From: a virus
Lineage: Duplodnaviria > Caudoviricetes
Direction: 5' to 3' (one strand)
IMG/VR virus record: IMGVR_UViG_2595698649_000001
Span: 1-64,000 of that record
DNA length: 64,000 bases
Position numbers and translations under genes: made by a program. Shown one piece after another: positions 1-64,000 of the stretch (positions within the stretch are counted from its first letter, which is position 1; every line of letters starts with the position of its first letter). The notes below the pieces were generated by a model that saw only the letters and a list, made by a program, of their open reading frames with translations, ran no database searches and was not told the DNA's origin.

Positions 1-585
1 ATGAGAGACGGATACAACATATATAAAAAATACTTAGCAATCAAGTTACATTTTTCAAAAGATGAGTTTGATTTTTTTAAGTATGGAGGAGAAACGAAAG
101 CAAAGTATGAAACATTTATTAAGCGTAATGACAGATATTTCTTTGTCAAGGCAGCCAGAAAGTATGGCAATGATATTGTTGATTATTTTGTTGCTAACTT
201 CATAGGCAACAAAACAGATTATATCAAAGATTTTAGCGAAGATAATTATTTAGAGTGGCGAAAAAGAATAGATGGTTTAACATATTACTTTAAGTTGGAT
301 ATGGAAAAACTATTGAAGAAAACTGATGGTAACTTTGATAAGATATTTAAATGTTATCGTGGTCAACACCCACCGTTAATTAAAATGTATTTGGCAAAAA
401 AGATTACATTAGAAACTTTATGTATATTGGAAACAATGCTAAACTATACAAGACAGTTTGATAGAGATATAGATGAGACTTATGTATATCCTACAATTAA
501 AAGAAGAATGAAGAAGTATCAACCTTTCATAAAGTTTAATCCAACAAAGATGAAACTAGAATTAAGGAAGATGTTAAGTGATTAA
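1..585 (+). CDS. gp59: T4-like helicase loader gp59
   Basis: N-terminal YLAIKLHF..YDFFKYGG-like motif (YLAIKLHFSKDEFDFFKYGG) and KRNDRYFF, typical of gp59; near gp32. Confidence 0.85.
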   Translation: MRDGYNIYKKYLAIKLHFSKDEFDFFKYGGETKAKYETFIKRNDRYFFVKAARKYGNDIVDYFVANFIGNKTDYIKDFSEDNYLEWRKRIDGLTYYFKLDMEKLLKKTDGNFDKIFKCYRGQHPPLIKMYLAKKITLETLCILETMLNYTRQFDRDIDETYVYPTIKRRMKKYQPFIKFNPTKMKLELRKMLSD

Positions 586-751
586 AGGTTGCGTTGGGTT
601 TTCGTACAAACACGGATATCCATGGATAGGACATATGATACTAGTAAGAGGAAAGAGAACAATAAACATACCATTATTATATCCGTTATATTTGCTGTTG
701 ACTTTTATGTGGAGACATGATATAATGTTTACTAAAACAAGAGATTTTTAA
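578..751 (+). CDS. small hypothetical protein (57 aa, GTG start)
   Basis: Open frame read manually, GTG 578 to TAA 751; fills the gap between gp59 and the next ATG at 752. Confidence 0.4.
   Translation: MIKGCVGFSYKHGYPWIGHMILVRGKRTINIPLLYPLYLLLTFMWRHDIMFTKTRDF
698..726 (+). promoter_or_regulatory. sigma70-type early promoter
   Basis: TTGACT (698-703), 17-bp spacer, TATAAT (721-726), with a TGn extension. Confidence 0.75.
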
Positions 752-1309
752 ATGATACAAGAACATCATGTAATTGGAAATGGCGAAAGTAGAAAAGATT
801 TAAATGTTAATGAACTAGATGGCACGACCTATGGTTGTAATGCCATTTATAGAGATTACTATACAGACTATCTATTCAATAAGGATAAACCTATTCAACA
901 TGAAATACTTGATAGTCAATGTTGGAAAGATAGAAAAGTAATTATACAAACTAGATGGTTTGGTCAAGGTCATTATAACGAGGCATATGGTACAATGTCA
1001 TTATGGAAAGATATGTTAGGTACAAATGATTTTACAGATTGTGGTTCAGCGGCACTTACATATGCCAGTACGAGAGCAAAGTCTTTTGGTGGTGTTGTAA
1101 ACATGTATGGTTTTGATTTTGATAAAGCAGATACAACTTATGTAAATAACATATATAAAGGAACACCTAATTATTCTGATAGAGTAAATCAACGCAAAGG
1201 TGTCACTAAAGAATTTTTAGAGTGTATAGAAAAATTTAAAGATGTACAGTATGTTTATCACGGTGATAAATTACCTGACTTGTTAACAAAATATGAGAAT
1301 GTAAGATGA
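752..1309 (+). CDS. hypothetical protein, DUF115/Maf/sialyltransferase-like Rossmann fold; paralog of 4180-4983
   Basis: VIGNGESR...YGCNAIYRD...CGSAA...MYGFD motif set. Confidence 0.5.
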   Translation: MIQEHHVIGNGESRKDLNVNELDGTTYGCNAIYRDYYTDYLFNKDKPIQHEILDSQCWKDRKVIIQTRWFGQGHYNEAYGTMSLWKDMLGTNDFTDCGSAALTYASTRAKSFGGVVNMYGFDFDKADTTYVNNIYKGTPNYSDRVNQRKGVTKEFLECIEKFKDVQYVYHGDKLPDLLTKYENVR

Positions 1310-2751
1310 AATTATTAGGTATTAGATTATGTGACCACGATAGTAATATTACAATTACAGATGGCACTAAGGTACAATATCATAAAACAGAAAGACACTA
1401 TGGTGTTAAACATCATCATTTGCCATTTGAGAAATTAAAAGATTATCTTACTGAAAAAGGTATTGACTTATCACAAATAGATGACGCAGCTATTGTAGTT
1501 GATGAACAAAACATAGAGAAGGTACATAGTTTAGTACAGTTAGGTCTTAAATGTAAAATAGAAAAAATAGACCACCATTTAGCACATGCATTGAGTGTCT
1601 GGCCGATATCTAACACGGAAGAAAATACAACAGATTTTATATTAGATGGTTATGGTGACTATAAAGTACATCACACAATTTTAAAATACCAAAAAAGAAA
1701 ACATGTAGAGTGGAACTTAGATGAAATGAAAAGTCTAGGTATGCAGTTTGGTGAGTTTGGTGCTAATATTGGAATGAAAGGTAATGATATAGACTTTGCA
1801 GGTAAACTTATGGCATTGAAAAGTTGGTATTCAAAAGATGTACAGTTTTGTAATTCTTTAAATAATATACACTTTGTTAATGTACAAGAAATATTTAATT
1901 TTAATAGATGGATTGAACATAAAGGTTCTAGGTATGTGGCAGAGAATACAAAGGTAGAATGGTTTGCTAATTTACATATGTGGTTAGAAAGTACAATTAC
2001 AAAGTATTTTAAATTGTATGCTAAACCAGATGATAAGATATCTTTTTCAGGTGGCGTGGCACAAAACATATGTTTTAATGAACAACTAGGTAAGTATTTT
2101 AAAAACTTATCAATACCACCTCATGCTAATGATGAAGGATTATCTTTAGGTGCAGTTGAGTATTTAAGAAAAAAACATAATTTAGAACACTTTGACAACT
2201 CAGGTTTCCCTTATTGGCAATCAGATGAGGCACCAGAAACTACAGCGAGTTCGTCAACAATCAAACAAAGTGCTGAACTGTTAGCACAAGGTAAAGTATT
2301 AGGTTGGTATCAAGGACATGGCGAAGTAGGACCTAGAGCATTAGGTAACAGGTCAATCTTAATGACGCCATGTATAGGTTCAAAACAAAGAGTAAACGAA
2401 ATAAAACAAAGAGAAGATTATAGACCATTTGGTGCGTCTGTACTTAAAGATAAAGCACATATATATTTTGATATAGAAGATAGTCCACACATGTTATATT
2501 CTTGTAATGTAAAAGATGATAGATTAAAAGAAGTAACACATGTTGATGGTAGTTGTAGACCACAAACAGTTGATGGTAACAATCCTGTCTTTGAAGAATT
2601 ATTATATGAAGTTGAGAAGTTAACAGGTCTACCTGTGTTATTAAATACATCTTTAAATATACAAGGTAAACCTATCTGTGGTAATATAGAACAAGCAAAA
2701 CAAATTAAAGGACTAGACAATCTAGTAATTGGTAATGACACAAGAAGTTAA
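1306..2751 (+). CDS. carbamoyltransferase (NodU/CmcH family)
   Basis: HDS, DHHLAHA, DGYGD, SGGVAQN, DEGLSLG, GPRALGNRSIL, RPFG, HVDGSCRPQTV and LLNTSLN motifs. Confidence 0.92.
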   Translation: MKLLGIRLCDHDSNITITDGTKVQYHKTERHYGVKHHHLPFEKLKDYLTEKGIDLSQIDDAAIVVDEQNIEKVHSLVQLGLKCKIEKIDHHLAHALSVWPISNTEENTTDFILDGYGDYKVHHTILKYQKRKHVEWNLDEMKSLGMQFGEFGANIGMKGNDIDFAGKLMALKSWYSKDVQFCNSLNNIHFVNVQEIFNFNRWIEHKGSRYVAENTKVEWFANLHMWLESTITKYFKLYAKPDDKISFSGGVAQNICFNEQLGKYFKNLSIPPHANDEGLSLGAVEYLRKKHNLEHFDNSGFPYWQSDEAPETTASSSTIKQSAELLAQGKVLGWYQGHGEVGPRALGNRSILMTPCIGSKQRVNEIKQREDYRPFGASVLKDKAHIYFDIEDSPHMLYSCNVKDDRLKEVTHVDGSCRPQTVDGNNPVFEELLYEVEKLTGLPVLLNTSLNIQGKPICGNIEQAKQIKGLDNLVIGNDTRS

Positions 2752-3385
2752 AATATTAAAATACGATATTACTAATTTTGTTGCATGTCCTGTACTTCAT
2801 GCTAAAACAGATTTTAATTTAAATGAACGAGAAGATTTTATATTAAGAGAAATGGCAGGTTTTAAAGATATACCTAAAGATGAAAAATATGGCGTTAATG
2901 TATCTGGTAATCATACACTACTTGACACATATGGCATGGAAAGAGTAAGAGACTATATTGTAAACTTTACAAAAGAGTATGTAAGAAACACTTTAAAAAT
3001 AAAACAAGAATTTTATTTAACGAGTAGTTGGGCAACAAAAAATCTTAAAGGTGATAGACACCACGGACATACACACCCTAATACATTATTGAGTTGTGTA
3101 TATTATTATAAAGCAACAAGTGGTAAACTCACAGTATCAACAGACCGTAATGGTTTGTTTCCTAACTTTGATTTTAATTTTGATTATGATGAATGGAATA
3201 ATTACAATGCTAAATCGTGGACATTTGATGTACAGACAGGAGATATATTATTGTTTCCAGGTTACTTAAATCATTTTTCTACACCTAATGAAAATGATGA
3301 TGAAAGAATAATAATTGGTGCAAATTTTTTTACGAGAGGCAAATTTGGTACATACGACAATACAGACTTGATAGAGATTAAATAA
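2729..3385 (+). CDS. 2OG-Fe(II) oxygenase-like protein (TIGR02466-like); start probably at 2735
   Basis: SW..HxH(HTHPN)..LSCVYY..GDILLFPGYLNH..RIII. Confidence 0.8.
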   Translation: MVMTQEVKILKYDITNFVACPVLHAKTDFNLNEREDFILREMAGFKDIPKDEKYGVNVSGNHTLLDTYGMERVRDYIVNFTKEYVRNTLKIKQEFYLTSSWATKNLKGDRHHGHTHPNTLLSCVYYYKATSGKLTVSTDRNGLFPNFDFNFDYDEWNNYNAKSWTFDVQTGDILLFPGYLNHFSTPNENDDERIIIGANFFTRGKFGTYDNTDLIEIK

Positions 3386-3891
3386 TGTTTTATAAGACAC
3401 ACTTAAACTGGACAGATGAATTTGTTGAAAACAATATACAAGTTATAGAAGATAACTATAGTATGTGGCCGACAAGAAACAGATGGAATTGTAATGTACA
3501 TGCTGTACACGATAATGATGAAGATGTACCAGGTATTGATTTTACATATCTAAGAAACAAGTACGAAGACTTAGCAGTTGAAGTTGCAAAACATTATAAT
3601 ATGAAAGAATATCATTTAAGTGATTTATGGTATAACTACTATAAAGAAGGACAGTACCAAGAACCACATATGCATGACGGACACGGTGGTGTAACAGCAG
3701 TACACTATATGTTATTTGATCCTAAAGAACATAATCTAACAGAATTTACGGATGGTGATAAGTCACCAGACATACAACAAGGTGATATATTATTCTTTGA
3801 TTGTCACAAAGAACACTATGTACCACAAAACAAAAGCACTAAACCTAGATTAACAGTTGCATTTACAATTACAAAACATGACATACGATAA
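3385..3891 (+). CDS. 2OG-Fe(II) oxygenase-like protein
   Basis: WYNYY..QEPHMH..GDILFF..H..RLTVAF. Confidence 0.75.
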   Translation: MFYKTHLNWTDEFVENNIQVIEDNYSMWPTRNRWNCNVHAVHDNDEDVPGIDFTYLRNKYEDLAVEVAKHYNMKEYHLSDLWYNYYKEGQYQEPHMHDGHGGVTAVHYMLFDPKEHNLTEFTDGDKSPDIQQGDILFFDCHKEHYVPQNKSTKPRLTVAFTITKHDIR

Positions 3892-4183
3892 GAAATTGAA
3901 CGATAAAATAAAAGAATTAAACTCAACAAGAGTGTTTAAGAAGATAACACCTAAGTACGATTTATCTTGGTATGTTAAATGGGTATCAAGTGTATTGATA
4001 TTATTAGCAGTATCTAGTAGAGCTGCAGGTGGTTTACATATGTGGGATTTAGGGTTTAGTTTAGTAGGCACGATTGGTTGGTTATGGGTAGGTATACTAT
4101 GGCATGACCGTGCATTAATTATGTTAAACGGTGCTCTTGCAACATTATTGTTTACAGGTATTATGAAGGCATTTTTAACATGA
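3878..4183 (+). CDS. small membrane protein (DUF6552-like)
   Basis: Three hydrophobic segments with WYVKWVSS and WHDRALI; ATG at 3878 preferred over the TTG at 3857. Confidence 0.6.
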   Translation: MTYDKKLNDKIKELNSTRVFKKITPKYDLSWYVKWVSSVLILLAVSSRAAGGLHMWDLGFSLVGTIGWLWVGILWHDRALIMLNGALATLLFTGIMKAFLT

Positions 4184-4983
4184 CAGAACCTACAATTAAC
4201 TTATTTGTATTAGGTAATGGCGAAAGTCGTTATGGCATATCAGTACATAATTTACAACGTCAAGGTAAAGTATGGGGTTGTAATGGCATGTATAGAGATT
4301 ATGACCTAGATGGTTTGATTGCAGTTGACCCTATGTTAGAACATGAAATATACAGGTCAGGTTATGCACATAAACATCAAGTTTGGTTTAGAGATTGGGA
4401 TAGTATGCCTGCTGACCACTATGATATGATGAAAGAAGCATTTGTAGGTAAAATGGAAAATGCTAAGATAAGAGAACATGGTGAGAAATCAGATAGTTTT
4501 GTTATACATGGTCAAAGTGCCATAAATCAAAAGAGAATTACAGAAAGATGGAAAGGCGATGGTTACGAAAACGTTTATTGTACATGGTTAAACGGAGGTG
4601 ACAATGTGTCGCAATTGAAAGAATTAATGGTAGATGTTGATGGCGAACCTAGGGATATGGGTTGGTGCTCTGGCGCTAGTGCCATGTATGTTGCATGTAA
4701 AGTAGAACAACCAAAGCGTTGTTATTTACTAGGTATGGATATGTATAGTCAGACAGATAAGGTCAACAATCTATACAAAGGTACACAAGGTTATGTTTCT
4801 GCTGAGGAAAGTGCATTGATACCAGAGAATTGGGTCATACAAAAAGCAAAAGCAATGATGAGATTTCCAGATATAGACTTCATCAAGGTACAAGGAGAAG
4901 GATACCAAGAGATTCCAGAGTGGGAATCCGTGCCAAATGTACGATATATGAACATAGAATATTTTAAAAAAAATTTATATTAG
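4180..4983 (+). CDS. hypothetical protein, paralog of 752-1309 (putative glycosyl/sialyltransferase-like)
   Basis: VLGNGESR..WGCNGMYRD..CSGASA..LLGMD..NNLYKGT. Confidence 0.5.
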   Translation: MTEPTINLFVLGNGESRYGISVHNLQRQGKVWGCNGMYRDYDLDGLIAVDPMLEHEIYRSGYAHKHQVWFRDWDSMPADHYDMMKEAFVGKMENAKIREHGEKSDSFVIHGQSAINQKRITERWKGDGYENVYCTWLNGGDNVSQLKELMVDVDGEPRDMGWCSGASAMYVACKVEQPKRCYLLGMDMYSQTDKVNNLYKGTQGYVSAEESALIPENWVIQKAKAMMRFPDIDFIKVQGEGYQEIPEWESVPNVRYMNIEYFKKNLY

Positions 4984-4986
4984 AGC

Positions 4987-5015
4987 TTGACAATGAGCAA
5001 GTTTTATGATATAAT
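4987..5015 (+). promoter_or_regulatory. perfect-consensus sigma70 promoter
   Basis: TTGACA (4987-4992), 17-bp spacer, TATAAT (5010-5015). Confidence 0.85.
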
Positions 5016-5020
5016 AGAGA

Positions 5021-5226
5021 TATCTTATAAAGGCAATATAGTTGCAACTTTATTGCTGCTACTGGCTGAACAACAATTAAGAGGTTGTAAGGCATGGGTA
5101 GAGAGGGTTATGGGCGAATGCTTGAAGACACTCTATTCAGTTGTAAGTAGGGACCACCTGTAAAACAGATTGGACTCTTCCCGGAAGCTTGGGGGTAAAC
5201 CAATAAATCCCTCGTAGCATAAGATA
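5021..5226 (+). ncRNA. putative structured non-coding RNA or long leader upstream of gp32
   Basis: GC-richer intergenic tract; ends pair (TATCTTAT/ATAAGATA); several nested helices; begins at the predicted TSS. Confidence 0.6.
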
Positions 5227-5231
5227 ACTTG

Positions 5232-5239
5232 TATAAATA
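5232..5239 (+). promoter_or_regulatory. T4-type late promoter for gp32, followed by an A-rich unstructured leader
   Basis: TATAAATA. Confidence 0.75.
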
Positions 5240-5295
5240 ATAATGTCGCTAATATAGACAATACAAATATAACGAATACAACAAAAGGAAAATAT

Positions 5296-6204
5296 ATGTC
5301 ATTCGCAAATCTAAAAAGAAGTCGTGGCAACTTTGACAAGCTAACCAAAGAGTTAGAAAAAGTTGCAACTCCAACTACAAATCAAAATTCATCAGGAGAC
5401 GAAAGGTTCTGGAAACCAGAACTTGATAAAACTGGTAATGGTTTTGCCGTTATCAGATTTTTACCTGCCGTTGAAGGTGAAGAATTACCTTGGGCAAGAG
5501 TATGGTCACATGCTTTTCAAGGACCAGGTGGTTGGTACATTGAAAACAGTTTAACTACACTAGGTCAAAAAGATCCAGTTTCAGAGGAAAACACAAAGTT
5601 GTGGAACACTGGTAGTGACGCTGATAAAGAAATCGCTAGAAAAAGAAAAAGAAAGTTATCTTACTTTACAAATATTTTAGTTGTTTCAGACCCTAAACAT
5701 CCTGAAAATGAAGGTAAGGTATTCTTATACAAGTTTGGTAAGAAAATCTTTGACAAGGTTACAGAAGCTATGAAACCTGAATTTGAAGATGAGAAGGCAA
5801 TCAACCCATTTGATTTTTGGGAAGGTGCAAACTTTAAATTAAAAATCAGAAAAGTTGATGGTTATTGGAATTATGACAAATCTGAATTTGAACCTATCTC
5901 TAAACTAAAAGAGACAGACGAAGAAATAGAACAGATTTGGAAAATGCAAAAACCTTTAAAAGAATTTTCTGCTGCTACAAACTTTAAATCATATGATGAG
6001 CTGAAAAGCAAATTTGAGAAAACTGTTTATGGCACAGGAAAATCTGAGACGGCAGAACAAGTAGATATCCCACCTGTAAGTGCTGCTGTTGAAGAAGTTA
6101 GTGAAGACCTAAAGCATGAAAGTATACCAACTCCAGAAGTTACTTCCCCTAGTAATGATGAAGATGATACTATGAATTACTTTAGCAAATTAGTCAACGA
6201 CTAA
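5296..6204 (+). CDS. gp32: single-stranded DNA-binding protein gp32
   Basis: DERFWKPELDKTGNGFAVIRFLP, HAFQGPGGWYIENSLTT, GANFKLKIRKV; acidic C-terminus. Confidence 0.97.
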   Translation: MSFANLKRSRGNFDKLTKELEKVATPTTNQNSSGDERFWKPELDKTGNGFAVIRFLPAVEGEELPWARVWSHAFQGPGGWYIENSLTTLGQKDPVSEENTKLWNTGSDADKEIARKRKRKLSYFTNILVVSDPKHPENEGKVFLYKFGKKIFDKVTEAMKPEFEDEKAINPFDFWEGANFKLKIRKVDGYWNYDKSEFEPISKLKETDEEIEQIWKMQKPLKEFSAATNFKSYDELKSKFEKTVYGTGKSETAEQVDIPPVSAAVEEVSEDLKHESIPTPEVTSPSNDEDDTMNYFSKLVND

Positions 6205-6235
6205 TCTCTCCTAGTAAGTAATATAATCACTAACG

Positions 6236-6263
6236 AAAGGGCGGCCTAGTGTCGCCCTTTTTT
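6236..6263 (+). terminator. rho-independent terminator after gp32
   Basis: GGGCGGC-ctagt-GTCGCCC followed by a T6 tract. Confidence 0.85.
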
Positions 6264-6266
6264 ACA

Positions 6267-6274
6267 TATAAATA
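6267..6274 (+). promoter_or_regulatory. T4-type late promoter
   Basis: TATAAATA 5 nt before ATG 6280. Confidence 0.75.
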
Positions 6275-6279
6275 GGGAC

Positions 6280-6900
6280 ATGATTAAAAGTTTTATTGAA
6301 CATAGACTATTTCCTACTACAGTATATCAGAATGAGATACCTGTAAATCAAAACGAATTTACTACAATAAAAGAAATAGATTATGAGCGTATGCCTAGTG
6401 ATAATGGGTATATGACAAGGTACAAAAGAATTTTAACACTATTACCTGATACAAGAAAATCAATAGAAAAACATATAAATTATTATGCTTATGATGTACT
6501 AGGTATATCTCATAAACATAAATTTCATATCACTACAAGTTGGGTTAACAGACATAAAACAGGTGATAAAGCACACACACATTTTCATGCTAATTCATTG
6601 ATAAGTGGTTGTTACTATCTAAAAATGCCAGAGAGTGGTGGTGATATTTGTTTTCCTAAACCTACTAATCATAATAATTTTTTAAGTGATACATTTAATT
6701 TTGACACACAGGTAACTAACGAAAGAAATTCAGCAGAGTATAAGATAGATGTTAAAGAGGGTATGATACTATTATTTCCGTCTCAGACAAGACATTTTAC
6801 TCAGATAAATAATTCTATAGAGGATAGATACTCACTTGCATTTAATGTATGGACTAAAGGTGAGATAGGTTACGAAGATATAGAAAAGATTAAATTATAA
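6280..6900 (+). CDS. 2OG-Fe(II) oxygenase-like protein (TIGR02466-like)
   Basis: LFPT, SWVN..HFHANSLISGCYY..LLFPS..H..RYSLAFN. Confidence 0.8.
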   Translation: MIKSFIEHRLFPTTVYQNEIPVNQNEFTTIKEIDYERMPSDNGYMTRYKRILTLLPDTRKSIEKHINYYAYDVLGISHKHKFHITTSWVNRHKTGDKAHTHFHANSLISGCYYLKMPESGGDICFPKPTNHNNFLSDTFNFDTQVTNERNSAEYKIDVKEGMILLFPSQTRHFTQINNSIEDRYSLAFNVWTKGEIGYEDIEKIKL

Positions 6901-7181
6901 TGGATTTATTTTTAGACATATTAGTTGATTTTGGATTACCAGTTGCTGGTGCAATGGTAATGGGTGTCTTTATATACATTATCCTTAAATACATATTAGC
7001 AGGTGTTGTAGGTCAAGTTGCCACAATTACAATGTTAATCTCAGCATTAGACAATAGAATTAAAACAATGAACCACGACATGATTAAATTAGATATATTA
7101 ATCAGTAGCGCTCTAAACTTACGACCAGATTTAGATAGAGTTTCCAGGTCAGATGGTAAAGAAGACGCAAGGAAAGATTGA
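6900..7181 (+). CDS. small membrane protein with coiled coil; paralog of the next gene
   Basis: N-terminal TM helix then LDNRIKTMNHDMIKLD. Confidence 0.7.
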   Translation: MDLFLDILVDFGLPVAGAMVMGVFIYIILKYILAGVVGQVATITMLISALDNRIKTMNHDMIKLDILISSALNLRPDLDRVSRSDGKEDARKD

Positions 7182-7462
7182 TGGTTGAAGTAGAAGTAAC
7201 AGCACCTATTATAGATATGTTAAATAGATACGGATTTGCCTCTGTAGCAGCAATTGCTATGGGTTGGTTTATCTATTTTATTTACAACTTTGTGACTGGT
7301 AATATCATAGAAAAATTAGACAAGGCACAAATGACGACTATAGCACTAATAGACCGTATTAGAATGCTAGACAATGACTTAATACGATTAAGGTCAAAAC
7401 TTAATACAGTATTAGAAATGAGAGAAAATGAAGAAAATAACAGACGTAAAAAACCAGATTAG
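7178..7462 (+). CDS. small membrane protein with coiled coil; paralog of the previous gene
   Basis: TM helix then LIDRIRMLDNDLIRLR. Confidence 0.7.
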   Translation: MMVEVEVTAPIIDMLNRYGFASVAAIAMGWFIYFIYNFVTGNIIEKLDKAQMTTIALIDRIRMLDNDLIRLRSKLNTVLEMRENEENNRRKKPD

Positions 7463-7553
7463 TTACCTTAACGCCTTATTTCAAGGCGCCCTTGCATTAT
7501 TAGCATTGTTTGCCATAGCGATATTACTCGTATTCATCACACAATTATTATAA
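7428..7553 (+). CDS. 41-aa single-TM peptide
   Basis: Manual translation MKKITDVKNQISYLNALFQGALALLALFAIAILLVFITQLL. Confidence 0.45.
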   Translation: MKKITDVKNQISYLNALFQGALALLALFAIAILLVFITQLL

Positions 7554-7556
7554 ATA
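7549..7556 (+). promoter_or_regulatory. T4-type late promoter heading the csgF-csgG operon
   Basis: TATAAATA 5 nt before ATG 7562. Confidence 0.75.
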
Positions 7557-7561
7557 GTAGC

Positions 7562-8038
7562 ATGAAAAGTACACTAAAAAGTGTACTAGGGGTAACATTG
7601 TTATGTACTATTTTGACTTCCACTAGTACATCATCAGAAATCGTCCATGAGTTTAAAAATCCTGCGTTTAGCGGCAATGGGTATAGCTCTCATGTACTTT
7701 CTGTAGAACAGTTACAATCAAACAGAAAAAAACAGGTAGCAGATGACGCTAAGTCAGCAGCATCAGCTACTGAAAGAGCAGAGAAAAATAAAACAATAAA
7801 CAAATTTATTGCCAATGTAGAAAGTAGAATTTACGCTAATCTTTCTAAACAGTTAGTAGATAATATGTTTGGTGAGTCCTGTACAGGTACTTGTCCTACA
7901 TCTGGTACTGCTGATATAGAAGGTTCTACAATTTATTGGGTCAAAGATACAACTACAGAAATAATTACATTAACCGTTACAGACGAAAATGGCACGGTAA
8001 CACAATTAACCGTACCAATGGGTGATTTTAATTTTTAG
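7562..8038 (+). CDS. csgF: curli assembly protein CsgF-like
   Basis: Signal peptide; mature N-terminus EIVHEFKNPAFSGN resembles the CsgF FxNPxFGG motif; directly upstream of csgG. Confidence 0.8.
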   Translation: MKSTLKSVLGVTLLCTILTSTSTSSEIVHEFKNPAFSGNGYSSHVLSVEQLQSNRKKQVADDAKSAASATERAEKNKTINKFIANVESRIYANLSKQLVDNMFGESCTGTCPTSGTADIEGSTIYWVKDTTTEIITLTVTDENGTVTQLTVPMGDFNF

Positions 8039-8044
8039 GATTTT

Positions 8045-8887
8045 ATGGGTGCATTAGAAATATTAAAAGTGTTAGGAGTGGTTTGCCTGTTGACTGGCTG
8101 TGCTAGTACAAATAGTGCTTATAAGAATGGTGAATATAAAGCACCATACATAGAGGGCACAACAACAAGTAAGTTGTTAGAAGAAATACCTGATTTAGAT
8201 AAACAACCACAGATAACAATTGCAGTTTATGATTTTAGCGACCAAACTGGTCAAAGAAAACCAAGTACAAAGTTTTCTCAATTATCAACGGCAGTAACAC
8301 AAGGTCCTGATGTATGGGTTATCAATGCATTAAAAACTGTGAGTGGTGGTGATTGGTTTAAAGTTGTAGAACGAAAAGGACTAAATAATCTAGTTAAAGA
8401 AAGACAATTAATTAGGTCTACTAGAGAATTATATGATGGAGAAAGTGATGTTAAAAATCAATTAAAACCTATGTTATTTGCCGGTCTTATTGTAGAGGGT
8501 GGCATAGTAGGTTATGATACTAACACACAATCTGGTGGTGTAGGTGCAAGATATTTTGGTATTGGTATCAATGAAATGTACCGTACAGACCAAGTAACAG
8601 TTTCATTAAGATTAGTTGCAGTACAAACAGGAGAAATATTATTAACTGTTAATGCAACAAAAACAATTGCCTCTTACAGTAAAGGCGGCGATGTGTTTAG
8701 ATTTTTAGATATGGGTACAAGAGCACTTGAACTAGAACAAGGTTCAGCTGTGAATGAACCAGTTAGTTATGCTATACGAACAGCAATAGAATATGCAATC
8801 TTGCAAATGATATATGAAGGTGTAAATTGTGATTTATGGAAAATGCAAGGTGTAAAGGAGATAAAAATACATGAAAACAATAACTAA
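8045..8887 (+). CDS. csgG: curli secretion channel CsgG (outer-membrane lipoprotein)
   Basis: Lipobox LTGC; IAVYDFSDQTGQRKP, STAVTQG, WFKVVERKGLNNLVKERQLIR, EGGIVGYD, GGVGARYFGIG. Confidence 0.93.
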   Translation: MGALEILKVLGVVCLLTGCASTNSAYKNGEYKAPYIEGTTTSKLLEEIPDLDKQPQITIAVYDFSDQTGQRKPSTKFSQLSTAVTQGPDVWVINALKTVSGGDWFKVVERKGLNNLVKERQLIRSTRELYDGESDVKNQLKPMLFAGLIVEGGIVGYDTNTQSGGVGARYFGIGINEMYRTDQVTVSLRLVAVQTGEILLTVNATKTIASYSKGGDVFRFLDMGTRALELEQGSAVNEPVSYAIRTAIEYAILQMIYEGVNCDLWKMQGVKEIKIHENNN

Positions 8888-9557
8888 AATAGTTATGTTT
8901 TTGATGATGTTAACAATGCCAGTAATGGCAAATGACATTTATGTAACTCAATCTGGTGCTACACTAGATTTAGATATATTACAAGACGGACAAAACAACA
9001 CAATAGGTAACAGTACCACAGCGTCAACTGTAACAGGTGCTACCACGACTTTAAATATTGACCAAGTTGGTGATAGTAACGTACTAACCTTTGACATTAA
9101 TGGTGCAACTTATACTGGTACTTTTGATGTAACTGGTAATAGTAACAACATTGATTTCAATTGTGATAGTGCAGGAACAGTTAGTTCATGTGCTACGGTT
9201 ACTGCCTCTGTTGTATGGGTAGGTTCTTCAAACGACTTAGACATTGACATAGGTGAAACAGCAGACGCTTCAAACGCTGCCGTTACAATATCAGGTGCGT
9301 CAGGTAGTGATAGTAATGTTATAAATGCTACAATAGATGGTACAAGTGTTATCCTTACTTTATCAGTAAACGGTGATACTAACAATTACTTACTAGACAT
9401 AGACGGAGATGGTGATAGTGCAGGACATACACTTATACACACTCACACAGGTTCAATCGCTGATGTAGATATCACACAATCAGGTATCTATGACAATATG
9501 ATTACACTAACAACTTCAGGTGATAACCACGATATAGATATAATCCAGAGAGACTAA
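8871..9557 (+). CDS. curlin-repeat secreted protein (CsgA/CsgB-like)
   Basis: Signal peptide; repeated I-x-Q-x-G-x-x-N beta-arc units (IYVTQSG, ILQDGQNN, IDQVGDSN, ITQSGIYDN). Confidence 0.75.
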   Translation: MKTITKIVMFLMMLTMPVMANDIYVTQSGATLDLDILQDGQNNTIGNSTTASTVTGATTTLNIDQVGDSNVLTFDINGATYTGTFDVTGNSNNIDFNCDSAGTVSSCATVTASVVWVGSSNDLDIDIGETADASNAAVTISGASGSDSNVINATIDGTSVILTLSVNGDTNNYLLDIDGDGDSAGHTLIHTHTGSIADVDITQSGIYDNMITLTTSGDNHDIDIIQRD

Positions 9558-9559
9558 TA

Positions 9560-10666
9560 ATGTCTAAATGGTTTCTAACCTTTTTCATAATCTTTTATGC
9601 TAGTCATAGTTTGGCTAGCATAGGAGAGGTAACACAAATAAAAGGTAATGGTGTTGTAGATAGAAAAGATGGCGAAAAAGAAATCATCCTAGAAAAAGAA
9701 ACAGATATATTTTCATACGATACAGTTAAAACAGGCAATGGTAAAGTTGGTATAGAATTTATAGACTTAACTAGAGTTGATGTAACTGAACATAGTAAAC
9801 TTATCATAGATGAATTTGTTTACGACCCTAATACTAAAACAGGTAAACTATCATTAAAGGCAAAACTAGGCACAATCAAATACGCCTCAGGTCAGATTGC
9901 CAAAAATTCAAAACAGAATGTAAAGATAACAACACCTACAGCAACGATTGGTGTTCGTGGTACAGACTTTACAATGACTATTGATGAGATAGGTTCATCT
10001 ACAATTATTTTATTGCCAAGTTGTGATACAAATGGTAATTGTTTTGTAGGTGAGATAAGTGTAGAAAGTGACGCTGGTCAAGTTATACTTAATCAGGCAT
10101 TTCAAGCAACTGTAGTTGACAACCTTGTAACTAGACCATTGTCACCTGTAATTTTAGATTTAGATGAAGATATGATTAACAATCTATTAATAATATCTAA
10201 ACCGGCAGAGATAGAACAAATGCAAAACGAAGAAGGATTAAATGAAGTTGCAGACGCATTAGATATTGACTTTTTACAATTTGATGATTTAGAACAAGAC
10301 TACTTAGAAGAAGACGAAAGTCAATTTGTTACAGGATTAGATATAGATTTTTTAGAACAAAATTTTTTAGTTGATATTTTAAAACAAATAAACGAAGAAT
10401 TGGCAAAAGCAATGAGGTCAGAATTTGATAAACAAAAATCAGTTGATGGTATCATATTAGGTAAAAATCCAGAAACTGGTGTTATAATATTAGATGAGGA
10501 TCCACAATGGGTTTGGAGTAGAGAAGCTGCTAGTGGTTCTTTTATTGAATTAAGATTAGATAAAGAGTATGGTTATGTATTAAATGTAATACAAGGTGAG
10601 TTTGTACAATACGATTTTGAATTAGGAGGGCAAGAAAATGCGATTACGATTAATCAGACTAATTAA
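9560..10666 (+). CDS. FecR-domain secreted/periplasmic protein
   Basis: Signal peptide; DTVKTGNG..I.F.D.T...TEHS.L.ID..ITTPTATIGVRGTDF FecR signature; acidic linker. Confidence 0.85.
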   Translation: MSKWFLTFFIIFYASHSLASIGEVTQIKGNGVVDRKDGEKEIILEKETDIFSYDTVKTGNGKVGIEFIDLTRVDVTEHSKLIIDEFVYDPNTKTGKLSLKAKLGTIKYASGQIAKNSKQNVKITTPTATIGVRGTDFTMTIDEIGSSTIILLPSCDTNGNCFVGEISVESDAGQVILNQAFQATVVDNLVTRPLSPVILDLDEDMINNLLIISKPAEIEQMQNEEGLNEVADALDIDFLQFDDLEQDYLEEDESQFVTGLDIDFLEQNFLVDILKQINEELAKAMRSEFDKQKSVDGIILGKNPETGVIILDEDPQWVWSREAASGSFIELRLDKEYGYVLNVIQGEFVQYDFELGGQENAITINQTN

Positions 10667-11963
10667 AGATAATTTATTACTGGCATTTTTAGTATGTTTC
10701 TTGTTTACAACTTCAACAAATGCAGGAACTTTAAATTATAAAACATATGCTATAACTACCTATGCACCAAGCCTAGAATTTCCTTTCTATGATAATTCAA
10801 CAGGTTATAACACAGATGGTTCAAATTCCAGTCCATATGGTTTAGGTAGTGTACTCAGCACAGGAACTATATCAAGTCCAAGTGGATATTATTGGGGTAG
10901 TGGTCAGGTATTAGATAGTGGAAGAAGTGAATATGTGGCAGTAGAAGTCACAGGTTACATCACTTGGCCAGGTACAACAGGACAAGAAACAACAGTTTAC
11001 TTTGGCGTAGCGGCTGATGATGGTGTGTTTATGAACATAGATGGTACAAATGTTATTACAGATTGGCAACAACAAGGTTGGGGGTATTGGAACGCAACTG
11101 GTTCATTAACAAAGACTGCTGGCCAACAATATGAAATTACAGTATGGATGTATGAATGGGGTGGCGCAGCTGCTTTAGATATTAATTACTGTATGACTAA
11201 CTCTTATTCAACTTCTTGTCAAACAGATTTGCCAACTTCGTGGTTTTCAACAACACAAGTTATACCAACCTCAGGCATAACAAATGCACAAACAACAGAA
11301 TTTAATACATTTAGAAATAAATCTGTAAGTGGTAATCAAATTTATGTTACACAAACAGGTGATGGCAATACTTTAAATATTCTACAAGATGGTGACGATA
11401 ACTTAATTATTGGTACAAACTTAACATCAGCTGCTGTGATAAATGGTGATAACAATGCTACAGACATAGACCAACTTGGTAACGATAATGTTTTAGGTTT
11501 AGATATAACAGGTTCATCAAACAATGTGGCAGTTACACAAAACCAAGACCAAAGGGCAAAGTTATCTATAACAGGTTCATCAAACAATGTAGATTTAGAC
11601 CAGTCAGCAATTAACTATGTTGGTGAGCATTATATGTCAGTCACTATAGCAGGTAATAGTAATAATGTTGATGTAGACCAAACAGAAACAGGAAATAAGA
11701 AATTGTTTTTAGATATAGACGGTAGTAATAATGTTGCAGTAGACCAAAAAGGTACAGGCAATCACTATGCAGAAATAACATTGACTGATAGTCATAATGT
11801 AGATGTAACGCAAGACGGAAGTGGCGACCACAATGCCACTATTAATTTAAGTGGTAATACTTCTACTCTTACTTTGACACAGGATAGTTCAACAGACCAA
11901 AATTATTACTTATATCAAAATTGTACACAAACAAGTTGCTCAGCAACAGTCACACAAAACTAA
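10638..11963 (+). CDS. PA14-domain plus curlin-repeat secreted protein
   Basis: Signal peptide; PA14-like FGVAADDGVFMNIDG..YEITVWMYEWGGAA; C-terminal half made of Q-x-G-x-x-N repeats. Confidence 0.75.
   Translation: MRLRLIRLIKDNLLLAFLVCFLFTTSTNAGTLNYKTYAITTYAPSLEFPFYDNSTGYNTDGSNSSPYGLGSVLSTGTISSPSGYYWGSGQVLDSGRSEYVAVEVTGYITWPGTTGQETTVYFGVAADDGVFMNIDGTNVITDWQQQGWGYWNATGSLTKTAGQQYEITVWMYEWGGAAALDINYCMTNSYSTSCQTDLPTSWFSTTQVIPTSGITNAQTTEFNTFRNKSVSGNQIYVTQTGDGNTLNILQDGDDNLIIGTNLTSAAVINGDNNATDIDQLGNDNVLGLDITGSSNNVAVTQNQDQRAKLSITGSSNNVDLDQSAINYVGEHYMSVTIAGNSNNVDVDQTETGNKKLFLDIDGSNNVAVDQKGTGNHYAEITLTDSHNVDVTQDGSGDHNATINLSGNTSTLTLTQDSSTDQNYYLYQNCTQTSCSATVTQN
11504..11590 (+). repeat. exact 24-bp direct repeat, 63-nt period, within the curlin repeats
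   Basis: TATAACAGGTTCATCAAACAATGT at 11504 and 11567. Confidence 0.85.
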
Positions 11964-11971
11964 ATAGTAAT

Positions 11972-13807
11972 ATGAAGTATTTGACCCATTGGCTAACTGC
12001 CTTTGTAACCGTAGTCTTATTGACTTATGTAGGTCTACAGGATCCAGGTTTTAAAGAAACACTACGACTTAAATCTTTTGACTATCTATTAGCAAACGAA
12101 GAAAGAACACCCTCACAAGACATAACAATCTTAACCATAGACGAACAAGCAATAGAGAAGTATGGTCAATGGCCGTGGCCGAGAAAAGTCTTAGCAGACA
12201 TTATAATTAAGTTAAGACAAAACGATACAGGTATCATTGTCATGCCAATATTGTTTAGTGAACGAGATAGATTTGATGGTGATATGGATTTTTGTGAGAC
12301 ACTTACATATGGTACAGTTATTGCTCAAGTAGGTACATCACAAAAACGAAAATCTAATCCTGTGCCACGAGGTGTTGCAAAGATAGGTGACCCATTAAAC
12401 TTTTTATTTGAATGGGATGGTATGGTAGGTCCTCTACCTGAATTAGCAGAATGTACAAATGGTGTAGGTGTTATCAATACAGCACCAGAGATAGATGGTG
12501 TTACAAGACGAGTACCTTTATTAATGAAAATAGGTGATGAAGTATATCCTAATATGGCAATAGAAGTCATAAGAGTTGCAGTTGGCGATCCTAGTTATCA
12601 AGTTAAAGCAGACATGAATGGTGTTGTTGCAATGAGAGTACCGGGTTACGATACCATAAATACAGATACAAACGGTAGAATTTGGGTACGCTGGAACAAA
12701 GACTTTAGGGTAGTGTCTGCTGGCAATGATGAGGATTTCCAGAAAGCAGCAGGTACAACTGTCATAATTGCTATGACAGCAGAAGGATTAGGGGGTGTCA
12801 TTGCAACGCCAATAGGCGAACAATATGATTATGTTGTTAGTGCAAATACTTTACAGACAATACTTGATGGCGAAACAATACAAAGAGCAGACTGGTTAAT
12901 AGAATTAGCTGTTGCATTTTTCCTAGGATGTGTTATAGTATTAGTATGTAGATTTTTACCATATTGGGCAATTGCCATTGCTCTAGTAGCAATCACATTT
13001 TCTGCTGGTTATTATATCACATTTACTTTCAAAAGTCAACTGTTATTTGATATTTCTTGGATATTAGTGACTGCTTTTGTAGTAGCATTCCATAGTACAT
13101 TTTTAAGATTTATATTAGAGTTTAGGGCGAAACAACAAATTAGAAAACAGTTTGAGAAGTATCTGGATCCACGACAAGTGGCGATACTAGTAAAAGACCC
13201 TAGTAAATTAAAACTAGGTGGCGAAAGAAAAGAAATGTCCTTCTTATTCATGGACATTGTAGGTTTCACACCTATAAGTGAATACTATAAAAACAAAGAT
13301 GATCCAGAGGGATTAGTAGAAGTCATTAATGACTATCTAAACAGAATGAGTAATATAGTATTAAAGAACGGTGGTACAATTGATAAGTACATGGGCGATT
13401 GCATAATGGCGTTCTGGAACGCACCCCTTGACTGTCCTAATCATGCGGAGATGGCAGTTAGAACAAGTATAGAGTGTGCTGAAGAAACAGATAAAATCAA
13501 AGAAGAATTTAAACAAAAAGGATTACCTGATATTAACATAGGTTCAGGTGTTAATACAGGAACATGTATCGTTGGTAACATGGGTAGTGAAGCAAGACTT
13601 GACTATTCAGTTATTGGTGACGCTGTGAATTTGGCAGCCAGATTAGAGGCACAAACACGAAACTATAAAGATGAGAAAGGCAAAGTTACACCAACATTGT
13701 ATTCGTCTTATACGAAAGAACAACTTACGAATATTAAGTCTGTTGAAGTAGATAAGATAAAAGTAAAAGGCAAAGAAGAGCTAATTACTATTTTTAAACC
13801 ACAATAA
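11972..13807 (+). CDS. CHASE2-domain membrane adenylate cyclase (class III)
   Basis: CHASE2 motifs IDE..I..YGQWPWPR and DGVTRRVPL; three TM helices; cyclase motifs FMDIVGFT, IDKYMGDCIMAFWNAP, GNMGS..RLDYSVIGDAVNLAARLE; ATG 11972 follows a late-promoter variant ACTAAATA. Confidence 0.93.
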   Translation: MKYLTHWLTAFVTVVLLTYVGLQDPGFKETLRLKSFDYLLANEERTPSQDITILTIDEQAIEKYGQWPWPRKVLADIIIKLRQNDTGIIVMPILFSERDRFDGDMDFCETLTYGTVIAQVGTSQKRKSNPVPRGVAKIGDPLNFLFEWDGMVGPLPELAECTNGVGVINTAPEIDGVTRRVPLLMKIGDEVYPNMAIEVIRVAVGDPSYQVKADMNGVVAMRVPGYDTINTDTNGRIWVRWNKDFRVVSAGNDEDFQKAAGTTVIIAMTAEGLGGVIATPIGEQYDYVVSANTLQTILDGETIQRADWLIELAVAFFLGCVIVLVCRFLPYWAIAIALVAITFSAGYYITFTFKSQLLFDISWILVTAFVVAFHSTFLRFILEFRAKQQIRKQFEKYLDPRQVAILVKDPSKLKLGGERKEMSFLFMDIVGFTPISEYYKNKDDPEGLVEVINDYLNRMSNIVLKNGGTIDKYMGDCIMAFWNAPLDCPNHAEMAVRTSIECAEETDKIKEEFKQKGLPDINIGSGVNTGTCIVGNMGSEARLDYSVIGDAVNLAARLEAQTRNYKDEKGKVTPTLYSSYTKEQLTNIKSVEVDKIKVKGKEELITIFKPQ

Positions 13808-13816
13808 GGAGAAACT

Positions 13817-13947
13817 ATGACTAGGCAAACTATGATTAACACATACAAAAGGGAAAAAAAATGAAAAACTTAAAGAAGATGATTAGAAGTAAGAAATTTG
13901 TAAACCTTAAAAATATGCAAGTGAAGCCTCGTCAGTATGCCGCTTAA
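13817..13947 (+). CDS. small basic protein, frame broken in an A-run at ~13854-13861
   Basis: Strong RBS AAGGAG before ATG 13817; adding one A joins it to MKNLKKMIRS..QYAA. Confidence 0.35.
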
Positions 13948-16007
13948 GGCGTTTCAGTAGATAACGAGCTAAATGTAGTATCAGGCGAAGAAGTGCCTTT
14001 TTGAATTGAGAATGTACTATTAGATTGACTTGAAACTGTATTATCACCACCTTTGACAATTGTTACAGGCACTTGCTTCGCACCTTCCATAATTGCATTA
14101 TCATAAGCAGCAGACAATTCATCTATTCTATTTAAGATAGCACTTTCACCTTGTATATCACCTGCTAAATCAGCATTAATTGCCATATCTTCTAGTTGAG
14201 CAATACGAGCATTAACTTCATCTAAACTCATATTTGTAGTGATAGAAGCACCAGTATTTAATTTTTTAACACCACTTGACGCTGGCATTTCCATTTTACC
14301 ACCTACTATTTGACCACCTTGACCAAACATGTCAGCAGCTTGTTTTAATGTGTCTGTACCTGGTAATGCATATAACATTTTACCTACAAGACTATTAGAA
14401 CTAGGTAACATACTACCTGCTAAATTCATAAACAAATCACCAAAGTTTGGTAGTTGAAAGTCAAACATTTTACCTGGTTGAAAACCAAAGATTGCACCAG
14501 TTTCAGGATCATATATTTTTTTTGCTAAGTTTTTGATACCTGTAAACATATCACTTAGACTTGGTATTTCAGCAATAAAACCAAAGATTTCTCCTGTCTC
14601 AGGATCATATATCTTTTTACCTAAACCTACAAGACCTTGACCTAATCTACTAATTACACCTTCATCACCTATTAGAAACTCAGATAGTTTAAATGGTTCA
14701 TCAGGATTACCAAAACCAAATACATCTTTTGCAAAGTTAGTACCAAGATTGATACCTGCACCTGCAACGTCAATTAATTTAGATGTAACACCTGCTGCTG
14801 TCATATCTTCCTCACTAAATGAGAATAGACCTTCAGCAAAACCCATAGTGTTTTTCATTTTGTCACCTACAAAAGCAGAGAAGTCAGTAAATTTTTCTGC
14901 TGCCATATCAGCAGTACCAGAGAACCAGTTTTTAACATTTGTCCAACCATTTGATACACTATTTGATATGAAGTCTTTAAGACCAGTTGCACCTTCAACA
15001 ACAAAGTCTGCTGTGCCACTAAACCATTCTTTAATACTTGACCATGCACCTGTAACTTTAGATACTAACCAATCTTTAATATTTCCTGCACCATCTACAA
15101 CAAAATCAACTGAACCAAAGAACCAGTCTTTTATACTTTGCCATGCTGATGAAACTTTTGCAGTTACCCATTCTTTAATATTTGTATAACCATCTTGTAC
15201 GAACTCTACAGCACCTGTGAAGAAGTTTTTAATACCTGTCCACATGTCATTCAGTTTACCTAATAACCATGCACCAGCACTATCATAAGGTGTAAAGTTA
15301 ACGCCAAACATTTCTAATACATTTGTAATTAAACTATCACCTATGTTTAGTATGAAACTACCAAAGTCAGTAAAGATACCTGCTAATGCTTTTATTCTTT
15401 CTAATACAGTTGCGTCACCACTAAAGATAGTACCTAGTTTATCAGTAACACCTGTTACTAAATCTACGATACCATTGAAAGCGTCTTTTAAAAAATCAAA
15501 AGTGTTTACGAATACACCTTTTACGAATGTTATAAGACCTGATACGACTTCTCTAAATTTAGGATTTTGTAATGCTTTGAAGAACAATAACATAAGACCA
15601 AAGATACCTGCAGGACCTAAAAGACCTTTAATCATACCACCAATACCACCAAGTGCTTTACTAGCACCTTCTTTAAGACCTGCACCAGCAGCTGCCATTG
15701 CATTACCTGGACCTTGTACTAATGCGGCTCTGGCACTTCTTGCTCTCTCTTTAAGCATGTCAGTAAACTTTCTACGCTCAAACTTCTTTTCATCTTCAGC
15801 AAGTTTGTTTTGCAACTTTAAAAATTTACTAGATTTGACACTCTCTTTGCCTAATCCTTCTAGTTGTTTTTTAACTGCTTCTAATTCTTCTCGTTGAGAT
15901 ACAAGTAGTTTTTTCTGGTCACGTCTAGCAAGTAACTCTTCCTGTGACATTCCTGTCAATTCTCTAAGAGTTCCGTCTAGTTTATTGATTGTAGTATCGT
16001 CTGCCAT
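13944..16007 (-). CDS. tape-measure-like / baseplate hub (gp29-like) protein
   Basis: N-terminal coiled coil and W/F-periodic amphipathic repeats (AWQSIKDWF, AWSSIKEWF, GWTNVKNWF); lies downstream of gp26/gp51. Confidence 0.6.
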   Translation of the reverse strand: MADDTTINKLDGTLRELTGMSQEELLARRDQKKLLVSQREELEAVKKQLEGLGKESVKSSKFLKLQNKLAEDEKKFERRKFTDMLKERARSARAALVQGPGNAMAAAGAGLKEGASKALGGIGGMIKGLLGPAGIFGLMLLFFKALQNPKFREVVSGLITFVKGVFVNTFDFLKDAFNGIVDLVTGVTDKLGTIFSGDATVLERIKALAGIFTDFGSFILNIGDSLITNVLEMFGVNFTPYDSAGAWLLGKLNDMWTGIKNFFTGAVEFVQDGYTNIKEWVTAKVSSAWQSIKDWFFGSVDFVVDGAGNIKDWLVSKVTGAWSSIKEWFSGTADFVVEGATGLKDFISNSVSNGWTNVKNWFSGTADMAAEKFTDFSAFVGDKMKNTMGFAEGLFSFSEEDMTAAGVTSKLIDVAGAGINLGTNFAKDVFGFGNPDEPFKLSEFLIGDEGVISRLGQGLVGLGKKIYDPETGEIFGFIAEIPSLSDMFTGIKNLAKKIYDPETGAIFGFQPGKMFDFQLPNFGDLFMNLAGSMLPSSNSLVGKMLYALPGTDTLKQAADMFGQGGQIVGGKMEMPASSGVKKLNTGASITTNMSLDEVNARIAQLEDMAINADLAGDIQGESAILNRIDELSAAYDNAIMEGAKQVPVTIVKGGDNTVSSQSNSTFSIQKGTSSPDTTFSSLSTETP

Positions 16008-16020
16008 TTAACTATTTATC

Positions 16021-16353
16021 CTATTTCTTCTTATTTGTCATTGCTTGAGCACCAAAAAAAGCAGCAACAATACCTGCAACAGCGATGAAATATACACCTG
16101 CCATATCACCTAGTATTTTTGCGCCTTGTTCTAGTCCTGCCACATTAGCAAGAATTACTGCTACAGGATACATTAACATACCATATAGTGAGTACCATGC
16201 CATTGTTCTCTGAGCGTCTCTCATAGCGTCAGCGTCTTCTAATTCTTTACGTTTAAACTCTAAATGCATTTTGTGCTCTTCAGCACTTACTTTACCATCA
16301 CCATTTGTATCTGCTGGGTGTGGTTGTTGTACTATTACTTTTTCTTCAGCCAT
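16021..16353 (-). CDS. EF-hand-loop plus two-TM membrane protein (holin-like topology)
   Basis: DTNGDGKVSAEE loop and two hydrophobic helices. Confidence 0.6.
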   Translation of the reverse strand: MAEEKVIVQQPHPADTNGDGKVSAEEHKMHLEFKRKELEDADAMRDAQRTMAWYSLYGMLMYPVAVILANVAGLEQGAKILGDMAGVYFIAVAGIVAAFFGAQAMTNKKK

Positions 16354-16365
16354 TTTCTTTTCTCC

Positions 16366-16557
16366 TTATTTTAGTTTCGCCTCTTTCATCTTTTTATTTT
16401 CTTCCTTTATATGTTCGTTTAATAAAGAAAGATAGATTTCACGCTCATAAGGCAACATATTTTCAAGTTCAGTAAGTGTGACAAAACTTTTATATATTGT
16501 CATCTTAAATATTAAATCATAATAAGTCTCTAAGTCAATATGAGAGAGGCATATTAA
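16366..16557 (-). CDS. gp51: baseplate hub assembly protein gp51 (first ATG at 16503; homologous frame extends to 16557)
   Basis: Manual translation LICLSHIDLETYYDLIFKMTIYKSFVTLTELENMLPYEREIYLSLLNEHIKEEN; gp51-like ENM.P.ER.IY..LL. Confidence 0.8.
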   Translation of the reverse strand, partial: LICLSHIDLETYYDLIFKMTIYKSFVTLTELENMLPYEREIYLSLLNEHIKEENKKMKEAKLK

Positions 16558-17255
16558 AAAAAACTTTGTAAACCCTCTAACACGACTTTACCTTTTTTCT
16601 TTGTTTTAGGGTGTGTTAGATTGACAGTATGTTTTAATCTTGGCATAGTCACAAAGAAATCTTGTATTTTAGCAAACTGTTCTTGTGTAAGATTGTTTAC
16701 AAAATCATCTATTTCTTCTTTCTTTAAATCTACCGCTTCATGTGTTTCAACACCGTCTATAATTTGGTAGACACAATCACTTACTAAACCAATAGCGTCA
16801 TCAGCAGATATATCTTTTAAATTTTTACCTGCATATGTTGATAGAGTTGGGTAACTCATTATCACAGACACATTGTCGTTTAGTTGTACTTTGTTGACAT
16901 GTTTATCATCCATTTCAACTTGTATTGTTGTTAAATCTACCGTAGCAGGGACTTTTGTGTCTGGGTCACCTGGAAAAGGTACATTTAGTTTTATTTTTTC
17001 ACCTACAGACTTTGCTCTAATCTGTAAGAAAATGTATTCTATATCAAATGATGGAAGTTTGTTTATATCAACTTTATTGAATGTACAATTAGAAACTATT
17101 TGTTTCAATGCATTAATCATTTCGTCATCACCACCTTCTTGTCCTTGTAGAAGTATTTTTTCCTCCTTGACAAGAAAAGGTCTAAACTTTATCTTTTCAT
17201 CTGAGCTTGGTATAGTCAACTCATATTGTTGTGTATTCAGCTTTGGTAAAGCCAT
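16554..17255 (-). CDS. gp26: baseplate hub subunit gp26
   Basis: MALPKL..YEL.IPS..IKFRPFLVKEEKILL, FDIEYIFLQIRAKSVGE; ends LEGLQSFF. Confidence 0.9.
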   Translation of the reverse strand: MALPKLNTQQYELTIPSSDEKIKFRPFLVKEEKILLQGQEGGDDEMINALKQIVSNCTFNKVDINKLPSFDIEYIFLQIRAKSVGEKIKLNVPFPGDPDTKVPATVDLTTIQVEMDDKHVNKVQLNDNVSVIMSYPTLSTYAGKNLKDISADDAIGLVSDCVYQIIDGVETHEAVDLKKEEIDDFVNNLTQEQFAKIQDFFVTMPRLKHTVNLTHPKTKKKGKVVLEGLQSFF

Positions 17256-17278
17256 AATATATCTCCTTTATATAATAA

Positions 17279-18220
17279 TTAAAAAGTAAGTGGCGGGAAT
17301 ATTTTACCACCAAATACTTTACCAATTGGGATAGAACGTTTTAATCCGTTGATAACGTCTCTACCTGTTCGTCTTAATTCAGGTGGAAGTCCTTGTAAGA
17401 ACCCACCTTGACCAGGTTTCACCTCACCAGATGATAGACCACCAACTTTACCAGTTGAGTCCACATCTAAATCAAAGTTTAACCAATCTCTATATGCAAA
17501 TGTAACATTAACTTTAACATATTGGTTCATTGCACCACTATCATATTGTATCTCACCAATCTGAGCAGGGAATGCTTCTCTTAATCTTACACCGTATGTT
17601 GCCATGTCTCTATCATTTGCTTCATCAAAAGAACCTAGTTGGAATATGTCAACATTACCTGTGTACTCTTTATAAAAATTAAACATTCCTGTTTGATTAT
17701 CATACACTTGTTTTTGCCACATTTCAAAGAAGTTTCTTAATCTTAAAAATTTGTCACCTATAAATGTCATTTGTATATCACCATATAACACTTGCACAGG
17801 ATACTTATAAGGTGCTCCTGCAATACGATATGGGTTAGTAGTAAATGTTCTAGCAGGCATAGTAACAGTTTCACACATTAACGCAACTTCTTTTGCCATG
17901 TCAACATTAGTACCGTGTCTACCTGCAGGACCTATTGCTGTTTCTGAAATAACATTTTCTTTTTCTTGGTTACTTGCCTCATTAATGAGACCTTGTATAA
18001 TATCTCCAGACGGTAATGTAACGTTGATTAAAAATCTAGTATTACGAGCAACACCTTCACCTTTAGATAAGGCACCTCTGAAACGATTGATTGTAGTTTC
18101 AGGATTTGCTCTACTCTTTAATCTAGGATCACCTGGTATATTATCGTATTCTCTACCACGTGGCAGACCTAATCTTATATCAAAAGGTCCTACTCTTTTA
18201 CCTTGTCTGAAAATTGCCAT
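17279..18220 (-). CDS. gp54: baseplate tail-tube initiator gp54-like
   Basis: Tail-tube-fold motifs CETVTMP, FFEMWQ, LREAFP..I..I.Y, VNVTFAYR; synteny between gp2 and gp26. Confidence 0.65.
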   Translation of the reverse strand: MAIFRQGKRVGPFDIRLGLPRGREYDNIPGDPRLKSRANPETTINRFRGALSKGEGVARNTRFLINVTLPSGDIIQGLINEASNQEKENVISETAIGPAGRHGTNVDMAKEVALMCETVTMPARTFTTNPYRIAGAPYKYPVQVLYGDIQMTFIGDKFLRLRNFFEMWQKQVYDNQTGMFNFYKEYTGNVDIFQLGSFDEANDRDMATYGVRLREAFPAQIGEIQYDSGAMNQYVKVNVTFAYRDWLNFDLDVDSTGKVGGLSSGEVKPGQGGFLQGLPPELRRTGRDVINGLKRSIPIGKVFGGKIFPPLTF

Positions 18221-18392
18221 TATTTTCCTATTACTTTCCCTTTATTGGAACCTTCTTTAATAATATATTTTTGTGTACCATTGGCGCCAATCTCTACTTC
18301 TTGTCGTAGATTTCTTGTTAAATTTAATTCTTGTTTTTTCTGTTCACTTGTTTTGCGTGAGCAGTTAATTGTCTTGTTCTATCTCTATCCAT
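18220..18392 (-). CDS. small hypothetical protein, frame broken in an A-run near 18334-18339
   Basis: MDRDRTRQLTAHAKQVNRK joins QELNLTRNLRQEVEIGANGTQKYIIKEGSNKGKVIGK if one A is added; both ends overlap neighbours as TAATG. Confidence 0.5.
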
Positions 18393-18916
18393 TATATCAT
18401 TCTCCTTGAGGCGCTGTGTACCGTACTTACGCCTGCTTTTCTAAAGTCTTGTACAGGTAAAAATATAGATGGTGCGTATTCATCTTCATCTAGTCTTAAA
18501 AATTTTGATGCCATTTGACCTCTTAAATAATGTTTGATTGTAGGTTTAATCTCTCTTACATTTTTAAGTGCTCTATAATCACCTTTAAAGTCTTTCTTTT
18601 CTAATGTTTCAAATAATTTCATTCTCAACGGTATTGGCAAGTAGTGAAAATTGATACCTAGAAATCCACCTGGTGCTGGTTGTATAGGTAACACAAGAGG
18701 AAACATATCATAGTATGGTAATATTTCTTTGTACTTTGGATTGTAACGAAAGAAATTTAAACCTCTGAATTGTGGACTTGCATATAACTTGCCTCTCATC
18801 AGTTTATTCTTTGTTATTGTATCCATAAGTGACTTAACTTTACCACGATACCATTGTAGCGATTTATCTCTATCGCCTGCCAGGTTTCTTATAGGTTCAA
18901 ATACTTTTGTAGCCAT
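18392..18916 (-). CDS. gp2: DNA end protector gp2
   Basis: YNPKYKEILPYYDMFPLV..GFLGINFHYLP..IKHYL. Confidence 0.88.
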   Translation of the reverse strand: MATKVFEPIRNLAGDRDKSLQWYRGKVKSLMDTITKNKLMRGKLYASPQFRGLNFFRYNPKYKEILPYYDMFPLVLPIQPAPGGFLGINFHYLPIPLRMKLFETLEKKDFKGDYRALKNVREIKPTIKHYLRGQMASKFLRLDEDEYAPSIFLPVQDFRKAGVSTVHSASRRMI

Positions 18917-18921
18917 GTTAC

Positions 18922-18937
18922 TATTTATATCTAAATA
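18922..18937. promoter_or_regulatory. divergent late promoters for gp2 (minus) and gp4 (plus)
   Basis: TATAAATA on minus at 18922-18929; variant TCTAAATA on plus at 18930-18937. Confidence 0.65.
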
Positions 18938-18942
18938 AGGAT

Positions 18943-19440
18943 ATGATTAAGCGAAAGAAGAAGATAGGTAAATATGTCCATAAGATGGCAGTAAAGAACA
19001 AGTATAGACCATATAATCCAGAGAAATATAAAGGTGACCCTACAAATATTATTTTTAGAAGTAGTTGGGAAAAGACAGTATTTAAGTATTGTGACTTAAA
19101 TCCAGCAATAATTAAATGGTCAAGTGAGGAGTTTTTCATACCTTATCGTAGTCCTTTTGATAGAAAGATACACAGATACTTTCCTGATGTTTATATCAAA
19201 TATAAGAACAAGGAAGGTATTATATCAGAATCCGTGCTAGAAATCAAGCCTAAAAAGTACACACAAGCACCTAAAAAACCTAAACGAGTAACAAAAGACT
19301 GGAAATATACTACAGAGCAGTACATACTCAACAAAGCAAAGTGGGATAGTGCTGAGATATACTGTAAAAAGAAAGGTTATAAGTTTGTGATTATTACGGA
19401 AGATGTTTTAAAACATTGGTCAACAGTTTCGCCATTATAA
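18943..19440 (+). CDS. gp4: head completion nuclease gp4
   Basis: PYNPEKYKGDPTNIIFRSSWE, WSSEE..IPY, HRYFPD, EIKP, NKAKW. Confidence 0.92.
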   Translation: MIKRKKKIGKYVHKMAVKNKYRPYNPEKYKGDPTNIIFRSSWEKTVFKYCDLNPAIIKWSSEEFFIPYRSPFDRKIHRYFPDVYIKYKNKEGIISESVLEIKPKKYTQAPKKPKRVTKDWKYTTEQYILNKAKWDSAEIYCKKKGYKFVIITEDVLKHWSTVSPL

Positions 19441-19455
19441 CAGATAAATAGTATT

Positions 19456-20607
19456 ATGTCAAGCTTTGCACAACAATTAAGAAGTAGGTTATTTGGCGGC
19501 GTATTAGGTGGTTCATCTAAAGCGACAGCAGCTGCAGGTGTAGACCTGTCCAGAAAAACAAAACCAAATAGTTCTACGGCACACTTAGATACAGAAAAGA
19601 ATCCATACTCATTTGGTACAGTACAATATCCAGATGATTTAGGTACAGCAGAATTTGGTCACTATATTATGTTTTACATTTACGAAGTTGCAAAGAGTAA
19701 ATATGCAGGACCACAAACAGAAACAAGCGAAATCACAAGAGAAAATGTACATGGTGTTCAACAGAAACATCAAATTACAAAGAAACATAAAAAGAAAGAT
19801 GGTATTACATCATCTGGTAAAACAAGTCAACCTTTAAAAGGTGCTGAACTTGCACAAAGAGATAAATCTATCTCTATGTCTGGCGCATTAAGAAGAAGTG
19901 GTAGATTAAAACGAACAAGTGATGTTATATCATTGTACATGCCACCTAACTTTAAAACAGATTACAAAGCAAATTATAAAAATTCAGAAACAGGTCTTGC
20001 AGGTGTACTTGGTCAACAACTTGCAGAAGCAACGAGTGTTGATGGTATGTTAAAACAACTTGGTAACACAGGTACATTTAATACAATTATGAGTGCATTG
20101 ACAGACACACTAACAATGAAGTTAGCTGCAGGCGCAACTGATTTAGTATCAGGTGGTGATTTAGAAGGCGTGTTAAGAAAGGGTAAACAAAAAGCATTGA
20201 ACCCGGCAGTAGAAGCAATATTCCAATCAGTTGATTTACGAACATTTAACTATTCGTTTAGATTTACACCACGAAGCGAAGCAGAGGTGCGTACAGTAGA
20301 TAACATCATCAAGTTATTCAAGTTTCATATGTTACCTGAAAGAGTACAAAACGAAGCAGTTGGTAGACACTTAATATTCCCTAGTGAGTTTGAAATCTAT
20401 TACATGTTCCAAGGTGTAGAAAATCAATGGTACCCATTTACAGGTCAATGTGTGCTTACAGACATGAATGTAACATACGGTCCTGGTGGTGAAAGTCAAC
20501 ACTTTAGACCAGTTGACGGAAGTCCACCACCTACAGAAATTAATATGTCATTAACATTTACTGAGACTGAGATAATGACAAAAGAAAAAATAGTAGAAGG
20601 ATATTAA
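19456..20607 (+). CDS. gp48: baseplate tail-tube cap gp48
   Basis: YP.DL, ISLYMP, NP..E.IF....RTFNYSFRFTPRS..E, CVLTDMNVTY, LTFTETEI. Confidence 0.85.
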   Translation: MSSFAQQLRSRLFGGVLGGSSKATAAAGVDLSRKTKPNSSTAHLDTEKNPYSFGTVQYPDDLGTAEFGHYIMFYIYEVAKSKYAGPQTETSEITRENVHGVQQKHQITKKHKKKDGITSSGKTSQPLKGAELAQRDKSISMSGALRRSGRLKRTSDVISLYMPPNFKTDYKANYKNSETGLAGVLGQQLAEATSVDGMLKQLGNTGTFNTIMSALTDTLTMKLAAGATDLVSGGDLEGVLRKGKQKALNPAVEAIFQSVDLRTFNYSFRFTPRSEAEVRTVDNIIKLFKFHMLPERVQNEAVGRHLIFPSEFEIYYMFQGVENQWYPFTGQCVLTDMNVTYGPGGESQHFRPVDGSPPPTEINMSLTFTETEIMTKEKIVEGY

Positions 20608-20608
20608 G

Positions 20609-21115
20609 ATGTACTTTGAAAAGTTTCCTACATACGAATACGACCTAAAGAACACAGATAAGCGTACACTTATAACAGATTTATTACGCCGTGTCAACCT
20701 GAGAAGTAATGTCGCAGCTAACACACTTGTTTTTGACGAGTATAATGTTGCTGATGGCGAAAGTCCAGACATTGTGGCGTCAAAGTATTATGGTAACAGC
20801 ATGTATCATTGGGTTGTGGTCACAGTAAACAATGTGAAGTCGCATTATGACTGGCCGCTAGACCAGGTTGCATTGTCTCAATATGTCGCTGACAAGTACG
20901 ATAATCCAGACGGTACGCACCACCATGAGGTAAGTGCGTCTTCAGGTGATACAACAAAGAAATTAATTGTGTCAAGTGATACAACAGGCGCCGTGGCGGT
21001 GACAAACTATGAATATGAACAAACCTTAAATGATGAAAAGAGAAAGATACGACTTTTAGATAGAGGATATGTCTTACAATTTAAGGAAGAGTTTGAGAAA
21101 CTAATACAAAGGTAA
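20609..21115 (+). CDS. gp53: baseplate wedge protein gp53
   Basis: YFEKFP..Y, GESPDIVASKYYG..YHWVV..N, DWP, NYEYE..LNDEKRKIRLL. Confidence 0.9.
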   Translation: MYFEKFPTYEYDLKNTDKRTLITDLLRRVNLRSNVAANTLVFDEYNVADGESPDIVASKYYGNSMYHWVVVTVNNVKSHYDWPLDQVALSQYVADKYDNPDGTHHHEVSASSGDTTKKLIVSSDTTGAVAVTNYEYEQTLNDEKRKIRLLDRGYVLQFKEEFEKLIQR

Positions 21116-21120
21116 CCTGA

Positions 21121-22458
21121 ATGAACCAAGCAGGTGATTATAAACTAGATAGCATACTATTACATGCGCCAACAGGCACAATTGACATCAAAGACTTGAT
21201 GATAGAATTGAATGTGTACGAAAGTATCCACACTAACGCCATGTATGGTAACATAGTCATTGCTGATACAAACAATCATATACAGAATATGCCTATTATA
21301 GGGCAAGAGTTATTAGAGTTTAAGTTTGGTACAGACGATAATCCAGACAACGAAGTGATAGATTTTACAAGACATCATGCTCGTATATACAAGGTATCAG
21401 ACCAAGTGCGTACCGCCGAAAGACAACAAGTCTATACTTTACATTTCACTACGCAAGAAGCAATATCAAATCAACAGACAGCATGTAAACAAGCATACGA
21501 AGGTACAACAGACCAAATTGTTGCAGAATTATTACTCAATGTACTCAAAACAAAGAAGTCAATTGTTACAGAAAATTCATCACAAGGTGGTAAGTTATTA
21601 GGTAATCATGCAACACCATTTGATTTCATTACCAAGATGTTAACAAAACGTTCTTGTAGCGCAATGTTTGACGCACAAGGTTACCTATTCTATGAAAACC
21701 ATCGTGGATATAACTTCCGTTCTTACAAAAATCATACACACAGAACACCAGGTAATGAAAGAACAGTACAAGAGAGTTACATAGTACAACCTAGTAAACG
21801 AAATAGCACTATCGCCGAAGACATGAAGTCCGTATTAGAATATCGTATAATGAAAAACCAAGATGTCATGGCAGCAATCAATACAGGTCTCACAGCGAGT
21901 ACGAATTACAATTATGATTTTACCACTAAATCTTTTTCTGTACTATTCAATAACTACATGGAAAACTTTACAAAAGAATTACATACCACGATAGGTAAGA
22001 ATATAGGGTCATTGTTTACAACAACACCAGAAACAAATAATGGCGACACATTGTTTGATAAAAATGACAGTAAGATAATGATTACAACAAAAGACGTTGC
22101 GTTACATAGTCAAAAGAAAGGTGATGGTAAATACGATAATCACACAGGTAAAACACAACAACGTAACCACGATAGATTACAACATGACCAGATAGCCGCA
22201 AAATGCACAGTCTTTGGAAATTCTAATCTAGCCGCAGGTGACCTCATACACCTACGAGTTCCTTCCTACGAACCACTAGATAAGACATCTACAAGAATAC
22301 ACGACGCTTTCCTCTCAGGTCGTTGGCTACTGACCAACGTAGTACATACGCTAAACAGTACCAGATATACAACGACATTTGATTGTGTAAGAGATTCCGT
22401 AGAACAACCTTATACAAGTACAGACCAAACAATATTATCACATGTGGAAAACAACTAA
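21121..22458 (+). CDS. putative baseplate hub protein (gp27-like)
   Basis: Position between gp53 and gp5; YESI..MYG.I.I.D, PIIGQE, YLFYEN..GYNF, SGRWL.T.V.H. Confidence 0.6.
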   Translation: MNQAGDYKLDSILLHAPTGTIDIKDLMIELNVYESIHTNAMYGNIVIADTNNHIQNMPIIGQELLEFKFGTDDNPDNEVIDFTRHHARIYKVSDQVRTAERQQVYTLHFTTQEAISNQQTACKQAYEGTTDQIVAELLLNVLKTKKSIVTENSSQGGKLLGNHATPFDFITKMLTKRSCSAMFDAQGYLFYENHRGYNFRSYKNHTHRTPGNERTVQESYIVQPSKRNSTIAEDMKSVLEYRIMKNQDVMAAINTGLTASTNYNYDFTTKSFSVLFNNYMENFTKELHTTIGKNIGSLFTTTPETNNGDTLFDKNDSKIMITTKDVALHSQKKGDGKYDNHTGKTQQRNHDRLQHDQIAAKCTVFGNSNLAAGDLIHLRVPSYEPLDKTSTRIHDAFLSGRWLLTNVVHTLNSTRYTTTFDCVRDSVEQPYTSTDQTILSHVENN

Positions 22459-22738
22459 TATAGAAGGTGTATATATGAACGCTAATCAATATCGCCTAGA
22501 CCCTCATGTAGAAATAGAATGCTCAGAGGGAGACATAGAGGTTACAACATATGAACCTCAACCAATCTATCATAAGTATAACATACAGGAAGATGTGATA
22601 GTACGAAATGATACAAATTTTAGACAGTATGTAAAGTCTTCCGGAATGATAGGTCCTAGGTCCAAAATCAATATACCAATCATGTCTATACGACAAGGAA
22701 AAGCGAATAAGGAAAGGTACTATGCAGACAAAACATGA
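22442..22738 (+). CDS. hypothetical protein (start uncertain)
   Basis: ORF between the hub gene and gp5; no motif recognised. Confidence 0.4.
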   Translation: MWKTTNIEGVYMNANQYRLDPHVEIECSEGDIEVTTYEPQPIYHKYNIQEDVIVRNDTNFRQYVKSSGMIGPRSKINIPIMSIRQGKANKERYYADKT

Positions 22739-22850
22739 GCAAAATACACATAAGAGACAAGAGTGTGATTTATACGCAAAAGGTGTAAAGAATATGGATG
22801 CTAGTCCTTTAAAACAAACAACTTACGAGCCGCGGAGCAAAACGAAATGA
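22722..22850 (+). CDS. 42-aa hypothetical peptide
   Basis: RBS-like GGAAAGG; MQTKHEQ..RSKTK; stop overlaps the gp5 ATG (ATGA). Confidence 0.35.
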   Translation: MQTKHEQNTHKRQECDLYAKGVKNMDASPLKQTTYEPRSKTK

Positions 22851-23899
22851 AAAATTATTACATAGGTGTCATAGAAGACCGTATAGATCCTGACCTACTT
22901 GGTAGGTTTCGTGTTCGTGTATTAGGTCTACACCCTATAGAACAAAACATCTTACCAACGAGTGACTTGCCATGGGCAACTGTAGTAGTACCCTCTGGTG
23001 GTAACTCTGGTCTAGGCATGACGCCTCCTTTCTTTGTAGAAGGCACGTGGGTCTATGTAACGTATAGAGACGAAGATAAACAAGAACCTTTGATCCACGG
23101 TGCATTGCCAGGTCAACCCTCTAATGCCGGGTCTGATTATGAGAATGCCAATGAAGGTATGCGTGACCCTAATGGTACGTATCCTGTCAAGGCAGGTGAG
23201 AGTGATGTAAACGAATTAGCAAGAGGAGTTGTGGATGCTGCCAACCCTACGGCGAGAGAGAACAAAAGGCGAACATCGCTGGCGACAGCGGACTTTGATG
23301 GATTTGAGATACCTACAGTAGGCGATAACCTAAGTGTAGTGCAGTCAGCAGGTGGGTCATTTGACATGCCGGCAATACTAGATGGCACATACTCTCCTCT
23401 GTATCCCTTTAACCATGTCTTTGCAACAGAAACAGGTCACGTCCTAGAGTTTGACGACACACCTACCCATAGGCGTATCCACCTATCCCATGCTTCAGGG
23501 TCCTACATGGAGTATAGTAATGACGGTACCCTTGTCAATTCTATTATATCAGATAAATACGATATTGTCAACAGCAATCTTTTTGCCTTTACAGGTGGTA
23601 ACGAAGTACAGACCATAGACGGTAGTTTAAAGGTCAAGGTCAATAAGAGTGACACAACAGGCAATCACTATGACATAGAAGTAGGTCAAGGTGCCAATCT
23701 GAATATCATGGTACGACAAGGCGACCTGAACATGAACATCAAAGGCAATGTCAATCAATTCATAGATGGTGACATGAACGCCTCTATGGACAATCTACGA
23801 CTAGACGCTTCAAACAAAATTACAATGAGTGCAGGTGGTCAGATACATATAGACGGTGGTTCTGTAAACATAGATGGTAACCCTATAGACTTGAACTAA
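22847..23899 (+). CDS. gp5: baseplate hub/spike gp5 (OB fold plus beta-helix, no lysozyme domain)
   Basis: GVIEDRIDP..LGRFRVRVLGLH..LPWA; YPFNHV..TETGHVLEFDDTP..RI...HASGSY. Confidence 0.9.
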   Translation: MKNYYIGVIEDRIDPDLLGRFRVRVLGLHPIEQNILPTSDLPWATVVVPSGGNSGLGMTPPFFVEGTWVYVTYRDEDKQEPLIHGALPGQPSNAGSDYENANEGMRDPNGTYPVKAGESDVNELARGVVDAANPTARENKRRTSLATADFDGFEIPTVGDNLSVVQSAGGSFDMPAILDGTYSPLYPFNHVFATETGHVLEFDDTPTHRRIHLSHASGSYMEYSNDGTLVNSIISDKYDIVNSNLFAFTGGNEVQTIDGSLKVKVNKSDTTGNHYDIEVGQGANLNIMVRQGDLNMNIKGNVNQFIDGDMNASMDNLRLDASNKITMSAGGQIHIDGGSVNIDGNPIDLN

Positions 23900-23977
23900 G
23901 GCATAGGGTATGTTATACTGAGCTACGGCTGGTAATCTATAAATGTAATAAAGATACTAAGACATACAGGAGACACA

Positions 23978-24097
23978 ATGAAACGATACATCAAAGAATG
24001 GGGTTGGACAAACATCATACTTGCAGGTACATTAGGCGGATATCTAGGTTATGTTTTTCTATTGGCGGCAATCAATACATTTTGTGATTGTATCTAA
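23978..24097 (+). CDS. 39-aa single-TM peptide
   Basis: RBS AGGAG; MKRYIKEWGWTNIILAGTLGGYLGYVFLLAAINTFCDCI. Confidence 0.55.
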   Translation: MKRYIKEWGWTNIILAGTLGGYLGYVFLLAAINTFCDCI

Positions 24098-24213
24098 CAG
24101 CCCACTACGTCAATACTGGAGCGACTTGTATTCAGTTACATAAGTAATACTGTATATACGGTGTGGGTGGCGAAGGGAGACTGGATCCACGCCACACATA
24201 ATAGGTACGAAAT

Positions 24214-24702
24214 ATGATAATACAAGATGATGACTTTCTCTCAGAGGAACATAAACAGTTTATAAACAATACTCTACTCTCAGATAACTTCCCTTTCTTT
24301 TACAATGAATGGAAGAACTTATCTTACATGGGACATAATGTGGTACTACGGAATGGACTTCGTAATAGTGATTACTATGAGGAGTTTATGTCTATGTTAT
24401 ATGCATTTACTACGAAGCATGATATACAGGTCAACAATATACTTCGTTGTAGTTTGAACATGACCTTTCCTTTGTTTGAAGGTACAAGTCCTATACACAA
24501 GGACCACGAAGAAGAACATAAACAGTTAATACTCTATCTTAATGATGTTGACGGTAATACTGTACTATGTGACGAGGACAGGATGCCTATACAGCATATT
24601 ACTCCTGTACAGTATCGTGGTGTTTGTTTTGACAATGTTTATCACTATGCACAGTTACCTAGAAATGGGCGAAGACTAATCGTGGTCTATACATTCAACT
24701 AA
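24214..24702 (+). CDS. 2OG-Fe(II) oxygenase-like protein
   Basis: DDFL, HKD, ILYLNDVDGNT, FD..YH, R.IVV. Confidence 0.7.
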   Translation: MIIQDDDFLSEEHKQFINNTLLSDNFPFFYNEWKNLSYMGHNVVLRNGLRNSDYYEEFMSMLYAFTTKHDIQVNNILRCSLNMTFPLFEGTSPIHKDHEEEHKQLILYLNDVDGNTVLCDEDRMPIQHITPVQYRGVCFDNVYHYAQLPRNGRRLIVVYTFN

Positions 24703-24711
24703 ATAGTAGGT

Positions 24712-24873
24712 ATGAGTGAACACGAATACTGTGGCACACCAGATTGTTGTGGTGAGTGTGAAACAGAGAATAATAACACAACAATGGAGAATACAATGAG
24801 CATTAAAGAAATTATGGAAGAAATAGAAAAGTTAAAAGCAAGAGTAAAAGAATTAGAAGATAAATCAAACTAG
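24712..24873 (+). CDS. 53-aa Cys-cluster plus coiled-coil microprotein
   Basis: MSEHEYCGTPDCCGEC...IEKLKARVKELE; preceded by ACTAAATA at 24698. Confidence 0.55.
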   Translation: MSEHEYCGTPDCCGECETENNNTTMENTMSIKEIMEEIEKLKARVKELEDKSN

Positions 24874-24887
24874 AAAATTTTTAGATT

Positions 24888-25436
24888 ATGATAGAAGCGT
24901 TTAGTCCATACTTTGGACCTTTGATATTGAAATTTAAGTGTCCAGAAAATATCGTCCAATCTATCCAAGATATTTCGGAGATTGAACGGAAACGGAATCC
25001 AAAAAATCGTAGAGTTCTCGGTGAATTTGATGACGAGAGACCTGAAGACTTTGTCGCTCTTCGTTGGCGTTTACCTATAGAGACGAGACTGAAAGAATTT
25101 ATTGATGTCTATTTGAAAGAGGCAAATGTGGATCGCTCTTATGAGATTGAAAGTTTATGGGTCAATGTTCAAAAGCGTGGCGAGTATCAACCTCATCACA
25201 AACATAGTGGCGATATCTCTTATAATTTAATACTTGACCAACCAAAAGGTTTAGGTGAGAGTGGTGTGTTATACTTCTCTTACGGAGAAAAACAAGCATT
25301 TAATAAAACACTATATAGAGTTGAACCAGAGAGAGGTGACTTAATACTCTTCCCTAGTTGGGTAACGCATTATGTTTATCCAACAACAAGTACACAAGAA
25401 AGGATTACCGCAGCCGGTAATATAAATTTAACATGA
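24888..25436 (+). CDS. 2OG-Fe(II) oxygenase-like protein
   Basis: WVNVQ..EYQPHHKH..GDLILFPSWVTHYVYP..RIT. Confidence 0.8.
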   Translation: MIEAFSPYFGPLILKFKCPENIVQSIQDISEIERKRNPKNRRVLGEFDDERPEDFVALRWRLPIETRLKEFIDVYLKEANVDRSYEIESLWVNVQKRGEYQPHHKHSGDISYNLILDQPKGLGESGVLYFSYGEKQAFNKTLYRVEPERGDLILFPSWVTHYVYPTTSTQERITAAGNINLT

Positions 25437-26137
25437 TACATTTTCCAACAAACGTAATAGATAATTTTTGTGACAACCCAGACGAAGTGGTCAAAATGGC
25501 AAAGTCTGATAAAATAGAATGGCACAAACATGAGAGTGGTAACTGGCCGGGTATGAGGTCACAAGCGTTACATGTATTAGACAAAGAGTTTTGGGCAAAC
25601 ATGATTAAGAAATATTTAAATGTCTTTTGGACAAATGATGAAATGAACTCACAAGATATTCGTTTTGAAGCAAGTAGTTTCTTTCAGCGTATTTCAAGTG
25701 AATACACAAATGGTTGGATACATTCTGACTTTCCAGATGTTCACACAACGATACTCTATCTGACACCAAACGCAGACCCTAAATCAGGTACGGCAATCTA
25801 CATGCCAAAAAATATTAACACACAAGTAAAACATACAGATATAAAACAAAGTTATTATCGTGGAGAAATCAGTAAAGAGGAACAACAACCTTACCTTGAA
25901 GAACACAATAAAGGTTTCATTGAAGATTGTTTCTTTGCCAATAAGTATAATCGTCAGATAGGTTTTGATAGTCGTTTATGGCATGGCGTTAAAGAGTTTG
26001 ATACAAACACAAAAGAAGAACGATTAACAATTGTTACATTCATTCACAAAGTTATTGCACACGGACTACCAATGAACAGAATGAGAAATGTGCCGTTGAC
26101 AAGAGATTTAAATTTACCACAACTAGATATAGTATAG
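25433..26137 (+). CDS. 2OG-Fe(II) oxygenase-like protein (DUF6445-like)
   Basis: VIDNF..PD, WPGMRS, GWIHSD, ILYLTP..SGT, NR...FDS..WH, RLT. Confidence 0.7.
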   Translation: MIHFPTNVIDNFCDNPDEVVKMAKSDKIEWHKHESGNWPGMRSQALHVLDKEFWANMIKKYLNVFWTNDEMNSQDIRFEASSFFQRISSEYTNGWIHSDFPDVHTTILYLTPNADPKSGTAIYMPKNINTQVKHTDIKQSYYRGEISKEEQQPYLEEHNKGFIEDCFFANKYNRQIGFDSRLWHGVKEFDTNTKEERLTIVTFIHKVIAHGLPMNRMRNVPLTRDLNLPQLDIV

Positions 26138-26225
26138 AAAATTTATTTACACATATTGAACAGAATATGGACAAAACTCTTATATATAGCATGCTGCTCT
26201 TTCAGACCCCCAACCTTAACCACCT

Positions 26226-26552
26226 ATGAAACTCCTCTCGGCCAAACATATAGAGTTTCCTGAATACCACAAGGTCTACAATCTGAGTATGCTCGGCAAC
26301 AAAACAGATTATCACAACCCAAACGATAAACAAAAACACAATCTATCAAAGTTATTTGAAAGTTTAGATAAACATGGTATGACACACCCTATCATTATAT
26401 CTTGGAACGCATACTCTGTATCTGTAGGTCATCAACGAGTATGGTATGCTAAATCAAAAGGGTACACACACATAGATTGTTACCATGTAGAAAATCAAAC
26501 ACAATGGGAAAAAGTTTTTAATTATACAGCGAATGAGGAATATTTAAAATGA
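26226..26552 (+). CDS. ParB/sulfiredoxin-like N-terminal domain protein
   Basis: L.ESLDKHGMTHPIII..GHQRVWYAK..GYTHI. Confidence 0.6.
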   Translation: MKLLSAKHIEFPEYHKVYNLSMLGNKTDYHNPNDKQKHNLSKLFESLDKHGMTHPIIISWNAYSVSVGHQRVWYAKSKGYTHIDCYHVENQTQWEKVFNYTANEEYLK

Positions 26553-27034
26553 TTGAAGTCAATAATTTTTTACCACAAGATGAGTTTGATAAATTAAAAA
26601 CATTAATTACAAAGGAAGAATTTCCTTGGTATCATATTCAATCTATGGTAGTAGATAAGAAAGATAACTTAGGTTACTTTACTCATTCTTTCTATAATAA
26701 TAATTCTATTAACAGTAATTATTATTCTGACTACATAGTACCAATACTGAACAAACTTAATGCAAAGGCAGTTGTTGAAGTACGCTCTAATTTATTTCCA
26801 TCTGTGTTCTTTAATAAATCAGAATGGCATGTTGATAAAACTTTTAATTGCAAGACGGCAATATTATATTTAAATACTTGTGATGGTGGTACAGAATTTA
26901 AAATGAACATACATAAATTTATTCAAGCGGAAGAAAACAAAATGGTAATCTTTAATTCTAGTTTAGAACATAGAGCATGTACATCAACGAATACAGATTA
27001 TAGATATATCATTAACTTTAACTATTATGATTGA
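26549..27034 (+). CDS. 2OG-Fe(II) oxygenase-like protein
   Basis: NNFL, FPWY, HVD, AILYLNTCDGGT, N.MVIF...H, RYIINFNY. Confidence 0.75.
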   Translation: MIEVNNFLPQDEFDKLKTLITKEEFPWYHIQSMVVDKKDNLGYFTHSFYNNNSINSNYYSDYIVPILNKLNAKAVVEVRSNLFPSVFFNKSEWHVDKTFNCKTAILYLNTCDGGTEFKMNIHKFIQAEENKMVIFNSSLEHRACTSTNTDYRYIINFNYYD

Positions 27035-27602
27035 AGTAAGAAAAACAAAAGACTATAAGTCTATGCTCTTTAATGATGAGTTTATACAAGGTCGTGTTAA
27101 TGCGTCTGGACAAATATCTTTATTGTATATGAAAGAAATAATGAAAGTGTTTAATCATGTAGAGAATATACAACATGTTTGTTTACTAGGTCTTGGTGCA
27201 GGTAATTTACATACAGAAATATACAATAAGTTTCCAGATGTACACATAGATACAGTTGAAATAAATTCAGAAGTTATAGAAATTGCACACAAAGAATTTA
27301 ATTTACCAAAGTCAAAACGCCTTCGTATTATACAAGGTGATGTCCATGATTATATACATGAAGTACATAACTATGATGTAGTGATTGTTGATGTATATGA
27401 CGCAGATGGTCAAGTGATGTTAGACAATCGTTGGTTACGACAACAAGGTAAATGTATTGTTTATAATAGTTTAGTCAATAAGGACACTTATGTAAGTTAT
27501 ATGACTGAACTAAATACTTTGTACGATAGAGTACACGAACAATATAAACCTAAACTCTCAAGCGAGGAGTATAATCATATCGCATTTTGTTTTAATGACT
27601 AA
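27027..27602 (+). CDS. SAM-dependent methyltransferase, spermidine-synthase-like
   Basis: LLGLGAG, DTVEINSEVI, IIQGD, YDVVIVDVYD. Confidence 0.8.
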   Translation: MIEVRKTKDYKSMLFNDEFIQGRVNASGQISLLYMKEIMKVFNHVENIQHVCLLGLGAGNLHTEIYNKFPDVHIDTVEINSEVIEIAHKEFNLPKSKRLRIIQGDVHDYIHEVHNYDVVIVDVYDADGQVMLDNRWLRQQGKCIVYNSLVNKDTYVSYMTELNTLYDRVHEQYKPKLSSEEYNHIAFCFND

Positions 27603-27948
27603 AAAAATATTACACGCAAAAGAAATTACTCACCCAGACTTGTATCAAATATTAGATTTAAAAGATGTAACTTTTAAATGGGACAAAGTACAAGGCAGTT
27701 GGACAAGTTTCGCAGATAGTCAAGGCATTAATTATAAAAAATTATTTGATGACATGGCAGAAAACGGTATGAAACATCCTGTAATGGTACGAAAACTCAA
27801 TGAAATATATCGTAAATGGCAGGCAGGTGGTCGTAGAATTATATGGGCAAAGTTAAATGGTTATACACATATAGGTGCATATGTTTTAAAAACACAAGAA
27901 CAAGTTGATGAAATATATGCGGCTCAATATGATGAAAGTTATAAATAA
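27595..27948 (+). CDS. ParB/sulfiredoxin-like protein; paralog of 26226-26552
   Basis: LFDDMAENGMKHPVMV..GGRRIIWAKLNGYTHI. Confidence 0.55.
   Translation: MTKKILHAKEITHPDLYQILDLKDVTFKWDKVQGSWTSFADSQGINYKKLFDDMAENGMKHPVMVRKLNEIYRKWQAGGRRIIWAKLNGYTHIGAYVLKTQEQVDEIYAAQYDESYK
27940..27947 (+). promoter_or_regulatory. T4-type late promoter upstream of the porin
   Basis: TATAAATA. Confidence 0.65.
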
Positions 27949-28039
27949 TACACCATGAAAAATTTACGAGGTACATATTAAATCCCATTCAGGGATTGAT
28001 TATAATTTTTATAATCTATAATTCAAAAAAGGAGAATAC

Positions 28040-28897
28040 ATGTTAAGATTAATTACTGCTACGGTAGTTGGTATCGTTTTGCTTGCTTACACAGCAAACG
28101 CTGCTGAGATTAAACCGTATGGTACTTTTAACTACAAGTTTTCGCATGATGAAAACGCCTCTGGTGTTGCATACGACAAACTTGAAAACAACGGATCAAA
28201 ATTAGGTATTGATTTTTCAGAACCTAGTATTGAAGGTAGTTCTATTTCAGCAATTGCAAAATTGGAAGTTGGACTAGACGTTGACGATAGTGGTTCAGAC
28301 ACATTTGATTCCAGACTAGCATATGTTGGTTTAGAAAATAATGGTGTTGCAATTACTGTAGGTAGACAAGCTCATGCTTCAGTATCTCAAACAGATAACT
28401 TTCAAGTATATGGTAACAATGCTGTATTTAAATATGCAGATAGGTCATCTAATACAATCAAACTAAGCAATGGTACAGTTAGTGCAATGGCAATGGTTGA
28501 TGGAAGTAACGGCAAAAATGGTGTTGATGTTTATGAATGGAATATTTCTCATTCAATAAAAGACATTAACTTATCTGGTGGTTACGCTGACGATAGAGTT
28601 AACGATATCTCATATTGGGCTGCAGGTGCATCCACAACTGTAGGTGACTTTACAGTCGCTTCAACTTATTCAATCTATGACGCTGCTACTGACTTAGTTG
28701 GTATGGAAGCAACAGTAGGTTGGAAAGCATTAACAGTTGGATACGGAGATAAAGAAGGTACTGGTACTTACATGACTTATGGTGTAAACCATAACATGAC
28801 AGAAAGTCTAAGTGTCTATGCAGAAATGCAACAAGACGATTTAGATACTGGTACTGATTTACAACACTACTCATTTGGAACAAAGTTTGTATTCTAA
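28040..28897 (+). CDS. Gram-negative-type outer-membrane porin
   Basis: Signal peptide ANA-AE; PYG, NNGSKLG, SRLAYVGL, ITVGRQ, LSVYAE; C-terminal Phe (GTKFVF). Confidence 0.85.
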   Translation: MLRLITATVVGIVLLAYTANAAEIKPYGTFNYKFSHDENASGVAYDKLENNGSKLGIDFSEPSIEGSSISAIAKLEVGLDVDDSGSDTFDSRLAYVGLENNGVAITVGRQAHASVSQTDNFQVYGNNAVFKYADRSSNTIKLSNGTVSAMAMVDGSNGKNGVDVYEWNISHSIKDINLSGGYADDRVNDISYWAAGASTTVGDFTVASTYSIYDAATDLVGMEATVGWKALTVGYGDKEGTGTYMTYGVNHNMTESLSVYAEMQQDDLDTGTDLQHYSFGTKFVF

Positions 28898-28930
28898 ATA
28901 GTAATAACATAAAAACAAAGGAGAAATCTA

Positions 28931-29089
28931 ATGTCAAAATGGATAAAAGATATATCTGCTTGGAAAGATTATGGTCTAATTTTATTAGCTGTAGTTCTTT
29001 TTACAGGTATCATGGCACCCCTTACAATAATTAAATGGGGTCTAATTGCTTGGATCGCTGCTAACTTATGGCAGAGATACAAAGCATAA
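28931..29089 (+). CDS. 52-aa membrane peptide
   Basis: RBS AAGGAG; two hydrophobic segments, Trp-rich. Confidence 0.55.
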   Translation: MSKWIKDISAWKDYGLILLAVVLFTGIMAPLTIIKWGLIAWIAANLWQRYKA

Positions 29090-29106
29090 TATAAAAGGAA
29101 AATTAA

Positions 29107-29262
29107 ATGATTAGGAAATTAATATACGTTATTATAGTAATAGTAGCGTTTACTCTTGGTCACCACTATGGCGAAGACGCCGCTAGTTTAGTAGATAATG
29201 TACCTTTACCAAAAGTTACAATTGAAATGCCAGCGACAGAAACACCTGCCGTAGTTGAATAG
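29107..29262 (+). CDS. 51-aa signal-anchored peptide
   Basis: RBS AAGGA; MIRKLIYVIIVIVAFTLGHHYG... Confidence 0.5.
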   Translation: MIRKLIYVIIVIVAFTLGHHYGEDAASLVDNVPLPKVTIEMPATETPAVVE

Positions 29263-29271
29263 ATTAAAATA

Positions 29272-29322
29272 AAAAAAGGACATCCTCACTTTTGTTTCAA
29301 AGGTACTTGGATGTCCTTTTTT
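29272..29322. terminator. bidirectional terminator-like hairpin between convergent units
   Basis: AAAAAAGGACATCC-N23-GGATGTCCTTTTTT. Confidence 0.7.
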
Positions 29323-29475
29323 AATTTTGTACGAACATTTAAAATGTTCTATGTTGCCTGTCCCATAGTGCTAGACAGATTACTCACTCTCACTTTTATT
29401 TCAAAGATACTTGAGCTTTCACCTATACGTCTGTACAACGCCCCACAGGATAAAAACCGTTAGGTCTTATACTTG

Positions 29476-29739
29476 TCACATATCAGCAACAACTCCTTTC
29501 GTTGGTGTTATAACTTGGTCAAAGTACGCCCAATATTCGCCTTCACTTTCACCAAACGTTACATCTTTATAACCTATAGAACCTAAGTAACCCATATCAG
29601 TATCGTACTCTTTTAGTTTGATACCTAACTCACCAGCAGGGTCTGACGTAGTAAGTCCTATAGAAATGTCTGTAATAATTCCGTCTCTATTGATACCTCT
29701 CTTGGAGATTTCAACTTTATCACCTATCTTAATTATCAT
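29476..29739 (-). CDS. hypothetical early protein (SH3/KOW-like start)
   Basis: IKIGDKVEI..G.ITDI; downstream of a sigma70 promoter. Confidence 0.6.
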   Translation of the reverse strand: MIIKIGDKVEISKRGINRDGIITDISIGLTTSDPAGELGIKLKEYDTDMGYLGSIGYKDVTFGESEGEYWAYFDQVITPTKGVVADM

Positions 29740-29993
29740 TATGCCGCCTCCAACATTGACATTGGTACTCTATAACTTCTACCAAGCATATTTACTACAC
29801 ACCTAGATTGATTAATCTTAGTAATTACACCAGGAGTTTTTTTAGTCTTTTGTACAACAAACACTTTTTGTCCTACAGATAGAGAAGATTTAGCATTCAT
29901 AACTTTAACATCACTAATAAAACTAGAAAGTTCATTCAGTTCAGTTAAAGACAGTTGTTGGATGCCAGCCTTGATTAGTTGGATTTTGTTCAT
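29739..29993 (-). CDS. hypothetical early protein (KOW/SH3-like)
   Basis: LSVGQKVFV..GVITKIN..YRVPMSML; RBS GAAAGG. Confidence 0.65.
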   Translation of the reverse strand: MNKIQLIKAGIQQLSLTELNELSSFISDVKVMNAKSSLSVGQKVFVVQKTKKTPGVITKINQSRCVVNMLGRSYRVPMSMLEAA

Positions 29994-30023
29994 AATATAA
30001 CCTTTCGTTTTAAATATAGATAT

Positions 30024-30052
30024 ATCCTATCACATAAATACTTTAAAGTCAA
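30024..30052 (-). promoter_or_regulatory. sigma70-type early promoter (minus strand)
   Basis: TTGACT, 17-bp spacer, TAGGAT with a TGn extension. Confidence 0.65.
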
Positions 30053-30099
30053 GCATTATTTTGACTTTATTTCAAGGTGCGACAGAATGTCTCAGTTTT

Positions 30100-30114
30100 G
30101 TTCACTATTTGTTC
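30100..30114. promoter_or_regulatory. putative alphaproteobacterial LexA (SOS) box
   Basis: GTTC-ACTATTT-GTTC matches GTTC-N7-GTTC, in a divergent intergenic region. Confidence 0.5.
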
Positions 30115-30133
30115 TTTTTGAAAGGAGAATATT

Positions 30134-30274
30134 ATGGGATTTTTAACTAAATTATGGACTATGACAGATAGTCTATGGAAACCTAAACCGTTAGTATTGA
30201 CGAAAGACATGGAAGTCAAACCTAAGAAGAAAAAGAAATCAACTAAAAAGAAATCAACTAAAAAAAGGAGTTAA
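30134..30274 (+). CDS. 46-aa Lys-rich peptide
   Basis: RBS AAGGAG; ends KPKKKKKSTKKKSTKKRS. Confidence 0.55.
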   Translation: MGFLTKLWTMTDSLWKPKPLVLTKDMEVKPKKKKKSTKKKSTKKRS

Positions 30275-30275
30275 C

Positions 30276-30398
30276 ATGAATTGCGACAACTGTGGTCATC
30301 CTTCTCATTGTGGAACACCCTTAATGAAGACCAATGAGGGTAGTGAGTATGAAGTTTGTAAACATTGTAGATGTGAGGAGTGTACTCCAAAGGAATAA
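30276..30398 (+). CDS. 40-aa Cys/His-rich putative metal-binding microprotein
   Basis: RBS AGGAG; MNCDNCGHPSHCG...CKHCRCEEC. Confidence 0.6.
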   Translation: MNCDNCGHPSHCGTPLMKTNEGSEYEVCKHCRCEECTPKE

Positions 30399-30401
30399 AT
30401 T

Positions 30402-30671
30402 ATGCCAAGAATGAGGGAGTTTACCTTTAATAATGGAAAAGAAGATAAAATAATAGAAGCAATGTCTTATAAGAAAGCCGTGAAGTCTTATCAGTCAAGT
30501 GCAAATAGAAAAGAAGACGGCGATACAGTTAACGTTTACTGGTTAAGTAAAAAAGGTAAAGAAGAAAGTCTAGTACAGAAATTACCTTTAGGTAGAAAAA
30601 TTAGGCAAGCGGAAATAATTGAAAGAGAAAAGGCGGCACTTAAAGCGGCTAAAGAAGCAGGTAGTAGATAA
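30402..30671 (+). CDS. hypothetical protein
   Basis: ORF with RBS AAGGA. Confidence 0.6.
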   Translation: MPRMREFTFNNGKEDKIIEAMSYKKAVKSYQSSANRKEDGDTVNVYWLSKKGKEESLVQKLPLGRKIRQAEIIEREKAALKAAKEAGSR

Positions 30672-30814
30672 TGGCAAAATTAGCAAAATCATTTGTACCT
30701 CATGTTTCAACACCTAAGAAGACTAGTCAAGGTAAACGAAAAGGTGTATCTTTCTCTACTATGAACAAAGCTAAGAAACGAGATTTCAAAGCATACAAAG
30801 GACAAGGTAAATAA
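30671..30814 (+). CDS. 47-aa basic peptide
   Basis: MAKLAKSF..KKTSQG..MNKAKKRDFKAYKGQGK; coupled to the PAAR gene. Confidence 0.6.
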   Translation: MAKLAKSFVPHVSTPKKTSQGKRKGVSFSTMNKAKKRDFKAYKGQGK

Positions 30815-31114
30815 ATGGGTCAACCAGTTATACGTTCAGGTTTAGATAGTCATGCTGGGCATGCCAGTCCTACTCCTAACCCTTTTCACAAAACAGCATA
30901 CACAGGTGGGTCACCTAATGTTAATACTAATGGCGCTGCCACTATTCGTAAAGGTAAAGACGCCACTTCTTGTGGAGACCCTGCTACAGGTGGGTCAACT
31001 ACTGTATTTGTAAACGGTAAAGGTATTCACAGGAGTGGTGACGCAACAGGTGGTCATGGTAGTTGGGTACCAAATAACGCAACAGGTGGAAGTTCTAACG
31101 TAAACGCTGGATAA
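30815..31114 (+). CDS. gp5.4: PAAR spike-tip protein gp5.4
   Basis: D.HAGH, GSPNVNTNG, TSCGD, GSTTVFVNGKGIHRSGD. Confidence 0.85.
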   Translation: MGQPVIRSGLDSHAGHASPTPNPFHKTAYTGGSPNVNTNGAATIRKGKDATSCGDPATGGSTTVFVNGKGIHRSGDATGGHGSWVPNNATGGSSNVNAG

Positions 31115-31118
31115 TCTT

Positions 31119-31126
31119 TATAAATA
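31119..31126 (+). promoter_or_regulatory. T4-type late promoter
   Basis: TATAAATA before gp25. Confidence 0.75.
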
Positions 31127-31131
31127 GTCGT

Positions 31132-31575
31132 ATGGCTATTACACAATCAGGTTATAGAGACGCTCAAACTACTAATGCTTCAAGTAGAAGTGTTAGATTA
31201 TATAAGGATTTAGCATTATCTTTTGAGAGAAATGATAATACTAAAGATATAATAGTTAAGAAAGACATAGAGGCAGTGAAACAATCTGTCAGAAATCTTA
31301 TATTAACTAATCATTTTGAGAGACCTTTTCATCCTGAGATAGGATCAAATGTTACAGCAGTATTATTTGAACCAATGAACCCTATCACAGCAAATAGTTT
31401 AACAAGAGTAATAGAAGAAACAATTGTAAACTTTGAACCAAGAGCAAGACTAGTATCTGTTAATGCTATTCCTAATCTGGCACAAAACGCTTACAATGTA
31501 ACAATAAGTTTTTATGTAGTGAACATACCAGGCGAGTTGGTAGAGTTAACTACACTACTAGAAAGAAGTAGATAA
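31132..31575 (+). CDS. gp25: baseplate wedge subunit gp25
   Basis: YKDL.LSF, AVKQSVRNLILT..ERPFHPEIGS, FEPR. Confidence 0.93.
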   Translation: MAITQSGYRDAQTTNASSRSVRLYKDLALSFERNDNTKDIIVKKDIEAVKQSVRNLILTNHFERPFHPEIGSNVTAVLFEPMNPITANSLTRVIEETIVNFEPRARLVSVNAIPNLAQNAYNVTISFYVVNIPGELVELTTLLERSR

Positions 31576-33431
31576 TGGCAACGAACAAAAAACTAGAAGT
31601 AACAGATTTAGATTTTGATACAATCAAAACTAATCTTAAAAAATTTTTAAGACAACAAGACCAATTTACTGATTATGACTTTGAAGGTTCTACAATCAGT
31701 TCATTGTTAGATGTTCTAGCATACAACACACACTACAACGGCGTTTATGCTAATGTTCTTGCCAATGAAATGTTTTTAGATAGTGCTGATATGAGAAACA
31801 GTATTGTCTCACATGCTAAACATGTAGGTTACACACCAAGAAGTGCAACAGCACCTTATGCTGATGTTGACTTAGTTGTCAATAATGCTACTGGTGCAAC
31901 TTTAACTGCCGCTCAAGGTACAACATTTACATCTACAGTTGATGGCGTGTCTTACAATTATATTGTAAAAGAAGATACTACAACTACACCAGTTGATGGT
32001 GTTTATACATTTAAGAATTTAAATTTATATGAAGGTACTTTAGTTACAAACAAATATACAGTTAACACAGCAGACGCCAATCAGCGTTTCTTAATTAAGA
32101 ATGATATGGCAGATACAACAACTTTATTAGTTAAAGTTCAAAACAGTTCATCTGATACTACTACAACAACATATGTATTGTCAACAGACTTAGTAGATGT
32201 ATCAAGTACATCAACAGTTTATTTTTTAGAAGGTGCTGAAGACGAACAGTATGAAGTTATATTTGGTGATGGTGTTTTAGGTAAAGCATTATCAACAGGT
32301 AATATTGTTTCACTCACATACATAGTTACTAATGGTTCAGATAGTAATGGTGCTAGTTCATTTGCATTATCTGGTAATGTAGGTGGTTTTACTGATGTCA
32401 GTTTAACTGTAAACACAAACAGCGTTAACGGTGCAGACCCGGAAAGTCCGGCAAGTATTCGTTTCAACGCACCAAAACAATATGCCACACAAAATAGGGC
32501 AGTAACGGCGAAAGACTATGAAAGTAAAGTTAAATCAATTTATTCAAATGCTAAATCAGTTCAAGTATGGGGTGGTGAAGATAATGAAACACCCGTTTAT
32601 GGTAGAGTATATATCTCTATCAATCCTGTTGCTGGTGCTACACTTACAGAAGCAACTAAGTCAGATATTATAACTCAACTAAAAAATTTTAATGTTGCAA
32701 GTATCACACCTGTAATTGAGAATCCAGAAACAACATTTATACAACCAACTGTAACTGTAAGGTATGACGCTAAGTCAACTACTAACACAGCTGAAAGTAT
32801 TAAGTCATTAGTACAAACAGCAATAACAAATTTTAATACAGATAACTTACAAGAGTTTGACCAAGTATTCAGACATTCTAAATTTATTGAAACAGTAAAC
32901 AAAGCAGACGATAGTATTTTATCAAACATCACAACACTTAAATTACACAAAGCATTTACTGCTACAGTATCAAGTTCAACAACATATACAATTAGTTTTA
33001 ATAACGCATTATATAATCCACACTCTGGTCACAATTCAGACATGGGTGGTATATTATCTTCTTCTTCGTTTAAAGTATCTGGTGATACTACAAATGATTA
33101 TTTTTTAAATGATGACGGACAAGGTAATATAAGATTGTATTATGTCGCAGGTGGTGTTAATGTTTACACAAACAATACACAAGGTACAATAAACTATACA
33201 ACAGGAAAAATAACTTTAAATAGTTTACATATTTCTGAGGTTGGTAATGTTGACGGTGCCACTTCTACTACCATTAGACTAACAGTAGTACCTAATTCAG
33301 TTGATGTAGTTCCAGTTCGTAATCAAGTTATACAAATAGATGAAACAAATGCTACTGTGGTTGTAACTGCTGATGACTACGATACTACATCAGGTATAGG
33401 ATACACAACAGCGACAAACTATGCGAGTTAG
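31575..33431 (+). CDS. gp6: baseplate wedge subunit gp6
   Basis: LDFDTIKTNLK, DYDFEGS..LLDVLAYNTHY, FGDGVLG, QNRAVTAKDY, WGGEDN. Confidence 0.95.
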   Translation: MATNKKLEVTDLDFDTIKTNLKKFLRQQDQFTDYDFEGSTISSLLDVLAYNTHYNGVYANVLANEMFLDSADMRNSIVSHAKHVGYTPRSATAPYADVDLVVNNATGATLTAAQGTTFTSTVDGVSYNYIVKEDTTTTPVDGVYTFKNLNLYEGTLVTNKYTVNTADANQRFLIKNDMADTTTLLVKVQNSSSDTTTTTYVLSTDLVDVSSTSTVYFLEGAEDEQYEVIFGDGVLGKALSTGNIVSLTYIVTNGSDSNGASSFALSGNVGGFTDVSLTVNTNSVNGADPESPASIRFNAPKQYATQNRAVTAKDYESKVKSIYSNAKSVQVWGGEDNETPVYGRVYISINPVAGATLTEATKSDIITQLKNFNVASITPVIENPETTFIQPTVTVRYDAKSTTNTAESIKSLVQTAITNFNTDNLQEFDQVFRHSKFIETVNKADDSILSNITTLKLHKAFTATVSSSTTYTISFNNALYNPHSGHNSDMGGILSSSSFKVSGDTTNDYFLNDDGQGNIRLYYVAGGVNVYTNNTQGTINYTTGKITLNSLHISEVGNVDGATSTTIRLTVVPNSVDVVPVRNQVIQIDETNATVVVTADDYDTTSGIGYTTATNYAS

Positions 33432-33434
33432 TAA

Positions 33435-36400
33435 ATGGCAAAATTTGACAAAAAAATAAGTAACTTAGTTTCACGGCAGTTACCTGCCCATATACAGGCA
33501 AATCATCCACTATTAGTAGAGTTCGTAAAACAGTATTATGTTTTTATGGACTCAGCACAAATCACTTTATCAAGTGTTAGTGCCTCTGACCAAATATTAT
33601 TAGAAGCTGCAACTGGTGGGTTTGTTGCCTTAAATGCAACTAACGAATTTGGTAAAGACGAAGGTGATTATATTCTTAGTGAACAAGAGAGTATAGGTGA
33701 GTTTACAAAAGGTGAAACTATTACAGGTGCCACTTCAGGTCAAACGGCAACTATACTTGCTGAAGATACAGACGCATTAAAATTATATGTTACAGAAAAT
33801 AGTTTATTCGTAACAGGTGAAACTTTAACAGGTAGTACATCTGGTGCTCAAGGTGTTATATCAAGGTACAGACCAAACCCTAACGCACACTTAACACAAC
33901 TGTTAGAGTATGCAGACGTTAACGATACTATAGATGATTTCTTTAAACAATTTAGAAATACATTTTTACAAACTTTACCAAACACACTTACAAATGGTTT
34001 AGATAAAAGACAACTAACAAAAAATATTATATCATTATACAAAGCAAAAGGTACAAAAGCGGCAAATGAAATATTTTTCCGTGCCTTGTTTAATGAAACT
34101 CCAGAATTATATTACCCTACAGTAGATATGATGAGAGTATCAGACGGTAACTTTGATACTGAACAAATAATTAAAGCAACACTATCAGCACCGTCTGATG
34201 GTAACATGAACAATCTAGTAGGTAAAACAATTACACAAGCAGATATAGTAGGTAATGATACAGTAGATATTGCCAGTTCAGTTGTTGAGAAGGCAACAAT
34301 ATCTACGATATCGTTAAATGGTGTTTCGCATGATGTTGCTACATTTGTTTTAAATAAAGATAGTACATCTGGTTCATTTTCAAGTAGTGGAGGTGACGGA
34401 TTAGTTTTAGATACAGCTGCTGATGAAAATGATAATATAATTTTAGATGGTACAGATAGTTCATCTACAAATGCAGGTGATAGATTAATACAAAATACTA
34501 AATCAATATTTTTTGGTACAGATAATACAGATAGTGATGTTACTATAGAATGTAATGTTGAAAGTATATTAGATGATGTATCAGTAAATAGTGGTGGTCA
34601 ATATTACTCTGTAGGTGAAAACATAAACTTTACAAAAGAAAAAGGTGGTACAGGTGCCATTGCACAAATAGAACAAGTTACATATGGTGTTATTGATAGT
34701 GTACAAATAGAAAATGGTGGTTCAGGTTACGCAGTAGGTGACGCATTATCAGTTACAAATCCTACAAGTGGTGATGGTCTTGCAGGTACAGTTGCAGTTG
34801 TCAATGGTGGTTTTACTTTAGAAGGTGATACACATGATGACGGTATTCTTTTATTAGAACAAGGTACAGGTTTTCAACTTGTTATGGAAGCAGCGACAAA
34901 CAGTTCTTCAAATGATATAACAAAAATTAGATTATCAAATAAAGGTGGTGGTTATCTATCATTACCTACAGTATCAGTAACTTCAACTGGTGGTTCAAAT
35001 GCTCTTGTATATCCTGTATCTTCAAGTATAGGTAAAGCATTATCTGCTAAAGTTATTGACCATGGATTTAGATATGAGACAGCACCTGAAGTATCGCCAA
35101 AACTTCACATACAAATAGATACGCTATCAAGTAACTTCACTTCTGGTGAAACAATCACAGCTTCGTCTGAGGATTATATGGCGTTAGAGGCATATGAACA
35201 AATAGATTTCCCAATATTACTAGAAGACTTTAGACAAGCAGTAATTAGATTAGAAGATTTTGAAAGAGGTGACTTAGTTACGGAAGATGGCGAACAATTT
35301 GCATTAGAAGAATTTGTATCAGGCGCCGTACCAGAAAGTGCAAGTCCAGATTTCTTACGAGACGAAACAGATAACGACAGAATTGTATATAACGAATATG
35401 TATTAAAAGATAATACAGATTATATTGTGTTGAATGGCACAGATGGTTCATCTACAAATGAAGGTGGTAAAATACAAAGAGACGACCAAGAAACAGCGTC
35501 AGGTACTTTTGAAACTTTTGACGCAGCTACAAACATTCTTACACTAAAAGAAACTACAGGTACTTTTGATGACAAAGTTACAATCACAGGTTCTACATCA
35601 GGTGAAACGGCAAGAGTAAGAAACTATAATCCACAAGATACAAAAGCAAGTATGACTGCCACAGTAGGTACTGCCATAGAAACAGATGGTAGTAATACAG
35701 GTGTTGATGGACAGTTATCAGAAAGTACAAAGAAAGTACAAGACAGTTTATACTACCAAGATTATTCATACATTATTAAAGTTGGAGAAAGTATTACTGA
35801 ATGGAGAGATTATCTTAAATCTGCCATACACCCTGCCGGTTTTTATTTCCAAGGGGAAGTTGCAATCAAAACACAATTGAATGCTAAGATGAAAACTGGA
35901 TATACTAGAATATCCGGTCTTACTGAAACAGATGAAGTTGTTGAAATACTATCTGTTATCTTTAGTGAGAAGATTGGTAGAAGACTTGGTACGCCAACTG
36001 ATGGTACAAGTGTAAGAAGTACACCTCAATTAGGTATAGAGGGTAGTGCTTCATTTGGTACTACAAGAGACGTTACACTTAATCAGGAGATTACACTTAA
36101 AACAAATCAACAAACTCAACAGCAGTTTAGGTCTACAGATATTAAACAAGGTCTAGTATATGCAGGTCCTCGTATGAAAACTATAGGCAATTTAGTCTCA
36201 GGTGCATTTGACCATACACCAGATAGAATGTTATTAAATGGTACTGATGGTTCATCTACACATGGAAATGACGGATTAATATTAGAAGACGGTGGAGATA
36301 TGAAACAAGAATTAGGTCTACGAGATATGGATAGCGGTATCACAATTGCCACTATAAATAGTATTAAATTAACAGGAACAGGTAATACATCATTTGATGG

Positions 36401-36485
36401 TGAGGCAAATAGAATAGATGATTTCAGTACAGGTCTTAAAACTAACTTTACTATACCTGCTCAAATAAAAACCTCGCTTGGTTAA
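33435..36485 (+). CDS. gp7: baseplate wedge initiator gp7-like
   Basis: LVEFVKQYY, LYKAKGT..FFRALFN, QDSLYYQDYSYIIK, HPAGF; lies between gp6 and gp8. Confidence 0.8.
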   Translation: MAKFDKKISNLVSRQLPAHIQANHPLLVEFVKQYYVFMDSAQITLSSVSASDQILLEAATGGFVALNATNEFGKDEGDYILSEQESIGEFTKGETITGATSGQTATILAEDTDALKLYVTENSLFVTGETLTGSTSGAQGVISRYRPNPNAHLTQLLEYADVNDTIDDFFKQFRNTFLQTLPNTLTNGLDKRQLTKNIISLYKAKGTKAANEIFFRALFNETPELYYPTVDMMRVSDGNFDTEQIIKATLSAPSDGNMNNLVGKTITQADIVGNDTVDIASSVVEKATISTISLNGVSHDVATFVLNKDSTSGSFSSSGGDGLVLDTAADENDNIILDGTDSSSTNAGDRLIQNTKSIFFGTDNTDSDVTIECNVESILDDVSVNSGGQYYSVGENINFTKEKGGTGAIAQIEQVTYGVIDSVQIENGGSGYAVGDALSVTNPTSGDGLAGTVAVVNGGFTLEGDTHDDGILLLEQGTGFQLVMEAATNSSSNDITKIRLSNKGGGYLSLPTVSVTSTGGSNALVYPVSSSIGKALSAKVIDHGFRYETAPEVSPKLHIQIDTLSSNFTSGETITASSEDYMALEAYEQIDFPILLEDFRQAVIRLEDFERGDLVTEDGEQFALEEFVSGAVPESASPDFLRDETDNDRIVYNEYVLKDNTDYIVLNGTDGSSTNEGGKIQRDDQETASGTFETFDAATNILTLKETTGTFDDKVTITGSTSGETARVRNYNPQDTKASMTATVGTAIETDGSNTGVDGQLSESTKKVQDSLYYQDYSYIIKVGESITEWRDYLKSAIHPAGFYFQGEVAIKTQLNAKMKTGYTRISGLTETDEVVEILSVIFSEKIGRRLGTPTDGTSVRSTPQLGIEGSASFGTTRDVTLNQEITLKTNQQTQQQFRSTDIKQGLVYAGPRMKTIGNLVSGAFDHTPDRMLLNGTDGSSTHGNDGLILEDGGDMKQELGLRDMDSGITIATINSIKLTGTGNTSFDGEANRIDDFSTGLKTNFTIPAQIKTSLG

Positions 36486-36493
36486 ACTGAGCG

Positions 36494-36501
36494 TATAAAT
36501 A
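36494..36501 (+). promoter_or_regulatory. T4-type late promoter
   Basis: TATAAATA before gp8. Confidence 0.75.
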
Positions 36502-36519
36502 GTTTATGACGGAGAAAAA

Positions 36520-37908
36520 ATGCCAGCAATAATAACAAAAGATTTCAGAATACAAAACGCTAATCAGTTCAAAGAGAGTTTTGACGAGAGCGCAGACACA
36601 TATTATCTTGCAATAGGTAGACCACAAGCGTTTGCCAATGACCAAGCATTCAATGATGGTACAGATACATCACCACCAACACCAGTTGATAGTGTAGGTA
36701 GTGTAGATTACTATGTTTATGATGATTTAATGAGTGCAAAAAAGATTACAAGTTCAAATGTATCAGCAGTAATACCAAGAAGAAACTGGACAACTGGTAC
36801 AACTTACGACTATTACAGACATGATTATGGAGAAATAAACTCCGCTGGTTCAGCAATTGCTGCTAATTCAGGTGCAACAACTTTACATGACGCAACTTTC
36901 TATGTAATGAATAGTACCTTTGATGTATATAAGTGTATAGACAATAATGGTGATAGTGCTTCAACAGTAGAACCAACTGGTAATAAAACAACTAGTGTGT
37001 TCTCAACTGGAGACAGTTACAAATGGAAATACATGTACACATTAACTGCTTCTGAACAAGCAAACTTCATGTCAACAGATTTTATTCATTGTTCAACTGA
37101 AAGTACAGACTACTCAACTACTGCTGGTGCAATAGAAAATGCTAAAGTAACGGCAGGTGGGTCATCAGGTACTAATGGTACATATACTAATGTTGATATT
37201 CGTGGTGATGGTTCAAGTGGTAAATGTACAATAGTTGTAGGATCAAATTCAGTAACAAGTGTAACAATCACAACTGCTGGGTCTGGTTATACTTTCGCAA
37301 GTGTTAAGGCAAGTGACTTTGGTAATGTATCAGGCGCAGATATAGATTTCATAATCTCACCTCCAGGCGGACATGCAACAGATGTTATCGCTGAGTTAGG
37401 TGGATTCTTTGTAATGATGAATGTTGACTTTTCAACAGATGAAAGTGGCGAGTTCAATACTTCAAATGATTTTAGAAGAATTGCTCTATTAAGAAACCCA
37501 ACTGATAGTACAACAGGTGCAACAGCAACTGCTTCAACACTAGACGCAACTAAATCAATTACTTTCTCTGGCACACCAGGTACTTTTCAAGCAGATGAAA
37601 AGATTACACAAGCAAGTACAGGTGCTGTAGGTTATGTTGTTGATTATAATTCTACAACAAAAGTTTTAAGATACATACAACCACAATTTGCAAACCAAGG
37701 TATTGATACAAACCAAAATGTAACGGCTTTCTCTGGAACGAATACAGTAACAGGCGGTACTTCAAGTGCAACAGGTACGCCAAGTTCACATGATGTTACT
37801 CCTGAACTAACGGCAGATACAGGTGATATTCTGTACATAGAAAACAGAAAACCTATTAGTCGTGCTTCAGACCAAACGGAGAATGTAAAGTTAATAGTAG
37901 AGTTTTAG
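36520..37908 (+). CDS. gp8: baseplate wedge subunit gp8
   Basis: MPAIIT..FRI.NA, VIPRRNWTTG, VYKCIDN, YKWKYMY, ILYIENRKPI.R..DQTE.VKLIVEF. Confidence 0.9.
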   Translation: MPAIITKDFRIQNANQFKESFDESADTYYLAIGRPQAFANDQAFNDGTDTSPPTPVDSVGSVDYYVYDDLMSAKKITSSNVSAVIPRRNWTTGTTYDYYRHDYGEINSAGSAIAANSGATTLHDATFYVMNSTFDVYKCIDNNGDSASTVEPTGNKTTSVFSTGDSYKWKYMYTLTASEQANFMSTDFIHCSTESTDYSTTAGAIENAKVTAGGSSGTNGTYTNVDIRGDGSSGKCTIVVGSNSVTSVTITTAGSGYTFASVKASDFGNVSGADIDFIISPPGGHATDVIAELGGFFVMMNVDFSTDESGEFNTSNDFRRIALLRNPTDSTTGATATASTLDATKSITFSGTPGTFQADEKITQASTGAVGYVVDYNSTTKVLRYIQPQFANQGIDTNQNVTAFSGTNTVTGGTSSATGTPSSHDVTPELTADTGDILYIENRKPISRASDQTENVKLIVEF

Positions 37909-37917
37909 GAGATTTAA

Positions 37918-40900
37918 ATGGCAACAAACTTTAACGTCTCTCCTTACTTTGATGACTTTTCAGAGGCAAAGAATTTTCATAGAATATTATTTCGTCCTGC
38001 TTTTGCAGTTCAAGCAAGAGAGTTAACACAACTACAAACTATCTTACAAAACCAAATTGAAAGATTTGGTGAACATATGTTCAAAGATGGTAGTATGGTA
38101 ATACCAGGCGAGATAGCACTTAACACAAAATACGAATATGTTAAATTAGCAAGTCATTCTACTTCAACAGTTTCTAACTTACAAGATTTAATTGTAACAG
38201 GTTCTACTTCAGGTATTACAGCAACAGTTGTAAACACAACTGAAGCAACATCAACAGCAGCTGCAACAATCTATGTTTTATATACTGCCTCAGGTACAGA
38301 CAATGCAACTAAAAGATTTACTGAGGGAGAAACTTTAACATTTACATACAATAGCACATCTTCAACGGCAGTTGTAGGTACTTCAGGTACTTCATTACCA
38401 ACAGATAGTAACGCAACTGGTTTTGCTAGTTCAGTAAATGTTCAAGCAGGTGTATATTTTATTAATGGTTTCTTTGTTGCAAATACTGAACAGACTTTAA
38501 TACTAGACCCGTATTCAAACACACCAACATATAGAGTTGGTTTCAATGTAACAGAAAGTTTTGTTACACCGTCAGACGATAGTTCATTAAATGATAACGC
38601 AGCCGGTTCATCTAACGTAAATGCTCCTGGTGCTCACAGATTTAAAACATCATTAACGTTAGTTAAAAAACTTATAACTGAAACAGATGATGAAAATTTT
38701 GTAGAGTTACTAAGAACAGGATCAGGTAATGTTGAAACAATTGTACAAAGAACAGATTACAATATACTAGAAGAAACATTAGCAAGAAGAACGGCAGATG
38801 AAAGTGGTGATTATGTTACTAAATCATTTGACATAGATATAAGAGAACACAAAAATGACGGATCAAATCGTGGTATATATTCTGCTGATGGTTCAAGTTT
38901 ATATAATGGATTAAGTTCAGCTAACTCAGAAGCTAGATTAGCAATTGGTTTATCTCCTGGTAAAGCATATGTTCAAGGTTATGAAATAGAAACAACAGGA
39001 CAAAAATTTGTTACAATAGAAAAAGCAAGAGACTTTGATACAATACAAAACTCTACTACAAGATTAGCAATAGGTAATTTTGTTGAAGTAACAAATGTAC
39101 ATGGTACGCCAGATATAGGAACAGTATCAGGTGAAACAGAAGCGTTTAAAGAATTACAATTATTTAAAAATGCAAATGCTGCCAGAGGTACAAACCTATC
39201 TACAACTAACGTTGATGTAGAACAAATTGGTAGAGCAAAACCTAGATACTTTGAATATAAATCAGGTACTGCTGGTGCAACACTAACAAACACATCTTCA
39301 ATTTATAAATTAGGTTTATTTAATGTTGACATGTTTACACACATTGGTGTCACAAGTTCAGTTGAGTTTGATACAGGTGAAACTCTAACTGGTGGTACTT
39401 CAGGTGCAACTGGTGTTGTAGAGGCAATATCATCTAACACATCAACGGATCCTGACCAGTTTATAACTGAGGACGGATTTAACCTTGTTGATGAAACAGA
39501 TGGTGATGATTTAATTTTAGAACAATCTGTATTTACAACAGTTGTATTAAGTAACGTATCAGGTTCTTTCGCAACTTTAGAAACTATAACAGACGAAAGT
39601 TCAAATAGTGGTGTAGTAATAGCAAACACACCAGAGAGAAAAGGTGTAACTGAATTTGATTTTGCACAAGTTAAGTCAGTTGGTATGACTGGTTCGCCAA
39701 ACTTTACTGCTGATACAGTATTAACAACTACAGCTGCAAATGAAAGAGATGAAAGTAATATAACTATAGGCGGACTAATTAATATAGACGCAAACTCAAA
39801 TGTAGTAAAAGGTAACAACACAGAATTTAATTCAGACTTAAAAGTTGGCGACAACATTGTGTTTGAAGATAACAATGGTAATCAACAAAGTAGATTTGTT
39901 GGTGCTATTGCAGATGATAAAACAATAACATTAACAGCAAATGTAACAGTTGCTGTAACATCAGCGTCAACACAAAGAAGAAGAACAAAATTACAAAACA
40001 TTAATACTACTTCTCTAGTATATAAATTACCTGAGAATGTTATTAAAACATTAAAGACTACAGACAATGCAGGTATCACAGATACAAGTCATAAAGTTAG
40101 AAGACAATTTGTTGAAACTTTATCATCATCTGGTGTTGCTACATTCTCTGCCGGTGCAAACGAAACATTTGACGCACACTCAGAAGCAGATTACACATTA
40201 TCAATAATGACTGCCGGTGCAAGTGCAGGTGCTATAGGTGATATAGTCAGTTTATCAGGCAACAACCATGAAGGTGACGCCATATTCACATTAACTGGTA
40301 GTCCATCAGGTCGTCAAGTACAAATAGATTTAGGTGCTAACTATGCAACTGCTAAAGTTAAATTAATTACAACAATAACTAAATCAGTTGCAGGTGAAAA
40401 AACAAAAACATTAATTTCAGACCAAACACAAACAGTTTCTACACAAGCATTAGCTGAAGAAAAAACAATCAGTTTAGGTAAAGCAGACGCATATGCTTTA
40501 ACAAGTGTTTATATGTCGCCTGACTTTAGTACGGCAGCAACAACAAGTCATACTGATATTACAGATAGATTTACATTAGATACAGGTCAAAGAGATAGTT
40601 TCTATGATATTGCTAGAATAGTAAGAAATGACGGTGCTCAATTACCAACTGGTAGATTGTTAATTACTTTCCAATACTTTACACACGGTACAGGTAACTA
40701 CTTCTCAGTAGATAGTTATTCTGGTGTTGTAGATTATGAAAACATTCCTTTTTTTGAAAGTCCAACAAAAGGTAGAATAGAATTAAGAGACGCATTAGAC
40801 TTTAGACCTAGAGTAGCGGACAATAGTGAAGTTGTAGGTTATGGTAATGTAGATAGTATTGGTGCAAAAAATTATACTGGAGGCGGTGCTTCAACAGTTG

Positions 40901-43900
40901 ATATGCCAAAACCTAGTTCAGACGCAACACTAGACTTTGAATTTTATTTAAGTAGAATAGATGGTATCTTTGTAACTAAAGACGGTCTATTTAAACAAGC
41001 AAAAGGTACTCCAGCAATTGATCCTCAAAGAGCAGAAACAATTGATGACGCAATGCCTTTATATTATCTAACTTTACCACCATACACTTTCTCTACAGAT
41101 GATGTAGCAGTAACAGTAGTTGATAATAGAAGATATACAATGAGAGACATTGGTAAGTTAGAACAAAGAATTAAAAATATAGAATACTATACTCAGTTAT
41201 CTCTACTAGAACAACAAGCAGTTAATACACAAATACAAGACGCAGCTACAGGTTTAGATAGATTTAAAAATGGTATTGTAGTAGATAGTTTCAAAGGTCA
41301 TAATGTTGGTGATACTTTATCAAGTGAATATAGATGTTCAGTTGATATGTCAGAAGGTGAGTTAAGACCAGAACATAATACAAACGTTGTAAAACTTATT
41401 GAGTTAGCCGCAAATGATACAGACGCAGAAAGAACAACTGCTGGTTATCAAAAAACAGGTGACTTAATAACTTTACCATATACTCATTCTAAGTTAACTG
41501 AAAATCCTTATGCAACTAAATCAGTTAACTGTAATCCATTCTTAGTATTTCAATATCAAGGTGATGTTGCATTAACACCAGATGTTGATGAATGGTACGA
41601 TACAACTAGAAGACCTGATTTAATTGTAAACGATAATAACTTATTTGATACAATGACTAGTCTTGCAGGAACAAATAACAATTTAGGTACAGTTTGGAAT
41701 AACTGGCAAACTAACTGGTCTGGTCGTTGGTCGTCTTCAGGTTCTTCAAGTAGAAGAATGGGCGATACAATTCATACAACTACTAGTACAATAGGCGGAG
41801 ATATTACAACAAGAAGTAGAACAGGTATTACTAGAGAAATTTCAGGTTCAAATGTTGTAAGACAATCTTTTGGTGAAAGAATTGTTGATGTTGCGTTCAT
41901 ACCTTTTATTCGTTCTCAAACAATTTCATTCTCAGGTACAAGATTAAAACCAAACACAAGAGTTTATCCTTTCTTTGATAATGTAAATGTATCAACACAT
42001 GTAACACCATCTGGTGGTGTATTAGGTGGTAACTTAGTTACTGGTACAACAGGTACAATTGAAGGAACATTTACAATACCAAATACAGCAAGTGAAAGAT
42101 TTAGAACAGGTGATAGAATATTCAGATTAACAAGTTCATCTTCAAATAGTTCTACAGATGATGATGTAGATACTTTTGCTCAAGGTACATATACTGCTCG
42201 TGGTTTACAAACAACTACACAAGAAACAGTACAGTCAACTAGAGTACCAATTATTGGTAGACAAACTGTAACTGAACAAGATACAAGAAGAACAACAGAT
42301 AGTTTTTCAGTATCACAAACAACACAACAAATTCAAAATAATCCAGACCCATTAGCACAAACGTTTAGTGTTGATGAAGCAAGTGGTGTATTCTTATCTA
42401 AAGTTGATATATACTTTGAAGAAAAAGATGATACAGTTCCAATTAAAGTTTATCTAGTAGAAACTATTAATAGTAGACCTGGTCAAAGAATACTTCCTTT
42501 CTCAGAGGTTACGCTTCAATCAAGTGAAGTTCTTACAAGTGCAACTGCTTCAACAGCAACAGTTGTAACATTCCCATCTCCTGTATATTTACAAGGTGGT
42601 AAAGAATATGCAATCATATTAAAACCTAACAGTCAAAAATATAAAGCATGGGTAAGTAGATTAGGTGATACAGATGTTGGTGGTACAAGACGAGTAACAC
42701 AACAACCTTTATTTGGTTCTTTATTCCGTTCTCAAAATGCAAAACTGTGGACAGAAGACCAAATGGAAGATTTAAAAATTACTTTATACAAAGCTGCATT
42801 TGATACAACTACAAACGGTACATTGTCACTAACAAATGATGATATTGAAACTAAGACACTTGATAACAATGCTATTGAAACAAATGCTACTTCCGGTTCA
42901 GGTACAACATTTGGTGATAACCCAGCGATAATTAAAATTAATCATAGACATCATGGCATGAATGATAATAAACCAAGTAAGGTTACAATCTCTGGTCTTG
43001 GTGGTTCAACTGACTATAATGGTATTCAAGGTAGTGTTATTAATGGTACGCATGATGTAGGTAATGTAACTGAGGATAGTTATACAATTACACTAACTGG
43101 TGATACAGCAACATCAACTGGTAGTGTTGGTGGTTCATCTATAGTTGCAACACAAGATAGAGCATTTGAAAGTATTATGCCTAAAATTGGTATGATGAAT
43201 TTTCCAGATACTACTACTGAACATAAAATTAAAACTACTTCAACAACATCAATAGATGGCACAGAAGCGTCATATTCAACTGATAGTGCATTTACAAATA
43301 TTGTACCAAATGAAAACTTTTACTTTACAAGTGCTAGAGCAGTTGCAAGTTCTATAAACGAAACAACTCACTTATCAGGTACAAAATCTTTATTCTATAA
43401 TATTGTATTACAAACGGCAAATGCTAATGTATCTCCTGTGATTGACTTAGCAAGAACAAATATTTTCTGTACACATAACAGATTAGATAATCCAACTTCT
43501 AGTAATAGAACAGGATTTGTTGCAGAAACAGACCCAACTGGTGGTAATGCGGCTGCTAAATATATTACAAAAGAAATTTCTTTAGAAAACCCAGCAACAG
43601 CATTAGATATTAGAATAGCTGCTAGTGTTTTCCCAACATCTTCAATTGAAGTTTTTAGAAAAGTTAAGTTTGAAGGTGATGATAGACAAATGAAAGATAT
43701 ACCTTATGTACAAATGACACAATCTAATACAGCAGTAAGTGCTGAAGGTAGAAGTCAATCACCGTACAATGCAAACTTTAAAGAAGATTTTTCTGACTTT
43801 GAGTTTAGTGAAGAAGGTATTAATGAGTTTGCAACATTCAAAATTAAAATAGTTATGAAAGGAACTAACCCAGCATATCCTCCTCGTATAACAGATATGA

Positions 43901-43923
43901 GAGCGATTGCGTTAGCAGTATAA
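37918..43923 (+). CDS. large virion structural protein (DUF4815/VrlC-like)
   Basis: NVSPYFDDF..ILFRP..VQARELTQLQ, APGAHR, DRFKNGIVVDSF, DPLAQTF; ends DMRAIAL. Confidence 0.8.
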   Translation: MATNFNVSPYFDDFSEAKNFHRILFRPAFAVQARELTQLQTILQNQIERFGEHMFKDGSMVIPGEIALNTKYEYVKLASHSTSTVSNLQDLIVTGSTSGITATVVNTTEATSTAAATIYVLYTASGTDNATKRFTEGETLTFTYNSTSSTAVVGTSGTSLPTDSNATGFASSVNVQAGVYFINGFFVANTEQTLILDPYSNTPTYRVGFNVTESFVTPSDDSSLNDNAAGSSNVNAPGAHRFKTSLTLVKKLITETDDENFVELLRTGSGNVETIVQRTDYNILEETLARRTADESGDYVTKSFDIDIREHKNDGSNRGIYSADGSSLYNGLSSANSEARLAIGLSPGKAYVQGYEIETTGQKFVTIEKARDFDTIQNSTTRLAIGNFVEVTNVHGTPDIGTVSGETEAFKELQLFKNANAARGTNLSTTNVDVEQIGRAKPRYFEYKSGTAGATLTNTSSIYKLGLFNVDMFTHIGVTSSVEFDTGETLTGGTSGATGVVEAISSNTSTDPDQFITEDGFNLVDETDGDDLILEQSVFTTVVLSNVSGSFATLETITDESSNSGVVIANTPERKGVTEFDFAQVKSVGMTGSPNFTADTVLTTTAANERDESNITIGGLINIDANSNVVKGNNTEFNSDLKVGDNIVFEDNNGNQQSRFVGAIADDKTITLTANVTVAVTSASTQRRRTKLQNINTTSLVYKLPENVIKTLKTTDNAGITDTSHKVRRQFVETLSSSGVATFSAGANETFDAHSEADYTLSIMTAGASAGAIGDIVSLSGNNHEGDAIFTLTGSPSGRQVQIDLGANYATAKVKLITTITKSVAGEKTKTLISDQTQTVSTQALAEEKTISLGKADAYALTSVYMSPDFSTAATTSHTDITDRFTLDTGQRDSFYDIARIVRNDGAQLPTGRLLITFQYFTHGTGNYFSVDSYSGVVDYENIPFFESPTKGRIELRDALDFRPRVADNSEVVGYGNVDSIGAKNYTGGGASTVDMPKPSSDATLDFEFYLSRIDGIFVTKDGLFKQAKGTPAIDPQRAETIDDAMPLYYLTLPPYTFSTDDVAVTVVDNRRYTMRDIGKLEQRIKNIEYYTQLSLLEQQAVNTQIQDAATGLDRFKNGIVVDSFKGHNVGDTLSSEYRCSVDMSEGELRPEHNTNVVKLIELAANDTDAERTTAGYQKTGDLITLPYTHSKLTENPYATKSVNCNPFLVFQYQGDVALTPDVDEWYDTTRRPDLIVNDNNLFDTMTSLAGTNNNLGTVWNNWQTNWSGRWSSSGSSSRRMGDTIHTTTSTIGGDITTRSRTGITREISGSNVVRQSFGERIVDVAFIPFIRSQTISFSGTRLKPNTRVYPFFDNVNVSTHVTPSGGVLGGNLVTGTTGTIEGTFTIPNTASERFRTGDRIFRLTSSSSNSSTDDDVDTFAQGTYTARGLQTTTQETVQSTRVPIIGRQTVTEQDTRRTTDSFSVSQTTQQIQNNPDPLAQTFSVDEASGVFLSKVDIYFEEKDDTVPIKVYLVETINSRPGQRILPFSEVTLQSSEVLTSATASTATVVTFPSPVYLQGGKEYAIILKPNSQKYKAWVSRLGDTDVGGTRRVTQQPLFGSLFRSQNAKLWTEDQMEDLKITLYKAAFDTTTNGTLSLTNDDIETKTLDNNAIETNATSGSGTTFGDNPAIIKINHRHHGMNDNKPSKVTISGLGGSTDYNGIQGSVINGTHDVGNVTEDSYTITLTGDTATSTGSVGGSSIVATQDRAFESIMPKIGMMNFPDTTTEHKIKTTSTTSIDGTEASYSTDSAFTNIVPNENFYFTSARAVASSINETTHLSGTKSLFYNIVLQTANANVSPVIDLARTNIFCTHNRLDNPTSSNRTGFVAETDPTGGNAAAKYITKEISLENPATALDIRIAASVFPTSSIEVFRKVKFEGDDRQMKDIPYVQMTQSNTAVSAEGRSQSPYNANFKEDFSDFEFSEEGINEFATFKIKIVMKGTNPAYPPRITDMRAIALAV

Positions 43924-43924
43924 T

Positions 43925-44143
43925 ATGGCATATTTAAAAGTAGAAGGTCATCAACATATTGTAAGAGATACAAGTTCTAATGGTATAATAAATACTGATA
44001 AGAATGCTTATCAAATACATGTAAATCGTATTAGAGAAGCAAGAAAATCTAGTAACGATTTAAGAAATGCGGTAAGAGATATAAATAATTTAAAACAAGA
44101 AATGTCTGAAATAAAAGGACTTTTATTAAAACTGGTAAAATAA
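43925..44143 (+). CDS. small coiled-coil protein
   Basis: LKVEGH..IVRD..S.GIINTD..Y; C-terminal heptads. Confidence 0.7.
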   Translation: MAYLKVEGHQHIVRDTSSNGIINTDKNAYQIHVNRIREARKSSNDLRNAVRDINNLKQEMSEIKGLLLKLVK

Positions 44144-44144
44144 T

Positions 44145-46025
44145 ATGGCAGCAAGACAAGTAGCAGCAGACGCAACGATAGAACAATTAAGAACAACTTT
44201 TAATACTCTATCAGCAACAGACTTTGGTGATATATCTGCTTTAAATTCATCTATTAGTGCAAGTAACCTTGTAGCGGCGATGAACGAGTTAGAAGGTGAA
44301 GTAACTCCTTTCTCAGCAGCTTTTATTGCAACACAAACAGATTTAGGTGCCGCTCCAGCAACTGGTGACAGTATAGTTATTAGAGACGCTGATGCTAGTG
44401 CATTGAAAGAAATGACTATTGCTAATTTATTTACTAGTCCAGCAATAGATACAATTACTGCCGGTACATTTACACTAGACGCTTCAGCAGATGTTAATAT
44501 AGACGCTGGTGGCGGAGATATTATTTTAAAAGATGACGGTACTGAATTTGGTAGATTAACAAACAATGCAGGTCAATTATTAATTAAATCAAGTTCAAGT
44601 GCTACAACAGCATTATCATTAAATGGTGCCAATGTTACTGTTGCAGGTAACTTAACAGTATCAGGTACTACAACAACTGTGGATTCATCTACTGTTAATT
44701 TACAGACTGGATTTATATTTGAAGGTTCAAGTGCTGATAGTTTTGAAACAACATTAACAGCAACTGACCCAACAGCAGATAGAACAATTACTTTACCAGA
44801 TTTAACAGGTACAGTATCATTAACGAGTGCAACAGAAACTTTAACAAATAAAACTTTAACATCACCAGTTCTTACAACACCTATATTTACAGGTGCAACT
44901 GACCAAAGAGGTTCATTTGTATTTGAAGGTAGTACAGCAGACAGTTTTGAAACAACTGTAAGTGTTGTTGACCCAACAGCAGATAGAACAATAAACTTTC
45001 CAAATGTTTCTGGTACTGTTTTAACAACAGGTAATTTTTCTGATATTACAGCAATAGGTGTTCAATCAGGATCAATTGTATTTGAAGGTTCAACAGCAAA
45101 CAGTTTTGAAACAACTTTAGCAGTAACAGACGCTACTGCTGATAGAACAATTACATTACCAGATTTAACTGGTACAGTTTCTTTGACTACAGCAACTGAA
45201 ACATTAACAAATAAAACACTTACAACTCCAGTAATCGTTGAAGCTACTTCAGGTTCAACTATAACACTTAACGCTACAACTGATATTGTATTAGACGCTG
45301 ATGGCGGTGATGTGTTCTTTAAAGATGATGGAACAACTTTTGGTAGTGCAACAAACACTTCAGGTAACTTGATTATCAAATCAGGTACTACAACAGCATT
45401 AACATTTAGTGGTGCTAATGTTGCAGCTGCAGGTACATTAAGTGCAACAACAATTACTGCTTCTACTGGACTAGAAACAAAAAATGGTGCTACTGGTGCC
45501 GGTTTTGTTAAGTTCTTTGAAGATAGTGATAACGGTACTAACGCTGTAACACTTTTAGGTCCTGCTTCAACAGGTGATATTGATATTACATTACCAACTC
45601 AAGCAGGTACAGTTGTTGTTTCTAATACAACTGATGGTAATGATGTTCAACTAGATAGTTTAGGATTGAATACTGCTGCCTCTGGTACTGCTGGAGAGTT
45701 GAGAGCAACAAATGATATAACTGCCTTTTATAGTTCAGATGTATCATTGAAGGAAAATATTGTAGAAATACCATCTGCCTTAGATATGGTAGATAAAATA
45801 AGAGGAGTTTTCTTTGATTGGAAAGATGACTATATAGAAAGTAAAGGCGGCGAAGACGGATACTTTATGAGAAAACATGATGTAGGTTTAATTGCACAAG
45901 AAGTTGAGGCAGTTTTACCTGAGATTGTAGGTACTAGAAAAGATGGTATCAAGGCAATCAAGTATGACAGATTGACTGCTTTACTATTGCAAGCGATTAA
46001 AGAATTGCAAGCGAAAATTAAATAA
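44145..46025 (+). CDS. tail fibre with C-terminal peptidase S74 intramolecular chaperone
   Basis: FEG..ADSFETT..DPTADRTI repeats; SSDVSLKENI..GVFFDW..VGLIAQEVE.VLPE.V..YDRL. Confidence 0.85.
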   Translation: MAARQVAADATIEQLRTTFNTLSATDFGDISALNSSISASNLVAAMNELEGEVTPFSAAFIATQTDLGAAPATGDSIVIRDADASALKEMTIANLFTSPAIDTITAGTFTLDASADVNIDAGGGDIILKDDGTEFGRLTNNAGQLLIKSSSSATTALSLNGANVTVAGNLTVSGTTTTVDSSTVNLQTGFIFEGSSADSFETTLTATDPTADRTITLPDLTGTVSLTSATETLTNKTLTSPVLTTPIFTGATDQRGSFVFEGSTADSFETTVSVVDPTADRTINFPNVSGTVLTTGNFSDITAIGVQSGSIVFEGSTANSFETTLAVTDATADRTITLPDLTGTVSLTTATETLTNKTLTTPVIVEATSGSTITLNATTDIVLDADGGDVFFKDDGTTFGSATNTSGNLIIKSGTTTALTFSGANVAAAGTLSATTITASTGLETKNGATGAGFVKFFEDSDNGTNAVTLLGPASTGDIDITLPTQAGTVVVSNTTDGNDVQLDSLGLNTAASGTAGELRATNDITAFYSSDVSLKENIVEIPSALDMVDKIRGVFFDWKDDYIESKGGEDGYFMRKHDVGLIAQEVEAVLPEIVGTRKDGIKAIKYDRLTALLLQAIKELQAKIK

Positions 46026-46045
46026 TAACTAACGGAGAATAAATC

Positions 46046-46282
46046 ATGGCTGAGAAAGCAAAAGAACAACCTAAAGATATTAATTTAGATATGGAACACC
46101 TTACAGTAAAAGGTAAGATACATGCTGAACAATATAATAATCTTAGAGCACAAAAAATCCAACATCAAGTTGAAATAGAAAAAATAGATGTCCTATTGGC
46201 ATACTATACTAAAGTTATTCCAACTGAGGTGTTACCTGAAGACCAAAGACCAAAAAAAGAAACTGAAAAGAAAGATAAGTAA
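46046..46282 (+). CDS. hypothetical protein
   Basis: ORF with RBS GGAG. Confidence 0.6.
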   Translation: MAEKAKEQPKDINLDMEHLTVKGKIHAEQYNNLRAQKIQHQVEIEKIDVLLAYYTKVIPTEVLPEDQRPKKETEKKDK

Positions 46283-46283
46283 T

Positions 46284-46291
46284 TATAAATA
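46284..46291 (+). promoter_or_regulatory. T4-type late promoter
   Basis: TATAAATA. Confidence 0.75.
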
Positions 46292-46309
46292 GTCCCATAA
46301 GGAGAAATT

Positions 46310-46648
46310 ATGGCAGCTATTACTAATCTACTAATTGAACAAGGTGCAAACTTTTCAAGTACAATAACGCTTTTCAATGATGACGACACAGTATTTAACC
46401 TGACTGATTACACAGCTGCAGGTCAAATACGAAAGTCTTACTCATCAAGTTCAGCGTCAGCTACATTTTCAATAGCGTTCTCTGCTGATAGGTCAGCAGG
46501 ACAAATAACACTTTCTTTAACTCCTACTCAGACTGCTGCTTTAGAAGAAGGAAGATATGTTTACGATATTGAAGTTACTTCAAGTGATAGCGTTGTAACA
46601 AGAGTTATACAAGGTACCGTAACTGTGAGTCCAAATGTCACACGGTAA
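46310..46648 (+). CDS. fibre-associated structural protein (Ig-like)
   Basis: NL.IEQGA.F..LTDYT...QIRKSY..GRYVYDIE..RVIQGTVTVSP. Confidence 0.65.
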   Translation: MAAITNLLIEQGANFSSTITLFNDDDTVFNLTDYTAAGQIRKSYSSSSASATFSIAFSADRSAGQITLSLTPTQTAALEEGRYVYDIEVTSSDSVVTRVIQGTVTVSPNVTR

Positions 46649-46672
46649 TATATTATGTCATAAAGGGGTATT

Positions 46673-49600
46673 ATGGCAATTAAAGCAAAGATAACATCAA
46701 CTAATAGTGCAGGTCCTCAAAAGGTATCAGTAACAGTACCCGCTTCTGGCGGTACAGTAACAAGTGTTACTGCTATAGGTGATTTAACAGATGTTATTGC
46801 TTCATCATTACCTGACGGTGCTATTTTACAATATTTAACTTCCTCAGGTAACTGGGTATCCACAGCATTAGTAGATGATGATACATTCCCTTCATCAACA
46901 GCAACAGCAAAAAGTTTACACTCTGGCGAAAGTCTTAGAAATTTTATTTTAGATGGTACATCAACACTTACTAACAAGACAATAGATTTAGACGCCAACA
47001 CCTTAACAGGTACAATAACAGAATTTAATAGTGCATTACAAGGTGCTGACTTTGCTACTTTAGCAAATACAGAAACATTTACAAATAAAACTTTAACTCA
47101 ACCAAAGATTGCTGAAATAGTTTCCTTATCAACTGGTGGTATTACACTAGACGCTGATACTGATATTGTATTAGACGCTGATGGTGCAGATATAATTTTA
47201 AAAGATGGTGGTAGTGAGTTTGGTAGATTTACAAACTCATCTGGTGAATTAGTAATTAAATCAAGTTCAAGTGCTACAACAGCATTAACATTTAGTGGTT
47301 CAAGTGCCACATTAGCAGGTAACTTAACAGTTACAGGTACATCTACATTCAATGGTGGTACAATTAATCTTGGTGACGCAGCTACAGATACAATTGCTTT
47401 CAATGGTACAATTACTGGCAGTTTAGTATTTGAAGGTAGTACAAGTGATAGTTTTGAAACTACATTAACACCAGGTAATCCAACTGCTGATATTACACTT
47501 ACATTACCATCAAGCGCTAGTGATACACTTGTAGGTAAAGCAACTACTGATACACTTACAAACAAATCAATAGATTTAGCAAACAATACTATAACAGGTT
47601 CAGTTGCAGAATTTAATAGTGCATTACAAAGTGATAGTTTCGTTACACTTACAGGTTCAGAAACTTTATCAAACAAACAGTTTACAAATCCAGTTATAGC
47701 ACATATAGACGGTACTGGTGGTATAGAATTAGACGCAGTACAAGATATTACTTTAGACGCAGGTGGCGGAGATATATTTTTAAAAGATGATACAGCTGCT
47801 TTTGGTGCATTAACAAATAGTTCAGGTAACTTAATAATTAAATCTGGTACTACAACTGCTATGACATTTAGTGGTGCTAATGTAACTATGGCAGGTAATG
47901 CTACAGTTGCAGGTAACTTAACAGTTCAAGGTACTACAACTACAGTTGACAGTTCATCTATAAATGTTCAGAATGCTTTAGTCTTTGAAGGTGCAACAGC
48001 AGATAGTTTTGAAACAACATTAACTACAGTTGACCCTACAGCAGATAGAACAATATCATTACCAAATGCAACAGACACATTAATAGGTAAAGCAACTACT
48101 GATACATTAACAAATAAAACTTTAACAACTCCTGTAATTGCAGAAATAGATTCCAATGCTTCTATAACTTTAGACGCTGCTACTGATATTATATTAGACG
48201 CAGGTGAACAAGATATTATTTTAAAAGATGACGGTACTGAGTTTGGTAGATTTACTAATAGTTCAGGTGAGTTAGTAATTAAATCAGGTTCAAGTTCTAC
48301 AACGGCAATCTCAATGTCAGGTGCCAATGTTACGATTGCAGGTAATTTAGTAGTAACTGGTGCAACAGAAAATGATGGCAATATAACAATTGGTGACGCT
48401 GCTACAGATACTATTACTTTTGGTGGTACTATTCAAGGTAGTTTAGTCTTTGAGGGTAGTACAGCAGACAGTTTTGAAACAACTTTAACACCAGGTAATC
48501 CTAGTGGAGATATTACTCTTACATTACCGTCAAGTGCTACAGATACTATAGTTGCAAGAAACACTACAGACACATTAACAAACAAAACTTTAACAAGTCC
48601 AACAATCAATGCAGGAACATTAAGTGGTGCATTTACTGGAACGGCAGACTTAACAGGACTAGTTCTTTCAGGTGCAAGTCCTCTTGTTTTTGAAGGTTCA
48701 ACAAATGATAGTTTTGAAACAACTTTAGCAGTTACAGACCCTACAGCAGATAGAACAATTACTTTACCTAACTCTACAGGTACTTTAGTTGTAACTGCTG
48801 ATGTATCTGGTGACGCTACAATGGCAACATCTGGTGCATTAACATTAGCAACAGTCAATAGTAACACAGGTAGTTTTGGTAGTACAACATCAATACCAGT
48901 TATAACAGTCAACGCAAAAGGTCTTGTTACTGCCATGTCAACAGCTACAATTGTAACAACATTAACTGTAGCCGCTGATAGTGGTTCAGATGACGCTGTT
49001 TCTTTGGCAACTGACACACTTAATTATGAAGGTGGTGCAAACATTACAACAACAGTTTCTAATAACAATATAGCGATTGCCTTAGACGCTTCTCCATCAG
49101 TAACAGCATTAACAACAAGTGCTAATGTAAACGTTGGTGGTAGCATTGTATTTGAAGGTAGTACAGCAAATAGTTTTGAGACAACACTTACAGTTACAGA
49201 CCCAACAGCAGATAGAACAATAACTTTCCCTAACAATACAGGTACAGTTGCGTTAACAAGTGATATTACTGGTGGTGGTCAAGCAGGTTCATTTACAAAT
49301 TTAACATCTTCAGGTAATACTATACTTGGTAACGCTACCTCAGACACAGTAACATTCAATGGTAGAATAGCGTCACACTTTGTACCTAGTGCTGATGATA
49401 CATATACTTTAGGTACTGCTTCTTTAAAATGGGCAGAATTACATGTATCAGGAAGTACAATCTTTTTAGGTGGCGCACAATTAACTGCTAGTGGAACAAC
49501 AGTAGTATTACCGGCGAATAGTACAGTAGGTGATAGAGCAATACCTGACGCAGATCCTACTACAGGTATTGTAACAAGAAAAGTACCATTATTTACAAAA

Positions 49601-49735
49601 GCAGGTGGTCTATCTTCAGCAGCAAAAACTTTTACTTTTAAAGCGTCTGGTTCATCTGATAGAGTTTTTGATACATTTACTAAAGAAGATGGCGCAGGAA
49701 TAACAACACAAGAGAGAGCATTATTTTCATTTTAA
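46673..49735 (+). CDS. tail fibre protein
   Basis: Thr/Ser/Gly-rich; shared fibre repeats; IGDLTDV N-terminal motif. Confidence 0.8.
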   Translation: MAIKAKITSTNSAGPQKVSVTVPASGGTVTSVTAIGDLTDVIASSLPDGAILQYLTSSGNWVSTALVDDDTFPSSTATAKSLHSGESLRNFILDGTSTLTNKTIDLDANTLTGTITEFNSALQGADFATLANTETFTNKTLTQPKIAEIVSLSTGGITLDADTDIVLDADGADIILKDGGSEFGRFTNSSGELVIKSSSSATTALTFSGSSATLAGNLTVTGTSTFNGGTINLGDAATDTIAFNGTITGSLVFEGSTSDSFETTLTPGNPTADITLTLPSSASDTLVGKATTDTLTNKSIDLANNTITGSVAEFNSALQSDSFVTLTGSETLSNKQFTNPVIAHIDGTGGIELDAVQDITLDAGGGDIFLKDDTAAFGALTNSSGNLIIKSGTTTAMTFSGANVTMAGNATVAGNLTVQGTTTTVDSSSINVQNALVFEGATADSFETTLTTVDPTADRTISLPNATDTLIGKATTDTLTNKTLTTPVIAEIDSNASITLDAATDIILDAGEQDIILKDDGTEFGRFTNSSGELVIKSGSSSTTAISMSGANVTIAGNLVVTGATENDGNITIGDAATDTITFGGTIQGSLVFEGSTADSFETTLTPGNPSGDITLTLPSSATDTIVARNTTDTLTNKTLTSPTINAGTLSGAFTGTADLTGLVLSGASPLVFEGSTNDSFETTLAVTDPTADRTITLPNSTGTLVVTADVSGDATMATSGALTLATVNSNTGSFGSTTSIPVITVNAKGLVTAMSTATIVTTLTVAADSGSDDAVSLATDTLNYEGGANITTTVSNNNIAIALDASPSVTALTTSANVNVGGSIVFEGSTANSFETTLTVTDPTADRTITFPNNTGTVALTSDITGGGQAGSFTNLTSSGNTILGNATSDTVTFNGRIASHFVPSADDTYTLGTASLKWAELHVSGSTIFLGGAQLTASGTTVVLPANSTVGDRAIPDADPTTGIVTRKVPLFTKAGGLSSAAKTFTFKASGSSDRVFDTFTKEDGAGITTQERALFSF

Positions 49736-49746
49736 CACTAAAAGGA

Positions 49747-49754
49747 TATAAATA
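49747..49754 (+). promoter_or_regulatory. T4-type late promoter
   Basis: TATAAATA. Confidence 0.75.
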
Positions 49755-49759
49755 GTATT

Positions 49760-51649
49760 ATGGCAGATAAAGTACCAATAAGGACGGTCTTTGATAGTAG
49801 TGGAAACGCTACTGGATTAGCAGAGTACCAATCAGGAGAAACAGTAGGTTTCGTACACGGTGGTACAGGTTTAGCCGCTATAGGAAGTGCCGGTCAAGTT
49901 TTAAGAGTAAATTCAGGTGCAAACGGTTTAGAATACGGTGACGGTTTTTCTGCTAACGCAATCACATTAGACGCTGCTACAGACATTACATTAGACGCTG
50001 GTGGCGCAGATATTATTTTAAAAGATGACGGTACTGAATTTGGTAGATTTAGTAACTCATCAGGACAACTTGTCATTAAATCAAGTGGTAGTGCTACTAC
50101 TGCTATTTCAATGTCAGGTGCAAATGTTACCATTGCAGGTAACTTAACAGTTACAGGTACAACTGAGGGTGATAGTAATATTACTTTAGGTGACGCCGCT
50201 ACAGATACAGTAACCTTTGGTGGTACTATTTCAGGTAGTTTAGTATTTGAAGGTTCAAGTGCTGATAGTTTTGAAACTACTTTAGTACCAGGTAATCCAA
50301 GTGCTGATATTAGTTTAACATTACCCGCTACTGCTAGTGATACATTAGCAGGTATTGCTTCAACACAAACTCTTACAAATAAAACATTAACAACACCTGT
50401 TATCGCTGAGATAGATAGTGGTTCAACAATTACACTTGACGCTACTACAGATATTAATTTAGACGCAGATGGCGGCGATATAATATTAAAAGACGGTGGT
50501 ACTGAGTTTGGTAGATTTACAAATTCTGGTGGACAACTAGTAATTAAATCTAGTTCTTCAGCAACAACTAATATGACAATGAGTGGTGCTAACACCACAA
50601 TTGCAGGTAACTTAACAGTTACAGGTACATCAACATTCAATGGTGGTACAGTTAATCTTGGTGATAGTGCTACAGATACAATTGTCTTTAATGGTCTTGT
50701 ATCAGGAAGTATTGTCTTTGAAGGTAGTAACGTAGATAGTTTTGAAACTACTTTAACTCCAGGTAATCCAAGTTCAGATATTACATTAACATTGCCAAGT
50801 GCCTCTAGTGATGTACTAGTTGGTCGTGCAACAACAGACACATTAACAAATAAAACAATAACAAGTCCAACAGTTTCAGGTTTAACATTATCAGATAGTG
50901 CAATCAGTTTTGAAGGTTCTACTGCTAACTCATTTGAAACTTCTTTAACTGTAACAGACCCTACAGCAGATAGAACAATCACATTACCAAACGCAACTGG
51001 TACTCTTATATCTCATGGAATGTTTAGTGGTGACGCTACAGTAGCAACAAGTGGTGCAGTTACATTAGCGACAGTAAATAGTGATACATCAGCAGTTGGT
51101 AGTACAACTGTTATACCAGTAATTACTGCTAACGCAAAAGGACTTGTAACATCTATAGGTACTGCCTCTATATCTACTCTATTAACAGTAGGTGCAGATA
51201 GCGGTTCTAACGATACAATAACAGTAGGTACTGATACACTAGATTTCTCTGGTGGATCAAACATTACAACAACAGTTTCAAACAATGATATCTCAATCGC
51301 CTTAGACGCAAGTCCAAGTGTGACTAACTTAACAGTTGGTGGTAACATTGTATTTGAAGGTTCAACGGCAGACAGTTTTGAGACTACATTAGCAGTAACA
51401 GACCCAACCGCTGATAGAACAATCACAATACCTAATAAATCAGGTACTGTGGCAATGACAAGTGATACATCATTCCCACAATCAACATTAACTGAACACC
51501 CAGCGGCGCAAGGAAATGCTGATTTAGCAGGAGGTGAAACACCTTTTGAAGCAATCGTTGACGCATTCCAGGTTATTACATCTAATTTGTATGACCACAT
51601 GGAACCTAGAGGTGAAGTAGTTACAGTTGATTTAGGAAGTGTAGCATAA
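49760..51649 (+). CDS. tail fibre protein
   Basis: HGGTG..GQVLRVNSGANGLEY; shared fibre repeats. Confidence 0.8.
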   Translation: MADKVPIRTVFDSSGNATGLAEYQSGETVGFVHGGTGLAAIGSAGQVLRVNSGANGLEYGDGFSANAITLDAATDITLDAGGADIILKDDGTEFGRFSNSSGQLVIKSSGSATTAISMSGANVTIAGNLTVTGTTEGDSNITLGDAATDTVTFGGTISGSLVFEGSSADSFETTLVPGNPSADISLTLPATASDTLAGIASTQTLTNKTLTTPVIAEIDSGSTITLDATTDINLDADGGDIILKDGGTEFGRFTNSGGQLVIKSSSSATTNMTMSGANTTIAGNLTVTGTSTFNGGTVNLGDSATDTIVFNGLVSGSIVFEGSNVDSFETTLTPGNPSSDITLTLPSASSDVLVGRATTDTLTNKTITSPTVSGLTLSDSAISFEGSTANSFETSLTVTDPTADRTITLPNATGTLISHGMFSGDATVATSGAVTLATVNSDTSAVGSTTVIPVITANAKGLVTSIGTASISTLLTVGADSGSNDTITVGTDTLDFSGGSNITTTVSNNDISIALDASPSVTNLTVGGNIVFEGSTADSFETTLAVTDPTADRTITIPNKSGTVAMTSDTSFPQSTLTEHPAAQGNADLAGGETPFEAIVDAFQVITSNLYDHMEPRGEVVTVDLGSVA

Positions 51650-51654
51650 TAGAT

Positions 51655-51671
51655 TATAAATAGTATAAATA
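51655..51671 (+). promoter_or_regulatory. tandem T4-type late promoters
   Basis: TATAAATA at 51655 and 51664. Confidence 0.75.
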
Positions 51672-51698
51672 TAGCATAGAATTAACTAGGAGAAAAAT

Positions 51699-54600
51699 AT
51701 GCCAACAGCATTACAATTAAGACGAGGATCAACGTCTCAAAATAATAGTTTTACAGGTGCTGTAGGTGAGGTAAGTGTAGATACTGATAAAGATACTCTT
51801 AGAGTCCATGATGGCTCGACAGCAGGCGGTTTTGAAGTAATAACGGCAACTGCTACACAAACACTCACAAACAAAACCTTAACGAGCCCAAATATTTCAG
51901 GCGCCTCTTTCACAGGTGCAAGTTTCACTTTTGAAGGTGCAACAGATGACAGTTTTGAAACAACTCTAACAGTTGTAGATCCAACAGCTGACAGAACAGT
52001 AACTATTCCAAATGCAACTACTACACTAGTTGGTACGGATGTTTCACAAACTCTTACGAACAAAACTTTAACTACACCAGTTATCGCTGAGATAGATAGT
52101 GGTGGTAGTATAACTTTAGACGCAACAGCAGATATTATATTAGACGCTGATGGTGCTAACGTAACTATAAAAGACGGCGGTACAACAACATTAGACTTTG
52201 TTAGTAACGGTGCAACAGATATTACACTAGACGCTCCAGGCGATGTTAAAATAGACGCTGATGGCGGAGACATAATCTTTATGGATGGTGGTGCTGTCTA
52301 TGGTAGTGCAACAAACAATTCAGGTAACTTGATTATCAAATCAGGAACTACAACAGCTGCAACATTTAGTGGTGCAAATGTAACATTGGCAGGTACAGTT
52401 GCTTCAGGTGCAATTACATCATCTGGTTCATTTACTGGTACTCAAGCAATATTATCAAATGCAAGTCCATTAGTATTTGAAGGTGCAACAGCAGATAGTT
52501 TTGAAACAACTATTGCAGTTACAGACCCAACAGCAGATAGAACACTTACATTACCAGACGCAACAGACACATTAGTGGGAAGAGCAACAACAGATACGTT
52601 GACTAATAAAACACTAACTACTCCAGTTATTGCTGAAATAGATAGTGCTGGCAACTTTACAGTTGACGCAGCTACAGATATCATATTAGACGCAGATGGC
52701 GGAGATGTTTTCTTAAAAGACGCTGGTACTACTTACGGTTCATTGACGAACACAGGCGGTAACTTGATTATAAAATCAGGTACAACTACTGCTATGACCA
52801 TGTCAGGTGCAAACGTAACAATCGCAGGTAACTTAACAGTATCAGGTTCTACAACTACAGTTGATAGTTCAACAGTTAACTTACAAACAGGTTTCGTTTT
52901 TGAAGGTTCAACAGCAGACAGTTTTGAAACAACACTAGTTGCTACTGACCCAACAGCAGATAGAACAGTAACTATACCAGATTTAACTGGTACAGTTTCT
53001 TTAATAACTGCTACAGAAACATTAACAAATAAAACACTTACAACTCCTGTAATTGCAGAAATAGATAGTGGTTCAACAATCACACTTGACGCAACTACAG
53101 ACATTATCTTAGACGCTGATGGTGATAACATCACTTTGAAAGCGGGTGGTACAACTGCCTTAGATTTTGTTTTAAATGGTACAACTGATATTACATTAGA
53201 CGCTCCAGGTGATATTAAGATAGACGCTGATGGCGGAGATATTTTCTTCCTAGACGCAGGTACTACTTATGGTAGTGCAACTAATAACTCTGGTAACTTA
53301 ATTATAAAATCAGGTACAACTACAGCTGCAACATTTAGTGGTGCAAATGTAACATTAGCAGGGACAGTTGCTTCAGGTGCAATCACATCATCAAGTACAG
53401 TAACAGCAACAGGCGCAGTATTAAGTGGTTCTGTAGTATTTGAAGGTGCGACAAACGACAGTTTTGAAACAACATTAGGTGTAGTTGATCCAACTGCTGA
53501 CAGAGCAGTCAACATCGCCAATGTTGCAGGTACATTACAACCATTTGCTGCTGCTTCAACAGACGCAATCACAGCAACACCGGCAGAATTAAATTTAATT
53601 GACGGTGGTACTGCTAGAGGCACAACAGCAATTGCAGACGGTGATGGTGTACTAATCAATGACGGCGGTACAATGAGAATGACTACAGTTGAAACTCTTG
53701 CTGCCTACATGGATGACGAAATTACAGCAATGCCAAATCTTGTGACAACAGGTGCATTAAACTCAGGTTCAATCACATCAGGTTTTGGTACTATAAACAA
53801 CGGTTCATCTACAATCACAACTACAGGTCAGATAACTGGTGGTATTATTCAATCTACTAACAACATGTTAATAGGTGCAGGTTACTCACTTGTATTTGAA
53901 GGTTCAACAAATGATAGTTTTGAAACAACATTAGGTGTAGTTGACCCAACTGCTGATAGAACAGTTAATATTGCAAATGTAGCAGGTACTTTACAACCTT
54001 TTGCTTCTGCTAGTACAGACCAAATTACGGCAACAGTTGCTGAAATTAATTTAATAGATGGTGGTACTGCTAGAGGTACTACTGCTGTAGCAGACGGTGA
54101 TGGTATTCTAATCAACGATGCTGGTACAATGAGAATGACGAATGTTCAAACTGTTTCAGCGTATATGTCTGCTGAAAGTGTTGGTGGTTCAAACATAGTT
54201 ACTACTGGTGCATTAAACTCAGGTTCAATCACTTCAGGTTTTGGTAACATAGATAACGGTTCATCTACATTAGATACAGGTGCCTTAACGGCAACTACAA
54301 TTGCAGGTACAACAATTACTGCTTCTACTGGAGTAGAAACAAAAAATGGTGCTACTGGTGCCGGTTTTGTTAAATTCTTTGAAGATAGTGACAACGGTAC
54401 TAATGCAGTAACTTTAGTAGGTCCTGCTTCAACAGGTGATATAACGATTACTTTACCAACTCAGGCAGGTACAGTTGTTGTATCAAACACAACAGACGGT
54501 AATGATGTACAGTTAGACAGTTTAGGTCTTAATACTGCCGCTTCAGGTACTGCTGGTGAGTTAAGAGCAACAAACGATATTACTGCCTTCTACAGTTCAG

Positions 54601-54905
54601 ATATAGCGCTTAAGGAAAACATTATCAACATTCCTTCTCCACTTGAAATGATTAAGAAAATCAACGGTGTATTCTTTGATTGGAAAGATAGTTTCATTGA
54701 GAGTAAAGGTGGCGAAGACGGATACTTTGTAAGAAAAAGAGATGTTGGTGTTATCGCACAAGATGTTGAAAAAGTTATGCCAGAAATCGTTGGTACAAGA
54801 CCAGACGGTATCAAAGCAGTTAAATATGACAGACTAGTATCAGTATTGATTGAAGCTGTTAAAGAATTAACAGACGAAGTTACAGAATTAAAGAAAAAAC
54901 AATAA
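51699..54905 (+). CDS. tail fibre with Mtd-like N-terminus and C-terminal S74 chaperone
   Basis: LQLRRG...FTGAVGEVSVDTDK..LRVHDG..AGG; SSDIALKENI..GVIAQDVE. Confidence 0.85.
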   Translation: MPTALQLRRGSTSQNNSFTGAVGEVSVDTDKDTLRVHDGSTAGGFEVITATATQTLTNKTLTSPNISGASFTGASFTFEGATDDSFETTLTVVDPTADRTVTIPNATTTLVGTDVSQTLTNKTLTTPVIAEIDSGGSITLDATADIILDADGANVTIKDGGTTTLDFVSNGATDITLDAPGDVKIDADGGDIIFMDGGAVYGSATNNSGNLIIKSGTTTAATFSGANVTLAGTVASGAITSSGSFTGTQAILSNASPLVFEGATADSFETTIAVTDPTADRTLTLPDATDTLVGRATTDTLTNKTLTTPVIAEIDSAGNFTVDAATDIILDADGGDVFLKDAGTTYGSLTNTGGNLIIKSGTTTAMTMSGANVTIAGNLTVSGSTTTVDSSTVNLQTGFVFEGSTADSFETTLVATDPTADRTVTIPDLTGTVSLITATETLTNKTLTTPVIAEIDSGSTITLDATTDIILDADGDNITLKAGGTTALDFVLNGTTDITLDAPGDIKIDADGGDIFFLDAGTTYGSATNNSGNLIIKSGTTTAATFSGANVTLAGTVASGAITSSSTVTATGAVLSGSVVFEGATNDSFETTLGVVDPTADRAVNIANVAGTLQPFAAASTDAITATPAELNLIDGGTARGTTAIADGDGVLINDGGTMRMTTVETLAAYMDDEITAMPNLVTTGALNSGSITSGFGTINNGSSTITTTGQITGGIIQSTNNMLIGAGYSLVFEGSTNDSFETTLGVVDPTADRTVNIANVAGTLQPFASASTDQITATVAEINLIDGGTARGTTAVADGDGILINDAGTMRMTNVQTVSAYMSAESVGGSNIVTTGALNSGSITSGFGNIDNGSSTLDTGALTATTIAGTTITASTGVETKNGATGAGFVKFFEDSDNGTNAVTLVGPASTGDITITLPTQAGTVVVSNTTDGNDVQLDSLGLNTAASGTAGELRATNDITAFYSSDIALKENIINIPSPLEMIKKINGVFFDWKDSFIESKGGEDGYFVRKRDVGVIAQDVEKVMPEIVGTRPDGIKAVKYDRLVSVLIEAVKELTDEVTELKKKQ

Positions 54906-54917
54906 GGAGAATATAAT

Positions 54918-55811
54918 ATGGCAACGCCAAGTGGACAGATAGGTTTATCAGAAGTAAATGAAGAATTAGGTGTTTCACCTACATCTACTGCTATTAATAT
55001 GGGTTCAACACCTGTAAGAAGTTTAGCAGGTATACCTTCAGGTGCAATCGCAATGTCTGATTTGCAAAGTAAAACTAACGAATATACATTTACATGGTTA
55101 GTTGTTGCAGGTGGCGGCGGCGGCGGAGAGAACCAAGGTTCAGGTGCCGGTGCAGGTGGTTTCATTTCAGGTTCAATTGAAAACGCACCAGGTATTTCTT
55201 ATTCTGCTTCAATTGGTGGCGGTGGTTCACCAAACACAGGTTTTACAAGTAGAGGTAACTCAGGTAGTAACTCATCATTTCACACAACAACATCAACTGG
55301 TGGCGGATATGGTGCTGCTGAAAACCCAGGTATTGGAGGTCCAGGAGGTTCTGGTGGCGGTGGTCGTCAAGGACAATCTGCCGGTTCAGGTATTGGTGGT
55401 CAAGGTAATCCAGGTTCAGTAGGTCAAGGTGGTGGCGGCGGCGGTGCCGGCGGCGGTGCAGGTCAAAGTGGTTTGGGTGTAAATGGTGGTAACGGTTCAA
55501 CATTCCCTGGTGATGGTATCACTTATGCAGGAGGCGGCGGTGGTTGGCGTCCTGGTTCAGGTTCAGGTGGTAATGGTGGCGGCGGAAATGGCGGTGCTCC
55601 GGGAGGACAAGCTGCTCAATCAGGTCAAACAAATAGAGGCGGCGGAGGCGGCGGGTTAGGTCATTGGGACCAAAACGCAGGTTCTGGTGGTTCAGGTAGA
55701 GTTGTTATTGCATATCCAGGTACTACACAAAAAGGTTCAGGTGGAACACAATCAATTGTTTCATCTAATAGAGTTCATAGTTTTAATAGTCCAGGAACAT
55801 ACACAAGTTAA
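54918..55811 (+). CDS. glycine-rich fibre-tip or receptor-binding-associated protein
   Basis: SGQIGLSEVNEELG, LVVAGGGGGG, GGGSG repeats, GGSGRVVIAY. Confidence 0.7.
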   Translation: MATPSGQIGLSEVNEELGVSPTSTAINMGSTPVRSLAGIPSGAIAMSDLQSKTNEYTFTWLVVAGGGGGGENQGSGAGAGGFISGSIENAPGISYSASIGGGGSPNTGFTSRGNSGSNSSFHTTTSTGGGYGAAENPGIGGPGGSGGGGRQGQSAGSGIGGQGNPGSVGQGGGGGGAGGGAGQSGLGVNGGNGSTFPGDGITYAGGGGGWRPGSGSGGNGGGGNGGAPGGQAAQSGQTNRGGGGGGLGHWDQNAGSGGSGRVVIAYPGTTQKGSGGTQSIVSSNRVHSFNSPGTYTS

Positions 55812-55823
55812 GGAGAATATTTA

Positions 55824-56405
55824 ATGGCACATTTCGCTGAGTTAGACAAAGACAATAAAGTTTTAAGAGTATGTACAGTAGATGACAGCAATGTATCTGC
55901 TGATATGGCAGTTGATGGAGAAACTTGGTGTGCTAATAATATTCCAGAAGATCCTACTATTACATATGTAGATGGTGCTTATCCAGGTATTGCATGGAAA
56001 CAAACATCTTTTAATCACAATTTTAGAAAAAGATTTGCAGGTCCTGGTTGTTATTTTGTAGATGATAGTGGTACAGGATACTTTACAACACCAAAACCTT
56101 ATGCAAATTGGGTATTAAATACAACTGACGGTGCATATTATCCACCAGTTGCATTACCTACTATAAAAGATTATTCTGAGGGTGACCAAAAGTTTGAATA
56201 TCGTATTACATGGGACCAAGACAATACAAGATATATTGCTGTTAAAGTTGTAGGTACTGAAAATCCATACTGGAGAATAAACACTACTAATCTTAATGCA
56301 CAAAGAACTAATTACGAAGACACAACATACGAAAGTGTAACTGATCCATCATCTGATTTAACACAGATAAGAGTTTGGGACGCAGACGCTAATAGTTGGT
56401 CTTAA
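55824..56405 (+). CDS. hypothetical fibre-associated protein
   Basis: MAHFAELD..N.VLRV, WKQTSFN..FRKRFAG, PKPY..WVLN. Confidence 0.65.
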   Translation: MAHFAELDKDNKVLRVCTVDDSNVSADMAVDGETWCANNIPEDPTITYVDGAYPGIAWKQTSFNHNFRKRFAGPGCYFVDDSGTGYFTTPKPYANWVLNTTDGAYYPPVALPTIKDYSEGDQKFEYRITWDQDNTRYIAVKVVGTENPYWRINTTNLNAQRTNYEDTTYESVTDPSSDLTQIRVWDADANSWS

Positions 56406-56824
56406 TTATTAAAAGTTACATCATATCCTGTAACTTTATCATTTCTAATAGAATATCTCATTAAAGACGGAAAACTAATAAGTGTTCCCTCAACTACATC
56501 TATAATTTTTTCTTTACCATTTAATGTAAGTGTAAGTTTGTTATCATGCCAAAAATATAAAAATGTATAATGTGAATGGCGTATTTCTGATTTACCTAAT
56601 TTATAATCATCTGTCCAGTATTTGACATAATCAGTCCATTTACTTTCAAAATAATTCATTACATTTTTTGTGTACTTATCATGTGTAAGTACAAAAATTT
56701 CCCACCACGGTTTGTCTTCTTTCATTAACTTTAAAAAGTCATCTTTTTGTAAATAATGTTCTTCTACTTTTTGAACATAGATTGGAAATTCAAAGTGTAT
56801 TATATCTCTACCTGCTATTTTCAT
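56402..56824 (-). CDS. degenerate 2OG-oxygenase-like protein
   Basis: EGTLISFPS.M.Y..FN tail present; metal-binding His apparently lost. Confidence 0.45.
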   Translation of the reverse strand: MKIAGRDIIHFEFPIYVQKVEEHYLQKDDFLKLMKEDKPWWEIFVLTHDKYTKNVMNYFESKWTDYVKYWTDDYKLGKSEIRHSHYTFLYFWHDNKLTLTLNGKEKIIDVVEGTLISFPSLMRYSIRNDKVTGYDVTFNN

Positions 56825-57449
56825 TTTTTCCTTTTATATACGGTCTTGCTGAATTAGGTAATCCTAATATAGGTCTACCATCATATTTATTATCTTTTGA
56901 TTGTGGGTCACTAGCGTCATTATAATGTAAGAATACTTGACCACAACTTTCGCCATAAAACTTTTCTCTCCAATGTTCTAATTCTGTTCCTCTATACATC
57001 AAACAATCGCCTGGTTCTAAATCTATTCTGATACCAGGATTGTTTTGACCACCTGTATTATCAACATAGATTGGCCAAGCGTCACCACCTAAATTCATAG
57101 TAGCAGAAACAGCACATGATGGTCTATCTTTGTGTCTATGTAATTCGTTACCATAAACATATAATCTTGTATATGTGTATGTTTCAATAAGTTTCATATC
57201 TATTTCTTTTTCTAATTTTGATTTTGTTTCTACAAGTAAAGTGGTCATTAGTACATCATCATAGTTTGCCCAAGCATCCACTTGTTGGTCTGTTAATGCA
57301 CCCCAATGGTCATTAAATGGTGATACTAATTTGTTTTCATGTAGAAATTTAAATACACGCCTCTTATTTAAAAGATAACGATAACATAAATTTGCCATGT
57401 CTGGACTAATTAAATTTTTAATTACTTGATAGTGGTCTGTTTTAAACAT
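56808..57449 (-). CDS. 2OG-Fe(II) oxygenase-like protein
   Basis: TYTYTRLY..G.EL.RHKDRPSC..WPIY..GD.LMYRG..LEHWRE..QVFLHY. Confidence 0.8.
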   Translation of the reverse strand: MFKTDHYQVIKNLISPDMANLCYRYLLNKRRVFKFLHENKLVSPFNDHWGALTDQQVDAWANYDDVLMTTLLVETKSKLEKEIDMKLIETYTYTRLYVYGNELHRHKDRPSCAVSATMNLGGDAWPIYVDNTGGQNNPGIRIDLEPGDCLMYRGTELEHWREKFYGESCGQVFLHYNDASDPQSKDNKYDGRPILGLPNSARPYIKGKNENSR

Positions 57450-58011
57450 AAGATATCCAACCTGTTATAATATATTTTTCTTGTGATGGTGATGGTATAC
57501 CCCTATGAGTATGCATCCAACCTCCTGGCCAAATGAGAGTTAATCCTTTTCTTGGTTCTACAAATCTTCTTTGATAGAAAAACTCCGTTTCGCCTTCATC
57601 TTTAACATCATTTAAATAAGTCATAAAGACTAAGTGTCTTTTACTAGTATAGTCAGCACCAGTTCTTTCATCTGGTACAAAATTTTGTTCATAGTGCCAT
57701 TGTTTAAAACCACCACCTGGTGGGTAATATTGTATATTAAAGTCTTCTCTAATATCAAATTCAGGACAAGCACGATTTGCCCATACATATGTTTCACAAT
57801 AACGCCTTGCTAAACTTCTTATTTCATTAATATAATCTTTAATAAGTTTATTTGTATAAATGTTAACATGAACATCTTTACTATCTTTTTGACTTTTATC
57901 TACAGATTTATAACCTACTTTACCTGAAATTTTTTCTGAGTTACGGTGATGTTCTATTAATGCGTCACACATACTATCATCTATTCTATATTCGCCTATA
58001 AAGTTTGTCAT
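57442..58011 (-). CDS. 2OG-Fe(II) oxygenase
   Basis: NIQYYPPGGGF..WH.E, MTYLNDV..GETEF, IWP..WMHTHRG, KYIITGW. Confidence 0.85.
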   Translation of the reverse strand: MTNFIGEYRIDDSMCDALIEHHRNSEKISGKVGYKSVDKSQKDSKDVHVNIYTNKLIKDYINEIRSLARRYCETYVWANRACPEFDIREDFNIQYYPPGGGFKQWHYEQNFVPDERTGADYTSKRHLVFMTYLNDVKDEGETEFFYQRRFVEPRKGLTLIWPGGWMHTHRGIPSPSQEKYIITGWISYV

Positions 58012-58565
58012 ACTATTTTATACTCATCTAAATCTGTTATTACAAAATTACCTGATACACTATATCTTTCTACATCTGTTTTCATAACCTTGTGAGGTAA
58101 ACTTGACTTAAATATTAGTAGTGTTCCTCTTTGAACAGGCATATCAAAACTTTTCATATTGTATATATTATATTTATTATAGATAGGTTTATATAATTCT
58201 TCTTGTCCAAATGATTGAAACTGACAACTTGTACCTTTGTCTATGTAAAGAACAAAACTATATGTACTATTCATATGATAATGTACTTCGCCTTGTTGAC
58301 CTGGCATAAATTTTGTACTCCACATTCTTGTCATTTTGATAGGTGTTTGATAGTGCATAAGATTATCATTAAAATCTTTTACATGGCGTTCTATATCTCT
58401 AGTTACATCTGGTAATCTATCCCATATCATATCATCAACAGATTGAAAACCATCTGGTTCAATACTTTTATATTCTAAGTCTTTAATAATTTGTATATCA
58501 CTTTCATGTAAATGTATCTTTGTATATGCAAGTGGTTTAGAAAAGAGTGGTTGTATCTCAAGCAC
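58008..58565 (-). CDS. 2OG-Fe(II) oxygenase-like protein
   Basis: HYHMNS..SFVLY..GTLLIF.S.LPH..RYSVSGN. Confidence 0.75.
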   Translation of the reverse strand: MLEIQPLFSKPLAYTKIHLHESDIQIIKDLEYKSIEPDGFQSVDDMIWDRLPDVTRDIERHVKDFNDNLMHYQTPIKMTRMWSTKFMPGQQGEVHYHMNSTYSFVLYIDKGTSCQFQSFGQEELYKPIYNKYNIYNMKSFDMPVQRGTLLIFKSSLPHKVMKTDVERYSVSGNFVITDLDEYKIV

Positions 58566-59094
58566 GACTAATCTCCTCTAGTTTACTGCCGTCTATATCT
58601 TTAAATTCTAAGTTGAATGATACTATTGTTTTTGTTTTATCATTTTGTACAGGTGGTGCTCTGTGTATCATAAAAGACGGAAACATAACTATATCTCCTT
58701 CTTCACAGTTTAAATTCATCACTTCATTATTCCATACTTGCGTTTTTGCAGTACCGTCAAACTGTACATAGTAAACACCTGTGTAACTACGACCATGTAT
58801 ATGCCAACCGTGTGTAGAGTTTTTAGCATACTGTTGAAACCATATCTCAAATAATTCAAAGTCTTTATAACCTGCTAAGTTTGTCATTTTCAACATTTCT
58901 GGCATGAAATAAGGTAGTAATTTTTTTACCCACGGTCTTTCATAATCACCAGAATTTGCCCAATCTGACCTTGTAATATCATCATTATAATAATCATTAG
59001 ATTGTTTAATAGATTGTGCTTCTGCTGTATCTATAAGTTCTAATATATTGTTTCTAATTTGTTTATGTTCTTTTATTTTGCCGTAAAATATCAT
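58558..59094 (-). CDS. 2OG-Fe(II) oxygenase-like protein
   Basis: WFQQY...HGWHIH..YTGVYY..EGDIVMFPSFMIHRAP..KTIVSFN. Confidence 0.8.
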   Translation of the reverse strand: MIFYGKIKEHKQIRNNILELIDTAEAQSIKQSNDYYNDDITRSDWANSGDYERPWVKKLLPYFMPEMLKMTNLAGYKDFELFEIWFQQYAKNSTHGWHIHGRSYTGVYYVQFDGTAKTQVWNNEVMNLNCEEGDIVMFPSFMIHRAPPVQNDKTKTIVSFNLEFKDIDGSKLEEISRA

Positions 59095-59681
59095 CTATAA
59101 GGTTGTCCTAAACTCCATATTACTAAACTTTGACGAATGCCTGATGTAACAGGTGTAACTCTATGTTTTACAAAAGACGGAAAGATACAAATAGACCCTT
59201 TTGGTTTTATCTGATCCACAGTAAACTCGCCATGTGGTGTAACAAACTGTAAATCACCACCCTCATATTCATTTGGGTGACATAACTGTACTGAACAAGA
59301 TAGTTTTCTTATATTACCTTGTTCATTAGGTTTTGCACCTTGGTCTTCATGCCAATGATAATACTGATTTAGTTTGTACTTTGTAAACTGACATGCTTCT
59401 GACCAATGCCAATCAAAATTCCAACCAGCATTTTTATTTGCTTGTTGTATCCAAGGGTGTATCTCGTTATATATCCACTCATCATCTATCCAAGTGATAT
59501 AACTGTCTCTATGTGATAAATTTTTCTGAGCTGCTTGAGGGTTATTCTTTATGTCTTCCTCAGTCAAGTTTCCTGTCACACCTAGTCGTTCCTGGTGCTG
59601 TTGAGCAGTTTTTATTATATCATCACATACAATTTCTGGTATAACACCTGAGAAATAGTAATAATAATTTTCCAGTATCAT
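59091..59681 (-). CDS. PKHD-type 2OG-Fe(II) hydroxylase
   Basis: QFTKY..YYHWHED..RKLS..L..YEGGDL..FPSFVKHRVTPVTSGIRQSLVIW. Confidence 0.88.
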   Translation of the reverse strand: MILENYYYYFSGVIPEIVCDDIIKTAQQHQERLGVTGNLTEEDIKNNPQAAQKNLSHRDSYITWIDDEWIYNEIHPWIQQANKNAGWNFDWHWSEACQFTKYKLNQYYHWHEDQGAKPNEQGNIRKLSCSVQLCHPNEYEGGDLQFVTPHGEFTVDQIKPKGSICIFPSFVKHRVTPVTSGIRQSLVIWSLGQPYR

Positions 59682-59713
59682 ATAGGTATATATAATGCAT
59701 AAATAGTAGTATT

Positions 59714-60541
59714 ATGGCACAAAATAACCCAATAACAAGTAGAGAAACACTTAAACAATACTGCCTAAGAGCATTAGGTAAACCTGTTATTGAAATCAAT
59801 GTAGAAGACGACCAAGTAGAAGATAGAATAGACGAAGCAGTACAATACTTTGCTCAGTATCATTATGACGGTTCTGAAAGAATGTATTTAAAATATCAAG
59901 TTACAGCTGACGATATTACTAGAGCAAGAAGTAACGAAACATTATCTACAGTCACAGATACAGCAGATTCCACAGTAACATCAAGTTTTAAAGAAGGTAA
60001 AAATTATATACCTATGCCTTCAAATGTAATGTCAGTATTACAAGTATTTCCTTTTACAGACAAGGCGGCATTAAATTTATTTGATGTCAGATATCAATTA
60101 AGATTAAATGACTTGTATGATTTTTCATCTACAAGCATTATACACTACGATATGACATTAAGACATTTAGATATGTTAGACCATATTTTAACAGGTGAAA
60201 GACCAATTAGATACAATCAACACAAAAACAGATTGTATATAGATATGGATTGGGCACATGATGTCAAAGCAGGTGATTACTTAATCATTGAATGCTATCG
60301 TAAGTTAGATGGTTCTACATTTACAGATTTATTTGATGACATATTCTTAAAAAAATATTTAATTCAATTAATCAAAAAACAATGGGGTACAAACTTATCT
60401 AAATTCCAGGGAGTTGCAATGCTGGGTGGTGTTCAAATGAATGGTGAACAAATTTACTCTCAAGCACAAGAAGAAATCAACAAACTAGAAGAACAAATAC
60501 AGTTAAGTTTTGAGTTACCACCAAACTATATGGTAGGTTAA
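59714..60541 (+). CDS. gp13: neck protein gp13
   Basis: YCLRALGKPVIEINV..DQVEDRIDEA, KKQWGTNLSKF.G..LGGV..NG; CATAAATA promoter variant at 59698. Confidence 0.93.
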   Translation: MAQNNPITSRETLKQYCLRALGKPVIEINVEDDQVEDRIDEAVQYFAQYHYDGSERMYLKYQVTADDITRARSNETLSTVTDTADSTVTSSFKEGKNYIPMPSNVMSVLQVFPFTDKAALNLFDVRYQLRLNDLYDFSSTSIIHYDMTLRHLDMLDHILTGERPIRYNQHKNRLYIDMDWAHDVKAGDYLIIECYRKLDGSTFTDLFDDIFLKKYLIQLIKKQWGTNLSKFQGVAMLGGVQMNGEQIYSQAQEEINKLEEQIQLSFELPPNYMVG

Positions 60542-60544
60542 TAA

Positions 60545-61417
60545 GTGAAAAATACATATTTCTCACATGGTACACACTCAGAAAAAACTCTTTATGAAGA
60601 TTTAATCATAGAGCAGTTAAAAATATTTGGGCACGAAGTACATTATCTTCCTAGAACAACTGTAACGGAAGATAAAATATTAGGTGAAACACCTGATAGT
60701 AAGTACACAGAAGCGTATCAAATAGAAATGTATATAGAAGATGTAAACGGTTTTGCCGGTCAAGGTGATTTAATTGGTAAGTTTGGTTTAGATATGAAAG
60801 ACGAAATAACTTTCGTTGTTAGCAGGCGTTCATTTGAGTTATTAGTTGACCAACCATCAAATACAATTTCAATAAACAGACCTAGAGAAGGTGACATTAT
60901 CTACATGCCAACCTTCAAAAAGTTTTTCCAGGTAGACTTCGTTGAAGACGAAGATCCAATGTATCAGATTAATGATTTACCTATTTTCAAACTTAAAACA
61001 TCTGTTTGGGATTACAGTATGGAACTTGTTGATACAGGTATTACTGAGATTGATGAAAAATTAGAAGACGAGAATTTAGATTTATTACAAAATCAAATAA
61101 CACTAGAGATTGGTACAACATCATCAGGTAAATTACTTGCTGAAGTAACTGACGGTAATATTGAGACATTGTTAGCAGAGACAGGCGACTTAATTGTTGA
61201 CGAAGTTGATGGCGACAATATCATACTGGAAGATGACCCTAATTTTGTTGACTATATAGTGTTAGAAGATAGCAACACAACAAACATGGCGGCTGATAGA
61301 CCAGGCGCCGACAATATATCTTTTGATGATGAAGCAGGATTAAATGACAACGATACAAACAATGATATCTTTGACTTCACAGAAAAGAATCCATTTGGTG
61401 ACCCAAGTGACTTATAA
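60545..61417 (+). CDS. gp14: neck protein gp14
   Basis: EDLIIEQLKIFG..V.YLPR, IEMY, KFGL, RPREGD.IY, DFTEKNPFG. Confidence 0.92.
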   Translation: MKNTYFSHGTHSEKTLYEDLIIEQLKIFGHEVHYLPRTTVTEDKILGETPDSKYTEAYQIEMYIEDVNGFAGQGDLIGKFGLDMKDEITFVVSRRSFELLVDQPSNTISINRPREGDIIYMPTFKKFFQVDFVEDEDPMYQINDLPIFKLKTSVWDYSMELVDTGITEIDEKLEDENLDLLQNQITLEIGTTSSGKLLAEVTDGNIETLLAETGDLIVDEVDGDNIILEDDPNFVDYIVLEDSNTTNMAADRPGADNISFDDEAGLNDNDTNNDIFDFTEKNPFGDPSDL

Positions 61418-61427
61418 GGAGTAAATA

Positions 61428-62243
61428 ATGTTTAAAGACGCACAATACCATGAACTAATTAGAAAAACGATAGTAGCGTTTGGTACATTGTTTAATGATT
61501 TGTACATATATCGTAGAGCGAGTACAGGAAAAGTAAATCAAAAGATGAAAGTTCCACTTGCATACGGACCAAAACAAAAGTTCTTAGCTAGAATTGACCA
61601 AGACAGTACAAGAGGCGCTGATGATGTAAAATCAACGGCACTTACTTTACCACGAATTGGTTTTGAATTAACAGGTCTTACATATGACCCTAGCAGAAAA
61701 CTAAATCGTATTCAAAAGTTTAAGAAAGTAAAAGGCGCAGATACTAAGTCAATGACTAATGTTTATATGCCTGTACCTTACAATGTTTCTTTTACATTGT
61801 TTACTATGGCAAAAAATAGTGAAGACGCTTTACAAATTGTAGAACAAATATTACCAATGTTTCAACCTGACTATACAGTATCATTAAATGTAATGCCAAG
61901 TTTAGATATCGTAAGAGACGTTCCAATTATTCTTAATGATGTAACATACGAAGACAGTTATGACGGAACTTTTACAGACAGACGAGTTTTAATGTACACT
62001 TTATCGTTTACAGCGAAGATGTACTTATATGGACCTGTAACAAGTACAAAAGTTATTAAACAAGTTCAAGTAGACCAATATACAAATACAAGCACAGCAA
62101 CGGCGAAAAGAGAACAACGATATGTTGTTACTCCTAATCCTACAACTGCTGACGCTGATGATGATTTTGGTTTTAGTGAAACACGTTCTTTCTTCCAGGA
62201 TGCTGACAACTATGATCCTGAAAGTGGTACTGATAAAGAATAA
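61428..62243 (+). CDS. gp15: tail sheath stabiliser gp15
   Basis: IRKTIVAFGTLFN, KVPLAYGPKQKFLAR, LPRIGFE, QIVEQILP.FQP. Confidence 0.93.
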   Translation: MFKDAQYHELIRKTIVAFGTLFNDLYIYRRASTGKVNQKMKVPLAYGPKQKFLARIDQDSTRGADDVKSTALTLPRIGFELTGLTYDPSRKLNRIQKFKKVKGADTKSMTNVYMPVPYNVSFTLFTMAKNSEDALQIVEQILPMFQPDYTVSLNVMPSLDIVRDVPIILNDVTYEDSYDGTFTDRRVLMYTLSFTAKMYLYGPVTSTKVIKQVQVDQYTNTSTATAKREQRYVVTPNPTTADADDDFGFSETRSFFQDADNYDPESGTDKE

Positions 62244-62260
62244 TACATAATTTTTTTATT

Positions 62261-62812
62261 ATGACTGAGATAAAAATACACGATGGTGTTTTTGATAAGA
62301 AATGGGTTGACGATTTAGCTTATCACTTATCAACAAATGTTTCATGGATTGCTGACAATATTGCAGGAAGAAATTCTTGGCCGTATGGTCATCACGGCAC
62401 TCATAGACTTATGGGTAGAACTTTCTATAGATATAAAAATAGAAAAGATGTTACCATATATCAAAAAGAATGTTTTGAAGATTTAACAAAGGCAATAGAA
62501 CACTTAAATCCAAACTTTGAATTAGTAGAGATATTTGCTAATATGCAATTTATGGGTATGAATGGTTCTTTTCATAAAGATAGTAACAATGGTGATCCTA
62601 ATTACAAATCTTATGTTATGATGTTAACATGTGATAATTTACCTAACGAATATATAGGAGGTGAATTTATTGTAAAAGACGGAGAGACTGTACCATTTAA
62701 ACAAGGTAGAATAATAGAATTAACAGGTGATGTATTACACAAAGGTATGGCATTTAATATACCTAACACACCTAGGTTCTCAATAAAGTTTGGCGGATAT
62801 GAAAAAAGTTGA
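62261..62812 (+). CDS. 2OG-Fe(II) oxygenase-like protein
   Basis: N.Q..G..GSFHKD, GGEF, GRII....LHKG, RFSI. Confidence 0.7.
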   Translation: MTEIKIHDGVFDKKWVDDLAYHLSTNVSWIADNIAGRNSWPYGHHGTHRLMGRTFYRYKNRKDVTIYQKECFEDLTKAIEHLNPNFELVEIFANMQFMGMNGSFHKDSNNGDPNYKSYVMMLTCDNLPNEYIGGEFIVKDGETVPFKQGRIIELTGDVLHKGMAFNIPNTPRFSIKFGGYEKS

Positions 62813-63211
62813 AGATAAATTAAACGAGTTATTAGATATAACTGAAACTAAGCAAGAGATTGTTCAAACAACAACTGCTGTACCTAGACCTAATGAAAAA
62901 GAAGATATCACTAGTGATTATAAGTATAGTAGAGAAAACTTATATAATCTAGTAGAACGAGGACAAGACGCAATAGATGGTATATTAACACTTGCAAAAG
63001 AAACAGACCATCCAAGAACATATGAAGTTGCAGGTCAATTAATTAAGAATGTGGGAGAGGTAACTGAAAAGTTACTACAATTACAAGAGAAGATGAAGAA
63101 GTTAGGGGAAGAAACAAAAAAGGACCTAGCAAAGTTGAAAATAATCTCTTTGTTGGGAGTACAGCAGAATTGCAGAAACTAATAAAAGATAATAAGAATG
63201 ATAAAAATTAA
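62799..63211 (+). CDS. gp16: terminase small subunit gp16; C-terminus continues in the -1 frame after 63121
   Basis: DYKYSRENLYNLVERGQDAIDGIL..HPRTYEVAGQLIK; the -1 frame gives GPSKVENNLFVGSTAELQKL. Confidence 0.88.
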
Positions 63212-63779
63212 TGAAGAACGATTATGGGAAACTCCACTCTTTAATACTAACATTGGTGTTGACAAAGAAATATTAGATTATCTTATAAACAATAAAGATA
63301 AGATACAAGACACTAATGAAGACCCTAACGGTGCATGGGTTAGTAAAACAGACTTAGATTTTCCTCCTTTAAAAGAAACAATCAAAAGTTTTTGTCGTAG
63401 TCTATTTGCCTTAAATGTAACTGAAATTACTTTTACAAATATGTGGGCAAACATGTTAAAAAAAGGTGAGTATCATTTATTACATAGTCACAATGAGCAT
63501 ACAATGTCAGGTGCATATTACTTACAAACACCTGTAAACTCAGGACAAATATATTTCAAAGACCCAAGACCACAAACTAATTCGTGGACACAAAAATTTA
63601 TAGATAAAGGTAACATGAGATTTTATACACCTAAACCAGGTGACTTATTCATGTGGCCGAGTTTCTTAGAACATGGTACTACACCACATGGTGCAGATGA
63701 AGAAAGAATAATGTTAAGTTTTGATTTAAGATTTAACGGACCAGGATACAAATATGGACACAATGGATACAACGGCTAA
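63198..63779 (+). CDS. 2OG-Fe(II) oxygenase-like protein (TIGR02466-like)
   Basis: WAN..HSH..SGAYY..SG.IYFKDPR..WPSFLEH..RIMLSF. Confidence 0.8.
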   Translation: MIKINEERLWETPLFNTNIGVDKEILDYLINNKDKIQDTNEDPNGAWVSKTDLDFPPLKETIKSFCRSLFALNVTEITFTNMWANMLKKGEYHLLHSHNEHTMSGAYYLQTPVNSGQIYFKDPRPQTNSWTQKFIDKGNMRFYTPKPGDLFMWPSFLEHGTTPHGADEERIMLSFDLRFNGPGYKYGHNGYNG

Positions 63780-64000
63780 AAAAATATTAGTAATGGGTGG
63801 TGGTACTGCTGGTTGGTTAACGGCACTATATCTAACTAAAACTTTTCCTCAACATCATATTACATTAATGGAAAGTAAACCTATTGGTATCTTAGGTGCA
63901 GGTGAAGGTTCAACACCACATCTAGTAGCGTTTCTGAATATGTTAGGTGTAGATTTAAACGAATTACTTAAAGAATGTAAAGGTACAATTAAACAAGGTA
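63754..64000 (+). CDS. tryptophan halogenase-family flavoprotein (5' part, truncated by the window end)
   Basis: Manual translation ILVMGGGTAGWLTALYL..ITLMES..IGILGAGEGSTP..L..LG..TIKQG. Confidence 0.85.
   Translation, partial: MDTMDTTAKKILVMGGGTAGWLTALYLTKTFPQHHITLMESKPIGILGAGEGSTPHLVAFLNMLGVDLNELLKECKGTIKQG

Follow-up and report, generated by a model that had tools for sequence, protein, structure and literature searches.

We analysed a 64,000-nucleotide stretch of phage DNA (the window), part of a 147,284-base genome that we take to be that of the cultured myophage of record NC_020484. Two genes for small membrane proteins, orfA and orfB, precede homologues of csgF and csgG, a curlin-type gene (curlin1), a gene for a FecR-fold protein, a PA14-curlin fusion and a receptor adenylate cyclase (Table 1). 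From csgF to the cyclase the genes follow one another on the same strand at spacings of −29 to +8 nt, negative values being overlaps, bearing out the tight gene run of a preliminary description of this DNA; Pfam matches likewise confirm its assignments of CsgF, CsgG, FecR, PA14-curlin and the CHASE2 cyclase, and the CsgG lipobox that it named, L-T-G-C, lies at residues 16–19. Signal-like segments and transmembrane (TM) helices were called by simple hydropathy and not with a dedicated predictor. By this measure CsgF, curlin1, the FecR-fold protein and the PA14-curlin protein all have hydrophobic signal-like N-terminal segments.

Table 1. Features of the curli-FecR-CHASE2 module (positions in the window).
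Feature	Position	Strand	Remarks
orfA	6900..7181	+	93-aa small membrane protein, orfB paralogue (phrog_18771)
orfB	7178..7462	+	94-aa small membrane protein, orfA paralogue; C-terminal tail helical, charged
T4-type late promoter motif TATAAATA	7549..7556	+	6 nt before csgF ATG
csgF homologue, 158 aa	7562..8038	+	PF10614 4.7e-16; signal-like N-terminus
csgG homologue, 280 aa, outer-membrane T8SS channel	8045..8887	+	PF03783 4.8e-53; lipobox L-T-G-C
curlin1, 228 aa, divergent curlin-repeat protein	8871..9557	+	similarity to curlin half of PA14 protein; signal-like N-terminus
FecR-fold secreted protein, 368 aa	9560..10666	+	PF04773 1.2e-8; signal-like N-terminus
PA14 + curlin-repeat fusion, 441 aa	10638..11963	+	PA14 2.7e-6, Curlin_rpt 5.2e-8
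receptor adenylate cyclase, 611 aa	11972..13807	+	CHASE2 9.8e-39; Guanylate_cyc 2.8e-19

The operon has a single conserved T4-type late promoter, located upstream of csgF. Of 63 distinct phage regions ahead of csgF, 47 have the motif TATAAATA starting 13–16 nt upstream of the gene, and before the other genes it was found in 0/62 (FecR), 0/56 (csgG), 0/72 (curlin1) and 2/74 (cyclase) cases. This conservation, together with a gp55-type late sigma gene in the phage genome outside the window (phrog_234, 7e-65), upholds the late promoter previously proposed at 7549; over the full window it occurs no more often than chance predicts (13 found, 11.9 expected). A variant promoter proposed at 11959 is the sequence CTAAATA within the 3' end of the PA14-curlin gene and is not supported, the motif being kept in 2/74 cases exactly and 7/74 under relaxed matching. 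Marine RNA libraries from two studies contain near-identical contigs that span the genes and bridge their junctions, and metatranscriptome expression of the module is reported in the accessible text of PMC9599517.

The curli half of the module resembles the E. coli system in its CsgG, for which E. coli CsgG structures give an end-to-end alignment (1e-49, residues 11–272), in having a CsgF family member, and in its curlin-type repeats; solved CsgF chains gave no phmmer match to the phage CsgF at E ≤ 0.01. Unlike the E. coli system, it comes without CsgE, CsgC or a CsgD-type regulator: no CsgE, CsgC or GerE/CsgD-type domain, and no ECF sigma factor, was found in the whole phage genome, which extends to the entire genome a negative first stated for the window. 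The two curlin genes also differ from those of E. coli, one being too divergent for the Pfam repeat model and the other fused to PA14. The former, curlin1, has no significant Pfam curlin match on its own (E = 1.1), and its earlier designation as a curlin stands only for a divergent member of the group, because its sequence is related to that of the PA14 protein's curlin-repeat half (BLASTP 4e-14) and contains repeated Q-x-G-x-x-N motifs that are conserved in the family alignment. Between FecR and the cyclase the PA14-curlin gene fills a variable slot: the distance separating these two genes spans 316 to 6265 bp across 53 loci, nine of which have 501 bp or less. As to the product of this half, fibre production is putative, since cultures of phage Melnitz did not clump according to the available part of PMC9004378.

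The FecR-fold protein comprises a signal-like N-terminus, a FecR/PupR-like beta domain (~20–205), an acidic disordered linker (~213–295) and a C-terminal beta domain (~300–368), and its earlier description as a secreted FecR-domain protein agrees with this layout and with its PF04773 match. Foldseek comparison of the AF2 model (mean pLDDT 73) returned 6ovk_R (2.2e-4), 4m0n (4.4e-4) and 5ix9 (TM 0.75), and on this model the protein is predicted to match the periplasmic signalling domain of PupR/FecR-type regulators; the anti-sigma part is absent from it by both profile and structure comparison. Its first subdomain, as modelled, resembles the periplasmic pore-plug of RTX adhesins, represented by 5ix9, which keeps the adhesin in the TolC pore (PMC5550230; bioRxiv 10.1101/198937). 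The phage family profile matches 5ix9 at 3.7e-6 and the model superposes with an rmsd of 1.1 Å over 63 columns at 35% identity, a likeness limited to the first ~70 residues of the FecR domain. The retention module (RIN) of RTX/LapA-type adhesins and the phage protein thus share a periplasmic beta domain tied to an outer-membrane secretion pore, with similarity in sequence and structure over ~63–70 residues only. RIN, however, forms the N-terminal part of a giant T1SS substrate that threads through TolC, whereas the phage protein has 368 aa, is exported by Sec and is encoded beside a T8SS. In bacteria, the phage FecR domain finds its best matches at the N-termini of giant proteins; most of these are not listed close to a CHASE2 gene, a point against pairing FecR with CHASE2. 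One sampled genome (G012) encodes a 918-aa FecR-domain protein within a TolC/ABC/HlyD secretion cluster.

The cyclase most likely starts at the ATG at 11972, rather than at the TTG at 11921 given by the ORF lister. A first TM helix is followed by a periplasmic CHASE2 domain (~23–305), three TM helices (~305–382) and a class III cyclase domain (~395–611); the hydrophobic block at 305–382 is compatible, by simple hydropathy, with the CHASE2/3TM architecture described before. The closest solved relatives are adenylate cyclases (CyaB 3r5g, 3.2e-31; 2w01, 7.8e-28) and family alignments show each catalytic position (Asp, Asp, Lys, Asn and Arg) to be either invariant or conserved to at least 90%. Judged by these retained motifs of solved adenylate cyclases, the protein is predicted to be a class III adenylate cyclase with an intact catalytic site. 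Searches of the whole phage genome gave no cNMP-binding or GAF domain, and in the presumed host family the cNMP-binding domain PF00027 occurs in 3 of 81 sampled genomes and is absent from 78, while PF00211 occurs in two of the 81. Because cNMP-binding domains are lacking in the phage and in most of these genomes, cAMP output by the phage would have no known reader; and since no cAMP receptor is recognisable, the earlier suggestion that lysis is timed, or contact sensed, through cAMP set by the module lacks a known read-out.

Linkage of the genes is strict in the sampled phage loci. All 53 cyclase loci with at least 5.5 kb of upstream sequence carry csgF, csgG, curlin1 and FecR, and the cyclase is present in all 59 FecR loci for which 4 kb or more of downstream sequence is available. 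Melnitz has the same gene set at 43–54% identity, a divergent phage clade (32–45% identity) shows the same linkage in 6/6 assessable loci, and six phage contigs binned into MAGs also preserve it. Across 31 sequences, pairs share on average 84% identity in the cyclase domain, 75% in the FecR N-domain, 69% in CsgG and 78% in the curlin, which suggests strong constraint on the cyclase domain and the FecR N-domain, both above CsgG. Sequence comparison therefore supports a single inherited and probably co-transcribed unit. The preliminary description is borne out in treating the genes as one unit, with co-occurrence in 53/53, 59/59 and 6/6 phage loci and one promoter; a fibre or channel state as the input of a circuit is conjectural. 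In bacteria, curli genes are unlinked to FecR/CHASE2 (linkage in 0/7 curli loci). The small gene orfA lies upstream of the module in 52/53 loci; in loci L154, L156 and L194–L199 it has moved downstream onto the opposite strand, still adjoining the module. Neither orfA nor orfB has a recognisable Pfam or kinase domain, and the label 'histidine kinases' given to these 93–94 aa membrane proteins in the accessible text of PMC9599517 does not fit them. Atlas neighbours of orfB are viral hypothetical proteins only; its holin-like clusters score 0.84–0.87, and because this is below 0.9, the tool's stated reliability limit, holin likeness is a lead only.

In bacteria, FecR and CHASE2 appear, from gene neighbourhoods, to be a recurrent sensor cassette with four output types. 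Burkholderiales pair a LysM-FecR protein with a CHASE2 kinase, as in the Burkholderia 'BiofilmReg' operon (PMC5192318, in part), and Campylobacterota combine a FecR protein with a CHASE2 cyclase, a PDE and a TPR protein (PMC9239204, in part). At two Acidobacteria loci a FecR-OmpA gene overlaps a CHASE2-HD-GYP-type gene, and two genomes of the presumed host family encode CHASE2-PP2C, a gene of unknown function and FecR. In the one class sampled (presumably Alphaproteobacteria), five of the 20 closest CHASE2 cyclases have a FecR-like gene no more than ~6 kb away; the other 15 have no adjacent FecR, so CHASE2 cyclases can work without it. Because the adjacency recurs in unrelated bacteria, it is reasonable to infer, by analogy, that the two form a functional pair. 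Phage and bacterial cassettes share a secreted FecR-domain protein encoded beside a CHASE2 membrane receptor, and the phage CHASE2-cyclase architecture is identical to that in Campylobacterota and Alphaproteobacteria. The bacterial cassettes differ in being unlinked to curli genes, in often bearing LysM or OmpA peptidoglycan-binding domains on FecR where the phage protein shows a disordered acidic linker followed by a small beta domain, and, in some cases, in including cNMP-binding proteins or a PDE, neither of which the phage has. The S. meliloti CHASE2 cyclases CyaD1/CyaD2/CyaK, whose activation needs NsrA, a beta-barrel protein of the outer membrane (available text of PMC13001267), provide a precedent for a trans-envelope relay to cAMP, with NsrA and not CsgG as the outer-membrane partner. 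Their read-out is the CRP-family regulator Clr, absent from the phage and the typical presumed host, and the FecR-domain protein SMc02177 is a cAMP target dispensable for signal perception (PMC5498481, in part).

We therefore favour, at about an even chance of being right, a module whose two grafted halves are co-expressed late in infection. In one, csgF, csgG and one or two curlin-repeat genes would provide an outer-membrane CsgG/CsgF channel exporting amyloid-type repeat proteins onto the infected-cell surface. The other would be a bacterial-type periplasmic sensor cassette, in which the FecR-fold protein is exported by Sec and a CHASE2 receptor in the inner membrane has a class III adenylate cyclase as its cytoplasmic output. 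By analogy with the bacterial cassettes, the FecR-fold protein would act as a periplasmic co-sensor modulating CHASE2, and the pair would turn a periplasmic or envelope cue, present while pore and fibres are made, into cAMP. A trans-envelope relay through the module is plausible.

Alternatively, the FecR-fold protein may be mainly a T8SS accessory whose folded N-terminal beta domain, on the periplasmic side, sits beneath the CsgG channel or plugs it, replacing the missing CsgE gate or serving as a retention anchor like RIN, with the cyclase merely co-inherited and sensing something else. The 5ix9 match and the lack of CsgE favour this, as does the secretion-cluster setting of the G012 protein, but the 5ix9 likeness is confined to part of the domain. 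In podophages, the accessible text of PMC9599517 has FecR always after the curli genes and the cyclase only 'frequently' present, which suggests that FecR is bound closer to curli than to the cyclase; yet the cyclase is never missing in our assessable sampled loci, and FecR+CHASE2 adjacency recurs in bacteria without nearby curli genes. In a covariation test, FecR N-domain distances follow those of CsgG (partial r = 0.39, p = 0.0005), with no such relation to CHASE2 (partial r = 0.03, curli genes controlled for), but the specificity of this test is poor because it also pairs CsgF with CHASE2 (r = 0.45), a signal that cannot reflect contact. On balance we consider an accessory role unlikely, if worth keeping in view.

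Less probable still is a lysis-timing device, extending a proposal in the available part of PMC9004378, in which CsgG/CsgF would form a gated pinholin or secretin-like channel whose opening is timed by orfA/orfB, FecR and cAMP. The late promoter before csgF, the structural modelling and synteny argument of those authors, and the small membrane proteins that always accompany the module with their weak holin-like lead are consistent with it. CsgG, however, is an outer-membrane lipoprotein and no inner-membrane holin, the holin-like scores fall short of reliability, the examined window region showed no adjacent lysis gene, and the conserved curlin genes and the PA14 lectin-type fusion are left unexplained. 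Iron or cofactor uptake, with FecR as a ferric-citrate-type regulator and CsgG importing siderophores or cofactors, draws on the Pfam family name and on discussion in the accessible text of PMC9599517, and we regard it as very improbable. The phage protein has a signal-like N-terminus instead of a cytoplasmic anti-sigma domain and TM helix, the sole Sigma70_r2 match in the genome is the gp55-like late sigma, and the neighbours of FecR are a CHASE2 receptor and curlins, with no TonB-dependent transducer. FecR domains also have non-iron roles, in adhesin anchoring and, in the published and sampled loci described above, as partners of CHASE2 proteins with a kinase, phosphatase or HD-GYP output.

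Only the curli part had been thought already known, a view that is outdated: the whole module including FecR and the cyclase was described in podo- and myo-pelagiphages in 2022 (Wittmers et al. 2022, mSystems, PMC9599517), after earlier work on the pelagiphage T8SS/curli module (Zaragoza-Solas 2020, PMC7029224; Buchholz 2022, PMC9004378). As far as the accessible text of these papers goes, gene content does not differ from ours and the order is identical (small upstream genes, csgF, csgG, curlin, FecR, optional second curlin, adenylate cyclase); record NC_020484 is named in the trees of PMC9599517, where FecR is taken for an iron regulator. 'CHASE2' has no occurrence in the three main texts. 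The pelagiphage module is thus a known system, here with a refined, testable reading. What is new is the lack of a cNMP-binding domain in the phage and in 78/81 sampled presumed-host-family genomes, the redefinition of the supposed 'kinases' as 93–94 aa membrane proteins without a kinase domain, and that of the phage 'FecR' as a signal-peptide protein with a FecR/PupR-like periplasmic fold, a pore-plug-like first subdomain and no anti-sigma part, together with the recognition of FecR and CHASE2 as what appears to be a recurrent bacterial sensor cassette, unlinked to curli in bacteria.

Eight open reading frames lie on one strand within window positions 6900-13807, in a virus record that is complete at 147,284 bases. 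The preliminary description had named genes for CsgF, CsgG with a lipobox, a curlin, a FecR-domain protein, a PA14-curlin fusion and a CHASE2 cyclase here, and Pfam, BLASTP and hydropathy bear these assignments out. CsgG matches PF03783 (4.8e-53) and the solved E. coli CsgG (1e-49, residues 11-272), and its L-T-G-C lipobox marks it as the outer-membrane lipoprotein channel of a type VIII secretion (curli) system (T8SS). The CsgF component is likewise present, covering profile positions 5-132 of 132 in PF10614 (4.7e-16); phmmer found no match between it and the solved CsgF chains. The PA14-curlin protein combines PA14 (2.7e-6) and Curlin_rpt (5.2e-8) domains in Pfam, and its curlin half is homologous to curlin1 (BLASTP 4e-14), whose Q-x-G-x-x-N-type repeats are conserved across 11 phage orthologues. 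By sequence these are secreted curlin-repeat subunits of the CsgA/CsgB type, putatively amyloid-forming. Signal-like N-terminal segments are evident by hydropathy in CsgF, curlin1, the FecR-fold protein and PA14-curlin.

Features of the curli-FecR-cyclase module and its surroundings (window coordinates)
Feature	Position	Remarks
Exact TATAAATA	5232	before gp32 (start 5296)
Exact TATAAATA	6267	before 2OG-Fe(II) oxygenase gene (start 6280)
orfA + orfB	6900-7462	paralogues (phrog_18771); 93 and 94 aa; hydrophobic N-termini
Hairpin	7468-7490	G+C-rich, 6-bp stem, no T run; between orfB stop and csgF late promoter
TATAAATA late promoter	7549-7556	6 nt 5' of csgF ATG
csgF	7562-8038	
csgG	8045-8887	
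curlin1	8871-9557	no significant Pfam match alone (Curlin_rpt E=1.1)
FecR-fold gene	9560-10666	linker at codons about 213-295, acidic and D-x-D-F-L-rich
PA14-curlin	10638-11963	
CTAAATA	11959	rejected second late promoter
CHASE2 adenylate cyclase	11972-13807	ATG at 11972, the probable start

The reported absence of CsgE, CsgC, CsgD and an ECF sigma factor from the window holds for the whole phage genome, where gammaproteobacterial-type CsgE, CsgC and CsgD gave 0 matches at E<=0.1 in searches that detected their controls. The phage therefore differs from E. coli-type curli systems, with their CsgE gate, CsgC chaperone and CsgD regulator. Alphaproteobacterial curli loci also do without all three, according to the portion of PMC9599517 available to us, so these proteins do not define the wider curli family.

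The paralogues orfA and orfB precede the curli genes. No Pfam family matches them at E<=0.01 and none of relevance at E<=10, and a HisKA/HATPase kinase core was not found in either by Pfam. Their atlas neighbours are viral hypothetical proteins, the nearest named clusters being holin-like with scores under the reliable range. Their place in the gene order suggests that they are the 'HK' genes of the cluster described in the accessible part of PMC9599517. At some loci (L154, L156 and L194-L199) the pair lies on the far side of the module, on the opposite strand but still adjoining it. The hairpin downstream of orfB may serve as a partial terminator, or else mark a processing site.

In the cyclase Pfam identifies CHASE2 (residues 32-337, 9.8e-39) and Guanylate_cyc (437-624, 2.8e-19) domains, numbered in the 628-aa frame, which is longer than the 611 aa from the probable start at ATG 11972. 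Hydropathy gives one N-terminal hydrophobic segment and a block at 305-382, the predicted architecture being a transmembrane segment, a periplasmic CHASE2 domain, three transmembrane segments and the cyclase. Among solved structures the catalytic domain comes closest to adenylate cyclases, namely P. aeruginosa CyaB (3r5g, 3.2e-31), a bacteriophytochrome-cyclase fusion (6fht, 7.9e-31) and 2w01 (7.8e-28). Residues D428, D476, K472, N553 and R557 do not vary among 8 phage sequences and keep at least 90% conservation over 78 phage and bacterial sequences, in motifs that align with those of CyaB. We take D428 and D476 to be the metal aspartates, K472 the substrate lysine and N553 and R557 the transition-state residues of class III cyclases. 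At the second specificity position CyaB has Thr, in a D-Y-T-I-I-G motif, whereas the phage enzyme has Ser; its product is most likely cAMP. The earlier assignment as a CHASE2/3TM class III cyclase is upheld by the domain matches, the hydropathy profile and the conserved catalytic positions.

The FecR-fold protein matches PF04773 at 1.2e-8. In an AlphaFold model built on a 57-sequence alignment, residues 20-205 fold confidently into a beta domain (pLDDT about 90), which an acidic disordered linker at 213-295 joins to a small beta domain at the C-terminus (pLDDT 62-81). Foldseek aligns the model with two periplasmic signalling domains, that of PupR (6ovk_R, 2.2e-4) and that of an anti-sigma factor from Parabacteroides (4m0n, 4.4e-4), each at a target TM of about 0.5, and the modelled fold is of the periplasmic FecR/PupR-like signalling type. 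An atlas search with the C-terminal half gave no usable match. FecR cell-surface signalling also involves an anti-sigma domain, FecI and a TonB-dependent transducer, and the phage protein shares only the periplasmic fold. The beta domain directly follows a short signal-like hydrophobic segment, with no further hydrophobic segment, and neither hydropathy nor the AlphaFold model reveals a cytoplasmic anti-sigma domain or transmembrane helix. The genome encodes no FecI-type ECF sigma, a gp55-like late sigma being its only Sigma70_r2 match, and the operon contains no gene for a TonB-dependent transducer or ECF sigma. The protein has a FecR-type fold, yet it is not a FecR-type regulator.

Transcription was previously attributed to T4 late promoters at 7549 and, as a variant, at 11959; the former is retained and the latter is not. 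The TATAAATA motif is no commoner than chance across the window (13 occurrences against 11.9 expected), so only its conserved placement counts as evidence. In 47 of 63 distinct phage csgF upstream regions the motif starts 13-16 nt before the start codon, a placement found in 0/62 FecR, 0/56 csgG, 0/72 curlin1 and 2/74 cyclase upstream regions, and the phage genome encodes a gp55-type late sigma. The variant at 11959 lies within the end of the preceding gene and is not conserved, which leaves one late promoter and, most likely, a single predicted transcript from csgF to the cyclase. Exact motifs before gp32 and the 2OG-Fe(II) oxygenase gene indicate that genes directly upstream of the module may also have late promoters. 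Marine RNA libraries of two studies contain near-identical contigs (0-2 differences) spanning curlin1/FecR (9468-9966) and PA14-curlin/cyclase (11958-12387), and a further contig with 7 differences spans orfB/csgF/csgG (7140-8071); these attest presence rather than transcription, strand or level, and DNA carry-over is possible. Bins at 10658-11205 have little or no RNA-library cover in four runs, which proves nothing; runs with small shares (X6-X14) are left out of account.

The module is conserved among related phages. At least 581 stretches in IMG/VR encode relatives of the cyclase and at least 304 encode relatives of the FecR-fold protein. The best 80 of each scan give 149 distinct IMG/VR loci, which represent the closest relatives (62-100% identity) and count some contigs twice. 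Among these, csgF, csgG, curlin1 and FecR occur in order at 53/53 loci that have the cyclase plus 5.5 kb or more of upstream sequence, 52 of which also have orfA and orfB, and the cyclase is present at 59/59 FecR loci with at least 4 kb downstream. The proposed linkage of FecR and cyclase to curli genes is therefore confirmed in phages. OM43 phage Melnitz has the same gene order at 43-54% identity. A divergent clade (seed FecR 44% identical, cyclase 32-35% identical) keeps the gene set in 6/6 assessable loci, with orfB and orfA shifted downstream on the other strand. The distance from FecR to cyclase ranges from 316 to 6265 bp and is at most 501 bp in 9/53 loci, so the second curlin gene occupies a variable, optional slot; one IMG/VR contig (L012 and L142) has a 6.3-kb insertion here, against 0.3-2.5 kb in most. 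Mean pairwise identity over 31 sequences is 84% for the cyclase domain, 78% for curlin1, 75% for the FecR N-domain, 74% for CsgF, 69% for both CHASE2 and CsgG, 67% for the FecR C-domain and 47% for the transmembrane block. A megablast search of the region against GenBank phages gave no match, near-identical records possibly lying outside that set, and two protein searches were filled by phage relatives in thousands of protein clusters, yielding nothing on bacterial surroundings. Distant CsgG-like proteins (28% identity, annotated hypothetical) in Brevundimonas jumbo phages ON529855, ON529860 and ON529853 show that the CsgG family is not confined to pelagiphages, and a 1.5-kb Salmonella phage fragment has a CsgG-like gene at 44%.

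Searching bacterial genomes, one for each species, with the FecR alignment returned 8 loci. Six of these (L152-L157), full-length 'bacterial' matches under six taxon labels, were rejected as bacterial because they contain the phage module in full, with orfA/orfB; most probably they are phage contigs that binning has placed in bacterial genomes. The module is complete in all six, although the MAG titles read Flavobacteriaceae, Candidatus Pelagibacter, Pirellulales, Rhodobacteraceae, Legionellales and Polynucleobacter; one MAG, G002, has at least four contigs of this kind. At the other two loci, in Acidobacteria, a gene for a FecR-OmpA protein overlaps one for CHASE2-HD_5. We also sampled 401 genomes of one class (that of 'Rhodobacteraceae bacterium', presumably Alphaproteobacteria), finding CHASE2 in 180, phage-cyclase relatives (E<=1e-40) in 140, FecR-like matches (E<=1e-8) in 130 and CsgG-like matches in 25. 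A FecR-like gene lies within about 6 kb of 5 of the 20 closest bacterial CHASE2 cyclases (tblastn), where a rough chance expectation, from ~292 FecR-like matches in the 401 genomes and an assumed ~3.5 Mb, is well under 0.1 over the 20 loci. Two genomes of the presumed SAR11 family (L188, G119:C1:318000-334000; L189, G393:C1:25000-41000; contigs of 0.7-1.2 Mb) have an operon of CHASE2-PP2C, an uncharacterised 435-464 aa protein and a FecR-domain protein of 504-903 aa, a CHASE2/FecR cassette on the host side whose output is a phosphatase. In the small genome G012 (L190, G012:C4:619000-637000), two small cNMP-binding proteins flank a CHASE2 adenylate cyclase, with a cNMP-binding-HlyD fusion, an ABC ATPase and an adjoining cluster of TolC, a 918-aa FecR-domain protein, ABC and HlyD; the arrangement suggests a type I secretion system under cAMP control that exports a FecR-headed surface protein. 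Published pairs, as far as the consulted sections of each source go, are LysM-FecR with a CHASE2 kinase in Burkholderiales (PMC5192318) and FecR with a CHASE2 cyclase, PDE and TPR in Campylobacterota (PMC9239204). Together these identify FecR and CHASE2 as a cassette that recurs in bacteria without being obligatory, and whose output may be a kinase, a cyclase, an HD-GYP-type protein or PP2C. The same adjacency, of a secreted FecR-domain gene and a CHASE2 receptor gene, is found in the window and in all assessable phage loci.

The preliminary description joined these genes into one trans-envelope cAMP circuit. FecR and CHASE2 as likely partners is the part that finds support; for the circuit's output, no cAMP read-out is recognised in the phage, and of 81 genomes sampled from the presumed host family 3 have PF00027. 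PF00211 was found in 2 of the 81, in a scan that covered these two families in genomes many of which are incomplete. Searches of the phage genome for cNMP-binding, GAF and GAF_2 domains found none. Within the genomes searched, neither phage nor host is visibly equipped to read cAMP, and this is the main unexplained point. The reading we favour, on which our judgement is evenly poised, is that late-expressed genes for a curli pore and fibres have been joined to a periplasmic FecR/CHASE2 sensor of bacterial type that makes cAMP. At bacterial curli loci the linkage is missing: where the bacterial CsgG is closest (41-48% identity), 0/7 loci have a FecR-like gene or one for CHASE2 within about 10 kb, and the joining of the cassette to curli genes appears to be peculiar to phages.

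The main rival, which we consider rather unlikely, makes the FecR-fold protein a pore-side accessory of the T8SS. It draws on the retention domain of an RTX adhesin (RIN, 5ix9), the periplasmic plug that holds the Marinomonas ice adhesin in the TolC pore (PMC5550230) and on which the retention module of LapA has been modelled (bioRxiv 10.1101/198937). Over 63 columns RIN resembles the phage protein in sequence and structure (Foldseek E 1e-2, target TM 0.75, rmsd 1.1 A, 35% identity), and a profile search with the FecR alignment finds it at 3.7e-6. Against this stands the recurrent bacterial pairing of FecR with CHASE2 at loci that lack nearby curli genes. The protein might instead be both, a periplasmic bridge coupling the state of the CsgG pore to cAMP through CHASE2, which we think improbable. 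Its RIN-like N-domain would take the place of CsgE, docking on the CsgG channel from the periplasmic side, its C-terminal domain would contact CHASE2, and cAMP synthesis would report whether the phage secretion pore is occupied or open; the cAMP receptor would be neither CAP nor GAF, and might be phage-encoded or act extracellularly after release. In partial Mantel tests on 31 sequences, a method that is known to err on the liberal side when sequences are related, the FecR N-domain tracks CsgG (0.39, p=0.0005) and not CHASE2 (0.03, not significant), and the C-domain tracks CHASE2 weakly and non-specifically (r=0.31, p=0.002). The N- and C-domain distance matrices are uncoupled (partial r=0.02, not significant), which suggests recombination within the disordered linker. 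CsgF and CHASE2 are also linked (0.45, p=0.0005) and cannot be in contact, so covariation was rejected as evidence of contact; the pattern fits a two-headed bridge and recombination blocks equally, and is a lead only. Were the bridge real, the virus would install a secretion-coupled second-messenger circuit in a lineage largely without cAMP cyclases and receptors.

The observation is real except for the second promoter, and the module is already published. The portions consulted of PMC7029224 report CsgF and CsgG in pelagimyophages, and those of PMC9004378 model the Melnitz CsgG/F pore, propose a role in lysis timing and report no clumping; the main texts of both make no mention of FecR, the cyclase or CHASE2. 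PMC9599517, as far as its consulted portion extends, describes the full cluster ('HK' genes, CsgF, CsgG, CsgA/B, FecR and adenylate cyclase) in podo- and myo-pelagiphages, so the finding as stated was known. The same portion notes a frequent second CsgA/B, the absence of FecR, HK and cyclase from bacterial T8SS operons, and the cluster's global distribution and metatranscriptome matches, and infers an alphaproteobacterial origin with myo-to-podo transfer; it takes FecR as an iron-related regulator and contains 0 mentions of CHASE2. In main texts, we found no literature linking CHASE2 with a phage-encoded adenylate cyclase, curli or phage cAMP.

The module is very widespread, with more than 580 cyclase relatives in IMG/VR, and the pelagiphage hosts SAR11 and OM43 belong to the ocean's most abundant bacteria. 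An infected cell gains an outer-membrane secretion system together with a second messenger mostly missing in the presumed host family. Two published labels, iron regulator and histidine kinase, are corrected, and recognising FecR/CHASE2 as a generic bacterial sensor cassette turns a 'regulatory' annotation into concrete questions of binding and activity. The phage module also offers a compact natural system in which to learn what CHASE2 domains sense.
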